This document shows, piece by piece, positions 1 to 64,000 of a stretch of 64,000 nt of DNA (the first letter of the stretch is position 1; each line of letters opens with the position of its first letter). The notes beneath the pieces were generated by a model. The model saw only the letters and a program-made list of their open reading frames with translations. It was not told the origin of the DNA and made no database searches. The stretch comes from Hyaloraphidium curvatum SAG 235-1 (taxonomy: Eukaryota > Fungi > Monoblepharomycota), in contig JAIVFI010000015.1 of assembly GCA_025558095.1 (NCBI GenBank), forward strand, positions 434,001 to 498,000, written 5' to 3'. The position numbers and the translations under genes are program-made.

Positions 1-739
1 CCTTGCAGTTCATGACCACGAGTCGGCACTCAAGTTCCTCATGCGCATCAAAACAGCGGATCCTGCGCTGTACCTACTTTACAAAGAGCTCAAGATCGAG
101 GCACTGAAGGGGTCCTGGAACTGGGCTGCCTTCCTGAGGGAACTACTTGTATACTATGGCGGCGAAGATGGGAGGGAGATGTGGGAGAAGGACACTTTCT
201 CATGGCCCAAGGAGACTGTGGAGAATCTTGTGGAGGGCAAGTTCAGGGAGATCAATGCCCAGAGGCTCAAGGACAACGACAAACTGCACTTTTGGAGGAT
301 GTGTGACATGACCTTTGGCCACATCGGACCGTCCCTGATCCGGGTGGAGAAGCACCGGAGGGATGTCCAAAAGTTGCTGTGCTCTACCCACGACCTGGAG
401 GTGGAGATAGGCAGGCACCAAGGACTTGAGGTGCAGCAGAGAACGTGCAAGCATGACCCTGAGCACATTGGAGACGAACAACACTTTCTGTTTCACTGTT
501 CAGCAAATGCGGAGCGGCGCCAGAAGCTGCAGACTAGATTGGAAGCACTAGGCCGCGAGTGGAACATGGAGACCTGCCTCTGGGCTCTTAGCATCAAGGA
601 GTTCGAGCCCACGATCAAAGCGAGGCGGCAGAAGGAGAAGGCCCTCAACTCCATTGCCAGCTTCATCTCAAAGTCCATGAAGGACAGGAAAACTGGGAAA
701 ATGAAAAAGACACACGACGACGATGAACTTTGCAATTAG
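1..739 (+). mobile_element. 3' end of non-LTR retrotransposon ORF2 (C-terminal zinc-knuckle region), truncated by window start
   Basis: ORF 41-739 contains HDLEVEIGRH...RTCKHDPEHIGDEQHFLFHC, matching the HxLxIExGR...RxC...DExHFLxxC motif found downstream of RT in LINE ORF2 proteins. It is intronless and CpG-poor, unlike host genes. The RT domain itself is not visible. Confidence 0.7.
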
Positions 740-896
740 CAGCAAACTGATGGTGTAACAGCGGCCAAGCCAGGGGCAGGTCCGGGTCACCAATACTATT
801 CTTTTCCTCAACCCATGACTAGGCCATCTCCCAAGGCCCATCCTACACCACCACCACCAAGGAGCTGCAAAGATTCCGAAGAAGACTACCAGCATT

Positions 897-2019
897 CAGC
901 GGAGCCGTGCAGTTTTGGTGGCCTTGACGAAGCAAGGGACAAAGCATATGGTGTTCCATGACTGAGCTACAAACATTCAAGTGGCTATGTGAGTCCCTCA
1001 CTCCTTGGGGTCACGTGCTATCCTCTTCACGGCAGTCTTGCTTATGTCATGGATGACGAATTTGTGCTTTGTCTTGATTGTCGGGGAGCCTTCATAAGTG
1101 AGCTTCTCCAAATCGCTGACATCCTTCCCCGAGCCCGCTCTTGAAGAGGCAAAAACCTACAAGGGAGGCGAGCACTCAACCTCATAGACAAAGGAGCGCA
1201 ATCAAAGTGTCTCTCGTACCTCTGGCAAAGTTGGATCATAGTCGTCCACACTCAGGAAGACCGGCGTCGATCGGAACGACACGCGGGTGCGTGGTGCCTC
1301 CTGGTACTCCTCCGACCGAACGCTCTCGGCCTCGAGCAGTTTTTCCATACGTTTCGTGAGCTGCGTCTGCATTACGGCACCCTGCGCTGAACGTCAGCCG
1401 AGCAGAGGGGAGTCCTACGGCTCAAGGCACCTGTTCCGCCAGTTTGCGCTCCAACACTTTGAGCTTCAGGATGGCCTGCACGCGAAGCATGGACAGCCCG
1501 TGCTCTTCGGCAAGCTTCCGCGGGGTCCATTCCTCAGGATCCTCCGAGAACTGGGCGAAAATGCGCTCCCTCAGGGCATCCGACACCGGCGGTACCACCC
1601 TGAAGTACGGATTCATGGGGAAGGGCTTCGCGGTGCCTGGCGTGAGACACCCAGTCGAACGCCATCGCAATTCAGCATGCTACCTGCACGTTGTTTCCAG
1701 TAACGAACCTACGAAACAGCGCCCGGTTAGTGTACCCTCCACAGTCTGCCCGCAGCACCGTTTACCGATTCGAAGGCTCCACCTTACGGAACCTTTCCAC
1801 CTTTTCCAGAGCAGTAGGTAGGTCCACCTTTCCCCCGCCATCGGCAGCTGCCGACCCGGAGCGTCGTTGCCGAACCACGCGTCCGGCGTGGAAGGTCCTT
1901 TGGAAGGTCCTCACGGCTCCGGATCCGCCGTCAACGCGGGCGCCGGGCACTCCAGCAGGACTGGAGATGAAGCTCGTACAGCATCGCGCGCAGACCGCGC
2001 GTCGGGCGCCCGTTGCCAT
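897..2019 (-). CDS. MRPS35: mitochondrial small ribosomal subunit protein mS45 (MRPS35/Bot1 family), multi-exon; 3' end approximate
   Basis: Exon KPFPMNPYFRVVPPVSDALRERIFAQF...TPRKLAEEHGLSMLRVQAILKLK fits the Bot1/mS45 core. Arg-rich presequence-like start MATGARRAVCARCC at 2019. Exon boundaries were not fully resolved. Confidence 0.75.
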
Positions 2020-2091
2020 GTTGTTGTCGCGGACGCGTCGATCGACCTCTGACAGAGACTGACGACAGCGGAGTGGGCAACATTTCATTTA

Positions 2092-3021
2092 TCAAGCTGG
2101 CAGTTTGCCGCATATCTTCCACTCCGTCTCTGCCCCCTTCAGGATAGCGGAGATCACAATGTACTCTCGCACCCGATCGATCTGCGCCACCACCTTGTCG
2201 GATCCCTCGACCTTCACGGTCTTGGCGCGCATCCATGTCAGCAGCTCAATCGCATATTCGCCCGTGTCACCCACTTGCTTTGACGTCAACCTGTAAGTTA
2301 GTTGAGCATACTGCGAGTCGAACGATCAGTGCGTGAGATCACCCAGGCATCTGCTGCCACACCTTGGCGTCCCCCTGAGCCTGCGCTAGCCGCACTTGAA
2401 CAAGATGCGTACGATCGAAGATACCACGCGACCATTCGTTCGACCAGATCTGCTTTGGCCGGGGTTTCCGTAGCTCCTTCACCAATTCCTGGACAGATGC
2501 ACATCACGCACGGCGAGCGGAACAGAAACGGTGGGGCCTACTCCGTAGAATCCATCCGTCACCACCGCTTTGAGGGCTTTTTCGTCCTTCCTGTGTTGCC
2601 GCCGTCGATAAAGCGCGAGACGGGTTCGCAACCGATCATTGAGTGATCAATCCCAAGAACTACCCCAAACGCCATATCCGCACCTAGCGAATGCTTCGTT
2701 CATTTGCACGTAAAGGGTATGGACGGTTTCCCTTAGAGTCCGTTTGGATTTCGTCGAGTTCCTCCAAACCATGAACCCTTGAGACATATTTCGAAGGTTG
2801 GCTTTCACGAACGACAAAAGTCCCGAAGAGAACCGCGCTTTGGGATCGTAGGGCTCAATGATTGGAATGTCCGCGACGTGCGCGTGCCGCATCGGCCTTC
2901 CGCTCTGCCATCGGCGGGGGCCGAACGAAGCCGACCAAAGAGCATGGCTAGAAAGCGGTGCTCTGATGCCAATGCCAATCGTCCGAGTCCAGGCGGCTCT
3001 GCAACCCGCTATGGGAACCAT
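2092..3021 (-). CDS. MBA1: Tim44-like domain mitoribosome protein Mba1/mL45, multi-exon
   Basis: LYVQMNEAFA segment and C-terminal VREYIVI...EWKICGKL are typical of the Mba1/MRPL45 Tim44 fold. Presequence-like N-terminus. Confidence 0.7.
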
Positions 3022-3144
3022 TGCGAGCGAACCGGAAGAGTTGATTGAAGGTCTTCCGTTGTTTGATGCTCGCGGTCGGCATCGCGCATCAGCATCCACA
3101 TCGCCACGGCCCTCGAACACGGTCTACCGCGTGTTTCTGTCGTC

Positions 3145-3543
3145 ATGGCATTTCGTGCAGCCTCGACATTGGAGAGGGCGGCCGTACTCGCCGCTGCCGG
3201 GCCGGTTGGGCTCCATCACGGAACGCCTACCCGTTCGCTCGCGTGCGCCCTGTGGCTCGGATCGCACGGACTATCTGCCGCCGTGGGCGCGCTCTCGTGG
3301 ATCCCATCATTGATCACGGACATTTGGGGAGCCATTCTCCTGGCAGCCCCGAAGAGGAGGACCACGCACCGCACGAAGCGGACGAGGCAGAACGCGCCCG
3401 AGAACAAACTGGAGAACCGGCGAGACATCACACAGTGTCCGTTTTGCGGGGAGCCGAAGCTGTTGCGCCATCTCTGCATGCGATGCTACGAGACGGTGAA
3501 GGAGAAGTACAAGGACGTGCTTGGGGGGGTAACTCGGCGATGA
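3145..3543 (+). CDS. MRPL32: mitochondrial ribosomal protein bL32m
   Basis: ILLAAPKRRTTHRTKRTR followed by CPFCGEPKLLRHLCMRC zinc ribbon, after a long presequence. Single exon. Confidence 0.92.
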   Translation: MAFRAASTLERAAVLAAAGPVGLHHGTPTRSLACALWLGSHGLSAAVGALSWIPSLITDIWGAILLAAPKRRTTHRTKRTRQNAPENKLENRRDITQCPFCGEPKLLRHLCMRCYETVKEKYKDVLGGVTRR

Positions 3544-3758
3544 ACCGATCGTTGGGGCTCGTTGGGTGGAAGAGGCCCAAGCGTTGCTTTAGGATGTAGC
3601 TGACTGACCTATGACTCTAATCACGACGAGGTGCACCCAACTGATTGATAAGATTGGTGCGGGGGGCCGGACCGTTTGTCGCGGGCGACGCTACGACGCT
3701 TGTTGAGTGTCGCACAACTCTGAACCTTCCCAGCTACACCGTTTTCTCCGGAGTGGCG

Positions 3759-5615
3759 ATGGATTTCACCAACAATCCCGCGCTGCTGTCGGCCATTCAG
3801 TCCAAGCTGCAGGAGCTCGTCGGTCGTGATTCGGGCTATATCAAGTCCCTGCCTCCCGTGCGTCCGCGTGCGGATCTTCGCCTGGAGAACACCAACTCGC
3901 AGACCTCCCCAGGATGTGAAAAGGAGGATCAACGCGCTCAAAAACCTCCAGGTGCTCGCGCTTTGGTGACGAGCTTTGGCAAAAGGGCTCATCGCCTCCT
4001 TTTCCTTCAGAATCAGCAGGCCGAGCTGGAGAGCAAGCTGCAGGAGGAGATCCTGGCGTTGGAGCGGAAGTACCACGTGGGTCTTTCGCTTGCCGAGCGT
4101 TGTCGAGGTCCAATGCCACTTTTTGCGCCACAGGCCCTGTACGAACCTCTGTATGACAAGGTGCTTTGGCGGTCGATTGCGACACTCCAACCGCAGCTTA
4201 CACCGCGCTCTTTTGCTCGATTGTAGCGGTTGAGCTTTGTTTCTGGCGAGGCAGAGCCTACCGACGAGGAAGCTACGCTGGAGGAGGACAACGACGACGA
4301 TGAGGCTGCGGAGGAAGCCCCGAAAGAGGACGAGGGATCTTCGCAGGACAAAACCAAAGGGATACCCCAGTTCTGGTTGGTTCCTCTGGAACAGGTTTTG
4401 GCGGGGGCTGAGCCACTCCTCAGGCTCACCGCGATGAGAACCCACCCGGTGTTGATGGATCTGATCACGGAGCGTGACGAGGACGCGCTGAAGCACCTTA
4501 CCGACATTCGGGCCAGAGATCTGGAAGACAACCCCGTACGACGGCCGAAGCTCGCTTGCGATCGACGCTCACGGCTTTGCCTACACTAGGGCTTCAAGCT
4601 GGAGTTCTTCTTCCAGCCGAATGAATACTTCTCCGACAGCGTTCTGACCAAGGTTGTGGTATCTAGTCGCTCCCACGGACATGTTCTGACCCTGTTACAC
4701 CCTCAGACCTACTACCTCTCCAACGACGGTTATGGTGGTACCTATCTGGCGTCTCTGGCGTAGATTGCCCCCTAACCGCTTGCTTCAGATCGGGGCATCG
4801 TGTACGACCATGCCGAGGGGTCAGTGACGTTCGTGACCCATTTCTTGACAAAGCTGACGACGTTTGGGAGTGCAGCACAAAGATTCAGTGGAAGGAAGGC
4901 AAGGATCTCTCCGTCATTGTGGAGACCAAGAAACAGCGGCACAAGGGTGGGAGATTGCCGAGCGGTCGGCCTTCGGCGCTCATCGGTCACCACCGGCAGG
5001 CACCAACAAGACCCGAATCGTGAAAAAGACGACCCCCACGGACACTTTCTTCAACTTCTTTACGCCCCCTGTGGTTCCGGACGAGGACGAGGAGGAGGAC
5101 GCAGACGTGGGAACCTTGATTCGCTAGGGCCTCGGGCAATGATCTCATTCAATGGGTAGATGGACGAGCTGCAGGAGAAACTCGAGGCGGATTACGAGAT
5201 CGGCGAGGTGGCTTCGGTTCTCGCATCACCCCCACCAGACAATCTCACGCGGCCCCCTGCAGCTGTTTAAGCTCAAGATCATTCCGCACGCGGTTGACTG
5301 GTGCGTGAAGCGCCGCCATCACTCACGGGGATGCTAATGCGAGGGGACAGGTTCACCGGGGAAGCACTCTCTTACGACATGGACTCGGACCTCGGCGATG
5401 AGGAGGGTTACTCCGATGAGGACGAGGAAGGCGGCAGTGACGATGGCAGTGAGGACGAGGACGAATCCGACGATGACGTTCCGCCGCCGCCGAAAGCTGG
5501 CAAGTCGAAGTCGCCGAAGGGGGCCAAGGGCGGGGACCCCGGTAAGAAGTGACTTGCCGCGAGCAGACAATTTGCTGGAGACGCGATTGCCGCTGCAGAG
5601 TGCAAGCAACAATAG
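3759..5615 (+). CDS. NAP1: nucleosome assembly protein 1 (about 14 short introns)
   Basis: Spliced reading gives SGYIKSLP-DVKRRINALKNLQ, KGIPQFWLTAM, GFKLEFFFQPNEYF, DTFFNFFTPP, KIIPHAVDWFTGEAL, an acidic tail and C-terminal ECKQQ*. Confidence 0.95.
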
Positions 5616-5629
5616 CTGGTTTTGTACCG

Positions 5630-8600
5630 TCACAGATACACTGCCCTGACATCTGATTGCCCGAAGGGTATACCGCATGTGGGGCATTTTCTGAGGATTC
5701 ATGAGAATTTCGATAGCGTTCCGTCAGCAGAGCGAGTGCGAACGGCGTCAACTGTACAAACCTCTGGCGGGAATCGTAGACCGTGTCGATGCACTGCATG
5801 GGAGGTCAGGGCTGTTCGGGTCAATGAAAGGTCACCAAACCTACCTGCTTGCAGAAGGTATGCATGCACTTCAATAGCACGTGCGACTTGAATCTCGTGT
5901 TGCACGTGGTGCACTTCAGCAAAGACTTCCGTAGACGTTAGAGATTCGCGCGACGATCCGACACCACTCCGCACCTTGTACTCGTCCAATTGGCGAACCA
6001 GCTCGCTGTCCCCCGACGGATCTGCCTTCATCGCCTCTATCTTCTTGTTCAGCTTGGCAAGCTCCTCCTGCAAAGGACAACTCAGCAAACTCACGACGAA
6101 TTCGCGATCAATCGACACGCACCTCCATCTCCCGCTTCGTCCGTGCCTCGCCCTCCAGCGTGGAGGTCTTCTCCTTCAGGTTTGAGACCAGCTTTTGCCA
6201 GAAAGGTTACCAAGGGTGGCAAACGCCTACGAGCACGGACCCACCTCAGAAAGTTTTTGGTTCAGCCGTTCGGTTTTCTCGCGGCCTTCGTTCGCCTGCA
6301 ATGCCAGCTCAGCATTCTTGCGCTTGTGACCGTCGATTAGACCCTGGCGACCCGCAATCTCTCGTTCCAAATGCGCCTTGACGTCGCCGTGAGATTAATC
6401 AACACGAAAGGACCTCGGCAACTCACAATTTGCTGGGACAGTGTCTTCTCCAGCTCCTCCAACCGACGGATCTGCTCCAGTTGCTTGTCGGACTGCTTCT
6501 TGAGCGCCATCGCCATGTTGTTTATGGTGCTGTTCTGCTTGGCCATCGTGTTCAGCTTGGCCTCCAGCTTCGCTTTCTGGTTCGAAACCCCGCGATCAGA
6601 GATGGGATGCTGACGAAGCCAAAGGCTGCCACTCACTTCCGCGAGGTACTTGACGATCTGGTCCTCCTTCTCAGTCAAGTCGAGCACCTTTCGCGAGTTC
6701 TGTTCCTCAAGCTGAGTCCACGCAGTCCCAATGGTCTCGATCTCGGCGAGGAGCTTCGCCTCGGTCTGCACATAACATGTAAACGAAATCAAAGCGCCGA
6801 AGGCTCCCCATGAACGTACCTTTTGGTACTGCTCGCAGCGAAGCTCCAGCTGTTGTAGCTGGGCATCGGACTCCGTGGCAGGTCGCCCGGCCGATGCAGC
6901 GCCACCATTTTGAGCCCCGATCCGGCTGCGAAGATCATCCTTTGCAACCTTCAACGACGAACGACAATTAGCGAAGCTACCAATCCCTAGCGCCGCGATC
7001 TCACCTCATCCAGCTGCTGTTCGCTTGCACCAAGCGAGGCGGCTAATCGAGCGAGCTTCTCGACATGGTTCTGCGACAGGCTGAACCGACTGGATGAGCA
7101 TGGACCCCATACCGAACGGATTCTGCCTACCGATAGCGGTGCTGGAGCTCGCTGACTGCGTCTTCCTCTGACATTTGGTCGAAGAGGTCGAACATTTCGC
7201 GACTGCCGCTCAAGGAAGCCAGCTTCATCCGGAGGCGCTGATTCTCGGTCTCCAACGCCACGATGCGATCCTTGCGAGTGTTGGCGATGACTCTGATCTC
7301 ATGATTCTGGATGATCTCGGCCTGATCTTTGGAGATCCGAGCGTCCAGATCACGAAGTGCTTGATCCCGTCCGGCGCGCAACCTGTTGACATCGGCCTCC
7401 ATCCGACGTATCTCACCCTCCAACACTTTACGACGAGCAGCCTCTTCCCCCTGCAGATGCCACGTTCTAAGTGGAAACTTTACAGGTCGCTCATAAGAGC
7501 TTACCTCGATCTGCTTCCGAAGCTTCGCGCCCCCAGCACGCAGCTCATCCAGTTCCTTGTTCTGCTTGTCCATGTTGGCCTTTGCGGCATCAAGCTCCGC
7601 CTTAATGAACAGGAAATGGGCGTAGAGTTCTCGATAGGCGGGATTCTCCGTCGGCTTTTCGTCTCCAGCAAACCCCTGCGGGCGGCGAGTTGGCTATGCG
7701 TCGCCCAACGGTCGACGCCTGCCCTAACCTTATATCGAGCCTCGTCCAGCTCTTGTTGGAGCTTGGTTCTTTCGCTTTCCAGCCGCTGTATCTCCTTCAA
7801 CCTCCTCTGCGCCACCTCGGACTGCACGGCCAAATCCTCCTTGAGACGGGATACACCCAACGGATCCTCTTCGACCTGAGGAAAAAAAGTTGGGTCGGGC
7901 AGATAGGCAGATAGACGTCGGTAGCAACGACATACTTTCACTTCCGCAACCGTGATTTCCGTCTTCGGCGCGGGTTCCTTGACGGCCGGAGCCACAGCAG
8001 TCGTCGCGCAGCTGAGGCGATCGAGTTTGCGTTCCAGCAGCTCCACGGTGTGGCGTGCCGTCGCCAAATCACGCTGCAGCTCCTCAGCGGTTCGCCGTCC
8101 TTTGGCAAGCTCTAGTTTCGCGGTTTTCGCCTGAGAAAAGGCCGGTTGACCGAAAGACGAGTCGACAGACGTCATTGGCCTACCTCGTTCGCGGCGACTC
8201 GAAGCTGCTCCTGCAGTTCATCCAGATTCTCCCGGTTCGCGTCCCGCTCGGCCTGCAGACGCCCAACCTCCCGTTCGTAGACTTTGACGATCTCGTTCTG
8301 CTTGTCCTCCGCGGACGCTATGGCGTTCACATGAGAGCTCCAAGAGTCCCACGTAGACAGGCTTTGCTGCACGGCATTCCGCAAATCGGCAAGCATCGTT
8401 TGAGTTTCCCGAAACGTGGCAGTCACGGGGGCCTCCAGATCCGCCGACTGCAAACCCTCCAAGAGCGTCTCGAACGACCCCTTTCCTCGCACTTTGGACC
8501 ACGCGTCAGGCCATGAAGCAAACTACCGCGTTCGGGCCGCTCACTGCCGTCTCTTCCCTTGGCAGGCCTGTCCCCAGCCGGCACGGCCGACACAAGAGAG

Positions 8601-9020
8601 CGGATCTCGTCGTGCAGCTGCAGAGAACCTTCAGAAACATGTCCCACTGCCCACCATTGTCCGCACACCTGTGCCAGCGCCTTCATCAGCAGACCGGTCT
8701 GCTGTTCACTCCGGTCGCGTTGGGCCTGCATTTGCTTCGCGTTCCCAGCCGCTGACTGGCTCTCCCGCTTGTACGCCTGGAGCTGTCTCCACATCGCCTC
8801 CTTCTGAAACAGCTGGAGGAACTCCTATGGGCCCAAGGATGAGTGCATCACGGTCATTGGTCCGGGTCTCATTGCTCGCGAAGTGACGTGCCTCGGGGGA
8901 TCTCTCGACGTCCGGCGAGCCGGCGCCCGAGGGGTGTCCTTCCGCCGAGCCACCATGGTCGATTCTCGGGACCTTTCTGGCCCCATCGCCGTGATCCTCG
9001 AGCTTCCGCTTCTCGGCCAT
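5630..9020 (-). CDS. BRE1: E3 ubiquitin ligase Bre1 (H2B monoubiquitination), multi-exon
   Basis: MAEKRK start, AMWRQLQAYKRE, long coiled coils and EIETIGTAWTQLEEQNSRKV. C-terminal RING reads CTTCNTRFKSHVLLKCMHTFCK..CID...KCPTCGIPFGQSDVRAVYL*. Confidence 0.93.
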
Positions 9021-9111
9021 TTCGCCGCGGGTCGTTGTTGATCTTGACAGACGCGCGCCCGTGCCCGTGCACGAGGGTCGATCACTCAACAACCTTCCGG
9101 CGGGCCCGCCG

Positions 9112-12100
9112 ATGTGCTCGTTCCCTACATTCGGCTTTGACATAGAAGATAGTGGCTACGAACGCGACAGAAACGCGTCTGCGGGCTCCCGGGTCCACGA
9201 TGAGCGCCGGCAACCTGTTCGGAGCCACGACGCCGGGACCGTCGTTGCGACCAGCAGAGACTCGCGGAGGGACTCGGACCGCAGGGAGCGACATCGCAGA
9301 TCGGACGATGGATCCGTACAGCATGGTGATCGTGGCCGGAAGAGGCGGAGGGAGAGGTCACGTTCCCCGGGGCCCCTCGTACCGGCGAGGGAATCGACGA
9401 ACGCGAAGGACTTCCGTTTCGACAAGCGACGCGACTACTCGAACTTGGCAATGGAGACCCCAAACAGGAGCTCGGTGCCCCGTTTCTTTCGCGCCGGCGG
9501 CCCGTTCGTCCTCGGCGCCCCGGAGTTCCTTTCCTTTGCTTTCGACGGTGGAGCCTCTGCCGGCCCGGTGCGGGCCGCAAAGGACGTCAATCGGCAGGCC
9601 ACAAGGCGCCGATTCGTTGCTTTGAGGGAAGCGTTGCGCGGGCCGTCCTCGAGGCTGCGCAAGGTCCCCGATACCTCCGACGGGCATGCCGAGTTTGTCC
9701 CGCTGGACTTGGGCCCAGACGTGGACGTGAGCATGGAAGAGCTGAATGAACAGCAGCAGGCTGCTTTCAGAAAGGAGTCCGAATCTCTGGGAAAGAGGCT
9801 GATCGAGGACAGCAAGGACTACCGCACGTGGAAGGCTTTGCTGGATCTCCAAGATCGCCTGGCAGGGACGTCCACCAGGGGCTCGTCGTACCGACTTGTG
9901 ATCGCGGAAAAGAAGCTTGCAATTTGCGAGAGGGCTTTCGTGAGCCTTCCGGATCATGACGGCCTCTGGCTCGAGTACCTGAAGATCGGCACCGCCGTGT
10001 GGGATACTCAGACGGTGCTCACGAACTGGGACCGGGCTCTCGCCGCCGCTCCGAATTCCTATCTGCTCGTGCTGGAATACCTTGCTTTCCGGCAGACGAA
10101 TGCGGCGACATTTAATTGCAGCGAGTGCGTCGAGGCATTTGGGGAGTTCCTCCAACGACAATTGCCGAAGGAAAGTGCGGCGGCGCGGAAGCTCACGAGG
10201 GCAAAGATATATGCTTTCGCTCGGGTCTGCTACCTCCTCCGCGAATCCGGTAAGGTTACACACTCAGTCCAGTCTTGCGGGCCTTCCCGTCTCACGGTCT
10301 CTCGCGTAGGTTACGTCGAGCGCGCGATCGCCGCGATTCAGGCGATGTTGGAGGTGACGTTCAGGCGCCCGCCAAGCCTCGGAAGCAGTGGTTGGCAGGG
10401 CGTGATGGACGCCTTCGAGGACTTTTTCGAAAGCTCCAGTCCGCGGTTCGGCGACCATTCGTCCGCTGGATGGGCATCGTTCGCTGCGACCACAGGTTCC
10501 ACTCCGGACGATGCGGATGACGACTTACCTTCGGCCTCGGAAGGCCCAAGCGACGATGAGGATGACTGGTGGGAGGCTGAGCAAAGGGCGGACTCGGGGC
10601 GCTGGGTGCCGAAACGAGCGGCCACGAACGTACGCGACCCGAACGCCATTGTCGTCATGGAAGATGTCCGGCCGCTTCTGTTTCCCGTGCACGGCCCGGC
10701 TTTGCAGGCCGAGCTTCTCACCGCCTGTTTGCGTTTCTTGGGGTTACCTGTCACCGTCGGGTGGGATTCCACCTCGGATCTTGAGCATGACGATCCGTTC
10801 CTCTGCAATTCGATTGCGGACGAGTTGATAAGCGCTGATCTGGATTCGATCGCGCCGAATCTTGCTTTTGTCGCGTCGTATCCGCAGACCGAGGACTATG
10901 CCGCGTACAGGGATCCGCCGTTTGCCTGGACGGCCGAGGCAATACGCAATTCGAGGATGCTGCAACGGCCTGGCACTCTGGCTTTTGCGAGGTTGGTTGC
11001 TCGGGCGGCACCTCTTGTGCGCTGACGTCAGCTCCACGACCAGTAACCTGTTGCAGCAGGTGCTCGCCGTTTCCGACGCCCTTCGTATCTCTCTCTGCGC
11101 TATTCTCCTGGCCTTCGAGTTTGCATTGTCTCCGAAACGTGGCAGCAAGCTGGCCAAACAGATGCTGAAAGTTCACCGGGATGATATCTCGCTCTGGGCC
11201 GCGTATGCCGGGGCGGAGAAAGCGTTTGGGCGGCCAGACGATGCTCGCAACGTGCTCATTGCCGCGATACAACTGGGTCAAAGCATGGGTACCGCTGCGG
11301 ACCGCGATTTGGCGCGTTTGGTCTTCAGCCTCGCGGACCTTGAACTCACGGCAAGGCGAAAGGAGGCTGCTCTTAGCGCCATCGTCCATCTCGCTCTAGG
11401 AAAGCACCTGTCCGGGCCGGAAGCACTGGAGAGCGTGCCGTCCCCACCGCAGGTTCTAAAGGCTCGCAAGATTTTCGCGCAAAGGCATGCGGACGTCATG
11501 GGGCGCGGCTCCCTGGAAGGATCGGACGCATCTCATGCAGCCAGGCTCGTCGCAATCCGCGGATGGCTGGAGTACCTTGCCGAAGGACTGGACGATGCTT
11601 GCGCAGTGTTTTCCGGGGCGCTGCAGGCATTGCGATCATCGGGTCGCTCGACTTCATTCCTGTCAGAACTGCTGTTCCAGGAATACCTGCGCCTTTTGTT
11701 GTTTCACGAAAGGGCCGCCTCAAGCGGAAGGTTGGGAGAAAGCCAAAAGGTCCTGCAGGAGGCACTTGCACTCTTTCCAAAGAACACGGCATTCCTCGGC
11801 TTGTACTTTGAGGGGAGCTCCGCCGTATTGGCCAGCAGATCGCGATGGTCCTTCGACATTGAGCTGAAGAGGTTGGTTGCCGCTTCGAAGGGATCTTAGT
11901 TGGAACTTGACCACACCTTTGTCCTAGGGAGATGTCTTCCTTCTTCGTAACTGCATACCCCGTGGTCGCGGAGCTGCAAAGCCAATCAAGGAACGCCAAC
12001 CTGGTGCGCACCTTGCTGGGGAATTGCATTGAAAGACAAAGGTCTGCATCGTTGCGCAGCGCCATCAGATGCGGACTGACATGCTCCAGCAATCGCCCGT

Positions 12101-12442
12101 CGAGTGCCCTCTGGATGGTATTCATCCGCTTCGAGCTGTCTCAGGGGAGGTTCTCGGACGCCAAGCAACTGTTCTGGCGAGCTGTCCGCGAGTGCCCTTG
12201 GTCAAAAGGTGAGGCGGCGTTGGTCTTCAGCTCGTCAACGGACACTGATCGGTTCCCCTCTGCGAGACCTCTACATGATGCCTTTCAACAAGAAGCTCGA
12301 CATGAAGTTCACGACCGCCGAGCTGGAGGAAGTTTGGACGCTGATGTCCGAGGAGAAGGAGATCCGCGTCCGGGTGCTGTGGCGGCCCGAGGATGGCGAA
12401 TCGGACGACGAAGCGATCTCCAGCGACCAATCCACCAGCTGA
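9112..12442 (+). CDS. NRDE2: NRDE-2/Nrl1 family HAT-repeat protein (nuclear RNAi/splicing/exosome-associated), multi-exon
   Basis: Motifs FDKRRDYSNL, IAEKKLAICERA, GYVERAIAAIQAMLE, FEDFFESSSPRFGD..GW, DPNAIVVMEDVRPLLF, RAVRECPWSK-DLYM and MSEEKEIRVR. Confidence 0.88.
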
Positions 12443-12455
12443 TGTTGTATTGAGT

Positions 12456-12771
12456 TCATTGCGGGTCGTCATATAGCGTCGTCGAAAGTGCGCCCCGTTG
12501 CCGGTCCGGCACTGTGGGGTTGTGTCAGCTCGGCTGCGTCGGGAAGGGATGCCTCCACCCACGAGGGTACGATTTCGGAGGCTCCTCGGCCTTTACGGCG
12601 CCCCGTGATCGTCGGTACGGAAAGACGGTGACGGGAATGACGAAAGCTGCAGGCCGAAGGTTGGTCCCGCGGCGACGTGGGGACGGCAACGTGCCAACCA
12701 GCGATTCCCATTGCGTAAGAAACTACCATGACAGGGTTCTGGACCAGCTGTTTCCTCAGAAATGCCGCCAT
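12456..12771 (-). CDS. complex I 9.5 kDa subunit (NI9M/NDUFA3-like), 3 exons
   Basis: Spliced: MAAFLRKQLVQNPVMVVSYAMGIA-AFVIPVTVFPYRRSRGAVKAEEPPKSYP-VPDRQRGALSTTLYDDPQ*. One TM helix plus the PxxYP...YDD tail of fungal NI9M. Confidence 0.8.
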
Positions 12772-13014
12772 CGAGGAGCGGAGGCCGCGCCAGAGGGCGG
12801 CGGCGATGGGCGCGACACAACTGGACGAGTCGTGATGGTCGCGACCGACCATCACTCGTCATTCTTCTTCTCGAGATCTTCATCAAAGGTATAAATGACA
12901 TCGGGAATGAATTCTATGGCTCTTCCTTGCTTCTTCAGCCTTCGTCGAAGAGGAAGTGCCCGAGCATGGCATCCAGGCGCCAGAATCCTCACATCACGTA
13001 TCCTGTTCACTCGT

Positions 13015-16000
13015 TCACTCGTAGTCGCTCAGGGGCGGGCAAACGCAGATCAAGTGCCTGTCCCCGTAAGCGTCATCTTTTGTACGTGGGGGGTAAGTAG
13101 GTGCGGTGAACGCAAGGACGAGGCTTTGCAACCCACCGACGCGGGAAACAGTGGGCCAGAACTTGCGCTTGCGCAGGCTCGCAACGGGGTACGCGGCCTT
13201 CTCCCTCGTGTACGGACGGTCCCACTTGCTGGACAGAAGCACCTCCTGCGTGTGCGGCGCGTGCTTGAGGACGTTGTTCTCCCGATCGGCCTTGCCCTCC
13301 TCGATCTCGCGGATTTCCTCACGGATCGCGATCATTGCATCACAGAAGCGGTCAAGCTCGCTGAGGGGCTCAGACTCGGTGGGCTCAACCATGAGAGTGT
13401 TGCCGACCGGCCAGGACATGGTAGGGCTGTGGAAGCTGTAGTCCTGAGGAAATCGCGTCAGCTGCGATCTCAAGTGCCACAGCGGTGCCGAACGAACATG
13501 CAGCCGCTTCGCAATGTCCACCGCTTCGATCCCGGCCGAAGCACCGAAAGGCCTTGCGTCGATGATGAACTCGTGGGCGCACATGCCGTTGCTGTTCGTG
13601 AAGAGGATGGAGTAGTACGGGGCAAGGCGCTTCGCCATGTAGTTGGCGTTCAGGATGGCGAGCTGGGTGGACTTCTTGAGCCCCTCGTCGCCTGCCACGG
13701 ACGCGGTCAGACCCGGTTTCCAAGCTCCCAAGGACCGGACACCCACCCATCATCTTGATGTACGCCCAGGAAATGGGAAGGATGCTTGCGGAACCCCAAG
13801 GAGCCGCGGAGATGGGCCCGATGGCATGCTCGCCGCCCGTCTTGACCACCGGGTGGCCCGGGAGGTACGGCGCCAGATGCGCCTTGCTGTAGGAGAGCGT
13901 ATCGTCAGGGAATGACAATGGCGGCGTACGGGGAAACCAACACTCCGATCGGTCCCACGCCCGGCCCGCCTCCGCCGTGGGGTATGCAGAAGGTCTTGTG
14001 GAGGTTGAGGTGGCACACGTCGGCGCCAATGTCGCCGGGGCTGCACAGCCCGACCTGCGCGTTCATGTTCGCGCCGTCCATGTAGACCTGGCCGCCAAAG
14101 CCGTGGATGATGTTGCACGCCTCCTTGGCCGTGTCCTCAAACACGCCGTACGTCGACGGGTAAGTGATCATGAGGCAGGCGAGCCGGTCCTTGAACTTTT
14201 CGGCCTTGGCCCGCAGGTCCGCCAGGTCCAGGTTGCCGTTGGGCTCGCACTTGGTGACCACGACCTCCATGCCGCACATGGCTAGCGCAGATCGTAGTCA
14301 ATCAGAGGCCGTCGACAGTCAACCCCGGCGAAACAGCTCACCGGCCGAGGCGGGGTTCGTGCCGTGCGCAGAAACCGGGATAAGACACACGTCCCTCTGG
14401 CGTTCCCCCTTGGAATCGAGGTAGGCGCGGATGACACGGAGCCCCGCGTACTCGCCCTGGGCACCGCTGTTGGGCTGCAGCGACACGGCGTCGAAGCCGG
14501 TGATCTGCGACAGCGACATCTCGAGCTCCTGCGCACCGTGATCGCGTCAGCTAAAACTACACGGAGCCACGAGGTGCTGCGAAAGGCACCTTGAAGAGGA
14601 TCTGGTAGCCTTTGGCCTGCTCCAGCGGCACGAAGGGGTGGAGGGCACCAAACTCGGGCCACGTGACGGGGATCATCTCCGTCGTGGCGTTGAGCTTCAT
14701 GGTGCAGGAACCGAGCGGGATCATGGCGTCCGCGAGCGACAGGTCCTTGGACTGCAGGTGCGAGATGTACCGCAGCATGTCCGTCTCGCTGTGGTACGAG
14801 TTGAAGACGGGGTGGGTGAGGAAGGGGGAGGTGCGGGCGAGCTTGGCGGGGAAGCGGGATGCTCCGGCCTCGACCGAGATGCCGGCCTTGCCGGCGAGGG
14901 CATCCAGGTCGGGCAGTGTGCGGCGCGTCGACTGCGCCGAGAAGCGGTCCTCGACGGTGCCCATGGCAAAGACGGACAGCAGGTCCTCCAGGTCCGTCCG
15001 GCGGATGGTCTCGTCCAGCGACAGCGACACGTGGTTCCGGTCCACCACGCGGAGGTTGATCGACTTGCTCTCCGCCGCATCCACGAGATCCGCCGCGGGA
15101 CCACGGGTCTCGACGAGCAGGGTGTCGAAGAAGCTCGACTCGTTCTTGACCTTGTACCCCATCTCGGTCAGGCCGCCCGCGAGCACGGCCGTCAGGTTGT
15201 GCACCCGCTGGGCGATGGCGCGGATCCCCTGCGGCGGCAAAGTCAGAGACGTCGAGCGCCGCTGAAGCGTAACCACCGACCTCGGGACCGTGGTAGACGG
15301 CGTACATGGCGGCCATGTTGGCGAGGAGGGCCTGGGCGGTGCAGATGTTGCTGGTGGCCTTTTCGCGGCGGATGTGCTGCTCGCGCGTCTGCAGCGCGAG
15401 ACGGTAGGCCATCTTGCCGTTGGCATCCTTGGTCACGCCGATCAGGCGGCCGGGCATGCGGCGCTTGTGCTCGTCGCGGCACGCAAAGAAGGCGGCGTGC
15501 GGCCCGCCGTAGCCCATGGGCACGCCGAAGCGCTGGGCGTTGCCGACGGCGATGTCGACGCCGAACTCGCCCGGGGGCTTGAGCATGGTGAGGGCGAGGA
15601 GGTCCGTCGCGCAGACCACCAGGGCGCCGGCCTCGTGGGCACGCGCCGTCAGGGCCTCAAAGTCCGTCACGGTCCCGTAGGTGTCGGGGTACTGCGGGGA
15701 ACGACGTCATTGCGGCAACCGATCCGAATTCTCCGCGGACGCCGCGGACCCACCTGGATCAGCACGCCCATGAGGTCGCCCTTGGCGGCGGCAAAGTCGA
15801 AGCTCGCGTGCGGGGCGACGACGACGTCGATCCCGAAGCCCTCTGCGCGCGTCTGCACGCAGGCGATGGTCTGCGGGTGGCAGGCGGCGTCGACGAAGAA
15901 GGTGCGCTTCTTGCGGGCGGCGTGCGAGAAGCACACGAGCATGGCCTCGCCCGCGGCGGTGCCCTCGTCGAGCAGCGACGCGTTGGACACGGGCAGGCCG

Positions 16001-16515
16001 GTGAGGTCCGACACCATGGTCTGGTAGTTGATGAGCGACTCGAGCCTGCCCTGTGCGATCTCTGCCTGGTACGGCGTGTACTGCGTGTACCAGCCGGGGT
16101 TCTCCAAGATGTTGCGCAGGATCACGGGCGGCGTGACTGTGCCGTAGTAGCCCATGCCGATGTACGAGCGGAACACCCTGTTCCGTGCGGCGATCTCGCG
16201 CAGCTGGCCCAGCAGCTCGTGCTCGGCCAGGGGCGCGCCCAGCGACGTCGCGCCGGGGCGCAGCACGGCGGCGGGCACCGTGCGGACGGTCAGCTCGTCG
16301 AGCGAGCCGACGCCCAGCGAGCCCAGCATGCGCGGCACGTCGGCGTCGCGCGGGCCGATGTGGCGGCGCGCGAACGAGTCGAGCGGCGCGAACACCGACG
16401 GCGCCGCCGTGGCCAGCCCGCGGGCAGCCGCCGGCGCACGCCGCGAGCACGCCGGCGCAGAGAGCACGCAGCGCCGCGCGCCGAGCCGCCCGAGCAGCGC
16501 CGCCGCGGAATGCAT
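13015..16515 (-). CDS. GCV2: glycine decarboxylase P protein, mitochondrial, multi-exon
   Basis: [78 protein letters not shown] (PLP lysine), [15 protein letters not shown]. Confidence 0.97.
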
Positions 16516-16933
16516 TCGGTCGGTGTGTTTGGGGTCTGCGTCCCGGTGAGGATGGACCGCCTGACTTGGCCGGGGCAAAATAACGAACTTGCGCCTCCGG
16601 AAGGGGCAAATCGCCGCGACCTTGCCCGCCAAGCGGCGCGAAAGAGGAAGGCACAGAATCTGTTACTGGATTTATCATGCGACGATCTGTTGTTGGATCT
16701 CGGGCCCCGGCTCCATAGTTGGAACAACGCTCCGCCGGTCCGCAGATTCAAGGACGAGCCTGGTGGCCTAGCATGCAGAGAGACATTGGTTCTTCAGACT
16801 AATAGCCAAGCTGACCTGCCGATCCTCGACCTCGAAACCGTAAGAATCGGCAGGTGATCGTTCCGTCGGCTTGTGATCATCAGACTAGTAGACCCCGCAA
16901 TACTGGTTACCACGAATTCGGGGCCTCGCTGGC

Positions 16934-19349
16934 ATGCTCACGACCATCGTGCCCCCGTCTGCCGCTTCGCCGGCGGCAGACGACAAGCGGGCGTGGCTGC
17001 CGCGGCCGGCCGACCCCGGGGGCAACGGAGATTCGGACGAGGACGAAGCGTACCCCCCACCGACGCCCGCGCGGTCCGGACGCGCCCCGCCGGCATGCGG
17101 CCCCCACGATGACGCGTCCGTGCCCTCCGTGCACGGCCTGTCTTTGTCGCCTTCGCCGCTGGGCTCGGCGTCGCCGCAGGCCCGGCTGCCAGTGCCGGCA
17201 GACTTTGAGCGCTCAGCACACCGTCCCGCCGGCGGCTCTGCCAAGCGGCGGTCTCCCATGACGCTGTCGCCGGAACCTCCGCCAAAGGTGCGTGCATCGT
17301 GCTGCAGGCTGATCCCGCGCTGACCGAGTCGCCTTGTCCGGTTGCGGCGAATGCCTCCCATCCATGCGCTGATCACCCGTGCGTGCAGCCGGGCCCATTC
17401 CTCAAGCCCAAGGCGCTGTCCCTCTCGCAGGACCGGATTCGCCTCACCGTGCAGCGCAGCATGCCGGAGTTTGGGGACGCGGACCTGGCCGGCCTGCCCG
17501 GGATCACGCCGGACGGGGCAAAGGTCGCCAAGCCGACCCCGCGGGCCTTCCACTCGACCGGACTGCTGACGAAGCGCAACAACAAGCGCCTGTCGACGGT
17601 GTCGCTGCCCGACACGCCGTCCAAGAAGCCCGGGGCGGCGGCTTCGCTCGAGGTCGGCGGCACGGGCGCGTGGGGCTTCCCGTCCAGCGACTCGGCGTTC
17701 GGCTCTGGCGTGACCTCGGGGATGCACTCGGAGAACGAATCGCCCCTGAGCTCCACAAAGTCGGTCCGGGACCGCACGCCCTTTTCCGGCTCCCCGCTCT
17801 TTTCCGGCGGCAGGTTCCAGAGCCTGGTGCCCTCGGCAAACGGCGAGATTTCGCCCGTCTCGCCGCCGCACCCCGTTTCCTTTGCCCGGCACCCCTTCTT
17901 TGCCGGGCAGCGATCGACGCTGCCCGTGCCTTCGGCGCCCACCCGCACGGAGGGGTCGGACACGGACATGAACTCTGGCGGGGCCGAGGACGCCGACGAG
18001 ACCTCGTCCAACGAGGACCGCGACTGGTTCTCGGTGCCCAACTCGGACGATCACATGGGGCCGTACACGGCCAGCCGACCGCATTCGGAAGCCTCGTTTA
18101 ACACGTCGCTTTCCGAGATGAGCGACGTCGCACAGGCTCCGGATGACGTGGACGGAGCCGCCGGGGGATGGAGGAGGTCGTCGCTGGACCGACGGAGCGA
18201 AAACCTGCCAAAGCTACCCGCACCGGAGCTCATCTACACGCCGTACCCGCGGTTTCTGAGGCCGGATTGCTACGACTTTGAGGCGAACGCGGAGAAGATC
18301 GGTGGGGATCTCCAGCCGCGCTGGGACCTGCGGGCACTCACACTCATGGCTTCCAGACCCCGACGCCCCGCGTCCTTCGGAGAACGACTACTTCGAAACC
18401 AGCTTCGTCATCATCCGGCCCCTCGGCAAGGGTTCCTTTGCCGACGCCTTCAAGGTCCAGAGCCGGATCGACCGCAAGCCGTACGCCATCAAACGGACGC
18501 GGCATCCGTACAACGGGCATCGGGACCGTTCCAAGCGGCTAACCGAGGTGGACATCATGTGGAAGGTCGGCATACATCCGAACTGCGTGCAGCTGCTGGA
18601 CGCCTGGGAGCAACGGGGGCACCTATACCTGCAAATGGAACTTTGCGCCGGCGGGAGGTGGGATCGCGGGCCGTGGTGCTCCCGGACCAACCTGCTGACT
18701 GCTCTGGTCCGGCAGCCTGCAGGCATACCTGGAAGAAAACGCAGGCCGGAGCGACTTTACCGAGACGCGCATCTGGCGCACGCTGGGCGAGATCGCGCAG
18801 GGCCTGGCCCACATCCACAGCAAGGACATCATCCACCTGGACATCAAGCCCGCCAACATCTTCATCGTGCCCTCCTGGAAGCTGAAGATCGGCGACTTTG
18901 GCCTCGCGACAACGCTGCCCGTGGTTCGTCTGCCTCCGAGACTTGAAAGCGACGACCTGACGCCTCCCTCCACAACAGACGAAAAACGTGGAACGGGAGG
19001 GCGATCGCATCTACATCGCTAAGGAGATCCTTTCGGCCAACTACGGCAAGCCCGCGGACGTTTTCAGGTGCGGCGATTGCACGTGCAGCGCAAACTTGTC
19101 CGATCTCACGCCTCGCCGATCAGCCTGGGCCTCGTCATGCTCGAGGTTGCAGCCGGCGTCATCCTGCCCGACTACGGCGACGATTGGCACAAGCTCCGCA
19201 ACGGCGACTTTTCCGGCGTCGCCTCCTTCGGCCCGGCCTCCTCGGTGCTGCAGAAGCTGATCAAGAGCATGATGCACCCGGACCCGGCCCAGCGGCCCAC
19301 GGCCGCCGAGATAGCCAGCCATCCTTTGATTGGAATATGGTTCTTTTAA
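16934..19349 (+). CDS. WEE1: Wee1/Swe1/Myt1-family protein kinase, multi-exon
   Basis: Low-complexity N-terminus with PDTPSKK. Kinase motifs LGKGSFADAF, YAIK, HLDIKPANIF, KIGDFGLA, EREGDRIYIAKE and LPDYGDDWHKLRNGDFS. Confidence 0.92.
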
Positions 19350-19460
19350 TCAATGGTCGTCTCGGTCGTCACAACGAACGAAAGAGTCACTGAGTTCGCG
19401 GACGAGTCCGATGACCCGCCGCCCAAGACAACATCAACAAGCCGGTTCTGTTCCACTGCC

Positions 19461-19797
19461 ATGTTCTGTACGCGTTTTTCGCGCGTGTAGCCTACATGGA
19501 TCGGCACTAAAGGGCCTAATCTCGACGCAGTCGGCGGGCCCCCGCAGGTCTCCGAGGCAGAGTTCTGGGAGAAACGCCAGGAAGTGCGGACGGTGAGGCC
19601 CCTCGTGCCCGGCTTTCCGGGCCTGGTCTGACCCTGGGACGTCCTGTCTGCAGTCCCTGATCACCTTCGTGTGCTACGCGGCCATCCTCCGCTTCGGTAG
19701 GCCTCGTCCTCGGCGCGTTTTTGGAAGCGACGCTCACCCGAACGGCGCCACGCTAGCTCCCATCGCGTGGGAGCTCTTCACCGAGGTTCTGGAATAG
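19461..19797 (+). CDS. TOM5: mitochondrial import receptor subunit Tom5 (50 aa; exons 19461-19467, 19531-19592, 19654-19696, 19757-19797)
   Basis: Three GT-AG introns of 63, 61 and 60 nt with compatible phases give [50 protein letters not shown]. This has the Tom5 pattern (MF start, SExE, TM ending in LRxxP). Absent from the ORF track. Confidence 0.88.
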
Positions 19798-20321
19798 AGT
19801 CTTCGTGTCGTGCAGTATCTCGCGGAGGTCATGCTGGAGCGCGTGCAGCTGGTCGCGCTTTTGGTCGCGGATCTGGGAGGGGCGGAACACGTCGGGAGCC
19901 GCGCCGGAGAGGGATGGTCGGTGCAACCCACCGATGCCAGCTCGTCCCGCTTGCGAACGAGCTCTCGAAGCTCCGGAGACTTGAGGCGAGAGGACACGAC
20001 GTTCCATGCGGAGTAAATCGCGGATTCCGGGAGGCTCGTCCACCGCGTGCCCACCTCCAAGTCCACTATCCCCGCCTCCCGGACCGATGCGTCACGGGCA
20101 TGCTTCTTCACGTCTTCCAGCACACTGGAGAGCGCAGCCGAGTCCAATTGAGGCACAGCGTCGACCGCAGTCCCATCCCCGGCGCCTCCGCCCGATTTTC
20201 CCGAAGGAGCCCGCCCCTTCTCCCTAGAGTCCCAGAATCCTTCCGTGTGCTTCTCAACAGTGTCGAGCAGGTTTTGCAGCGAGTCCAACGCGCTCATGAC
20301 GTGCGTGTAACGTTCCTCCAT
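19753..20321 (-). CDS. small coiled-coil protein, possibly Mediator subunit MED30-like
   Basis: Spliced: [19 protein letters not shown]...[59 protein letters not shown]. The C-terminal helix resembles the MED30 K..QLK.L.DQLR.LI.D pattern. The family call is tentative. Confidence 0.5.
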
Positions 20322-20395
20322 GTTGGTGTTCGTGGCCGGGGCGAGGTCGACCGGTTGGAAATAATCATTTGGGCCCCGCCCCATTCCCGACGGAA

Positions 20396-21417
20396 ATGGC
20401 CTCTGAAGCGCCGCGGAGCATTGTCCCCGCGGAGATGTTGCTCTATGCTACGAGCTGGTTGTATCGGACGGCCTCCGGTCTCGCCAGCTCCGCGGCCGGA
20501 GCGGCGTCGGACCTGGCCCGCAGCGTTTGCTTCCACACGCTGCGGCAGGGCTCAGTCCCCCGGCATGTGGCCTTCATCATGGACGGCAATCGCCGCTACG
20601 CCAAGAAGATGAAGGTCAAGACCATCGAAGGCCACTCGCGGGGCTTCAAGAAGCTGGAGGAGGTCTGGCACGTGGTTGTGGCCTCTTCTTTCGGGCTCAT
20701 CCGCTGGCGCCCGCAGACGTTGGACTGGTGCTTGGACCTCGGCGTGGAAGTGGTCACCATCTACGCCTTCAGTATCGAGAACTTCAAGCGGCCCCCGCAG
20801 GAAGTGGAGCCCCTGATGGACTTGGCGAGGAGCAAGTTTGAGGAGTTCTGCATCGAAGGGTGAGCTTCCAGCGGCCGGTTTCTGAAGCGAATGATAACCG
20901 AGAAATCGTTCAGCGAGTTCATTCAAAGGCATGGCATCAGCGTTCGGATCCTCGGGGACCTCTCGCTTCTGCCGTCGGACGTGCGCAGCGCCGCTGTGAA
21001 GGCAATGAAGATGACCGAGAGCAACAGCAAGTGAGTGTCTCCTCGTCAAGGATGGAACCTGCCTTTTCATTGAGGACGCCATGTTCCAGGTCGCTGCTGA
21101 ACATCTGCTTTCCGTACACGTCGCGTCAGGAGCTGGCGAACGCCGCGGCCGAAGCCCTTGCCGACGGAGACACAGGGCCAAACGCCATCGATGAGCGACT
21201 GTACACCGCCAACTGTCCGCCCGTGGACCTCCTCATCCGTACATCCGGGGAGGTCAGGCTCAGCGACTTCCTGCTTTGGCAGTGCAACGAGGACACGCAG
21301 ATCCATTTCGTGCCCGTTTTCTGGCCCGAGTTCGGGTTCATGGACATGGTGCGGACCCTCATGGACTATAACCTGGGCTTGTCACGCCGGAGATCCTCAT
21401 CGCTGGCACCGCCGTGA
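20396..21417 (+). CDS. RER2: cis-prenyltransferase (dehydrodolichyl diphosphate synthase), multi-exon
   Basis: [65 protein letters not shown]. Confidence 0.96.
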
Positions 21418-21468
21418 CTCTAGTTTGGTGCGCGAACGTGATTCGCCGATTGCGGGAATTCGATACAC

Positions 21469-23201
21469 TCAATCGTCGCCCTGATTCATGCTTTCGAAGA
21501 GGTAGTTTGCCGCCAGTTCCTCGTTTTTGTCGCAGGCAAGATACGCCTCGATGGCGGTTTGCCGGTCGAACCCGAGCGCTTCGAGCTGGGGCGTGAACGA
21601 CGTTAGGCCGGGTCGATGTGTCGCACCATTCCAAACGAACCCTCTGGATGACCTCCATCTCCTGCTGCGTCACGGTCACGTACTGCGCACCGGGGCCCCC
21701 ACCCTCGTCCCCTTCCTCGTCGCCCTCTGCCAGCATCTGGAGGAACTGCTCCTGGTTCTGCTGGATGAGCTGGAGGAGCTGCGGGTTGGTCGCGCCGAGC
21801 TGCTGCAGGACGGGCTGGAGGAGGTTGGGGTTCTGCTGGACCAGCTGGCGGAGCTGCTGGAACTGCGGGGAGTTGCGCAGGAAGGCGAGCTGCTCGGCTC
21901 CGCCCTGGCCAGCCGCGGCGGGCTGCGCGGCGGCGGGGGTGGCACCGGCCTGATTTTGCTGGGCGGCGGCGGCAGCAGCCTCGAAGAGGTTGACGTAGCC
22001 GGCCCCAGCACCGGCCCCAGCACCGGCACCGGCACCCGTGCCGGCAGCGGCCGGGGTGGTGGCGGCAGGGGTAGCGGGAGTCCCGGTTCCAGCAGCGGCA
22101 GCGGGGCGCGGAGCAGCAGCGGGAGCGGGAGCGCTCTCGCGCAGCAGGTTTTCCGGGATACCCTGATGTAGAGCATGAGTGCCGCCGGCAGAACAACAGC
22201 CGAATGCTCCAACCGTCAGAAGGTACTCCGCGGCCCGATCCGGGTTGTTAAACGCCGCACGCATCGCCTTGACGACCTGCTCCCGCTCGAATCCCATGGA
22301 GACCAGGTTGGTGACCGCTTCGTTGTAGGCATTGCCCGTCGCAAGCATCGAGCCCGAGTCGGCGGGGGCTGTTCTCACGAGATCAGCGCGCGGAAGTGGA
22401 GCCAGCACAAGAATACAAACCAGCAGCAGCAGGCTCCGCGGCGGCGGGTGCAGCAGCCGGCGTTGCAGGAGCAGCGGCGGGCTCGGGAGCTTTCACAGGA
22501 ACCTGATTAGCGGCGATCGCTCGAGCTCACGAGAAAGACCGACCGGGTGCCGGAGCGGCAGGGGTGGCGGGCGCAGCGGCAGGTTCGGGAGCAGCGGCGG
22601 CCGGAGCGGCGGGTTTCTCGGCCTCCGGAGCCGCGGCCGAGGACGAGGCAGCAGGGGCAGCCTTGGGCTTTGAACACGTCAGGCCCCGTCCTGCGAAGGC
22701 CGACAGCTCCTCACCTTGGTCACCATCACGACCAGAAAGTCCTTCTCAGCGATGTTGTAGCTCGCGACCGTGTTGTCATCGAGGAGGATCTTGCCTGGGG
22801 GCCCGGGAGATCCTTCAGCACGGGATCGCGTGAGGCCGCCGGCGGCGCCGTACCCGAATGAATTAGCTTCTGGTGCTCCACCGGGAACCCCTGGGACTCT
22901 GCGATCTTGGCCTTGACGGCGGAGACCTGGGGTGCGCGATGGGCGCGACGCGTAAGCTGCCGTGCGAACGGGAGGGGCGCATCGGGCCGTCGCTTGCGGC
23001 CTTTTCCTGCGCGGCACCAGATCTGCGCTGCCCAAGCTCGTTTCAAACGCCGACCTTTTCCTCCGGTTCGACCTCGACGTGGAACACTTTCTGGGAGGGC
23101 CGAGGGAGGTAAGGAAGGTGTCGCGCGCGACGCGTCGATGCGCCGCCGGGGCCTGGGCGCGCAGTGCGGACCTGCTGCAGCGTCTTGACGGTGAGCTTCA
23201 T
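21469..23201 (-). CDS. RAD23: UV excision repair protein Rad23 (UbL-UBA-STI1-UBA), multi-exon
   Basis: [88 protein letters not shown]. Confidence 0.97.
21998..22037. repeat. short coding tandem repeat (CCGGCCCCAGCA-like, 6/12-nt units) encoding (GA)n linker in Rad23
   Basis: gccggccccagcaccggccccagcaccggcaccggcaccc translates on the minus strand as GAGAGAGAGAGAG. Confidence 0.8.
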
Positions 23202-23330
23202 CGCGCCGGTTGCTTGGGAGTGAGCGGTGCAACAGCGGAGTTCGGCCCAGCGCGGGCGAGTCCGAGGTGCCGGCAATCATCAGCAGTCACACTGGCCCGG
23301 ATGGGACATGTCTCCGATCGACCTCCGTCT

Positions 23331-25417
23331 CTATTCGCGTTGCGATATGCACTTATTGAGCAGCGCCTCGTAGCAGAAAGCCAGCTGCGCATAGGTCTGC
23401 ACCATGAGCAGACGCTGTGTCCTCAAATGCATCACCGTGTCAAACACCAGGTCGGTGCCCGGATCCCGGCGGCAGGGCCCGCAGGCGGCAGACACGGCCT
23501 CGGCCGTGGAGCGTACGAGCTCGCCCAGGTCCAATGCATCGTACCACGGGGTCGCAGTGTCTGCCGAGGGCGGTAGGGGCTGGCGCCGCGACTCCGGGAA
23601 AAGTTCGTCGAAAACGTGATCGATGGTGCAGAACGTTCCCGTTCGGCCGCAACCGGCGCTGGTGGGGAAGGAAACGTCAGATCGGATCACGTGAGAAGCG
23701 CCAATGGGGCCCACCTGCAGTGCACAACCATCGGCACGCTCTCGCCCACCTCCCCGTTCGCCCTCGCTCGGAGGACGTCCACGAGCTCCCGGAACTCGAT
23801 CACCTTCCGGGCATCCTCCGGGACCCCGTGATCCGGCCATGCCAGGTACTGCAGCTGCAGCACGTGCCTCTTCTCCACCTCGGGAGGATCCCCCCTGCAC
23901 GTCAGCACGAGCTTCCTCGCCACGAGGTGCGGCGCGATCTGCTCCTCCGACGCAATGTGGACCGACAGCTGCGGTCCGAGGTCCATGACGCTCTCCGCGG
24001 CCGAGGGCCAGTAGCGGTGGCACTGCCGCCGCCCGTGGTCCTCCTCCTTTGTGAGCATCAGCACGATGCGCGAATTCGACTCGTAGACCATGAGCCAAAA
24101 GTCTGCGAACGTGGAGGGTATGGGGCCTTGCGTGCAGATGTAGGCGTGAGGCTGCTTCGGGAGCTGCGGGCGGCGACTGTTTAGCACAGGTCCCGAGCCG
24201 CAACCGTGGCGGGAAACGAACGTCGATGTAGCTGGCGTTGATGTAGTCGCAGCCGACCTGGCCCCAACCCTTGAGCACGAACCGGTTCGCGTTGTAGGGC
24301 CAGATGTTGGAATAGCGGTTCTTGTAGCCCTTTTCGATCCCGACCGAGATGCTGAAGGGGTCGCCGGGGCTCGTCGCCCGCCACGAGCTCTGGAACCGCT
24401 GCTGCTCCTCGCTCTCGATGACCTGGGGCGCCAAAAATGGCGATGAGCTTGCGAGAAGGCGACCCGGGCGTCCGCGGAGCCCCACCTTGAATATTTCGCG
24501 CAGCCGGGCGCCGACGTCCCCGCTCGCCACCAGCTCCCTCAGGAACCCCGGCAGCCCGTCCGCGGCCACGTCGCCGCCGAATATCCGCATTCTCCGCAGC
24601 TCCTCCGGCGCGCTGTCCACGTGTGTCTGGTACTCGGACGATGCGCCGCCCGCGTGCGGGGGGAAGAAGCCCGCGGGGGCCGTGAGGATGGGCTTGATCC
24701 GCGAGGGCGTGCCGGGCCCGGGGGTGCCGGCGGCCGATGCGGGGCCGCGGACGACGGAGATGGCGCCGGCGCCGGCGACGGAGGGGAGGTGCGAGGGGCG
24801 GTTGCAGGCGGCGCCGTCGGGGGGTTCCTCGCTGGTCGAGACGAGGTCGGGGAACTGCGAATCGCGTCAGCGGGCAATCGATGGCGGCGGAGCACGGGCA
24901 GGAAAGTCACCTCCTTGGCAAAGGCCGCGAAGCCGCCCTGCAGGAAGCCCAGCTTCGCCTTGCCGGCGTCCTTGGCCAGCTTCTGCAGCAGCAGCGCGCC
25001 CGGGCTGTCCGGCAGCAGCCTGTCGGAGGCGCCGTCGACGAGCACGACGAGCGTCTTGCCCGCCAGGCCGGCAAAGGCGCGGCGGTCGGCGTCCGACGTG
25101 AGCGTCAGCAGCAGCTTGTCCAGGCCGAACGACGTCCGCCGCAGCAGCGTCGACGGGAGGCACACGTTGACGGCCGACGCGACGTGGCCGCGGGCAAACA
25201 CGTCGGCGGCGCGCACGTCGACGACGAGCAGCGCCGCCTCGTCGGGCAGCGCACGCAGCGCAACGGCGAGCTCGGCTGGCGCGACCGCAGAGAAGCGCGG
25301 TGCAGCTGGCCGCGGGGGCCCGCGCGCCACCATCGGCGCCGCGGCGGACGGCGGCTCGGCGGCCCCGGCGGCCGCAGGCGAGCCCGGCAGCGCGATGGCT
25401 CGCCCGTTCATGTTCAT
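23331..25417 (-). CDS. protein tyrosine phosphatase with N-terminal rhodanese domain (Ptp2/Ptp3/Pyp1-like), multi-exon
   Basis: LLVVDVR...GHVASAVNVCLPSTLLRR rhodanese domain. PTP motifs KNRYSNIWPY, DYINAS, YICTQGP, WPDHGVP, VVHC-SAGCGRTGT and MVQTYAQ. Confidence 0.93.
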
Positions 25418-25991
25418 GGCCGAGTGGGAAATGATGACGTCGTAGCGACGACCCCAATCGGCAAACCCTGACCTGCACCGGCACGGCCCGACGACCAAGC
25501 GACCAAAAGCGAACCGACGAGAGAAGGTGAGGGTGGCATCAATCGTTCTTTCTTCTTCAGAATGCAGGGTCGATTCTACGAAACAAGCTTCGGCGCCGCC
25601 ACGTCAGCACAACCACACGGCCCGGGATGGCTGGCACCATAGGCCGTGTATGAGTGTGAAAAGCCCCACAAGAGAAGGGTACGACCAAGCTGGACCTACT
25701 GGGAGCGTTTGGCGAATTTTGCTGCCCTGCTGGGTGACAGATCTGCGGGCCAGTCTCCGGTTGGCCAGATCGGCAGCGTCCTCCGTGGCACCCGCGAATG
25801 GCCCCAGGAATGACGAGTACCACGAAATTGAATGCATAGCGTGGTCCTTGGCGGGATTCGCTCTGCCGTGGGTCGAAAGCGGCGAGAGGGGAGAGGAGAA
25901 TCGAAGTCTGTTGTGGGCGCGCCTTGAAAGCGCGACTCCGCCCCTCCCTCTCGCTGCCCGAGCACTTTCCCGTCTGCGCCCCGGAGCGGCC

Positions 25992-28076
25992 ATGAAGCCG
26001 CGACCGCGTTCGCAGTCCCCGCGTCGGCGGGAGCAGGCGGGTGCGCGGCCGGCCACTCCCCCGCCGCACGAACCGCTGCCCGCGACCCGCAAGTCGCCGG
26101 GGCGGAAGGGCGCGCGCGTGTCGCCGGTCGCGTCGCCGGCCACGTCACCGCCCGCCGCCTTGCCCGTCGGGTCGCCGCCGCCGAAGGCCGCGCCCAAGGC
26201 CGCCGCGAAGCCCAAGCCCCGTCCGGCCGTCGCTCCCCGCCCGGCTTCCGCCGCCGCCCCCGCACCGCACTCGGCCTTCATCGCCTCGTCGCCGCGGCCG
26301 CTGAAGGTCAAGCGGGACGACAGGCCTCGGGCCGCACACGCAGCAGAGGCCGCTCGGGACGACGTCGACAGCGGGGCGAGCGACTCGGGTGGGCCCGGGC
26401 ACCCCGTTCCCCTGCAATACTCCTGACAGCATTTTATGCCGGTTCGCAGGCACGACGTTCGGCCAGCCGCCCAAGAAGCGCACGAGCCCCGCCTCGACGC
26501 CCCGCGTCAAGGCCTCGCCCGGCAAGCGCCCCCCCCGCTCGAGCCTCGGTCCGGGCCGCTCCACGCCCGGCGACTCGGAATCGGACTCGGAGAATGTGTC
26601 GATCGACCTGGCGTCGATGCAGGACTCGCTGCGGGAGATGGAGTCGGCCGCGCAGGCCCAGCCGGCCCGCCCACCGCCCAAGCGCGTGCACGTGCCCCGC
26701 GTCAGCGCCGTCGAGCCCGCAAAGGTCTCGCCGACATCCTCGCCCGCTGCTCCGTCGCCGTCCGCCCCGGCCGCAGCCCCCGGGTCGGCACGCGTCACGC
26801 GGTCGCAGGCAAAGACCCAGCAGACCGAGCTCTTCTCCCCCACCTACCACCTGACGGCCGACGCGCCGCATCCGCATCCTCACGCCCGTTGGTGTCGCCC
26901 TTGCACGGACGGGCAGGAACGCGTTCGCTGACCCCGCCTTCGGCAGGCGGTTCCACCCCTTCGTCCTCCCCGCGGTCCTCCCGTCACCCTTCCCCGACCC
27001 GCGAGCCCCCGTCGTCGGACGACGAGGACAATGCGACCGAGAACGACGAGAACCGCTCGCCGGACGACATGGCCCCCAACTCGGCGACGTCCTCGGCGTC
27101 CGCCCTCGTCGCCCGGCCGTCCCTGGCCGTCGCCGCCTCTGCGCCGTCCGATCCGGAGCCGGCCCAGCAGGAGCACGCGGAACACCACCACGGCCACCAT
27201 TCGCACATGGAGGTCGACGACACGGTGGAGGACCCGGAAGCGGAGGACGACGACGATTCGGAGGAGTTTGATCCGTGGGTGTTGTTTGGGCGGTACCGCC
27301 GTCCCGAGAAGCCCCCCTGACACCTGCACCGTTCACCCAGGTTCTGGTTCATCCGCAACCTCCCGCCCTACATCCAGAAGCCGCGACCCGCGGCACTTCC
27401 GCGCAAGACGCGCTCCTCCCCGCCGATAACCCTCGTCCTCGACCTGGACGAGACCCTCGTGCACTGTTCCACCTCGCCCCTCGATCACGCCGACATCACC
27501 TTCCCGATCGACTTCAACGGCCAGACCTACGAAGTCTCGGGCCGCCTGCGGCCCCACTGGCTGCCGTTCCTGGAGCGCGCGTCGCAGATATTCGAGGTCG
27601 TCGTGTTCACGGCCTCGCAGCGCGTCTACGCGGACCGGCTGCTCAACATGCTGGACCCGAAGCGGCAGTACATCAAGTGGGTTCCGCCTTTGCCCGATCG
27701 GGGTCGCAGGCCTGACCGCTGCCGTTCCAGGTACCGCCTCTTCCGCGAGCACTGCCTCTTCCTGGCCGGCAACTACCTCAAGGACCTCAACATCCTCGGC
27801 CGGGACCTCGGCAAGATCGTCATCGTGGACAACAGTCCGCAGGCGTTCGGATACCAGCTGACCAACGGCATCCCCATCACCTCGTGGTACGAAGACACCG
27901 TGGGTTCCCCTTCCGATCTGCCCCCCGCCCCGCGCTGACCCCCGGCAAAGAACGACCGCGAGCTCCTCAACGTCCTCGACTTCCTCGAAACCATCCAGAA
28001 CGAGGATGACGTGCGCCCGCTCCTGGACAGGCAGTACCGCATGCGCCAGCGGGTGTACGGCGCCTCCGCCGCTTAG
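25992..28076 (+). CDS. CTDSPL2: CTD small phosphatase-like 2 (NIF/FCP-SCP HAD phosphatase), multi-exon
   Basis: [90 protein letters not shown]. Start codon approximate. Confidence 0.88.
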
Positions 28077-28258
28077 AGCACGGTTGTTTGCTGGGCCGCT
28101 TTCTACTTCCTCATTGCATGTACACATGGGCCTTGGGTAATCGATGTTGGGAATAAAGAAGACCGAGATCGAGCTGCCTGATCCGAGAGTCCAAACACGC
28201 GCGTGCTATTGCTGGGACGGGTCGACTGCCTCGGCCTGGTGTGACCACGGCACGGTTA

Positions 28259-29066
28259 TCAGCTGCCGAACGAACCGGTCGCCTCTTCTGGACCCACGTG
28301 GGTGATGACAACGTCCACCTTTGGCCTGACAACGTGCTGCATGAGACGCTGCTGCCAGACAGGAACCGCAGCTCGACCCACCGGTCCGTCTTGTCCGTCG
28401 GCACGTGCCCCAGCTTGGACACCACCTTGATCCCCGAAAACACCCGCCCAAAGATGGAGTGCTTCCCGTCCAGCCACGGCGTCGGCGCCAGCCTGTTCCA
28501 AGGGCGACGGTCAGCACCCGCCGGCCTCCGCACCGGGGAACCGACGTGATGAAGAACTGGCTCCCGTTGGTGTTCTTCCCCGCGTTGGCCATCGACAGGA
28601 TCCCGGCGCCCGTGTGCTTGAGGTCCGGGTGGATCTCGTCCTCGAATTTGTCCCTTTGGGAGGGTTCAGCGGCGCTCCGGGGCGGAAGAAGGGGGAACGG
28701 GTACCCGTAGATGGAGGATCCGCCTTTGCCGGTGCCCGTAGGGTCGCCCGTTTGGAGCATAAAGTCCGGTATCACGCGGTGGAACTGTTCGGCGTCGGTT
28801 GCCATCCGGATAGGTGTGCTGCGTGAGTTGCCGCCCGGAGAAGGGAAGCACGGGGCCGCAGACCTTGCAGCCATCGTAGTATCTGCCGGTCGGAGGCGCA
28901 TCATCAGCATGAGGTGGGAAATGGGGCCGCTGGGGACCAACCCGCGCTTGGCGAGCTCGTAGAAGTTGCGGCACGTCTTGGGCGCGTGGTCCCAGTACAG
29001 CTCGCAGCCGATGTCCCCGGCAGAGGTCTGGATCACCACATAAGGGTCTGACGGCGTGGTAGACAT
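28259..29066 (-). CDS. PPIL1: cyclophilin, spliceosomal PPIL1 type, multi-exon
   Basis: [88 protein letters not shown]. Confidence 0.93.
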
Positions 29067-29178
29067 TGCGAGGCGGAGAAAGCGTGGACCGTCGGGATCG
29101 ATGTCGATGTTTGTCCTCCAGCTGCCCTCGAGCGAGTCGTCGCTCCACCGATCGTGCCAACGCGGGAATCACGGCCGC

Positions 29179-30236
29179 ATGTCGGTATGCGCCGAATGTG
29201 GGAATGAAATTGCCACGTTGTACACCGACTATGGCTCGGGCAACATCCGGCTCACGCAATGCGTGAGGACGCGTGCACGGGAGCGGGATTCGCACCGGAC
29301 CGACGCGGACCCGTTGCCAGGGCTCCTGCCACAAGTTTGCGGACAGATACGTCGAGTGCGATGCCGTCATCATCTTCATCGACATGGTGCTGCACCGGCC
29401 GCAGGTGTACCGGCATCTCCTGTTCAATCGGAACGTGCTGAAGGTCGGACAGCCGTACTTGGTGTCTCTGCAGGGCCGTTGAGCTCCTAACCTGCCGCGC
29501 AGGCCGACGTGTGGAGATTCGGGTTCCTCCTCTTGCTTTTCGACGTCTGTGGGTACCTTTGGGAGGGATTCAAGGCTCGTGGCCTAGACACTCCGCTGCC
29601 GGCAGACATCAAGTGGTACCGGCTCGAGAAGGACCCAGGAGCCAAGCATGAGGCATTCCTGGCCAAAGATTACAGCCTCTACCGGCAGTACCTGTCCGTT
29701 TTTGCCTGTTGTCTCGTAGGCGAGTCGAGCCTGCAGCGCTCCTGAAGCCGGTTCTGGCTGCTCACGGTCGCAACACAGAGACGGTCGTGTACCATGCAGT
29801 CGTGCAGGCTGTGTTTGCTCCATTAAGCAACGGATGGGACTGGAACAGGTCAGTTGTCTCGCGGAACTCCAGTTGTCTCTGCCGGATGTCAACTCGGACC
29901 TAAAGGGCCGGCACGATCAGCACAGCCTTGGTCTTGTCGGGGTTCCCGAAGCTGCTCTCTATCCTCATGGTCATATGGGACTACAGCCAGCTCGACACCA
30001 GCTGGCTCATCACTGCCATGGTTCTCACATCCAACGCCGAGGCTCTCGGAGGTTCGCCCTTCCTCCGCCGTTTGCCACCTAGCTAACCTGCCGAACTAGC
30101 CATTCCACCTCTGCGTTGCATGTCGCGCATCAAGGAAGGTTTCCTGCGCTGGCTTCTTGCTTTCGTGGCCGTTGCATTGGCCAAAGCGGCGTCGGAAGTT
30201 GCGGGTGGCATGGCTTTGTCCTCTCTGTACCGTTGA
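29179..30236 (+). CDS. ARV1: sterol homeostasis protein Arv1, multi-exon
   Basis: MSVCAECG...NIRLTQC..CHKFADRYVECDAVIIFIDMVLHRPQVYRHLLFN and later LSGFPKLLSILMVIWDY. Confidence 0.93.
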
Positions 30237-30606
30237 TCCACGATACCCAATGATGTCCAAAATGTAAACAACAATGTTGGTTCTATTAACATTGAAGAAT
30301 TGCATGCCGAAAGGTCTTGGGCTTGGGGCCATGGTGCCGCTGGGGATTGATGGGTTGGCGTTGGGAGGGCCTGCAGCATCTTCCGCTAACAACACCGGCC
30401 GAGTCCACCTCGCCGTCAACCACTTCGGCTCCGGGCTACGTCCTAGAGGTGAAGCGCCGTCCCCGCGCATCGCTTCTCCGCCAGGGCGGCGGCCCTGACG
30501 TTCCCGCCCGCGTTGTTTGGCTTCCACGGCAACTGCGCGGCACCGCACAACAGTGCCGTTTCCCACTCGCATCGCGGCTTTCTGACGGAGTTCCGGACGC
30601 ACAAAG

Positions 30607-32503
30607 ATGGTATGTAATGTCCTTCAACCGATCGGCGGCCCTTCGGGCCGTCTGCGGTGTGGGGAGCGGGCGAACCGCGTGTTTGGACTTCCCTCGCTGA
30701 CCGGGACTCCTCTCCCAAACCACCGCGTTGGCCGCCTTCGTCTCGACCTGCGCTGGCATCGACGCACTTTCTTTGTGGCGGACATCTTCGTTCCGTCCTT
30801 CGCTCTGGTCTTTACTCGATGGGCGACCAATGACACGCGGAACCTGCTGGACGTTGAACCCCGACTCCCGCACCCAACCGTGGCTCCTCGCTGATTCTGT
30901 TTCGTGAAGACGACGCGCGGTGCGTAGAGGATCGGGCTTTGGGTCGGGACCGTGTCTCATCTTGTTATTTGCCCCTCTTCCGCCGCCCGTCCCGCTTGGA
31001 ACCTTGCCTTCTCGTGACCTCCGACATCCAGCCAAGCGGAACCGCTCGAAGCAGATTAACTTCACCCTCATGGCCGTCGGTCAGTGTGCCACCGGGTCCG
31101 CCGTTGGAACGATCGCTCACCTCTGCTCCGCATTCAGGCTCCTCCGGCCTGGGCAAGTCCACCCTCCTCAACACCCTCTGCGACCAGATGCTGTTTCCCA
31201 CGAAGCAGTACCCGCCGCAGGGCACTCCGGTGAATGAGCGCAAGCTTGACATCCAGACCACCTACACGGAGCTCAAGCTGGAGGGCGGCACAATCGTCAA
31301 CGTCACCATCGTTGATTGCCCCGGCTTCGCCGAGTCGATCAACAACGAGGCGCAGTGAGTAGCGTCGAGGCGCTGGCGGTCTTCGCCCTTGACGTCGTGT
31401 TTTCCCCTCCAGCTTCTCGATGATCCTCCACTACATCGAGAGCCAGTTCGACGATGTCCTGGCCCAGGAGTCCATGATCAAGCGTAACCCCAAGTTCCAG
31501 GACAACCGTGTTCACGCTTGCCTGTACTTCATTCCTCCTACCGGGCACTCGTGGGTCTCTCCGAGAGCGGTGTCGGGTGGTGGAGGGTATTGATCGAGCT
31601 CTCCAGGCTGCGCGAGATGGACATTGAGTTCATGCGCCGCCTCGGACCGCGGGTCAACATCGTGCCCGTGATCGCCAAGTCGGACACGCTCACCCCCGAG
31701 GAGCTCGCCGGCTTCAAGGCCCGCATCATGGAGGACATTGCGCACTACCAGATCCCGATCTTCAACTTCCCTTACGATGTCGAGGAGGACGACGACGAGA
31801 CCATTGAGCAGAACAAGAAGCTGCAGGTTGGTCGCTTTTCTGGATTTGATTGATTTGGTTTGACTCATTCTCCGCTTCAGCGTCTTCTGCCGTTCGCCGT
31901 TGTGGGTGGTGACGAGATCATCAACGTCAACGGCAACGAGATCCGCTGCAGGCGGTACCCGTGGGGTCGCGTTGAGAGTGTGTTACGTCACGTGCCGCTT
32001 GCCGGGCTTTTTCTAAGCTTCGCACCCGCCAGTCGACAACCCTGCGCACTGCGATGTCGTGGAGCTCGAGAACGCCATCTGGGTCACCCACCTCAAGGAG
32101 CTGCGCGACTCCACGAACGACATCCTGTACGAGAACTACCGTACCGCGAAGCTTGCGATCCTCGCTCGCGAGAGCGCTGCTGGGTAAGGGCTGCCGTAAA
32201 GTTCCCCTCGCCACGGCTCACAGGCGTTTCTTTCGCAGCACTCCCGAGTCCATTTCCGTCGTGCACACCCGTCCCGGCACCCCTTCGCAGATTGGCGAGG
32301 CCGAGGACGTCATTCTCCGCGAGGAGGCCCTGCGTCGCGACCAGGAGAAGCTGAAGGAGGCGCAGAGGCAGTTGGAGGAGGAGCTCCGCAAGAAGAAGGA
32401 GGAACTCGACGCACGCGAGCAGGAGCTCAAGCGGCTGGCCGCCAAGCTTTCCTCGTCGTCGATCAACAGCGTGGACGAGGGCCCGGCAGCCGTTCAGCCG
32501 TGA
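30607..32503 (+). CDS. CDC11: septin, Cdc11/AspA group; begins with ATG-only exon and 10-nt micro-exon
   Basis: FTLMAVG-SSGLGKST, DCPGF, KRNPKFQDNRVHACLYFI, VIAKSDTLT, IPIFNFPYDVEEDDDETIE, RRYPWG and a C-terminal coiled coil. Confidence 0.9.
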
Positions 32504-32732
32504 GTGGACTCTATTTCTCGATCCCGGACGGTCGGCGAGGTTCTGGCGATCTGATTCGATAATTGGTGTGGGTTATGAACCTTATTCGTCCGCAAAATTG
32601 TACTGCTTCGATCGTAATGGAGATGACGATACCCTTCTTTTCGAAGTGTGGGGAAGGAAGAAGAGGAGGCCTGAAGGCCTGTCACAGCACGGTGCTCGGG
32701 TTTCGAGTTTCGACCCCTGCGTAGACGCGTCA

Positions 32733-33452
32733 ATGCAGGCTCCCGACGCGTTTGCCGCGGCGATGGGTCTTGCGATGCAACCGAGCAAGGAGAATCTGGC
32801 TGCTCTGCTGGAGAATCTCGAACACGCCGAGGTCGATGGGGTGGAACGAGAGGTGTTCCTCCACATGCGTCTCGCGTCGCTCTCGCATCCGGAAGCAAAC
32901 GGAGCCCCAACGGGACTCGCAGAAGAGCTCCAGCAGACGCACATGAGCCTGTACTCGATCTACTGCGCGCTCATCGTGGCCTACTGCGCCGATGGGGATC
33001 TGGACAATGCGCGCTTCGCGATGAAGCGGATGCCCGACGCGATGAAGACCGCACCCGAAGCCGCAAGCGTGATTCGGATCCTGAAGCTTCTCTGGAACCG
33101 CGAGCACGAGCAGTTCTACGCGACCGTGGCGCAGGCGACGTGGCCGGACCAGATCAAGCCTCTCGTGGGACTGTGCGTTGAGCTGACGCGCGAGAGGATG
33201 CTCGCTTTGCTCGCCAAGGCCTACTCAAACATACGGGCCAGTTCCGCGGGGAAGCTTCTCGGCATGGCCGACGAATCGGAGGTCGTCTCCACTCTCGAAG
33301 CGCTCGGATGGAAGAACCAGGACGGTTTCCTAGCACCTCCGCCGGCCGACAAGGTTGCGATCGGTGCCGCGTCCGGCAAGTCAGTGGACGCCGCGGCGTC
33401 GTGGCAGCGGGTGCAGGAGCTGGCGAAGATCGTCGTGAATCTGGAGCTGTGA
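32733..33452 (+). CDS. CSN8: COP9 signalosome subunit 8 (PCI domain)
   Basis: YCADGDLDNARFAMKRMP...LLWNRE...TRERMLALLAKAYSNI...LLGM...GW fits the CSN8/PSMD8/eIF3K family and is closest to CSN8. Start uncertain. Confidence 0.8.
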   Translation: MQAPDAFAAAMGLAMQPSKENLAALLENLEHAEVDGVEREVFLHMRLASLSHPEANGAPTGLAEELQQTHMSLYSIYCALIVAYCADGDLDNARFAMKRMPDAMKTAPEAASVIRILKLLWNREHEQFYATVAQATWPDQIKPLVGLCVELTRERMLALLAKAYSNIRASSAGKLLGMADESEVVSTLEALGWKNQDGFLAPPPADKVAIGAASGKSVDAAASWQRVQELAKIVVNLEL

Positions 33453-33547
33453 ATGCCTGGAACTGGAACGGCCCTGGACTGAGCGGACTACTGTGTCGCC
33501 AATTACGTGTTGACAAAGGCAAAATACCATGGTATACCAGCGACGCT

Positions 33548-37372
<3,825 letters not shown>

Positions 37373-37809
37373 TGCACCGGAGTCCCGAGCCTCGTCGGCT
37401 GCACAGGAAGGCTGCGCAGGATGGGACTCACCGAGTGATGAATTCACATCTGGAGGCACTCTTTGAGCAGCTCTTGCAGGCCGCCCTCCCTTTCTTGATC
37501 TAATATCCTTTTCATCCATCATTTCTAAAGCGTTACGGATCTTCTTTGAATCCTTCTTCCGCCTGGGGCTGCGAGTTTCTTCTCGTTCGAGCGGTTCTTC
37601 CAAGGTCGACTGGAAGAGAAGCCTTCGAAACGCACCGGATCACTATCCATCCAAAAGGAGCGATTTGAAGTCAAAAAGATCTCTTTCGGATGATCGCGTC
37701 CTGCGTGATGATCTTGGGTTGGTCTCCACAGGAGAGGTGAGGCCGCTTCCCGCCCGTCACAACCACACCTGTCGTCGCGGCATTCGCCCGGCCGAACCCG
37801 CCGACCACG

Positions 37810-40800
37810 ATGGCGGCCGGGGCATTGACCTCTGCCGGTGCGATTCGCTCCATCGCACACGCGCTTTAGGGCCAATGCTGACCTGCGGGGTGATCTGCCT
37901 CAGCCGGCATCATCTCGCTCCTGGACGAGCCCGAGGACGAGCTGAAGGTCTACGCCCTCCAGAAGCTGAACGCGGTCGTCGACCAGTTTTGGGCGGAAAT
38001 CGCGGACGCCGTCTCCAAGATGTGGGTGCTCGCCGATGCCGAGACGCGTCGCGGCGCGCTGAACAGAGCTCACTTTGGCTCGGACGCGTACCCGTCGGAT
38101 CTCTGACCTTCCAGCGAGGCTCTGTACGAGGATGAGAAGTTCGAGGCGCGCGAGCTGGCGGCGCTGGTGGCGTCCAAGGTTCGCGGACCGCCTGCGGGTT
38201 GCACGGTCCCGGCTCCATTGACGCCGCGTTGGGACAGGTCTTCTATCATCTGGGAGAGTTCGAGGATTCTTTGACATTTGCTCTCGGTGCGGGGAGGCTG
38301 TTTGACGCCTCGGACCGGAGCGAGTTCGTGGAGACCATCACCTGTTGGTTCCCTCGCCTTCGTCCTGCCGGGATGCTTAGACGTCCTGCCCGCCAGCGAA
38401 ATGCATCGACAAGTACATTACGCTGAGCACTCCGCAGGGTGACGAGGCTCCCAAGCCCATCGACCCGCGCCTCACGGACGTTGTCGAGCGGATGTTCCAG
38501 CGCTGTTTCGACGACGGCGAGTACCGGCAGGTGGGCTCAACACCGCAGCACTGCGAGGCATTCGGATTTAACGGTCGGATCTGCTGTCAAAAGGCGATTG
38601 GAATCGCGCTGGAGTCGCGCAGGCTGGATGTAATCAGCAAAGCGGTGAAGCAGGGCAGCTTCAAGGAGCTTCTCCCTTATGTGCTCGAGTCTAGCATGAC
38701 TCTTGTGCAGAACCTGGAGTTCAGGAACAAGGCGGGTCACGGCGACAGTCGTCTTGGTTGTGTCTGACTTCTCCCATCCGACAGGTTCTCGGACTGCTGG
38801 TCAAGCTCTACCAGGAGCTGCCGGAACCGGACTACATTGCCATCGCTCAGTGCCTCGTTTACTTGAACGACCCAGCGGCGTGTGCGGACATGCTGGTGTC
38901 CCTTGTGCGCGAGAACACCCAGGTCTCGCTGCTCACGGCGTACCAGATCGCTTTCGATCTGGAAGACACCGCCACCCAGGACTTTCTGCAGAAGGTCCTC
39001 GGAGGGCTCCCGGCTGGGCCTGCGGAGGCTCTCCCTGCGGCAGCCGCCAGCTCCTCGGCTGCCGCTGCCGGTGATGCTATGGAGACGGACGAGAAGCCGG
39101 CGGCCTCGGCGTCCGCCGGTGCCGAAGGCGACGGATTTGCCGACCAGTTCGGCAAGATTCGCACCATTCTCTCTGGCGATCTTTCCATCAAGCTCTACCT
39201 GGAGTTCCTTTTCCGCAAGAACAAGACCGACATGCTGATTCTCAAGACGACCAAGGTTCGTTCTCGCTTGCGACCCTCCTAGTTCGGTGCTCACGTCCGC
39301 CCTAGAACGCTCTCGAGTCCCGCAGCTCGATGTACCACTCGGCCGTCACTTTCGCCAACGCTTTCATGAATGCCGGCACTACCAGCGACGAGTTTCTCCG
39401 CCAGAACCTCGAGTGGCTGTCGCGCGCAACGAACTGGTCCAAGTTCAGCGCGACCGCCGCCCTCGGTGTCCTCCACAAGGGCCACATTTCTCAAGGCCAG
39501 GCGCTCCTTGCGCCGTACCTTCCCCAGGACGGCGTGTCGAGCAGCCAGTACTCGGAGGGTGGCGCTCTTTTCGCCCTTGGGCTCATCTTTGCCAACCACG
39601 GGGCGGGAATCGTTGGATACCTCAGCAACGCCTTGAAGAACACGCAAAGCGAGGTTATCCAGCACGGAGCCTGCCTTGGAATCGGTGTCGCAGGGATGGC
39701 AACGGCCAACGACGGTCGGTTTCGAGCAATGGCTCGCCCTCGCTGCCACTCATTTTCCCTGCAGACCTCTACGAACAGCTCAAGACCGTGCTCTTCAGCG
39801 ACAGTGCCGTCGCCGGCGAAGCGGCTGGTTACGCTCTCGGCCTCGTGATGCTCGGCACCGCGTCCCAGAAAGCCCTGGACGAGATGCTGCAGTACGCCCA
39901 CGAGACGCAGCACGAAAAGATCATCCGCGGTCTCGCGGTCGGCATGTCCCTCATCATGTACGGCAAGGAGGAGGAGGCCGATACGCTGATTGAGCAGCTT
40001 TGCACGGACAAGGTGGGCCACGCGCTCCACAGGCGGTTCGAGTGCTTATCCGGCTTGCGCAGGATCATATCCTTCGCTACGGTGGGATCTTCACCGTCGC
40101 CATGGCGTACGCGGGGACAGGAAACAACAAGGCCATCCGTCGCCTGCTCCACGTCGCCGTCAGCGACGTCAACGACGATGTCAGGAGGGCGGCCGTCATG
40201 TCTCTTGGTTTCGTGCTGTTCCGGACGCCGAAGCAGGTTCCGCGCGTCGTGCAGCTTCTTGCGGAGTCGTACAACCCGCACGTCCGCTACGGCGCCACCA
40301 TGGCGCTCGCGTTCTCGTGCGCCGGCAGCGGCTCTCCCGTGGGTTGGATTGTGCCACATCTTGGCGACCTTTCTGACCCTGCTCCCGGAAACAGGAGGCG
40401 CTGGAGCTCATCGAGCCCATGATCAAGGACCCCGTCGACTACGTGCGGCAGGGCGCCCTGATTGCCATGGGCATGGTGCTCATGCAGCACAACGAGTCCA
40501 TGAGCTCCAAGGTGGCGTCTACCCGGAAGCTGTACGAGAAGATCATCGGGGACAAGCACGAGGACTCGATGTCCAAGTTCGGCGCCACGCTCGGCCAGGG
40601 AATCATCGACGCGGGCGGGCGGAACGTGACCGTGTCGCTCGCGACCCGCTCGGGCCTGCCGAACATGAGCGCCATCGTCGGCGCCGTCATGTTCTCCCAG
40701 TTCTGGTACTGGTTCCCCCTCAGCCTCTTCCTCAGCCTTTCCTTCACCCCCACGGCGTTCATCGGGCTGAACGTCGACCTCAAGATCCCGCAAATGGAGA

Positions 40801-41518
40801 TCGTGTCCAACACCAAGCCGTCGATGTACGCGTACCCGAGCCCGACCAAGCCGCCGACGGTGGAGAAGGTGGAGAAGATCGCCACCGCGGTGCTCTCGAC
40901 CACCGCCAAGGCGAAGCAGCGTGCAAAGAAGTCGGAGAAGGAGAAGGAGGACAAGGGCGACGCGATGGACACGGACGAGAAGAAGCCCGACGTCGACATG
41001 GACGAAAAGAAGCCCGAGGGTGCCGGGGACAAAGCCGACGAGGGGAAGGACGAGGGGAAGGAGGAAGGCAAGGACGAAAAGGAGGAGGGCGAGGCGTCCG
41101 AGGGCAAGAAGAAGGAGAAGGAGCCCAACTTCGAGATCATCCCCAACGTGTCGCGGTTACTTCGGCAGCAGCTGGAGCACGTCACCTTCAAGGAGGACTC
41201 GCGATACGTGCCGGTGAAGAAGGTGGTATGCGTTGCCGGACGTGCAGGCATGCTCTGACCCGGTCCTGTTGCAGCCCTTTGCTGGTGGGATCACCATGCT
41301 GCTGGATCGGCAGAAGGGCGAGCCGGAGGACTTGATGGAGTTCTCGACCCTTGGTAGGTCACTTAGCGCCGACGTGGGCCGTCTGTGCTTGACAAATCCC
41401 TCCAGCACAACCGGTCCCTGCTGCGGCAGCTGCGGCGACGGAAGAAAAGAAGGAGGAGGAGGAAGATCTGCCGGAACCCGCACCCCCGGAGCCTTTCGAG
41501 TACCCCTTCACTGACTGA
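37810..41518 (+). CDS. RPN2: 26S proteasome regulatory subunit Rpn2, multi-exon
   Basis: [88 protein letters not shown] and terminal PPEPFEYP. Confidence 0.97.
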
Positions 41519-41666
41519 TGTAGATCGGCCCATATACCCGCCTCTGCTTCTTCGATTTCGCGTGCACGAGGTACAGCCAATTGATCGGTCACTTCGTCGT
41601 CAGCCTCTGCTTCTCCTAGAGCGAGGTCCAATTGGGACGGTTGCGATCACTTCGTCTTCCGAAGAC

Positions 41667-42839
41667 ATGGATCCCCTCTTTCATCCGACCCGCGAGGGTT
41701 CCCGCGGCGGCCGCGACCAGTTCAACTGGGACGCGGTCAAGGACGACAAATACCGCGAGAACTACCTCGGCCACTCGCTCCTGGCCCCCGTCGGACGATG
41801 GCAGAAGAACCGCGACCTGACGTGGTACGCCAAGGACGGCGCGGCCGCGGGCGGCAAGACCGCCGCGGAACTGGAGGCGGAGGAGCTGGAGCGGATAAAG
41901 CTGCAGGAGGCGGAGCTGCTGGCCGAGGCGCTGTGGGTTGCGCCGTTGCTGCGCGGGGACGCGTCCTGACGGTGCGGGACAGGGGGTACAAGGGGCCAAA
42001 GAAGCACCTGGCGCCTCCGTCGGTGTCGACGGCGGAGCTCAAGCATGCGATCAAGAAGGAGCAGGAGGGTAACGAGGAGACGGCGTCGCCGCTGACGGCC
42101 GAGGACGCCAAGGGGCTGGGGTTCGGAAAGTGGGTCTCGGCACTCCGCGGGAACCGGGACCGCGTGAATTGAAGTGTTCGGCTTTTGCAGGAGGGGAAGC
42201 ATGATGGAAGCGCCGACCGCCGAGCGCCTGGAAGGCACGGGCAACCTGGACGCGTTCACGGCGCAGGCGCTAGTCAGAAGCACGGCGGCTGCCGCCCCTG
42301 CCGCCGCGATGCCGGCCTCCGTCCGGCAAGCAGACGGCAAAGGTGCCGCGGACGAGGCCGAGAGGAAGCGTTTGAAGCGCCTGGAGAAGGAGGAGCGGAG
42401 GCGACGGAAGAAGGAGAAGAAGGAGGCGAGAAGGCGGGCAAAGGAGGTTTCGCGGAGGGACGGGGGCGACAGCAGGGACCGCAGACGGCCCTCGCCTTCC
42501 GACTCGTCGTCTTCCGAGGACGACGGCGGGCGGCGGCGGAGATCGCCGAGCCGGGAGCGGGACGGCCGCGGCGATCGGCCCAGACACGACGGGGACAAGA
42601 GGCCGGCGCGCTCGCCGAGCCCGCCGCGGAGGACGCACGGAGATGGCAGGCGGAGGGACGATAGCCGCGACAGGCGGCCGTCGCCCAGGAGGCCTTCCCC
42701 CAGGCGGGCGAGGTCTCGTTCCCGCTCCCCGCCGAGGCAGGCTCCCCGCCGGCGGAGCTATTCCCGGGACAGGGATCGATACCGCGGCGACGAGGGACGA
42801 TACCGGGACCACGGCGATCGCGATCGCGAGAGGCGGTAG
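41667..42839 (+). CDS. MMTAG2: MMTAG2/C1orf35 homolog with RS-like C-terminus, 3 exons
   Basis: [52 protein letters not shown] followed by an Arg/Ser/Asp-rich tail. Confidence 0.9.
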
Positions 42840-42853
42840 GGCGCATGTAGTGG

Positions 42854-44068
42854 TCAATACTCGTCGCCCGAATCCGTCCGCGTGCTGTACGCGTCCGACG
42901 ACCCGCTTCCGCTCTGCCACGGGTCCCTGTACCCTCCCGCCGCATTCTCCTCGTCCCCTTCGTCCTCGTCCGGGTAGTCGTGGGTATAGTACTCCTCCGC
43001 TGCCGGATCTCAAATGAGGATCACGACCCGTGGGTGCGGGAGTCCACCCACCGTTCGAGTCCTCCTCGTCCACGGAATCGTCGTCCTCCTCCTCCGCGAT
43101 GAGCTTGTCCAGCTCGTCCTCGTCCATCATCACCAGCTCCCCCGCCGAGAGGTCCTGCCGCAAGCGGGTGAGGAACCCGGCCGGCTCGGGCGAGTCCGCC
43201 GCGCCGTCGCCTTCCGGGCCCTCTACCGCGTCATGCGCGGGCATGTCCCCGTCGGCGACCATGTACAGGTCGTAGACAAAGTCATCGTCCGGGTTGGCAA
43301 CCCGCGGCAACCAGGGCGCTGGCGATGCCGGGGTTGAAGCGGGTTCCGGGTCGGGTCCCAGGTCGCCGCCGGTCATCCTCAGGTACTCCCTGAGCATGGG
43401 CATCAGCGCCGCCATCCGCGCCTCGGCCTCGGCGTCGTCTGACGCTGCTGCTGTCCGGGCTTTAAGTGGGGGCGGCGCCCCCGGCCTGTTCCGTGTCCGC
43501 CTGGTCCGCCTCGAGGCCGATACTCGGATCGCCTCCTCCTCCGCGAGCGCTTCGTAGAGCTCGTAGTCCGCAGCCGACGCCGGGCCGTCCCCGGTGCCCT
43601 GCGATCGGTTGACCGACACGACGCGGAAGCGGGTCGAGCGCGAGCGCCGCTCGTAGCCCCGCACGCGCTCCTCGCGGGCCTCGGCGAACTTGCTGATGTT
43701 GCCGGGCACCCCGTCGTCCTCCGGGCCGGCGAAAAAGTCGGCGACGGCGGGCGTGCCGGCGGCGATGCGTGCGCGGATCAGTCGTTCGAGGTCGGCTGCC
43801 GCGTGGCGCGCGGGCAGCGCCGCGTGGGCGAGCGCAAACACGAGCGACGCGGGGGCGGCGGCGGGCGTGGCATTGGACGCGTTGGAGTCGTCCAGCGGCG
43901 CGTCGTCGGCGCCCTTTGTGCGCTTGCGATCGACGACTGCGGGACGCGTCAGGGCGGTCTCGCCAGTCGGAGGGGCGCAATCCCACTGAGCACGTCGAGC
44001 GGCTCGTCATCGCGCTTCCGCTTGACGCGCAGGAACGTCGCCGAGGCGGACGACGACGCGTTGGCCAT
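42854..44068 (-). CDS. IWR1: RNA polymerase II nuclear import factor Iwr1/SLC7A6OS, 3 exons
   Basis: FLRVKRKRDDEPLDVL, DDDFVYDLY, DEEDSN-AEEYYTHDYPDED. Confidence 0.88.
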
Positions 44069-44250
44069 CCCGCTCCTCTCTTGAGTTGTTTGTTTGGGCA
44101 GCCATCCATCACTCGCCACGGAGCCAACGTACAGACTGTCTCCCGCAAGGCACTTTGGCTCGACGGCGTACGTCGTCGCCAAGTGAACGTCTACTGAAGT
44201 GTCTCCCGCGGCCAATCTACTTTGGCTGGACGGCGTCCCGAGCAATCGCG

Positions 44251-46380
44251 ATGGACACGCACAAAGGCACGCGCGACGCCGCGCTCCGCATCCTGGGCGA
44301 GCTCGGCTTCGGCAGGTTCACGGGCGGCCCGACACCCGAGCAGACCCGGGAGCTCGTCGACTCGGCGACCCTCACGGGATCAACGGCGCCGTTCATGCCG
44401 TCGCCGTGGAAGTGCTCCGAGATCCATGCGGGGGGCCAGCTGGCGCTCGCCGTCGTGTGCGCGTGGCTGGAAGGTCTGCGCGGCCGGGAATGCAAGGTCG
44501 AGCTGGACGTAATCCACGCTGGGTGGGTCGCATGGGGCCAGCTCGCGATCGAGTGGGAGGTGGAAGGAGGCGGCATGTGGCTCGAGAACTCGGCGCTGTT
44601 CAACAAGAAGGCTGCCGAGCAGACGGCAAAGGGGGAGGCCGTGGACGCCGCTGCAACGACGCCTCCCACTACCCCCGGGGATGCCGCCGACCCTCCCCTC
44701 GCGGACCCGCCTGCGGACACCCTTCCCGGCTCGCCCATCTACGCCAACGCTCGTGCCCTCCTCTCGGACGTGTTCCTGACCCGCGACTCGCGCCACATCT
44801 TCTTCTTCGTCATGTCGTGGGATCCGCCGCAGAAGCTGCTCACCGCCATCGGCTGTCCCCCGGACGAGATCCGCCGCCTCGTACGCCTGTCGCTGGCGTC
44901 CGCCGACACGCACCCGAAAACCTGGGAAGCGTACCACAAGGAGTTTTCCGACACCGTCACCGCCCGCCTCAAGGAGAACGCCGCCTTCGACCTCGAGCGG
45001 CGCTCCCTCAACTCGGGCATCATCGCCATCGTCATGCGCACCCGGGAAGAGTTCTCGCGCGACCCGCACGGCATGGTGCTGGAGCAGCTCCCGCGGTACA
45101 TGTGCGAGCGCCACGCCGCCGTCCGCGGACCGCGCACGCTCGACGAGTGGGCCGCGTTCCGGTCCGGCAGGCTTGACGAGGACGCCCCGTCGGAGCTCTG
45201 GCCGGCCTCGGGGTGGCCCTCCTTCGCGCCGTCGCCCCGCCGCGGCACCCTGTACGGAGTCAAGGTGCTCGCCTTTACCCGCATCGTCGCCGGACCGATC
45301 GCGGGTTTGCAGCTCGCGCAGCTCGGCGCCGACGTGCTGCGCGTCTCGGCCCCGGGGTGGTTCGACTTTCCGCACCACGAGCTTGGGATCAACTTTGGCA
45401 TGCGCAGCACGACGCTGGACGTCAAGTCCCCCGCTGGTCGGGCACAGGTAATCAAGCTGGTCATGGAAGCCGACGTGATCCTGTGCAACCTCCTCCCCGG
45501 GACGCTCGACAAGATGGGCCTCGGGTTCCGGGACGTCCTCGGGATGGTCAAGAACAGGGGCAAGGGCATCGTCTACGTGGAATCATCCACCTTTGGCCCA
45601 CTCGGGCCCATGTCGCATTTCCAGGGGATGGAAACCATCGGACAGCTCTTTTCCGGGCTCGCGCACGAGCATACCAAGTTTCAGCCGTTCAAGGGCCCGC
45701 CCCAACCCACCGGACCGCCGCTGATGCTATGCGATGTCGGCACAGGAATAGGAATAGCCGCGGGCGCAATGGTCGGGCTCGCGAGGAGGGCGGTGCAGGG
45801 TGGCAGCTACCTCGTCCGCGGCTCGCTGGTGCAGACGGGCCTGATGGTCCAGGACCTTGGCAAGTACCCCGACGATGCGGCGGTGCGCAGGCTGTGGGAC
45901 GGGTACCCGCCGATCGAGGAGGTGCCGTGGCTCGTGGTCGAGATACCGCGGTACGCGAGGGAGATTGGGGCGCCGGGGTCGCGGTGGGAGAGCGGGAACT
46001 GGATGCGGACGGTGGACAATCCCCATGGTGAGTTGCGCTATGCGACGCCACGTGGACGTGCTGACGGCTCCGGCCTTTGCCTTGCGCCTCCAGGCGGCTC
46101 TGTCGTCCACCTGATCCCGCCGATTAAGCTCTCCGTGCACTCGGGCATCAACCACATCCGCTTCGTCTCGCGGCCGCTGCACTACGACGCCCACGCCGGG
46201 TTCCTCTTCGACCACAGTGACGGAGAGGGCGTCGGCGAGGAGGTGTTTGATCTGGTCGCAGTGGAGGGGGCCGAGCGGACGTGGAGGTGCCTCGGAAGGG
46301 AGGAGGTGGAGGCGAAGATCGCGAGGCGGGCGAGGGAGCGCGAAATGGGGGAGGGGAGGACCCAACGTTCGAGTTTGTAG
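44251..46380 (+). CDS. family III CoA-transferase (CaiB/BaiF), single exon
   Basis: LYGVKVLAFTRIVAGP...LAQLGADVLRV, GMRSTTLD, ADVILCNLLPGTLDKMGLG, FGPLGP and PLMLCDVGTG (catalytic Asp position). Confidence 0.9.
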   Translation: MDTHKGTRDAALRILGELGFGRFTGGPTPEQTRELVDSATLTGSTAPFMPSPWKCSEIHAGGQLALAVVCAWLEGLRGRECKVELDVIHAGWVAWGQLAIEWEVEGGGMWLENSALFNKKAAEQTAKGEAVDAAATTPPTTPGDAADPPLADPPADTLPGSPIYANARALLSDVFLTRDSRHIFFFVMSWDPPQKLLTAIGCPPDEIRRLVRLSLASADTHPKTWEAYHKEFSDTVTARLKENAAFDLERRSLNSGIIAIVMRTREEFSRDPHGMVLEQLPRYMCERHAAVRGPRTLDEWAAFRSGRLDEDAPSELWPASGWPSFAPSPRRGTLYGVKVLAFTRIVAGPIAGLQLAQLGADVLRVSAPGWFDFPHHELGINFGMRSTTLDVKSPAGRAQVIKLVMEADVILCNLLPGTLDKMGLGFRDVLGMVKNRGKGIVYVESSTFGPLGPMSHFQGMETIGQLFSGLAHEHTKFQPFKGPPQPTGPPLMLCDVGTGIGIAAGAMVGLARRAVQGGSYLVRGSLVQTGLMVQDLGKYPDDAAVRRLWDGYPPIEEVPWLVVEIPRYAREIGAPGSRWESGNWMRTVDNPHGELRYATPRGRADGSGLCLAPPGGSVVHLIPPIKLSVHSGINHIRFVSRPLHYDAHAGFLFDHSDGEGVGEEVFDLVAVEGAERTWRCLGREEVEAKIARRAREREMGEGRTQRSSL

Positions 46381-46537
46381 GATGCGGTTCGAGCTTTCCC
46401 TCCATTTGGGGTCCTCAATTCATTTCAACGAAAGCACATTCCCGTCCACGCATCCGATCAATACAGGGCTTCAACCCGCCCGGATGCGCATCGACCTTGC
46501 CGTAAGAATGCTCGCTAACCCGTGCGCATTGCACAAG

Positions 46538-48270
46538 CTAGTCGAGGTCGTCCCAATTCTCCTCGTCAGGAGACGTCTCCACCCTTCGCTTGTTCCTCGC
46601 CGACGCGTCGGGCTTGCGGTCGAACGGCTCCACCGTCTTGCCCAAGAGCGTGGCAAAGGTGCCGAGGGCCTGCGCTAACTTGGCCTTAACATGCGGGTCC
46701 TCTGCTGAGGCGCGGCCGTCTTGGTCTGTCGAGGAGGCGCCGACCGTGTCACTTGCTGCTCCCAACTTTAGTGCGGCAGCGCCTTCGGCTATGCACTTGA
46801 GGCAATCTGCAGGGTCGTGCACCCAGTCAAAAGTCCGATGGAGATGCTGAAGAAGGCGCAAGCCTCACAGTCAATTTTCAGTGCAAGAAGCGTCCACGCC
46901 TTCTTTCCGCACTTCTTGCAAATGAAATAGGACCTCAAGTTGCTCGGGATCATGTTTCCGATCTCCTCCATCTGCTCCACGCTGTACATGGAGCCCGGTG
47001 CCGACAGCACAGCTTCCGCCGCGAAATCCGTGATGTCGACGGGCTTCTCGCGCGTGATGAGTCCGCCACTGGTCAGGAGGAGGCCCTCAAAGGTCGTTTC
47101 GATCGCCTTGCCGACAGGCGTGTCGACCACGCCGCATGGATCTTCCAGCACCATTGTGGTCAGCCTCTTGAGGACTTCTGCTTCCCGCTGAATGATCTGT
47201 TCCGATGTAGGCTGGGGAAGCGAGACCACGTTCCTCGCCTCGCAATACTCCGGCGTCGAGGAAACGTACGACGACGACGCAGGAAACATTGGAGTAGACC
47301 CCTGGCTTCCGGGTTCGGCCCAGGCGTCGAGGTCATCCGTGGGTCGGCCACCGGATCCAAAGCCGCCGAAAGCGGTGGAAACTGCCTGATCGGGAACGAC
47401 CACGTCGTTCTCGTCGCCTGCGGAATGATGCAGCAAAGGCTCCTCTGTCTGCTTGCCCTTCACGGAGCGTTGAGGCTTCGCCCGCTTCTTGCCCGGTTTG
47501 CCGACCTGCTGCCCGCTCTTGTCCATGGCAGGCGGCGGCACCTGTTGGAGACTCCCCTGCTCCTTGTGGAAATCCGTGATGTGCCCCAGGTACGTTTTGT
47601 TCGTCACCAGGTGATCCTTCAGTTCAAACTCAACGTTTTCGTCGCACTCCAAGCAGGCCCATCGCTGCACTCCTTCTTCATCGCGGAAGCCAACGATCCG
47701 AGGATCTTTATTGTAGTGCAGATGGTCCGTGGGGATGGTTACCCGGATCGGAGACGCAGCGACGACGCGCCTGAGCTCCTCCAAATTTGATCGCTCCCAG
47801 TCCTTTCGCGCAGAGGTTTGCAGCCCCTTCAGGCTCTTAAACGAGTCCTTCCCCTTGCCTTTGATGAACTTTGTGGGTGCTTCCACGCACGTGCATCCCA
47901 GCAGCGGTACCCAAGGCCGCGAGGCCTCGGTTACCGGTTCCGGGGCGCCGGAGGAGGAGCTGGAGCCCGCGTTTTTGCCGGGGCCGGCCGCATCGGGATC
48001 GGGATAGTCCTGCCGTTGCATGCCGAGAAACACGTCACCGGAGGATGGGTGGACCAGTACCGCAAAGGCCGGCACGTCGTCGGGGGATTTCCCGCGCTTC
48101 CTAAGCTCTTCACGCATGAATGCCTCCGTATCAAACGGCTCGTCGGCTCCGGGTTCCTCGTAGGAATAGCCGGCGTCGTCTCCACAGTCGATCCGGTCTG
48201 GGTCCTCGCGGCCGTCCTCGTCCGCTGAAGCATCGTCCGAACCAAAATCCCCTGCAAAGTATTGGGACAT
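46538..48270 (-). CDS. orphan protein with two putative zinc fingers; exons 48270-46900 and 46846-46538
   Basis: Long open frame from MSQYFAGDFG. Contains WACLEC...HITDFH (C2H2/BED-like). A predicted 53-nt GC-AG intron gives CKKC-x17-CLKC. Confidence 0.65.
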
Positions 48271-48534
48271 CCCTCGGTGAGCCCGTAGGAAGCGGTGGCG
48301 GCTTGGCGTTCGAGTTGAGCGGAACGATGGGCGGGCGGCCGGTGGGCGGCTGCCGGCCGGTGCCAGCAGCGAGCACCTCCAAAGCGTCTCCGAGTCTGGC
48401 CCGCAGGCGGCCCCAGCCGACCCTCCAAAATCCCTCGGACGCCTTTCCATTATGAAGACCTGCGAGATCGTCGGGATTCCGGGGCCCTTTCGCGCGATGG
48501 AGCTGTGGACCACCCCGGACCACCCCAGCGGGGA

Positions 48535-48542
48535 TATATAAG
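48535..48542 (+). promoter_or_regulatory. TATA box candidate
   Basis: TATATAAG in GC-rich context, about 150 nt upstream of the 48689 microprotein ATG. Confidence 0.55.
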
Positions 48543-48688
48543 CTCGGGCCCCGCCGGTACCCTCCCACACTTCCAGCACCAGCATCTTTGCCTCGGCATC
48601 TCTGCACTCTCTTCCGCCACTCGTAAGCCACGCCGCCACGCCCGGCTCGGTCTGCACCACTGATCTGGTTCCCAGACTCCTCATCAAG

Positions 48689-48868
48689 ATGGGCAACGTC
48701 GTCTCTGGCGTCGTCGACGTGACCGAAGTCGTCAGCAAGATCGTGCCCCTCCCTTGCACGGCTTGCGGCCACCCCACCACCCAGCACACCCGCGTGGGGA
48801 ACGACGGTCCCCACCGCGTCTACCGCTGCTCGTGCGGGTCGCACTGCAAGCTGCTCGTGCCCACTTGA
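48689..48868 (+). CDS. 59-aa putative N-myristoylated Cys/His-rich (zinc-binding) microprotein
   Basis: MGNVVSGVVDVTEVVSKIVPLPCTACGHPTTQHTRVGNDGPHRVYRCSCGSHCKLLVPT*. It has a G2/S6 myristoylation consensus, strongly C/G-ending codons, CAAGATGG start context and an upstream TATA. It is just shorter than the smallest ORFs in the track. Confidence 0.65.
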   Translation: MGNVVSGVVDVTEVVSKIVPLPCTACGHPTTQHTRVGNDGPHRVYRCSCGSHCKLLVPT

Positions 48869-49310
48869 GGCGAGTTCGCCGGCCGCGTTCCGCATGCTCG
48901 AAGCTGACACCGTTGCGCCTCCCCAGCAGCGCGAGGAAGCGTCGAGGACGGGATCTCGCTCGGGGTTGCAGCAGTTTGGGTTGGGGGTGGGTGTGACGGC
49001 CGGACGAGGGGGGGACTTGGCCGCACGCTAGGGCATTCTTTCTGTACTGGCGACGATCGGTAACACAAGCCCGTCCCGAACCTGCCCGCGCTGTGCCAGA
49101 TCGCATGCCGCCTACATCCGGGATCCGCCCTTGCACCGGGACCTTCACTCGCATGACCCGTCCCGTCCGCTCACCGTACGAAAAGCTTGCGGGGTTGCGA
49201 GACCGTGTAGTGAGCGGTCGACCCGCGGACCGCGCCCCAAGACAAAGAGCCAGCGATCGGGCCCGCCACTCCCTTCCCCCGATCGGCACTTCAGCCGGCG
49301 CCGATCCTGC

Positions 49311-50786
49311 TCAACCCGACGCCGAGCCGCCTCCCCCCTCCCCCCCGACTGCATCCCCGCCCCCCACCCCCTCCATCTGCCCCCACGGCACCGCCGCCCC
49401 CATCCCCAGGTGCTGCACCACCACCCTCTTGCCCAGCACCTCCCCGCCCCACATCCTCAGCAGCCCCGCGTTGACCCTCTCCCACCCCGGCAGCCCGGAA
49501 ATGTCGTACAGCAGGGGCGAGTGCTCGTGGAAGGGGCCGCGCTTGGCCGAATGGAGGTGCGCGAGGGACGAGAAGAGGAGGTACGATGCGCGGTGCTTGG
49601 CGGCGAGGTCGGGATTGGGTATGGAGCGGGGGGGCAGGCCGCGGGAGCCTGGGATAGCGCTGTCAGGAGTCGCACCGGTGGGAAGCGGGGCGGGACCAAC
49701 CGATCAGCTGGGACGAGCCGAAGTAGTAGGGCAGGAACTGGTGGTCGTCGAGGCCCCACACGCCGTGGCTCCCCGCGGGCTCGAGGAAGTAGCGCTGCTG
49801 GAACCGCCTGCACACGTTCAGGTAGCTCTCGAGCACGTACAGCACGGCGGCGCGGTCGTCTTCGGGGGCGAGGAAGCGCAGCAGCGAGAGGGTCAGGAGG
49901 AAGGCGAGGAAGGAGAGCTCGTGGCCCGTGCCGTAGTCCAGGCGCTGCGCGGACCCGAAGGCGTCGAGGAGGTAGCCGCGGAGTTCGGGGACCGCGGGGT
50001 GCAGTTCCGGGGGGAGCATGTCACGGAGGAGGTCGGGGGAGCCGGCGGGGCCGGGGTGCTCGGGGAGCAGGGCCTCGAGCTGCGCGTGCCATTGGCGGAA
50101 GGCCGGGTCGCCGAAGCGGGCCTTGGAGCGGGATTCGCTGGGCTGGACGGCGTCGGTGAGGGCGTCGATGCGGGCCAGCATCGCGAGCAGGCTCTTCAAG
50201 TTCTAGAAAGGGAGGGTGCGACACCGGATCAACATGAGCGGGCATTTGAGAACGTGACGCGCCCCACCTCCGAGCGGTAGACGATCTGCGGCCGCTGACC
50301 CGGGTTCTCGTCCTCCCACTTTGCCAGCGCCGCGTCGTACTCCTCGCGGCTATCGCAAACGGTCCCGCCCTCTTCCCCCGGCACCCGCACGCCCTGCACG
50401 GCCTCGTTCAGGTCCTGGGCATAGTCCATGAGCCGCGCGAAGCCCTCTGATCGCAGCCACGCGCGCATCGCGGCCTCGTCGCCGTCTCTTGCCGAGGCGT
50501 CGACGATCTCGCGCTTCAGCGGCCGGCAGTCCTCCGCCTTGACGAGCGGCCGGCCCGCGCGGCGGCGGTACGGCGTGTCGAGACTGCCCGCAGCGCCGAG
50601 GCGGCGGTCGGGCGCGTACGCCGACGGCGGCGGCTTGGCGGGGGCGGCCGGCCGCGCGAACCCGTCGCGGGGAGCACCGAGCTGCTCGCGCACGAACCGC
50701 GACCCCATGAGCCCGGGCGCGGACGCCGCCGCGTTGTACACCGAGGACCCCGAGGGGACGGGCGGGTTCCGCGACGACGAGGCCAT
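49311..50786 (-). CDS. PP2A phosphatase activator PTPA (Rrd1/Rrd2 family), 3 exons
   Basis: RFGDPAFRQW, AFGSAQRLDYGTGHELSF, YFLEPAGSHGVWGLDDHQFLPYYFGSSQL, KRGPFHEHSPLLYDISG, EVLGKRVVVQH. Confidence 0.95.
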
Positions 50787-50952
50787 GTCGGGCAGGCGAG
50801 ATTGGTTTTGGGGCGGCCCCTTCGTGCTTCTGAGACGGGTTCAAACCAACCGCCCTACCACCTCTTCTCGGCTTTTCCCCCTCACGGCTCAAGCCGTGTG
50901 CGGAATCGGACCCTGCTAGGCAGCCCGGCCGGCGGCGGTCACTGTCTTCGCC

Positions 50953-53900
50953 ATGGGGTGGGCGCCCGTCTCCCTCCACCGGCGCCCAATCTGACGTTTT
51001 CTTCCCTCTCCCAGCGTCCCCGCCCTCTTCCGCTGGCTCAGCCAGAAGTACCCAAAGATCACCGCGCCCGTGGTCGAGGACCTGCCCGACAAGGCCGACG
51101 ACGACCCGCGCCCCGCGGACTGGTCCGGCCCCAACCCCAACGGCTGGGAGCTCGACAACCTGTACCTGGACATGAACGGCATCATCCACCCATGCACGCA
51201 CCCCGAGGACAAGCCGGCGCCCGAGACGGAGGACGCCATGTTCGTCGAGGTGTGCCTTTACATCGACAGGCTGATGGCCATGGCTCGGCCGCGGAAGCTG
51301 GTCTACATGGCCATCGACGGCGTGGCGCCCAGGGCAAAGATGAACCAGCAGCGCTCGCGCCGGTTCCGCGCCGCGCAGGAGGCGCAGGACAAGGCGGACG
51401 ACGAGGAGCGGATTCGGAGCGAGTGGGAGGCCGACGGCGGGAAGCTGCCGCCGGTCGAGGGCGACCTGGAGGGGTCCAAGAAGAAGCCCTTCGACTCCAA
51501 CTGCATCACCCCGGGCACGCCCTTCATGGCCAACCTCGCCATCTGCCTCCGCTACTACATCACGGACCGGCTACAGAACAACCCGGCGTGGAAGAACGTG
51601 AGCGGCTTGCCCCCGAACCGCGGCCAACCAATCTCACCCACTGCCGCTCGCCAGCTTAAAATCATCCTCTCGGACGCCTCGGCACCCGGCGAGGGCGAGC
51701 ACAAGATCATGCACTTTGTCCGCCGCCAGCGCCTGAGCCCCGGCTACGACGCCAACACCACGCACTGCCTGTACGGCCTGGACGCGGACCTGATCATGCT
51801 GGCCCTGGCCACGCACGAGCCGCACTTTTCCATCCTGCGCGAGGACGTGTTCGCCAAGGAGGGCGGCGGCAAGTGCTTCGTGTGCGGACGGCCGGGGCAC
51901 CAGGCCGCAAACTGCCCCGGCAAGCTGCCGCCGGGCCAGGGCGAGGAGAAGGACAAGGATCCGGACGCGGGGTACAAGCCGTTCGTGTTCCTGCACGTGC
52001 CGGTGCTGCGCGAGTACCTCGAGGCCGAGCTGCGCGTGTCGTCGCCGCTGCCCAAGTGGGACCTGGAGCGGGCCATCGACGACTGGGTGTTCCTCGTCTT
52101 TTTCGTCGGCAACGACTTCCTCCCGCACCTGCCCTCGCTCGAGATCCGCGAGGGCGCCATCGACGCGCTCGTGGGCATCTGGAAGAACGTCGTGCCCCGG
52201 CTGGGCCGCTACCTCACCGACTCAGGCGAGGTGGACCTCGAGGCCGCCGAGCAGGTGCTTTCGGAGCTCGGCCGCCGCGAGGACGGCATCTTCCGGGAGC
52301 GCAGGCGCAAGGAGGAGCAGAAGCGCGAGGCGGCCAAGCGGCGCGCGGAGGAGGCCAGGGACAGGAAGGAGCGCGGGGGGCGGCGGCACGTGCGGTTCGA
52401 CGAGGTGCCCGAGGGGGCCAGGCAGGCCGGGGTGTCGGCAGAGGCGATGGCGGTGCCGGTGCAGAGGCGCGACCCGAGGGCGCTCGGGCTGCCGGGGGCG
52501 GATGCGCCGCCGCCGATGGTGCCGCTGCAGACGAGGGAGCAGAGGGACAAGGCGAATGCCGAGGCGGCGAGGAAGCTGAGGGAGAAGCTGATGGTCAAGA
52601 GGGCTTCGGCGTCGCCGGACGTGGCCGCAGCCGCCGCGGCCGCCAAGCCCGAGCCGGTATCGGCCGATCTGGCGGCATCAACTGATGCTGAACCGATGGA
52701 CACGGACGCGGACGAGGCCAAGCGTGGGGTGAAGCGCAAGGCCGAGGAGATCGAGGAGGCCGCGGAGGGAAAGAAGGAGCCCAACGGGATCGGCCTGGGC
52801 ATCGACGCCGTGGCCGCCGAGACGACGCAGACGGACTCGGAGCTCCCCGACTCGGTGCCCGCCGAGGACTCGGCGCCCTTGAACGGCGACGACTCGGTCG
52901 CCACGGACGCCGAGGTCAAGGAGGAGCCGATACCGGACGAGATCGAGCTGGAGCTGGAGGAGGACGAGGCCGAGGAGGCACTGGGGGTCGAGGACACGCT
53001 CACGGTCGCGGACGTGCCGATTCCGCACCAGGTGCGCAAGGAGTCGATCAAGGGCGCCGTCGAGGGGGAGGAGGAGCCGTACGACGACGTGAGGCTGTGG
53101 GAGGACGGGTGGAAGTCGAGGTACTACCGCAACAAGTTCGGGGTGGCCGAGGACGACGCGTCGTTCAAGAGGAGGTGCGTCTCTGCGGTTCGTGTTCCTC
53201 GTTCTGGTTCGCTGACAGTTTGTGCAGCCTCGTCAAGGCCTACGTCGAGGGCTTCTCCTGGGTCCTCAAGTACTACTACCAGGGCGTCCGCTCGTGGAAG
53301 TGGTTCTACCCGTACCACTACTCGCCCTTTGCCTCGGACTTTGTCGAGCTCGCCTCGCTCGACATCAACTTCGAGCTCGGCACGCCCTTCCGCCCCATCG
53401 AACAGCTCATGGGCGTGCTCCCCGCGGCCAGCCGCGCCCACATCCCCGCCCCTTTCCACCCGCTCATGACCGAGCCCGACAGCGAGATCTACGACTTTTA
53501 CCCGGAAAAGTTCCAGATCGACCTCAACGGCAAGAAGTACGCCTGGCAGGGCGTCGCGCTGCTCCCCTTCATCGACGAGAAGCGGCTGCTGGATGCCATC
53601 GAGCCGCGCTACGAGTTCATCACCGACGACGAGCGGAAGCGCAACACCCAGGGACCGGAGCTCATCTTTGTCGGGGCAGGGAGCCCGCTCTACGATGTCC
53701 TGTGCGCCGCGTACGGGGGCGAAGACGCCCCGCTTCCCATCGGGGACGTCGGCGGGACCTTTGGCACCGTGGCCAGGGATGCCGACTTTTGCCCGCCTGG
53801 ATCCAAGTTCGTCTCGCCCCTCAAGTTGCAGGGGCTGCCGGACCTGGAAAAGACCTCGGCCATTTCGGCCGTCTTTGAGCACCCCGAGTTTCCCGAGGGC

Positions 53901-54887
53901 CGTTTCCACCGGGCAGAGCTGCTCCCGACCGTCAAGCTCCCGCCGCGCGTGCTCAGCAACGACGACATCATGTGGATCAGGATGGGCAGGCCCGGTCGAC
54001 CGCGCATGGATGGCGGAGCGGCTGCCCGCTTTGCCAACCACGGAATGGGCCGTGGCGGAAGCCCGCGCTTCAACGGCGATCGCCGGGACAACCGTGGCAA
54101 CGGAGACAGGCACGGGAACGACGGGTACGATCCCAGGCGTGAGAGCTATCCGCCGCGAGGCGGCCGGGGGAACGACTATTCGGATCCGCCGCGGCGCGGG
54201 TCGCCGGGTGGAGGATGGAGGCCTTCCAGTTCGTACAACGATTCTTACCGGTCGCAAGGCGGACAGTACGGCTCGAGGGAACCGGACCGGTACCCGTCGC
54301 CCGGGCAAGGGGGGCAGGGCGGCTCCTACTACGGTGGCCAGCCGTCGCAGGACTCGCAGCCGGGAAGGATCACCGCCTACGGTTCCAGCGCGGGCAAGAT
54401 CACCGCGTACGGATCCGCTGCAGGAGTTCAGCAGCCTTACGGCGGCCAGCCTGCGCCACAGGCTGGCTACGGCTACGGGCAGCAGCAGCTCAACCCGAAC
54501 GCGGCGGCTTTCGTGCCCGGTTCGGCGTACCCTTCGCCGGCGAACCAGGCCTACCCTCAGACGGGCTATAACCAGCAGCAGGCGTACGGGCAGCAACCCG
54601 CCTACGGACAGCCGCCTGCTCAGACGGCTACGTACCCCCCGTACCCGCAGACCGGGGCCACCTACACCGGGATGTACCCGAGCGCCGGTACCGCTTACCC
54701 CAGCGCAGGCTCGGGCGCTATGTATCCCAGCACCGGTTCGTACGGTGCGGCACCTCCGCCGCCGCTGCAGCCCGCCAGGCCGCCGTACACGAACCTGGCG
54801 TGGAACCGGAACATTGCCACGACGTCCGAGGCGAGCCGTGGGAGGGGTGGATATGCGGGAGGGGGTGGGTACAGGCCGCCGCGGTGA
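50953..54887 (+). CDS. XRN2: 5'-3' exoribonuclease 2 (Rat1/Xrn2), multi-exon
   Basis: [66 protein letters not shown] knuckle [46 protein letters not shown]. Confidence 0.97.
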
Positions 54888-55004
54888 TGGACTAGTGGGA
54901 TGGCGTCTCACAGGACGGGAAGGACTTGGGGTTGAATATGTCTTCAGTGCTCTGCCTCGTGGAACTGGCGGAAAATGTACATTGGTATTTTCGATGGAGA
55001 GCCA

Positions 55005-57401
55005 TTACACTGACATCCGAGCCATCTCTCGTTCCAACTCTGGCGACTCTACGCCCTCTGGAATCGTTGGCGGTCTTGGCGGTCCGACTTTCGCGACTTC
55101 CTCGACGCTCTTCCCAAAAGTAGACTTGATGGCATTTGTCTTCGGATCCGCCAAAGCCGCCAGCTTCACGGTTTCAAACTCGTCCCATATCGGATGCGCA
55201 ATCTCGTCCATGTACTTTGTCGACGGGCCCGGATAATGGGAAGTGAGCTTCCCGGAGGCATGCTTGTACCTGTCACGCACGCCCCGTCAATCCGAGTAGC
55301 AGCGGCGTTCAACAGAGAAACGTGCCATCCACCGCAATCCACGTTCCAAATCGTGCTCTTGAGCCCGTCCTGCATCCTCTCGAACCATGCCTGCTCGATT
55401 TCCGGGAACGGATCCACCGAAGCCGTGCCCGTGGTCTGTAAATGGCGGATGACCTGCACAGCGTATTGGATTTGCTGTGCGGGACGATGTGAGGCACGCC
55501 TCGGCGTAGGCAATGCAGCACCTACCTGTTCTTCGAACATGTGGATGCTGTTCGAGGCGACGGGGGCGTTGGGACCCATGATATGGACTGCAAGATCTGG
55601 CAGTCAGTGACGAACGAGCACGGAAGCAACGGAAACGCACAGAAATTGGGGAATCCACTGCTCATCACGCTCCGGAAGCTGAAAGGGTAGCCGGCCTCTC
55701 CCCACACGTCCGCCAAGCTGCGTCCGTTCTTGCCGAGCACCGGAAACGCAGGCAAATAGCTCACATCGAAGCCAGTTGCCTGAGCATGGAAATCAGTGGT
55801 GACACATGTGGCCCCACTGCAGCACGGCCAAACCTTGATCACCACATCGCATGCTCTCTCAACGCCACCCGCAACAATGCCCTTGGCGGTGAAGCGTTCG
55901 ATCGGATCCTTGATGATCGTGGTGGTCGGAAGCTGGAGCATTTCGAAGTAGTGCTCGTGCGGGGTGTTCCGTCTGCACCCGACCTGCGACAGCCAGATCA
56001 GTCAGCTCGATCCGAAGCTCGCAGTAGAGAAAACGCACAGGGTAAGTCGGCTTCAACAACTCCCTGAGCTTCGGATCCCGGATCAACTTCTCGAGATTCT
56101 TCTGGGCGGCCGCCAGACTCGCCGCCTGTTCCGGGCTCCCCAGGATGAAGCGGGCGTAACCCATGTCTGCCATTGTCCACGATCGGCGGAAAAAGTCGTA
56201 CGCGTTCTTGCGGGAACGGTAGTGCTCGCGTTCTTGTGGCGTAAAGACGTGCGCATCGAGTTGGTCGAGCGTGCCGAGCTGATTCGTGATCCACGTGTTG
56301 CTGCGTTGATGCGCTAGTAGTTCCTTGACTTTGTTGCCAATAGTGCCGATCGTTTGGATGCCTGTGAGGGGGACGTAACGTGAGCGTTCAAGCAAGCAGT
56401 TTGAACCGGGCAGCCGCTCACCCGAGCTCCCGTTCCCAATCACCGCAACAACCTTGCCCTCGAGCGGCACGTCTCTCCGGAACCTTGCCGTGTGCATGAT
56501 TATGCCCCCGTTCTTTTCAAACTCCTCCTCTCCTCCGAACACGGCCACTTTGGGCCGATTCAAGACACCGTGTCCATTGACGAGCACATGCGTCCGATCC
56601 TCCACGATTTCGCCGCTCGGCGTGCGGATTTTGAGGAGCCACGTCTGCGACGCATTGTCCCAGGTGGCAGAAAGGAGCTCGTGGGAATAGTGTGCAAACA
56701 TCGACACGTTGTACTTCTCGGCAATCCTGGACGAGTGAGTGTGATGTCAGATATGCCGAGCAGATATCTGCTTCCGACGCTCACCGCGTGAAGTACTCTT
56801 GGATTTCGTCCGTCTCCACGTAATCCTGACTCCAGTCGTTGGGCTCCCATCTCCACACATAGAAGTGCCTGATTCCGACGAGCCGTCAGCATGCTTTGGG
56901 AGAGCTGTCACTCACGAGGACACTCACGCGGCAAGATCGCATCTGCAACCCGGGTACTTGTTCTCGTGCCACGTACTGCGCCTGAATTAGATAAATGGAA
57001 CAGGTACTTCAGGGATACTCACCCAGACGGCTTCGGGTTCTTCTCGAAGACCTTGAAATTGACGTTCTTCAAGCGCCCTAGTTTGAACCTCAATGTCTCC
57101 AGATTGCGCAAGAGCGGCGGCGAGAATACCCACATTGGAAGAGCTGAGCACAGGTGATTCCTGCCATACCCGTGCCGATGCAGGTCACATCGAGGTCCCG
57201 GATCTCGGCACCTTCGGGATAAGGCTCCACGGGCGCCAGGTGAAACGTCTTGACGTCGTCCTCCGATGGCGCTGCAATGTCGAGGAGGGGTCTCCGGGTG
57301 TCGTTGGGGTCGTAGAAGAACTTGCGGTCGGGGCCCGGGTAGCCTCCTGTCGGGGCAGGAGGAAGTGGGGCGAGGTCCGGAGCGGAGGACGCGTCCGGCA
57401 T
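55005..57401 (-). CDS. flavin-containing monooxygenase (Baeyer-Villiger/FMO-like), multi-exon
   Basis: CIGTGMAGI (FAD), TWHENKYPGC, VNGHGVLNRP, IMHTARF fingerprint, VAVIGNGSSG (NADPH), ATGFD, GFPNF, GPNAP. Confidence 0.9.
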
Positions 57402-57824
57402 CCTTCTGAGTGCGGACTCGGCTTTGAACGACGGCTTGTCACTCTTCTACAGGCGGGGACGATGCCCGGAGTGAGCAGGCTGCTTGTGGGGTCTCGCACG
57501 TTTCCCCGTCTCACCAGGGCGACGACGACCCGCGAAAGCTCCCACGCCGGTCTAGGACAATATTTCCGGCGATTTCCGCGACCGGGCGGGGTTCTCGTTG
57601 GAGAGCGGGCGATGCGGAGTTTTGGGAGACGCTGCGCGGTGGCAAGGCCGGCCGAGATTGATCGAGGTGACTCCGTGGACGTTTCACGGCGATCCGACCC
57701 ATCCATATCCTTCGAAATCTATTTTAGAATGTCTTTATTCCGGCGAGCTACTAGTCGGCGGATCCTGAGCCTGTGCGCAGCGTGACTCGGTCCGCAACCG
57801 CGACCTTCTGACAAAGCTGACTCG

Positions 57825-59363
57825 ATGCCTGCCCGAGGAGTTTCGGAGGAGGCGAGGGACGACGAAGCAGGCGATGGAGTTGCCGCAGACACTAACATCG
57901 ATGGGAATGGAGAGGAGAGACTGGCCGAGGCACCGAAGCCCGAGATTGCGTACGCCGCCCCCCGGAACTCCGCTGGCATCCGCCACTCGCCGCTCCTGGC
58001 TCTCGCGGTCGCCGTCATCGGCACCTCGACCGATGCCTTTGCCTACTCGGCTTTCGCTCCTTCCCTGCCGGTCTCGCTCTCGGCGATGGGCGTCACCGAT
58101 CCCGCTCTGGTCTTCGGGATCATGTTTGCCTTATTCGGAGTAGGAACGCTCGTCGCATCGTTCGTCGTTGGCGCGGTTTCGGACAAGTACCGTGCTCGCA
58201 GGCCGTTTCTGCTTCTTGGGGTGCCCCTGCAGGTTGCGGGAGCCCTGCTGATGGGCCTTGCTCCTGCGGTTTGGGCGCTGTATCTCTCCCGCCTCCTGCA
58301 AGGCTTTGCCTCGGCATGCGTCTGGACTGCCGGCCTCGCCCTCGTCGGGGACACTTTTCCCGGTTCCGAAATGGGGACAGCGACCTCCGCGGTCCTGCTC
58401 GGGCCCAACGTGGGCAACGTCCTGGGCCCCGTGGTCGGCGGGCAGCTTTACGAGAAGCTGGGCACGTGGGCGCCGATGGCGTGCGTGTTGGCCGCCTGTG
58501 CGGTGGATCTGGCGTTGAGACTGGCCGTTCAGGAGCCGGAACACTCGCCCATGGCCCTGAAGCTCGGTTTCGGCGCTCTTCCGTGGAGGAAGCGCACGCA
58601 GCCGAGAGATGATGTTGGCCCAAATCCCGTTCAGCCCCCTGCTGATCCGACTCGGACACCGACGCCTTCGCCGCCTCGGCCTCCGAGGTTCTCGTGGCCG
58701 CTCCTCCACGACCCCGACCCCCGCCCTCTCCGAGTCTTTTCCGATCCCTGCGTTCTTCTAATCTCGCTTCTCAACCTCGCCGCTGGCGCTTTCCTAGGAG
58801 TGATTTGGCAGGCCGTCCCGCTGCGACTCTCCTCACCGCCCTTCTCTCTGGATCCGGCACCGCTGTCTTCGATACTGGCCGTATTCCCCCTGGCCCACAT
58901 CCCGGGCCTGCTCCTCGCCGGCTGGCTGCTCGACCACCTCGGCGCCGCCTGGGTGCTCGTACCGGGCCTGGTCCTTTCCTCGATCCTCGCCCCGCTCCTC
59001 GCGATCCCCTCGACTTTGGCGCCGTTCGCGGTGACCCTGGCCTTGTTCTCGATCGCCTCGGCACTTCCTCAGGCCGCGCCCGCCTCGGAGCTCCCCACGC
59101 TCCTCCCCCCCCTCGCACACGCCCGAGCGTCGGCCCTGTTTGCCGCCACCTTCACCCTGGGCACGGTCATCGGGCCCCTGCTCGCCGGTGCGGTGTGGGG
59201 GCTACCGCCCGGTGGGATGATGCCGGCGATGCTCGTGGTGTGCGGTATCGGCGGGGCCGGGGTGCTAGCTTCGGCGGCCTACTTCTGGCTCAAGCAGGAT
59301 AGGAAGAGGGCGGAGCTGGCGTACGGTAGCGGAGCTGAGGGTACGGCTCCTGCGGGCATGTAA
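57825..59363 (+). CDS. MFS transporter (DHA1/vesicular amine transporter-like), single exon
   Basis: About 12 hydrophobic segments, motif A GAVSDKYRARR, SRLLQGFASACVWTAGLALVGD, GNVLGPVVGGQLY. Confidence 0.9.
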   Translation: MPARGVSEEARDDEAGDGVAADTNIDGNGEERLAEAPKPEIAYAAPRNSAGIRHSPLLALAVAVIGTSTDAFAYSAFAPSLPVSLSAMGVTDPALVFGIMFALFGVGTLVASFVVGAVSDKYRARRPFLLLGVPLQVAGALLMGLAPAVWALYLSRLLQGFASACVWTAGLALVGDTFPGSEMGTATSAVLLGPNVGNVLGPVVGGQLYEKLGTWAPMACVLAACAVDLALRLAVQEPEHSPMALKLGFGALPWRKRTQPRDDVGPNPVQPPADPTRTPTPSPPRPPRFSWPLLHDPDPRPLRVFSDPCVLLISLLNLAAGAFLGVIWQAVPLRLSSPPFSLDPAPLSSILAVFPLAHIPGLLLAGWLLDHLGAAWVLVPGLVLSSILAPLLAIPSTLAPFAVTLALFSIASALPQAAPASELPTLLPPLAHARASALFAATFTLGTVIGPLLAGAVWGLPPGGMMPAMLVVCGIGGAGVLASAAYFWLKQDRKRAELAYGSGAEGTAPAGM

Positions 59364-59542
59364 TCGCACCTTACTCGGTCAATGATCGATGACGGGTGTC
59401 CGGCGATCGATGTCGTCCGATTTGGCAAAGGAATTGAAAGTCGGGCCGCAATCTCGCAGATGAAGCCCACAAGGATCACAGCCACGTCACCGCGTTTGAA
59501 CACCCACCGATTCGAACCCCACCCCAGCGCCGCAGAACGACC

Positions 59543-60002
59543 ATGTCGCAGGCTCAGTCTGCCCGCCGCGTCCTTGCCACCGACCCCGAGGTATGCCGCC
59601 GTCAGCTGGGCTGGGCCGCGGCGGAGCAACGGAGCCCGCCGCCGTCCTCCCACCGGGCAACACCGCTCACGCCCACGCCACGCCCGACAGACCTTCGGCC
59701 TCACGGCCCTCGTGGGATTGTTCTTTGGCTTTTTCGGTTGGCAAATGGGCCGCAAGACCGCGCTCTCCAACTCGCCGAACAAGAACCTCGTCTCGGTCCG
59801 CCTTGCCTTTCGTACCCCGCGGACTCCCCACTCACCATCTCACCGACCGCAGCCCTCCCGCGCGGGCCAGACCATCTCCAACCCGTCGCTGTCCGCGCCT
59901 TCCCCCGCGACGACCGGCAAGCGGCCCGACGAGGTCGTGAGCACGCAGCTTTCGGACGAGCTTTCCAAGATGGCGGACGAGGGCACGCTGGGCAAGAAGT
60001 GA
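59543..60002 (+). CDS. small single-TM protein, NDUFA4/B12D-like
   Basis: Introns 59591-59690 and 59796-59852 give MSQAQSARRVLATDPE-TFGLTALVGLFFGFFGWQMGRK...KMADEGTLGKK*. The DPE + TM + GRK pattern resembles NDUFA4/B12D-like proteins. Confidence 0.55.
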
Positions 60003-60222
60003 TCGGGCGGGGCGGACAGCCAGGGATTCTTGGTGTTTGCGTGCGGTGCTGCAATGGGAATGCTACGATCTCTTCTTCGTGCTTGCTCTGGTGCCAAGTC
60101 CTGCGACCACCGATCGCGCGTTCAAAGTGCATGGTGACCAGCATCAGTCAATTCCATCGAGCATTACATAGAGGTATAGTCGGACCGAGGCCTTCCGGGT
60201 GCCCCGACCGGTGCTCATCAGC

Positions 60223-61733
60223 TCATGCCCTCAGCGCGGCGTGGCGCACGTCCAGATCGCCGCTGCCCGCGCTCCCGTAGCCACTGTCGTTGCTCACGGA
60301 GCGGAACACGGGGTAGCCCGCGACGGGCGCGCAGCCCCACGGGGCAATGTCCGCCGGCGCGGCCGCCGGCGACGGGTACGCTGCGGCTGCGAAGCACGCC
60401 TCGGCGTTGCGCGCGCGGCTGCGCTCGACGACGGCGGTCATGAATGCCGCCAGCGCCTCGGCCGTGCGCCGCAGCAGGCACGCCTGGATGCGCTTCATGC
60501 TCTCGACCGCCGCCGAGCTGCGCGTGGCGCGGCGCGACGAGGTCGATGCGGAGAGCAGCAGCCCGACGGCGTACCACTCGTCGTCGACGGCGTCGGCCGG
60601 CACCGGCACGGCGGACGCCTCCAGCGGCGCCAGCGCGCGGCGGTTGAGCAGCGGGTACGCCGCGGCGACCTTGTCCAGCGGCGCGAGCCACTCGTGGCGC
60701 AGCATGGCCTCGGCAGTCATCGGGTGCGCGGGGTCCAGCCCGGCCTCGATGAAGCCGCGCGCGGCGTGCGAGATCGCGGCGGGGTATGTGAGGCGGGTGC
60801 CCAGCGGGCGCACCGGCCCGCAGGTGTTGCGGATCTCGGCCTCGAGCGACTGGATGGAGGTGCTCCGGAACGGGAAGTAGCCTTGCAGCATCCTGGGGAA
60901 GGGGAGCGAGGTCAGGGGTGTTCTTCGCAGGGCGCTGCGGTTCGTGCTCACCCAAAGACCGAGACGCAGAGCGCCCAGACGTCGTTGGCCTGCGCGATGT
61001 CGGCGCTCATGCCGGGCAGCCGCGACGGCGAGCCGTTGGGGAGGATGGTGCCGACGGTGGTGCCGTACCGCTCGGCGAGGATGGCGGCGTTGCACACCCA
61101 GCTCGACGAGTAGTGCACGCAGCCGACGGTCTCGCGCATCTCCGAGGCCGATGCGACGAGCGCGCTCAGGTTGAAGTCGATGAGCTTGACGAGCGGGAAC
61201 GGGAGCGGGTTGCCTGGCGTGCGCGGGGCGACGACCATGATGTTGTCGAGCTTGACGTCGCGGTGCACGACGCCGCGGGCGTGCAGGTGCTGCAGCGCGC
61301 GCAGGCACTGCACGGCGACCACGCGCGCCTCGTCCTCGGGCAGGCGGCCGCCGCGGCCGTGCTGGCCCAGGTAGTCGAACAGCTCGACGCCGTCGACGGC
61401 CTCCTCGAACACGTGCACGGCGGCGTCGTCGAACACGGCGTCGTACAGCTTGACGACGTTCGGGTGGTCGGCGACCGCGAGCACGGCGAGCTCGCGCAGC
61501 ACGTAGAGCTTCTGCTTCTCGCGCGCCGCGCCGCTGTGCGCAGAGAGGTCCGTGGTCTTGCACACCGCGCGGCGGCCGCTGGCGGCGTGCACCGCGCGGC
61601 GCACCGTCGAGAAGGAGCCCTTGCCGAGCGTCTCGCCGACGATCCACTGGCCGATGACTCGGCCGGCGGGCGGCGCCGGGGCGAACGCCGTGTCGCGGGG
61701 ACTCAGTGGTGGCGATGGGTAGCCGGAGGGCAT
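60223..61733 (-). CDS. Ser/Thr protein kinase (CAMK-like) with atypical DFN motif, 2 exons
   Basis: LGKGSFSTV, AVCK, HPNVVKLYD, ELFDYL, VVHRDVKLDNIMV, KLIDFNLS, DVWAL, GYFPF. Confidence 0.85.
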
Positions 61734-62591
61734 TGTGGTGAATCGTGGGTTGGCGGCCAGTTGTTGAAAGGACCTTGGCGAGACGCGAGGGACGCTGAGG
61801 ACTATAAGGGCGCAGAGGGGCGCGATTCCCTGGCCTCATTTTTTTCGTACCCTCTATCCCTTGGAGGGGGCGCAGTTGAGAAATGACCGACCGAACCAGC
61901 CGCGACACGTCACCAAGCTACGCGGAGTGAGCGCAGACGCAACATTACAAGTCGCTGGCCAGTGATATCGCAGCCCAGCAGGGGCGTCCCTGCTCTAGCA
62001 AGGGACGAAAATGCCATCCCTTGGATGGTACGTCACTGTCCCTCAAAAGGGATTGAAGGGATGACGATCCCAGGATTTTCACGAGTGAATGACTCAAGTC
62101 TGTTCTATTGCTGACGAATTGCCACAGCGTCCCAGGGATTACTGTGCGCCTTCCGCGGACGTCCGCGGGACTGGCGAAGGAGCCGATGTTTTGTTCACGC
62201 GACCATACCAGCACCGCCAAGGCTATCCCGAAAATCTCGGGTCCTTTGTTCCGCGGAACTTCCAAACAAGCTGACTTCGAATCTGAAGTGCAGTTCCGGC
62301 AACTTCGAAACTCTATCGATATTGAGCCATTTTGGTCCATTAGGGAGATGGCCAGCAAGGGCAGGGACGGAAGTGGACGGAACCGAAAATGCCAGACGTC
62401 CGTTGGGTCCATCACCATCGTGCTTCGCAGCCCACCGCATCATCGAGCAATAGGTCCGATTGTATTCCAAAGCTTTGGTCTCGTTTTGCTGTCACTTCCG
62501 AGCGCAAGGGCGGGGCGGGGTCAGGGCACTGGGTCGGGCCCGCGGGCCGCAGATCAAACTGTCCGCCCGACTGCCCCCCATCGCCACGAAA

Positions 62592-63178
62592 ATGGCCCTC
62601 CCCCGCTCGGAAATCATCAAGCCCCTCTGCGGCCTCGTCGGCGTGACCGCCGTCGTCTGGGTGAAGCTGTTCAGGGACCGCTTCGCCGAAATCGCCGAGC
62701 GCAAGATCACCCCCGAGTCGGTTGGACGTGCCGCCGTGCGCCTCGCGGGCTGACCCCCCTGGGACGGATCAGGGAGTTTTCGGCAGAGCCTGCCAAGCGC
62801 GTTGTGCTCAGGGACGTGAACGCCAGCGACAACTTGAAGAATCTCTTCGAGGTGAACTTGGACCGCTCCTGCCCTTGCGGACGTCGTTCACCCGTCGACA
62901 AAAAGGTCCCGACCCTCTTCACGACCCTCTGCCTGTCCCTCGCCGCCACCGACCGCGTTACCACCACCTTCTACCGCGGGGCTTGGTTGTACGTTGCCCT
63001 CAGGGCCGTCCACTCGACGATTCACTCGACCTATAACTACGCGAGTTTTCCGTGCCTTGAGCTGGGTCGGGGCTGACCCGATCTGCAGGTTCCGCACAGG
63101 TTCGGCGTGTACATCTTGAGCTCCCTCGTATTGTGGGGGATGTGGGGCAAGCTGGCGTGGGAGCTCTTCCGATCGTGA
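62592..63178 (+). CDS. MAPEG-family membrane protein, 4 exons
   Basis: Spliced: MALPRSEIIKPLCGLVGVTAVVWVKLFRDRF...ASDNLKNLFE-VPTLF...AWLYVALRAVHSTIHSTYNY-VPHRFGVYILSSLVLWGMW...*. Confidence 0.85.
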
Positions 63179-63387
63179 ACCGTTCCCTGTTTCGATTCCC
63201 CTTTCCCTTGGAGTTGGACAGTAGCTGTCGCTGTATGCCCTTCCGTAATCGTACTTCTATTGCGCACCGAGCCGAGCAGATTCTTTCCCTCGTAGTCGTC
63301 CAAATGATCGATTGCAAGGCGTCCGTCAACAACCAACATTGGAACCGGGACGCGCCTCAACGCGCTGCTCCTGCCGACGTTGCCGCG

Positions 63388-64000
63388 ATGTTCGGCCGCA
63401 AATCGGGCCCGAACTTCGGCAGCCCGTTCGACCCCGCCCGCGCGCCGCCCCCGCCGGGCGCGAAGCGCGAGCCGCCGCCGCTCCTCGGCCGCCGCGTTGG
63501 CCGCATCGCGGGCGCCACCCTCGCCGCCGGCGCCTTCCTGCTGGGGACGTACACGGTGTTCGAGGTGCAGCGCGTGCGCAACCTGCCGCCGCCCGGGCCC
63601 GACGCGACCGACTTGGCGCGGCAGCGCGACCATTCGGGCGTGTTCAACGCGATCGCGCGAGACTACGACGGGGACGTCGACGGCACCGAGCTGTGGTCGC
63701 TGATGCGGCTGATGCGCCGCCGGCTGGTCTCGCAAGCCAAGGGGGACGTGCTCGAGGTGGCCGCGGGCACGGCCAGGAACTTCCGATACTACCGCCCCAA
63801 GGACATCAAGTCCATCACCCTGACGGACACGAGCCAGGGCATGCTGGACGTGGCGAAGGAAAAGTGGCGCGCCCACGTGCGCTCGGATCCGGGCACGCTG
63901 CGCGCGCTGCCGGCCTACTTCTACGCCGTGGACGCGCACAGGCTGCCCGCCCCGGACGCGACCTTCGACACGGTGGTCTCCACCTTTGGCGTGTGCTCGT
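63388..64000 (+). CDS. OMS1: mitochondrial SAM-dependent methyltransferase Oms1-like (3' truncated by window end)
   Basis: N-terminal TM, FNAIARDYD, MRRRLVSQAKGDVLEVAAGTARN, ITLTDTSQGML, FDTVVSTFGVCS. Confidence 0.8.
   Translation, partial: MFGRKSGPNFGSPFDPARAPPPPGAKREPPPLLGRRVGRIAGATLAAGAFLLGTYTVFEVQRVRNLPPPGPDATDLARQRDHSGVFNAIARDYDGDVDGTELWSLMRLMRRRLVSQAKGDVLEVAAGTARNFRYYRPKDIKSITLTDTSQGMLDVAKEKWRAHVRSDPGTLRALPAYFYAVDAHRLPAPDATFDTVVSTFGVCS

Follow-up and report, generated by a model that had tools for sequence, protein, structure and literature searches.

Evidence for a Small Spliced Gene of Hyaloraphidium curvatum Encoding a Cys/His Microprotein with a Probable Zinc-Ribbon-Like Domain

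INTRODUCTION

Several classes of small metal-binding domains are defined by the number and spacing of their Cys and His residues. Zinc ribbons hold one zinc with four ligands contributed by two Cys knuckles, typically C-x2-C each. The CSL/DPH3-type zinc finger is a small single-zinc domain with the arrangement C-x-C ... C-x2-C. C2H2 fingers follow the spacing C-x2-4-C-x12-H-x3-5-H, and metallothioneins are composed of roughly 20 to 30% Cys, with His and aromatic residues scarce or absent. A signature of another kind, an N terminus of the form MGN..S, is found in N-myristoylated proteins such as calcineurin B and recoverin. Among the positions that follow the acceptor Gly, Ser at position 6 is favoured by fungal N-myristoyltransferases (NMTs).

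Here we describe a locus in the monoblepharid, chytrid-like fungus Hyaloraphidium curvatum whose predicted 59-residue product carries both an N-terminal signature of the latter kind and a compact set of Cys and His residues that recalls zinc ribbons. The locus lies on contig C15 (positions 434001-498000) of a 31.9-Mb, 55-contig, GC-rich genome; this 64-kb stretch is referred to below as the window, and coordinates are those of the window unless a contig is named. An original prediction, made from the sequence of the window alone, had described the locus as an unannotated, single-exon gene for an inducible, membrane-tethered zinc-ribbon microprotein of no known family. We combined public RNA contigs, protein and nucleotide homology searches, and structure prediction to examine this proposal.

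RESULTS

The ORF is contained in the middle exon of a spliced transcript. The open reading frame (ORF) at 48689-48868 on the + strand begins with ATG, comprises 59 codons plus TGA, and encodes a protein with the N terminus MGNVVS. The protein contains five Cys and four His residues, arranged as C23-x2-C26-G-H28, H33, H42, C47-x-C49, H52, and C53. When contigs of X1, the one public run that covered this stretch, were compared with the ~5 kb of genome around the ORF, six short segments (52-65 nt) were missing from the contigs, all of them with GT..AG, GC..AG, or complementary CT..AC ends. The absence of these intron-like segments indicates that run X1 is derived from RNA. Two of the six joints correspond to + strand introns on either side of the ORF (48623-48675 and 48870-48926), and the locus is therefore a three-exon gene with its entire coding sequence (CDS) in exon 2. 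The features of the gene are as follows.

48535-48542, + strand: TATA box TATATAAG, read in the sequence; putative promoter element
48543-48622, + strand: leader and exon 1 (5' UTR), CT-rich; covered by the RNA contig up to the splice donor at 48622
48623-48675, + strand: intron 1 in the 5' UTR, 53 nt, GTAAGC...CAG, with a CTGAT branch-point-like motif; joint 48622->48676 with GT..AG ends
48676-48869, + strand: exon 2, with the whole CDS inside; contig piece 48676-48867(+2)
48689-48868, + strand: CDS of 59 aa plus TGA, start context ATCAAGATGG; from the ORF reading and the homologue P0002
48689-48709, + strand: MGNVVSG, fitting the NMT consensus G-{EDRKHPFYW}-x2-[STAGCN]-{P}; from the sequence, not conserved in P0002
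48746-48865, + strand: Cys/His mini-domain, residues 20-59, predicted three-stranded sheet; from invariant columns in alignment A1 and AlphaFold2
48870-48926, + strand: intron 2, 57 nt, GC-AG, GCGAGT...CAG, with a CTGAC branch-point-like motif; joint 48867->48925
48927-49237, + strand: exon 3 (3' UTR); contig piece 48925-49237 and depth bins

The two introns closely bracket the CDS. Intron 1 ends 13 nt 5' of the ATG, and intron 2 starts 1 nt past the stop codon, such that the 3' UTR is spliced. The joint 48867->48925 includes two ambiguous bases, and GC..AG ends appear in the +2 register only; the mRNA sequence is identical in every register of this joint, and the stop codon is therefore unmoved. 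Intron 2 is of the GC-AG type, and the other five introns in the 5-kb stretch are GT-AG introns of 52-65 nt. The X1 contig ends at 49237 and is followed by an uncovered gap to about 49350, where a convergent transcript of the neighbouring PTPA gene starts. One contig accounts for the depth bins in full, which leaves no assembled contig that retains an intron. The transcript evidence consists of assembled contigs, which demonstrate transcription and splicing and are silent on the 5' end, the strand of unspliced parts, the expression level, and translation. Thus, the description of the gene as single exon holds for the CDS, which lies within one exon, but not for the gene, which has introns in its 5' UTR and directly past its stop codon.

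The start codon is well placed for translation. The ATG at 48689 is the first after the TATA box and has a strong Kozak context (ATCAAGATGG). No other ATG was found between the TATA box and the start codon when 48543-48622 and 48676-48688 were scanned, and the spliced leader contains no in-frame ATG further upstream.

The TATA box that had been noted about 150 nt upstream of the ORF was located 154 nt from the ATG in the genome, a distance of 101 nt in the spliced mRNA. It is one of only two matches to TATAWAWR in the 64-kb window, compared to 0.22 expected from shuffles. In a TATA-dependent promoter, TATAWAWR lies about 30-120 nt 5' of the transcription start; here, the RNA contig extends across the intergenic region at the TATA box into the divergent neighbour. 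The proposal that the gene is inducible takes this box as its one source, and any regulatory role of the element would be putative.

Transcripts of neighbouring genes overlap or abut at the locus. Upstream of the microprotein gene, in head-to-head orientation on the - strand, is an orphan gene for a Cys-rich protein of 556 aa (ATG at 48270, intron at 46807-46868, stop at 46538). Its GC content at third codon positions (GC3) is 0.73, and its product has an acidic N terminus and two Cys clusters. No Pfam family matched the 556-aa protein above threshold, and no similarity to the microprotein was detected. The start codons of these two divergent genes are 419 bp apart. Downstream, the convergent neighbour on the - strand encodes PTPA, a phosphotyrosyl phosphatase activator (Pfam E value of 6e-55).

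Further upstream, an intronless gene for a CoA-transferase III occupies 44251-46377 on the + strand and encodes 709 aa from its first ATG. The matching H. curvatum protein at NCBI is 97% identical and 687 aa long, so the annotated model of this gene differs from the ORF. A paralogue of the CoA-transferase, P0005 (46% identity), is encoded on another contig. Within 44000-49237, a single RNA contig of 4870 nt spans the CoA-transferase gene (+), the 556-aa gene (-), and the microprotein gene (+), each with the introns of its own strand removed. A contig that runs through genes on both strands does not represent one RNA; it shows that transcripts overlap or abut in the divergent promoter region of 419 bp.

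Base composition favours a coding function for an ORF absent from protein collections. G or C ends 53 of the 59 codons of the ORF, and the GC contents at codon positions 1, 2, and 3 are 0.63, 0.51, and 0.90, respectively. The length of the ORF carries little weight: at 63% GC, stop codons are so infrequent that the window contains 273 ATG ORFs of 59 aa or longer, and an ORF of this length is on its own not beyond chance in 64 kb. Among these 273 ORFs, the microprotein ORF ranks in the top 9% for GC3. We also scored codon usage with a log-likelihood model trained on seven long, high-GC3 ORFs from the window. By this measure, none of the other five frames scored higher, and the ORF fell within the top 10% of small ORFs; among true coding windows, however, it reached just the 9th percentile. 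Composition therefore favours the ORF without settling its coding status.

The exact 59-aa sequence was not found in a collection of 15 billion proteins, and neither word-index nor HMMER searches returned an H. curvatum protein containing it. The annotated protein of the neighbouring CoA-transferase gene is present in the same collection, which is consistent with the claim that the microprotein gene is unannotated. The position of the ORF, its MGNVVS start, its Cys/His content, and its bias toward codons ending in C or G were likewise confirmed as originally described.

A homologue from an AT-rich eukaryote shares the Cys/His core. A full HMMER search of 1.84 billion representative proteins returned three matches, one of which, P0002 (72 aa; E value of 1.3e-7), is the sole true homologue. 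We rejected the remaining two, P0001 (2414 aa) and P0003 (2045 aa), since both are long proteins made of repeats and their scores add up many weak repeat matches that are free of Cys. P0002 aligns with the microprotein without gaps, with 23 of 51 residues identical (45%), coincident C-terminal ends, and a score with a z value of 22 above shuffles. Both proteins contain C-x2-C-G-H-x4-H-x13-C-x-C-G-x2-C, and the residues that are invariant in the pair are C23, C26, G27, H28, H33, T34, R43, V44, Y45, C47, C49, G50, C53, and P58. The Cys/His pattern that had drawn attention to the ORF is thus retained in P0002 at C23, C26, H28, H33, C47, C49, and C53 but not at H42 and H52, which are unlikely to be ligands.

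This alignment demonstrates that the reading frame and the protein are conserved. Over the 51 aligned codons, identity between the two genes is 0.51 and 0.61 at codon positions 1 and 2 and 0.20 at position 3. This profile points to selection on the protein rather than on the DNA and is, as judged by sequence comparison, the strongest argument that the ORF is translated.

P0002 is encoded on a 1070-bp metagenome contig of 36% GC. The small ORF (L002 138-356) is followed 41 nt downstream, on the same strand, by a gene for succinyl-CoA ligase alpha (L002 398-1069; Pfam E value of 2e-29). The ligase scores 336 bits against the human and pig mitochondrial enzymes and 296 bits against that of Escherichia coli, and it is 69% identical to the H. 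curvatum copy. The low GC content together with the mitochondrial-type ligase indicates that the source of P0002 is another eukaryote, one with an AT-rich and apparently compact genome. The 41-nt spacing itself points either to extreme compactness of that genome or to an arrangement in which the small ORF is an upstream ORF or part of a bicistronic unit. A further sequence, L003, is the P0002 contig re-assembled and not a second homologue; conservation therefore rests on a single pair of proteins, with the homologue drawn from one sample.

Additional searches did not enlarge the family. A word-index protein search with the microprotein alone returned nothing, and one with the pair returned P0002 only. 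Scanning metagenomes with back-translated peptides yielded no confirmed locus. The full Cys/His motif, written as a degenerate DNA pattern and applied to metagenome, viral, and prokaryotic genome collections, matched the P0002 contig and five other sites, all with in-frame stops, which we dismissed as chance matches. Because the DNA-level scans were of metagenome, viral, and prokaryotic collections, little can be concluded from how rare the family appears to be.

Within the H. curvatum genome, no paralogue was detected at E values up to 10. The motif CxxCGH-x4-H occurs at nine sites, only one of which, on contig C5, reads CTACGH....H, and the second-half Cys motif was found nowhere in the genome other than at the microprotein locus. 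The C5 site falls in an ORF of 211 aa (L012 387-1022, - strand, within G000:C5:607400-608900), which we rejected as a paralogue, as it has nothing in common with the microprotein beyond the 11 residues CTACGH....H. This 211-aa ORF matches no Pfam family and has a Q/S/P-rich N terminus; it contains C-F-C, then 17 residues, then CTACGH-x4-H, that is, elements of the microprotein in permuted order. A separate region on contig C4 (L018; G000:C4:287900-289600) contains, at about 659 and 980, two near-identical Cys-rich units, CTECPECDNFL-GRVINICDWCGHNASVH, 321 bp apart. Each follows a Pro/Gly/Tyr-rich stretch, and the arrangement looks like a tandemly repeated zinc-ribbon-like motif.

The conserved region weakly resembles zinc ribbons but has an atypical second half-site. 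As originally proposed, the microprotein could be assigned to no family in the curated collections searched (Pfam, NCBIfam, PHROGs, and PDB). Its best Pfam match was Zn_ribbon_TFIIS (PF01096), at 13.5 bits versus a cutoff of 21 (E value of 0.065); the best match of P0002 was Zn_ribbon_4 (PF13717), at 16.2 bits versus a cutoff of 30.3 (E value of 0.011). NCBIfam and PHROGs gave no match to the microprotein. A PDB profile search with the pair gave weak C2H2 matches through K-C-x2-C-G-x-x-F...H-T-H (E values of 0.037-0.2), and we discarded PDB matches to two TALE proteins, dHax3 and Hax3, as spurious repeat matches. Feature matches in the ESM Atlas were limited to small clusters without a name and zinc-ribbon look-alikes that fell short of the reliable range.

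The AlphaFold2 model of the single sequence had a mean pLDDT of 65; when the alignment of both sequences was supplied, residues 20-59 reached a pLDDT of 73-85, and residues 1-18 remained below 50. The predicted strands span residues 33-39, 42-47, and 54-58. Fold searches with this model gave no significant match (Z scores of at most 2.7; Foldseek E values of about 1 or worse). The best structural neighbour was the N terminus of NrdR (Z score of 2.7; root mean square deviation of 2.4 A over 36 residues), with L37Ae, TFS4, and the Sec23 zinc finger as further weak neighbours. Foldseek matches at E values of about 1 were to eIF2-beta, ELOF1, and Rpb9-like chains, and the ESM Atlas gave the InsA and IS1595 ribbons at TM scores of 0.52-0.55.

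The proposed zinc ribbon is thus no more than suggested: the best structural matches, though weak, are consistently small zinc ribbons, but the Pfam scores are below threshold, the fold matches do not exceed a Z score of 2.7, and only one half-site has the canonical form: C23-x2-C26 is conserved, and the second cluster, C47-x-C49-x3-C53, is conserved but atypical. We infer a zinc-ribbon-like domain in which the second half-site is atypical and the first knuckle is followed by an invariant G-H-x4-H, and, judging from the ligand pattern and the predicted fold, it is likely that the product binds zinc through this domain. By sequence comparison, the microprotein and P0002 appear to form a two-member orphan family within the small zinc-ribbon-like proteins, outside any described family.

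The N terminus fits the NMT consensus in H. curvatum but not in the homologue. The microprotein has the Gly at position 2 that NMT requires, directly after M1 and with no upstream in-frame ATG in the spliced leader, and N3, S6, and G7 agree with the pattern positions of PROSITE PS00008. The genome encodes an NMT (PF01233, 202 bits; G000:C4:353527-353973), and the tail that would carry the lipid (residues 1-18) is modelled as disordered. The MGxxxS motif noted at the outset therefore stands as an NMT consensus in an organism with the enzyme; on the other side, G2 and S6 are absent from the sole homologue, which for these two residues, and in this one relative, is an outcome that the original prediction had named as counting against it. 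P0002 begins MKLVEK, has K and K aligned to G2 and S6, and has an internal Met followed by Ala. Its start codon is the gene caller's choice, and motif conservation is judged here on this one protein, so the lack of the motif lowers the case for lipidation without killing it. Because the sole homologue lacks the NMT motif, we regard membrane tethering of the H. curvatum protein by an N-myristoyl anchor as possible but somewhat doubtful.

DISCUSSION

The evidence presented here makes it very likely that the locus is a real, expressed, and previously unannotated gene of H. curvatum. In support of the original proposal of a genuine small protein-coding gene, we found a spliced + strand transcript, a CDS that begins at the first AUG, and a homologue with the same C terminus. 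The nature of the product is less firmly established, and the reading that we favour as a whole, with reasonable though not high confidence, is that this three-exon gene produces a protein consisting of a tail and a zinc-stabilized Cys/His mini-domain that functions as a binding module and is possibly lipidated. In this model, the 59-aa product would comprise a flexible N-terminal tail of about 18 residues and a conserved Cys/His mini-domain of about 40. The mini-domain would fold around one zinc held by the C23-x2-C26 knuckle and two of C47, C49, and C53, with the latter ligands placed in the loop between the last two strands. H28 and H33, not needed for this site, would be available to bind a second metal or to contact a partner. 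Such a protein would most likely act not as an enzyme but as a small binding module stabilized by zinc, serving a protein or nucleic acid as an adaptor or regulator. In this lineage, the H. curvatum protein might additionally be lipidated and associated with membranes.

We considered whether the ORF is instead open by chance, lies in a spliced transcript that is non-coding or UTR-like, and yields no functional protein. The abundance of ORFs of this size in the window, the modest codon score, the absence of the exact protein from databases, and the sequence-based nature of the evidence for translation are all compatible with this explanation. However, a chance frame would not be expected to have a homologue, similar at an E value of 1.3e-7 and a z value of 22 and ending at the same residue, in a genome of opposite base composition, nor to diverge from it chiefly at third codon positions (identity of 0.20, versus 0.51 and 0.61 at positions 1 and 2), and the frame opens at the first AUG in a strong context. 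We therefore consider this explanation very improbable. If the protein is real, its Cys and His residues might nevertheless serve in something other than a structural zinc site, such as binding of copper or iron, disulfide bonding, or a redox-active CxxC center. The seven conserved potential ligands exceed the need of one tetrahedral site, the second half-site is C-x-C-x3-C rather than the canonical C-x2-C, and no zinc-ribbon model scores above threshold. Yet the protein lacks a signal peptide or targeting sequence and is for that reason presumed to be cytosolic and reduced, a state that speaks against disulfides; furthermore, zinc knuckles classically take the form of C-x2-C-G leading into a beta hairpin, and the best fold neighbours are zinc domains without exception. 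A non-zinc function accordingly seems improbable to us, if less so than a chance ORF.

Harder to set aside is a zinc-binding microprotein that is not lipidated and acts as a soluble cytosolic or nuclear zinc-ribbon-like module, for example, a small subunit or a factor that binds nucleic acid or protein. MGNVVS would then be a coincidence of the G-rich +4 Kozak context. P0002 lacks G2 and S6, the conserved core begins only at residue 8 of the microprotein, the structural neighbours are zinc ribbons associated with nucleic acid or polymerase, and, by our estimate, a few percent of N termini fit the PROSITE pattern by chance. Weighing against coincidence are the agreement of the N terminus with the NMT consensus on all four counts, S6 included, the predicted disorder and accessibility of the tail, and the presence of an NMT gene in the genome; in addition, the start assigned to P0002 by the gene caller may be wrong. 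We view the soluble, unlipidated form as a serious contender, though one that falls somewhat short of being probable. A broader interpretation is that the pair represents a new family of eukaryotic Cys/His microproteins whose ligand arrangement is also new and whose members are scattered patchily among very distant eukaryotes, and that the H. curvatum member gained an N-myristoyl anchor and a TATA promoter and so became a regulated zinc module tethered to the membrane. This interpretation appears rather unlikely to hold in full.

The favoured reading, an expressed gene for a small zinc-stabilized module, has consequences for annotation as well as for protein classification. Annotation of early-diverging fungi routinely misses small genes of this kind, and the present locus is an unusually clean case, with a CDS bracketed by UTR introns and a homologue of opposite base composition. 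The gene models of H. curvatum and its relatives merit re-examination for short single-exon CDSs located between UTR introns. With this pair, the small zinc-ribbon-like proteins also gain a Cys/His mini-domain family that is as yet unclassified. Should the lipid anchor prove real, the H. curvatum protein would be a compact membrane-tethered zinc module in which an NMT motif was gained within a family.

Comparison with described systems places the microprotein nearest to the zinc ribbons. Of its 59 residues, 5 are Cys (8.5%), 4 are His, and 1 is Tyr, a composition unlike that of a metallothionein. Its His residues at +2 and +7 from C26 do not follow the C2H2 spacing, and it lacks a predicted helix bearing two His. 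Like calcineurin B and recoverin, it has M-G-N-x-x-S followed by a residue other than Pro and a flexible N terminus; beyond the motif, it has no sequence or fold kinship with these proteins, and its lipidation is a prediction from a motif not present in P0002. It shares with the CSL/DPH3-type finger a C-x-C-G pair and a C-x2-C pair, but the pairs occur in the opposite order, and there is no Pfam match to that family. Relative to the zinc ribbons of clan Zn_Beta_Ribbon, the microprotein differs in its second half-site (C-x-C-x3-C instead of C-x2-C) and scores below every gathering threshold; these families have nothing equivalent to its invariant G-H-x4-H, to the R-V-Y preceding the second cluster, or to the N-terminal NMT motif. 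It is nevertheless like zinc ribbons in the size of its domain, about 35-40 residues, in a C-x2-C-G knuckle that leads into a predicted beta hairpin, in a further Cys cluster at the turn after that, and in its predicted three-stranded antiparallel sheet.
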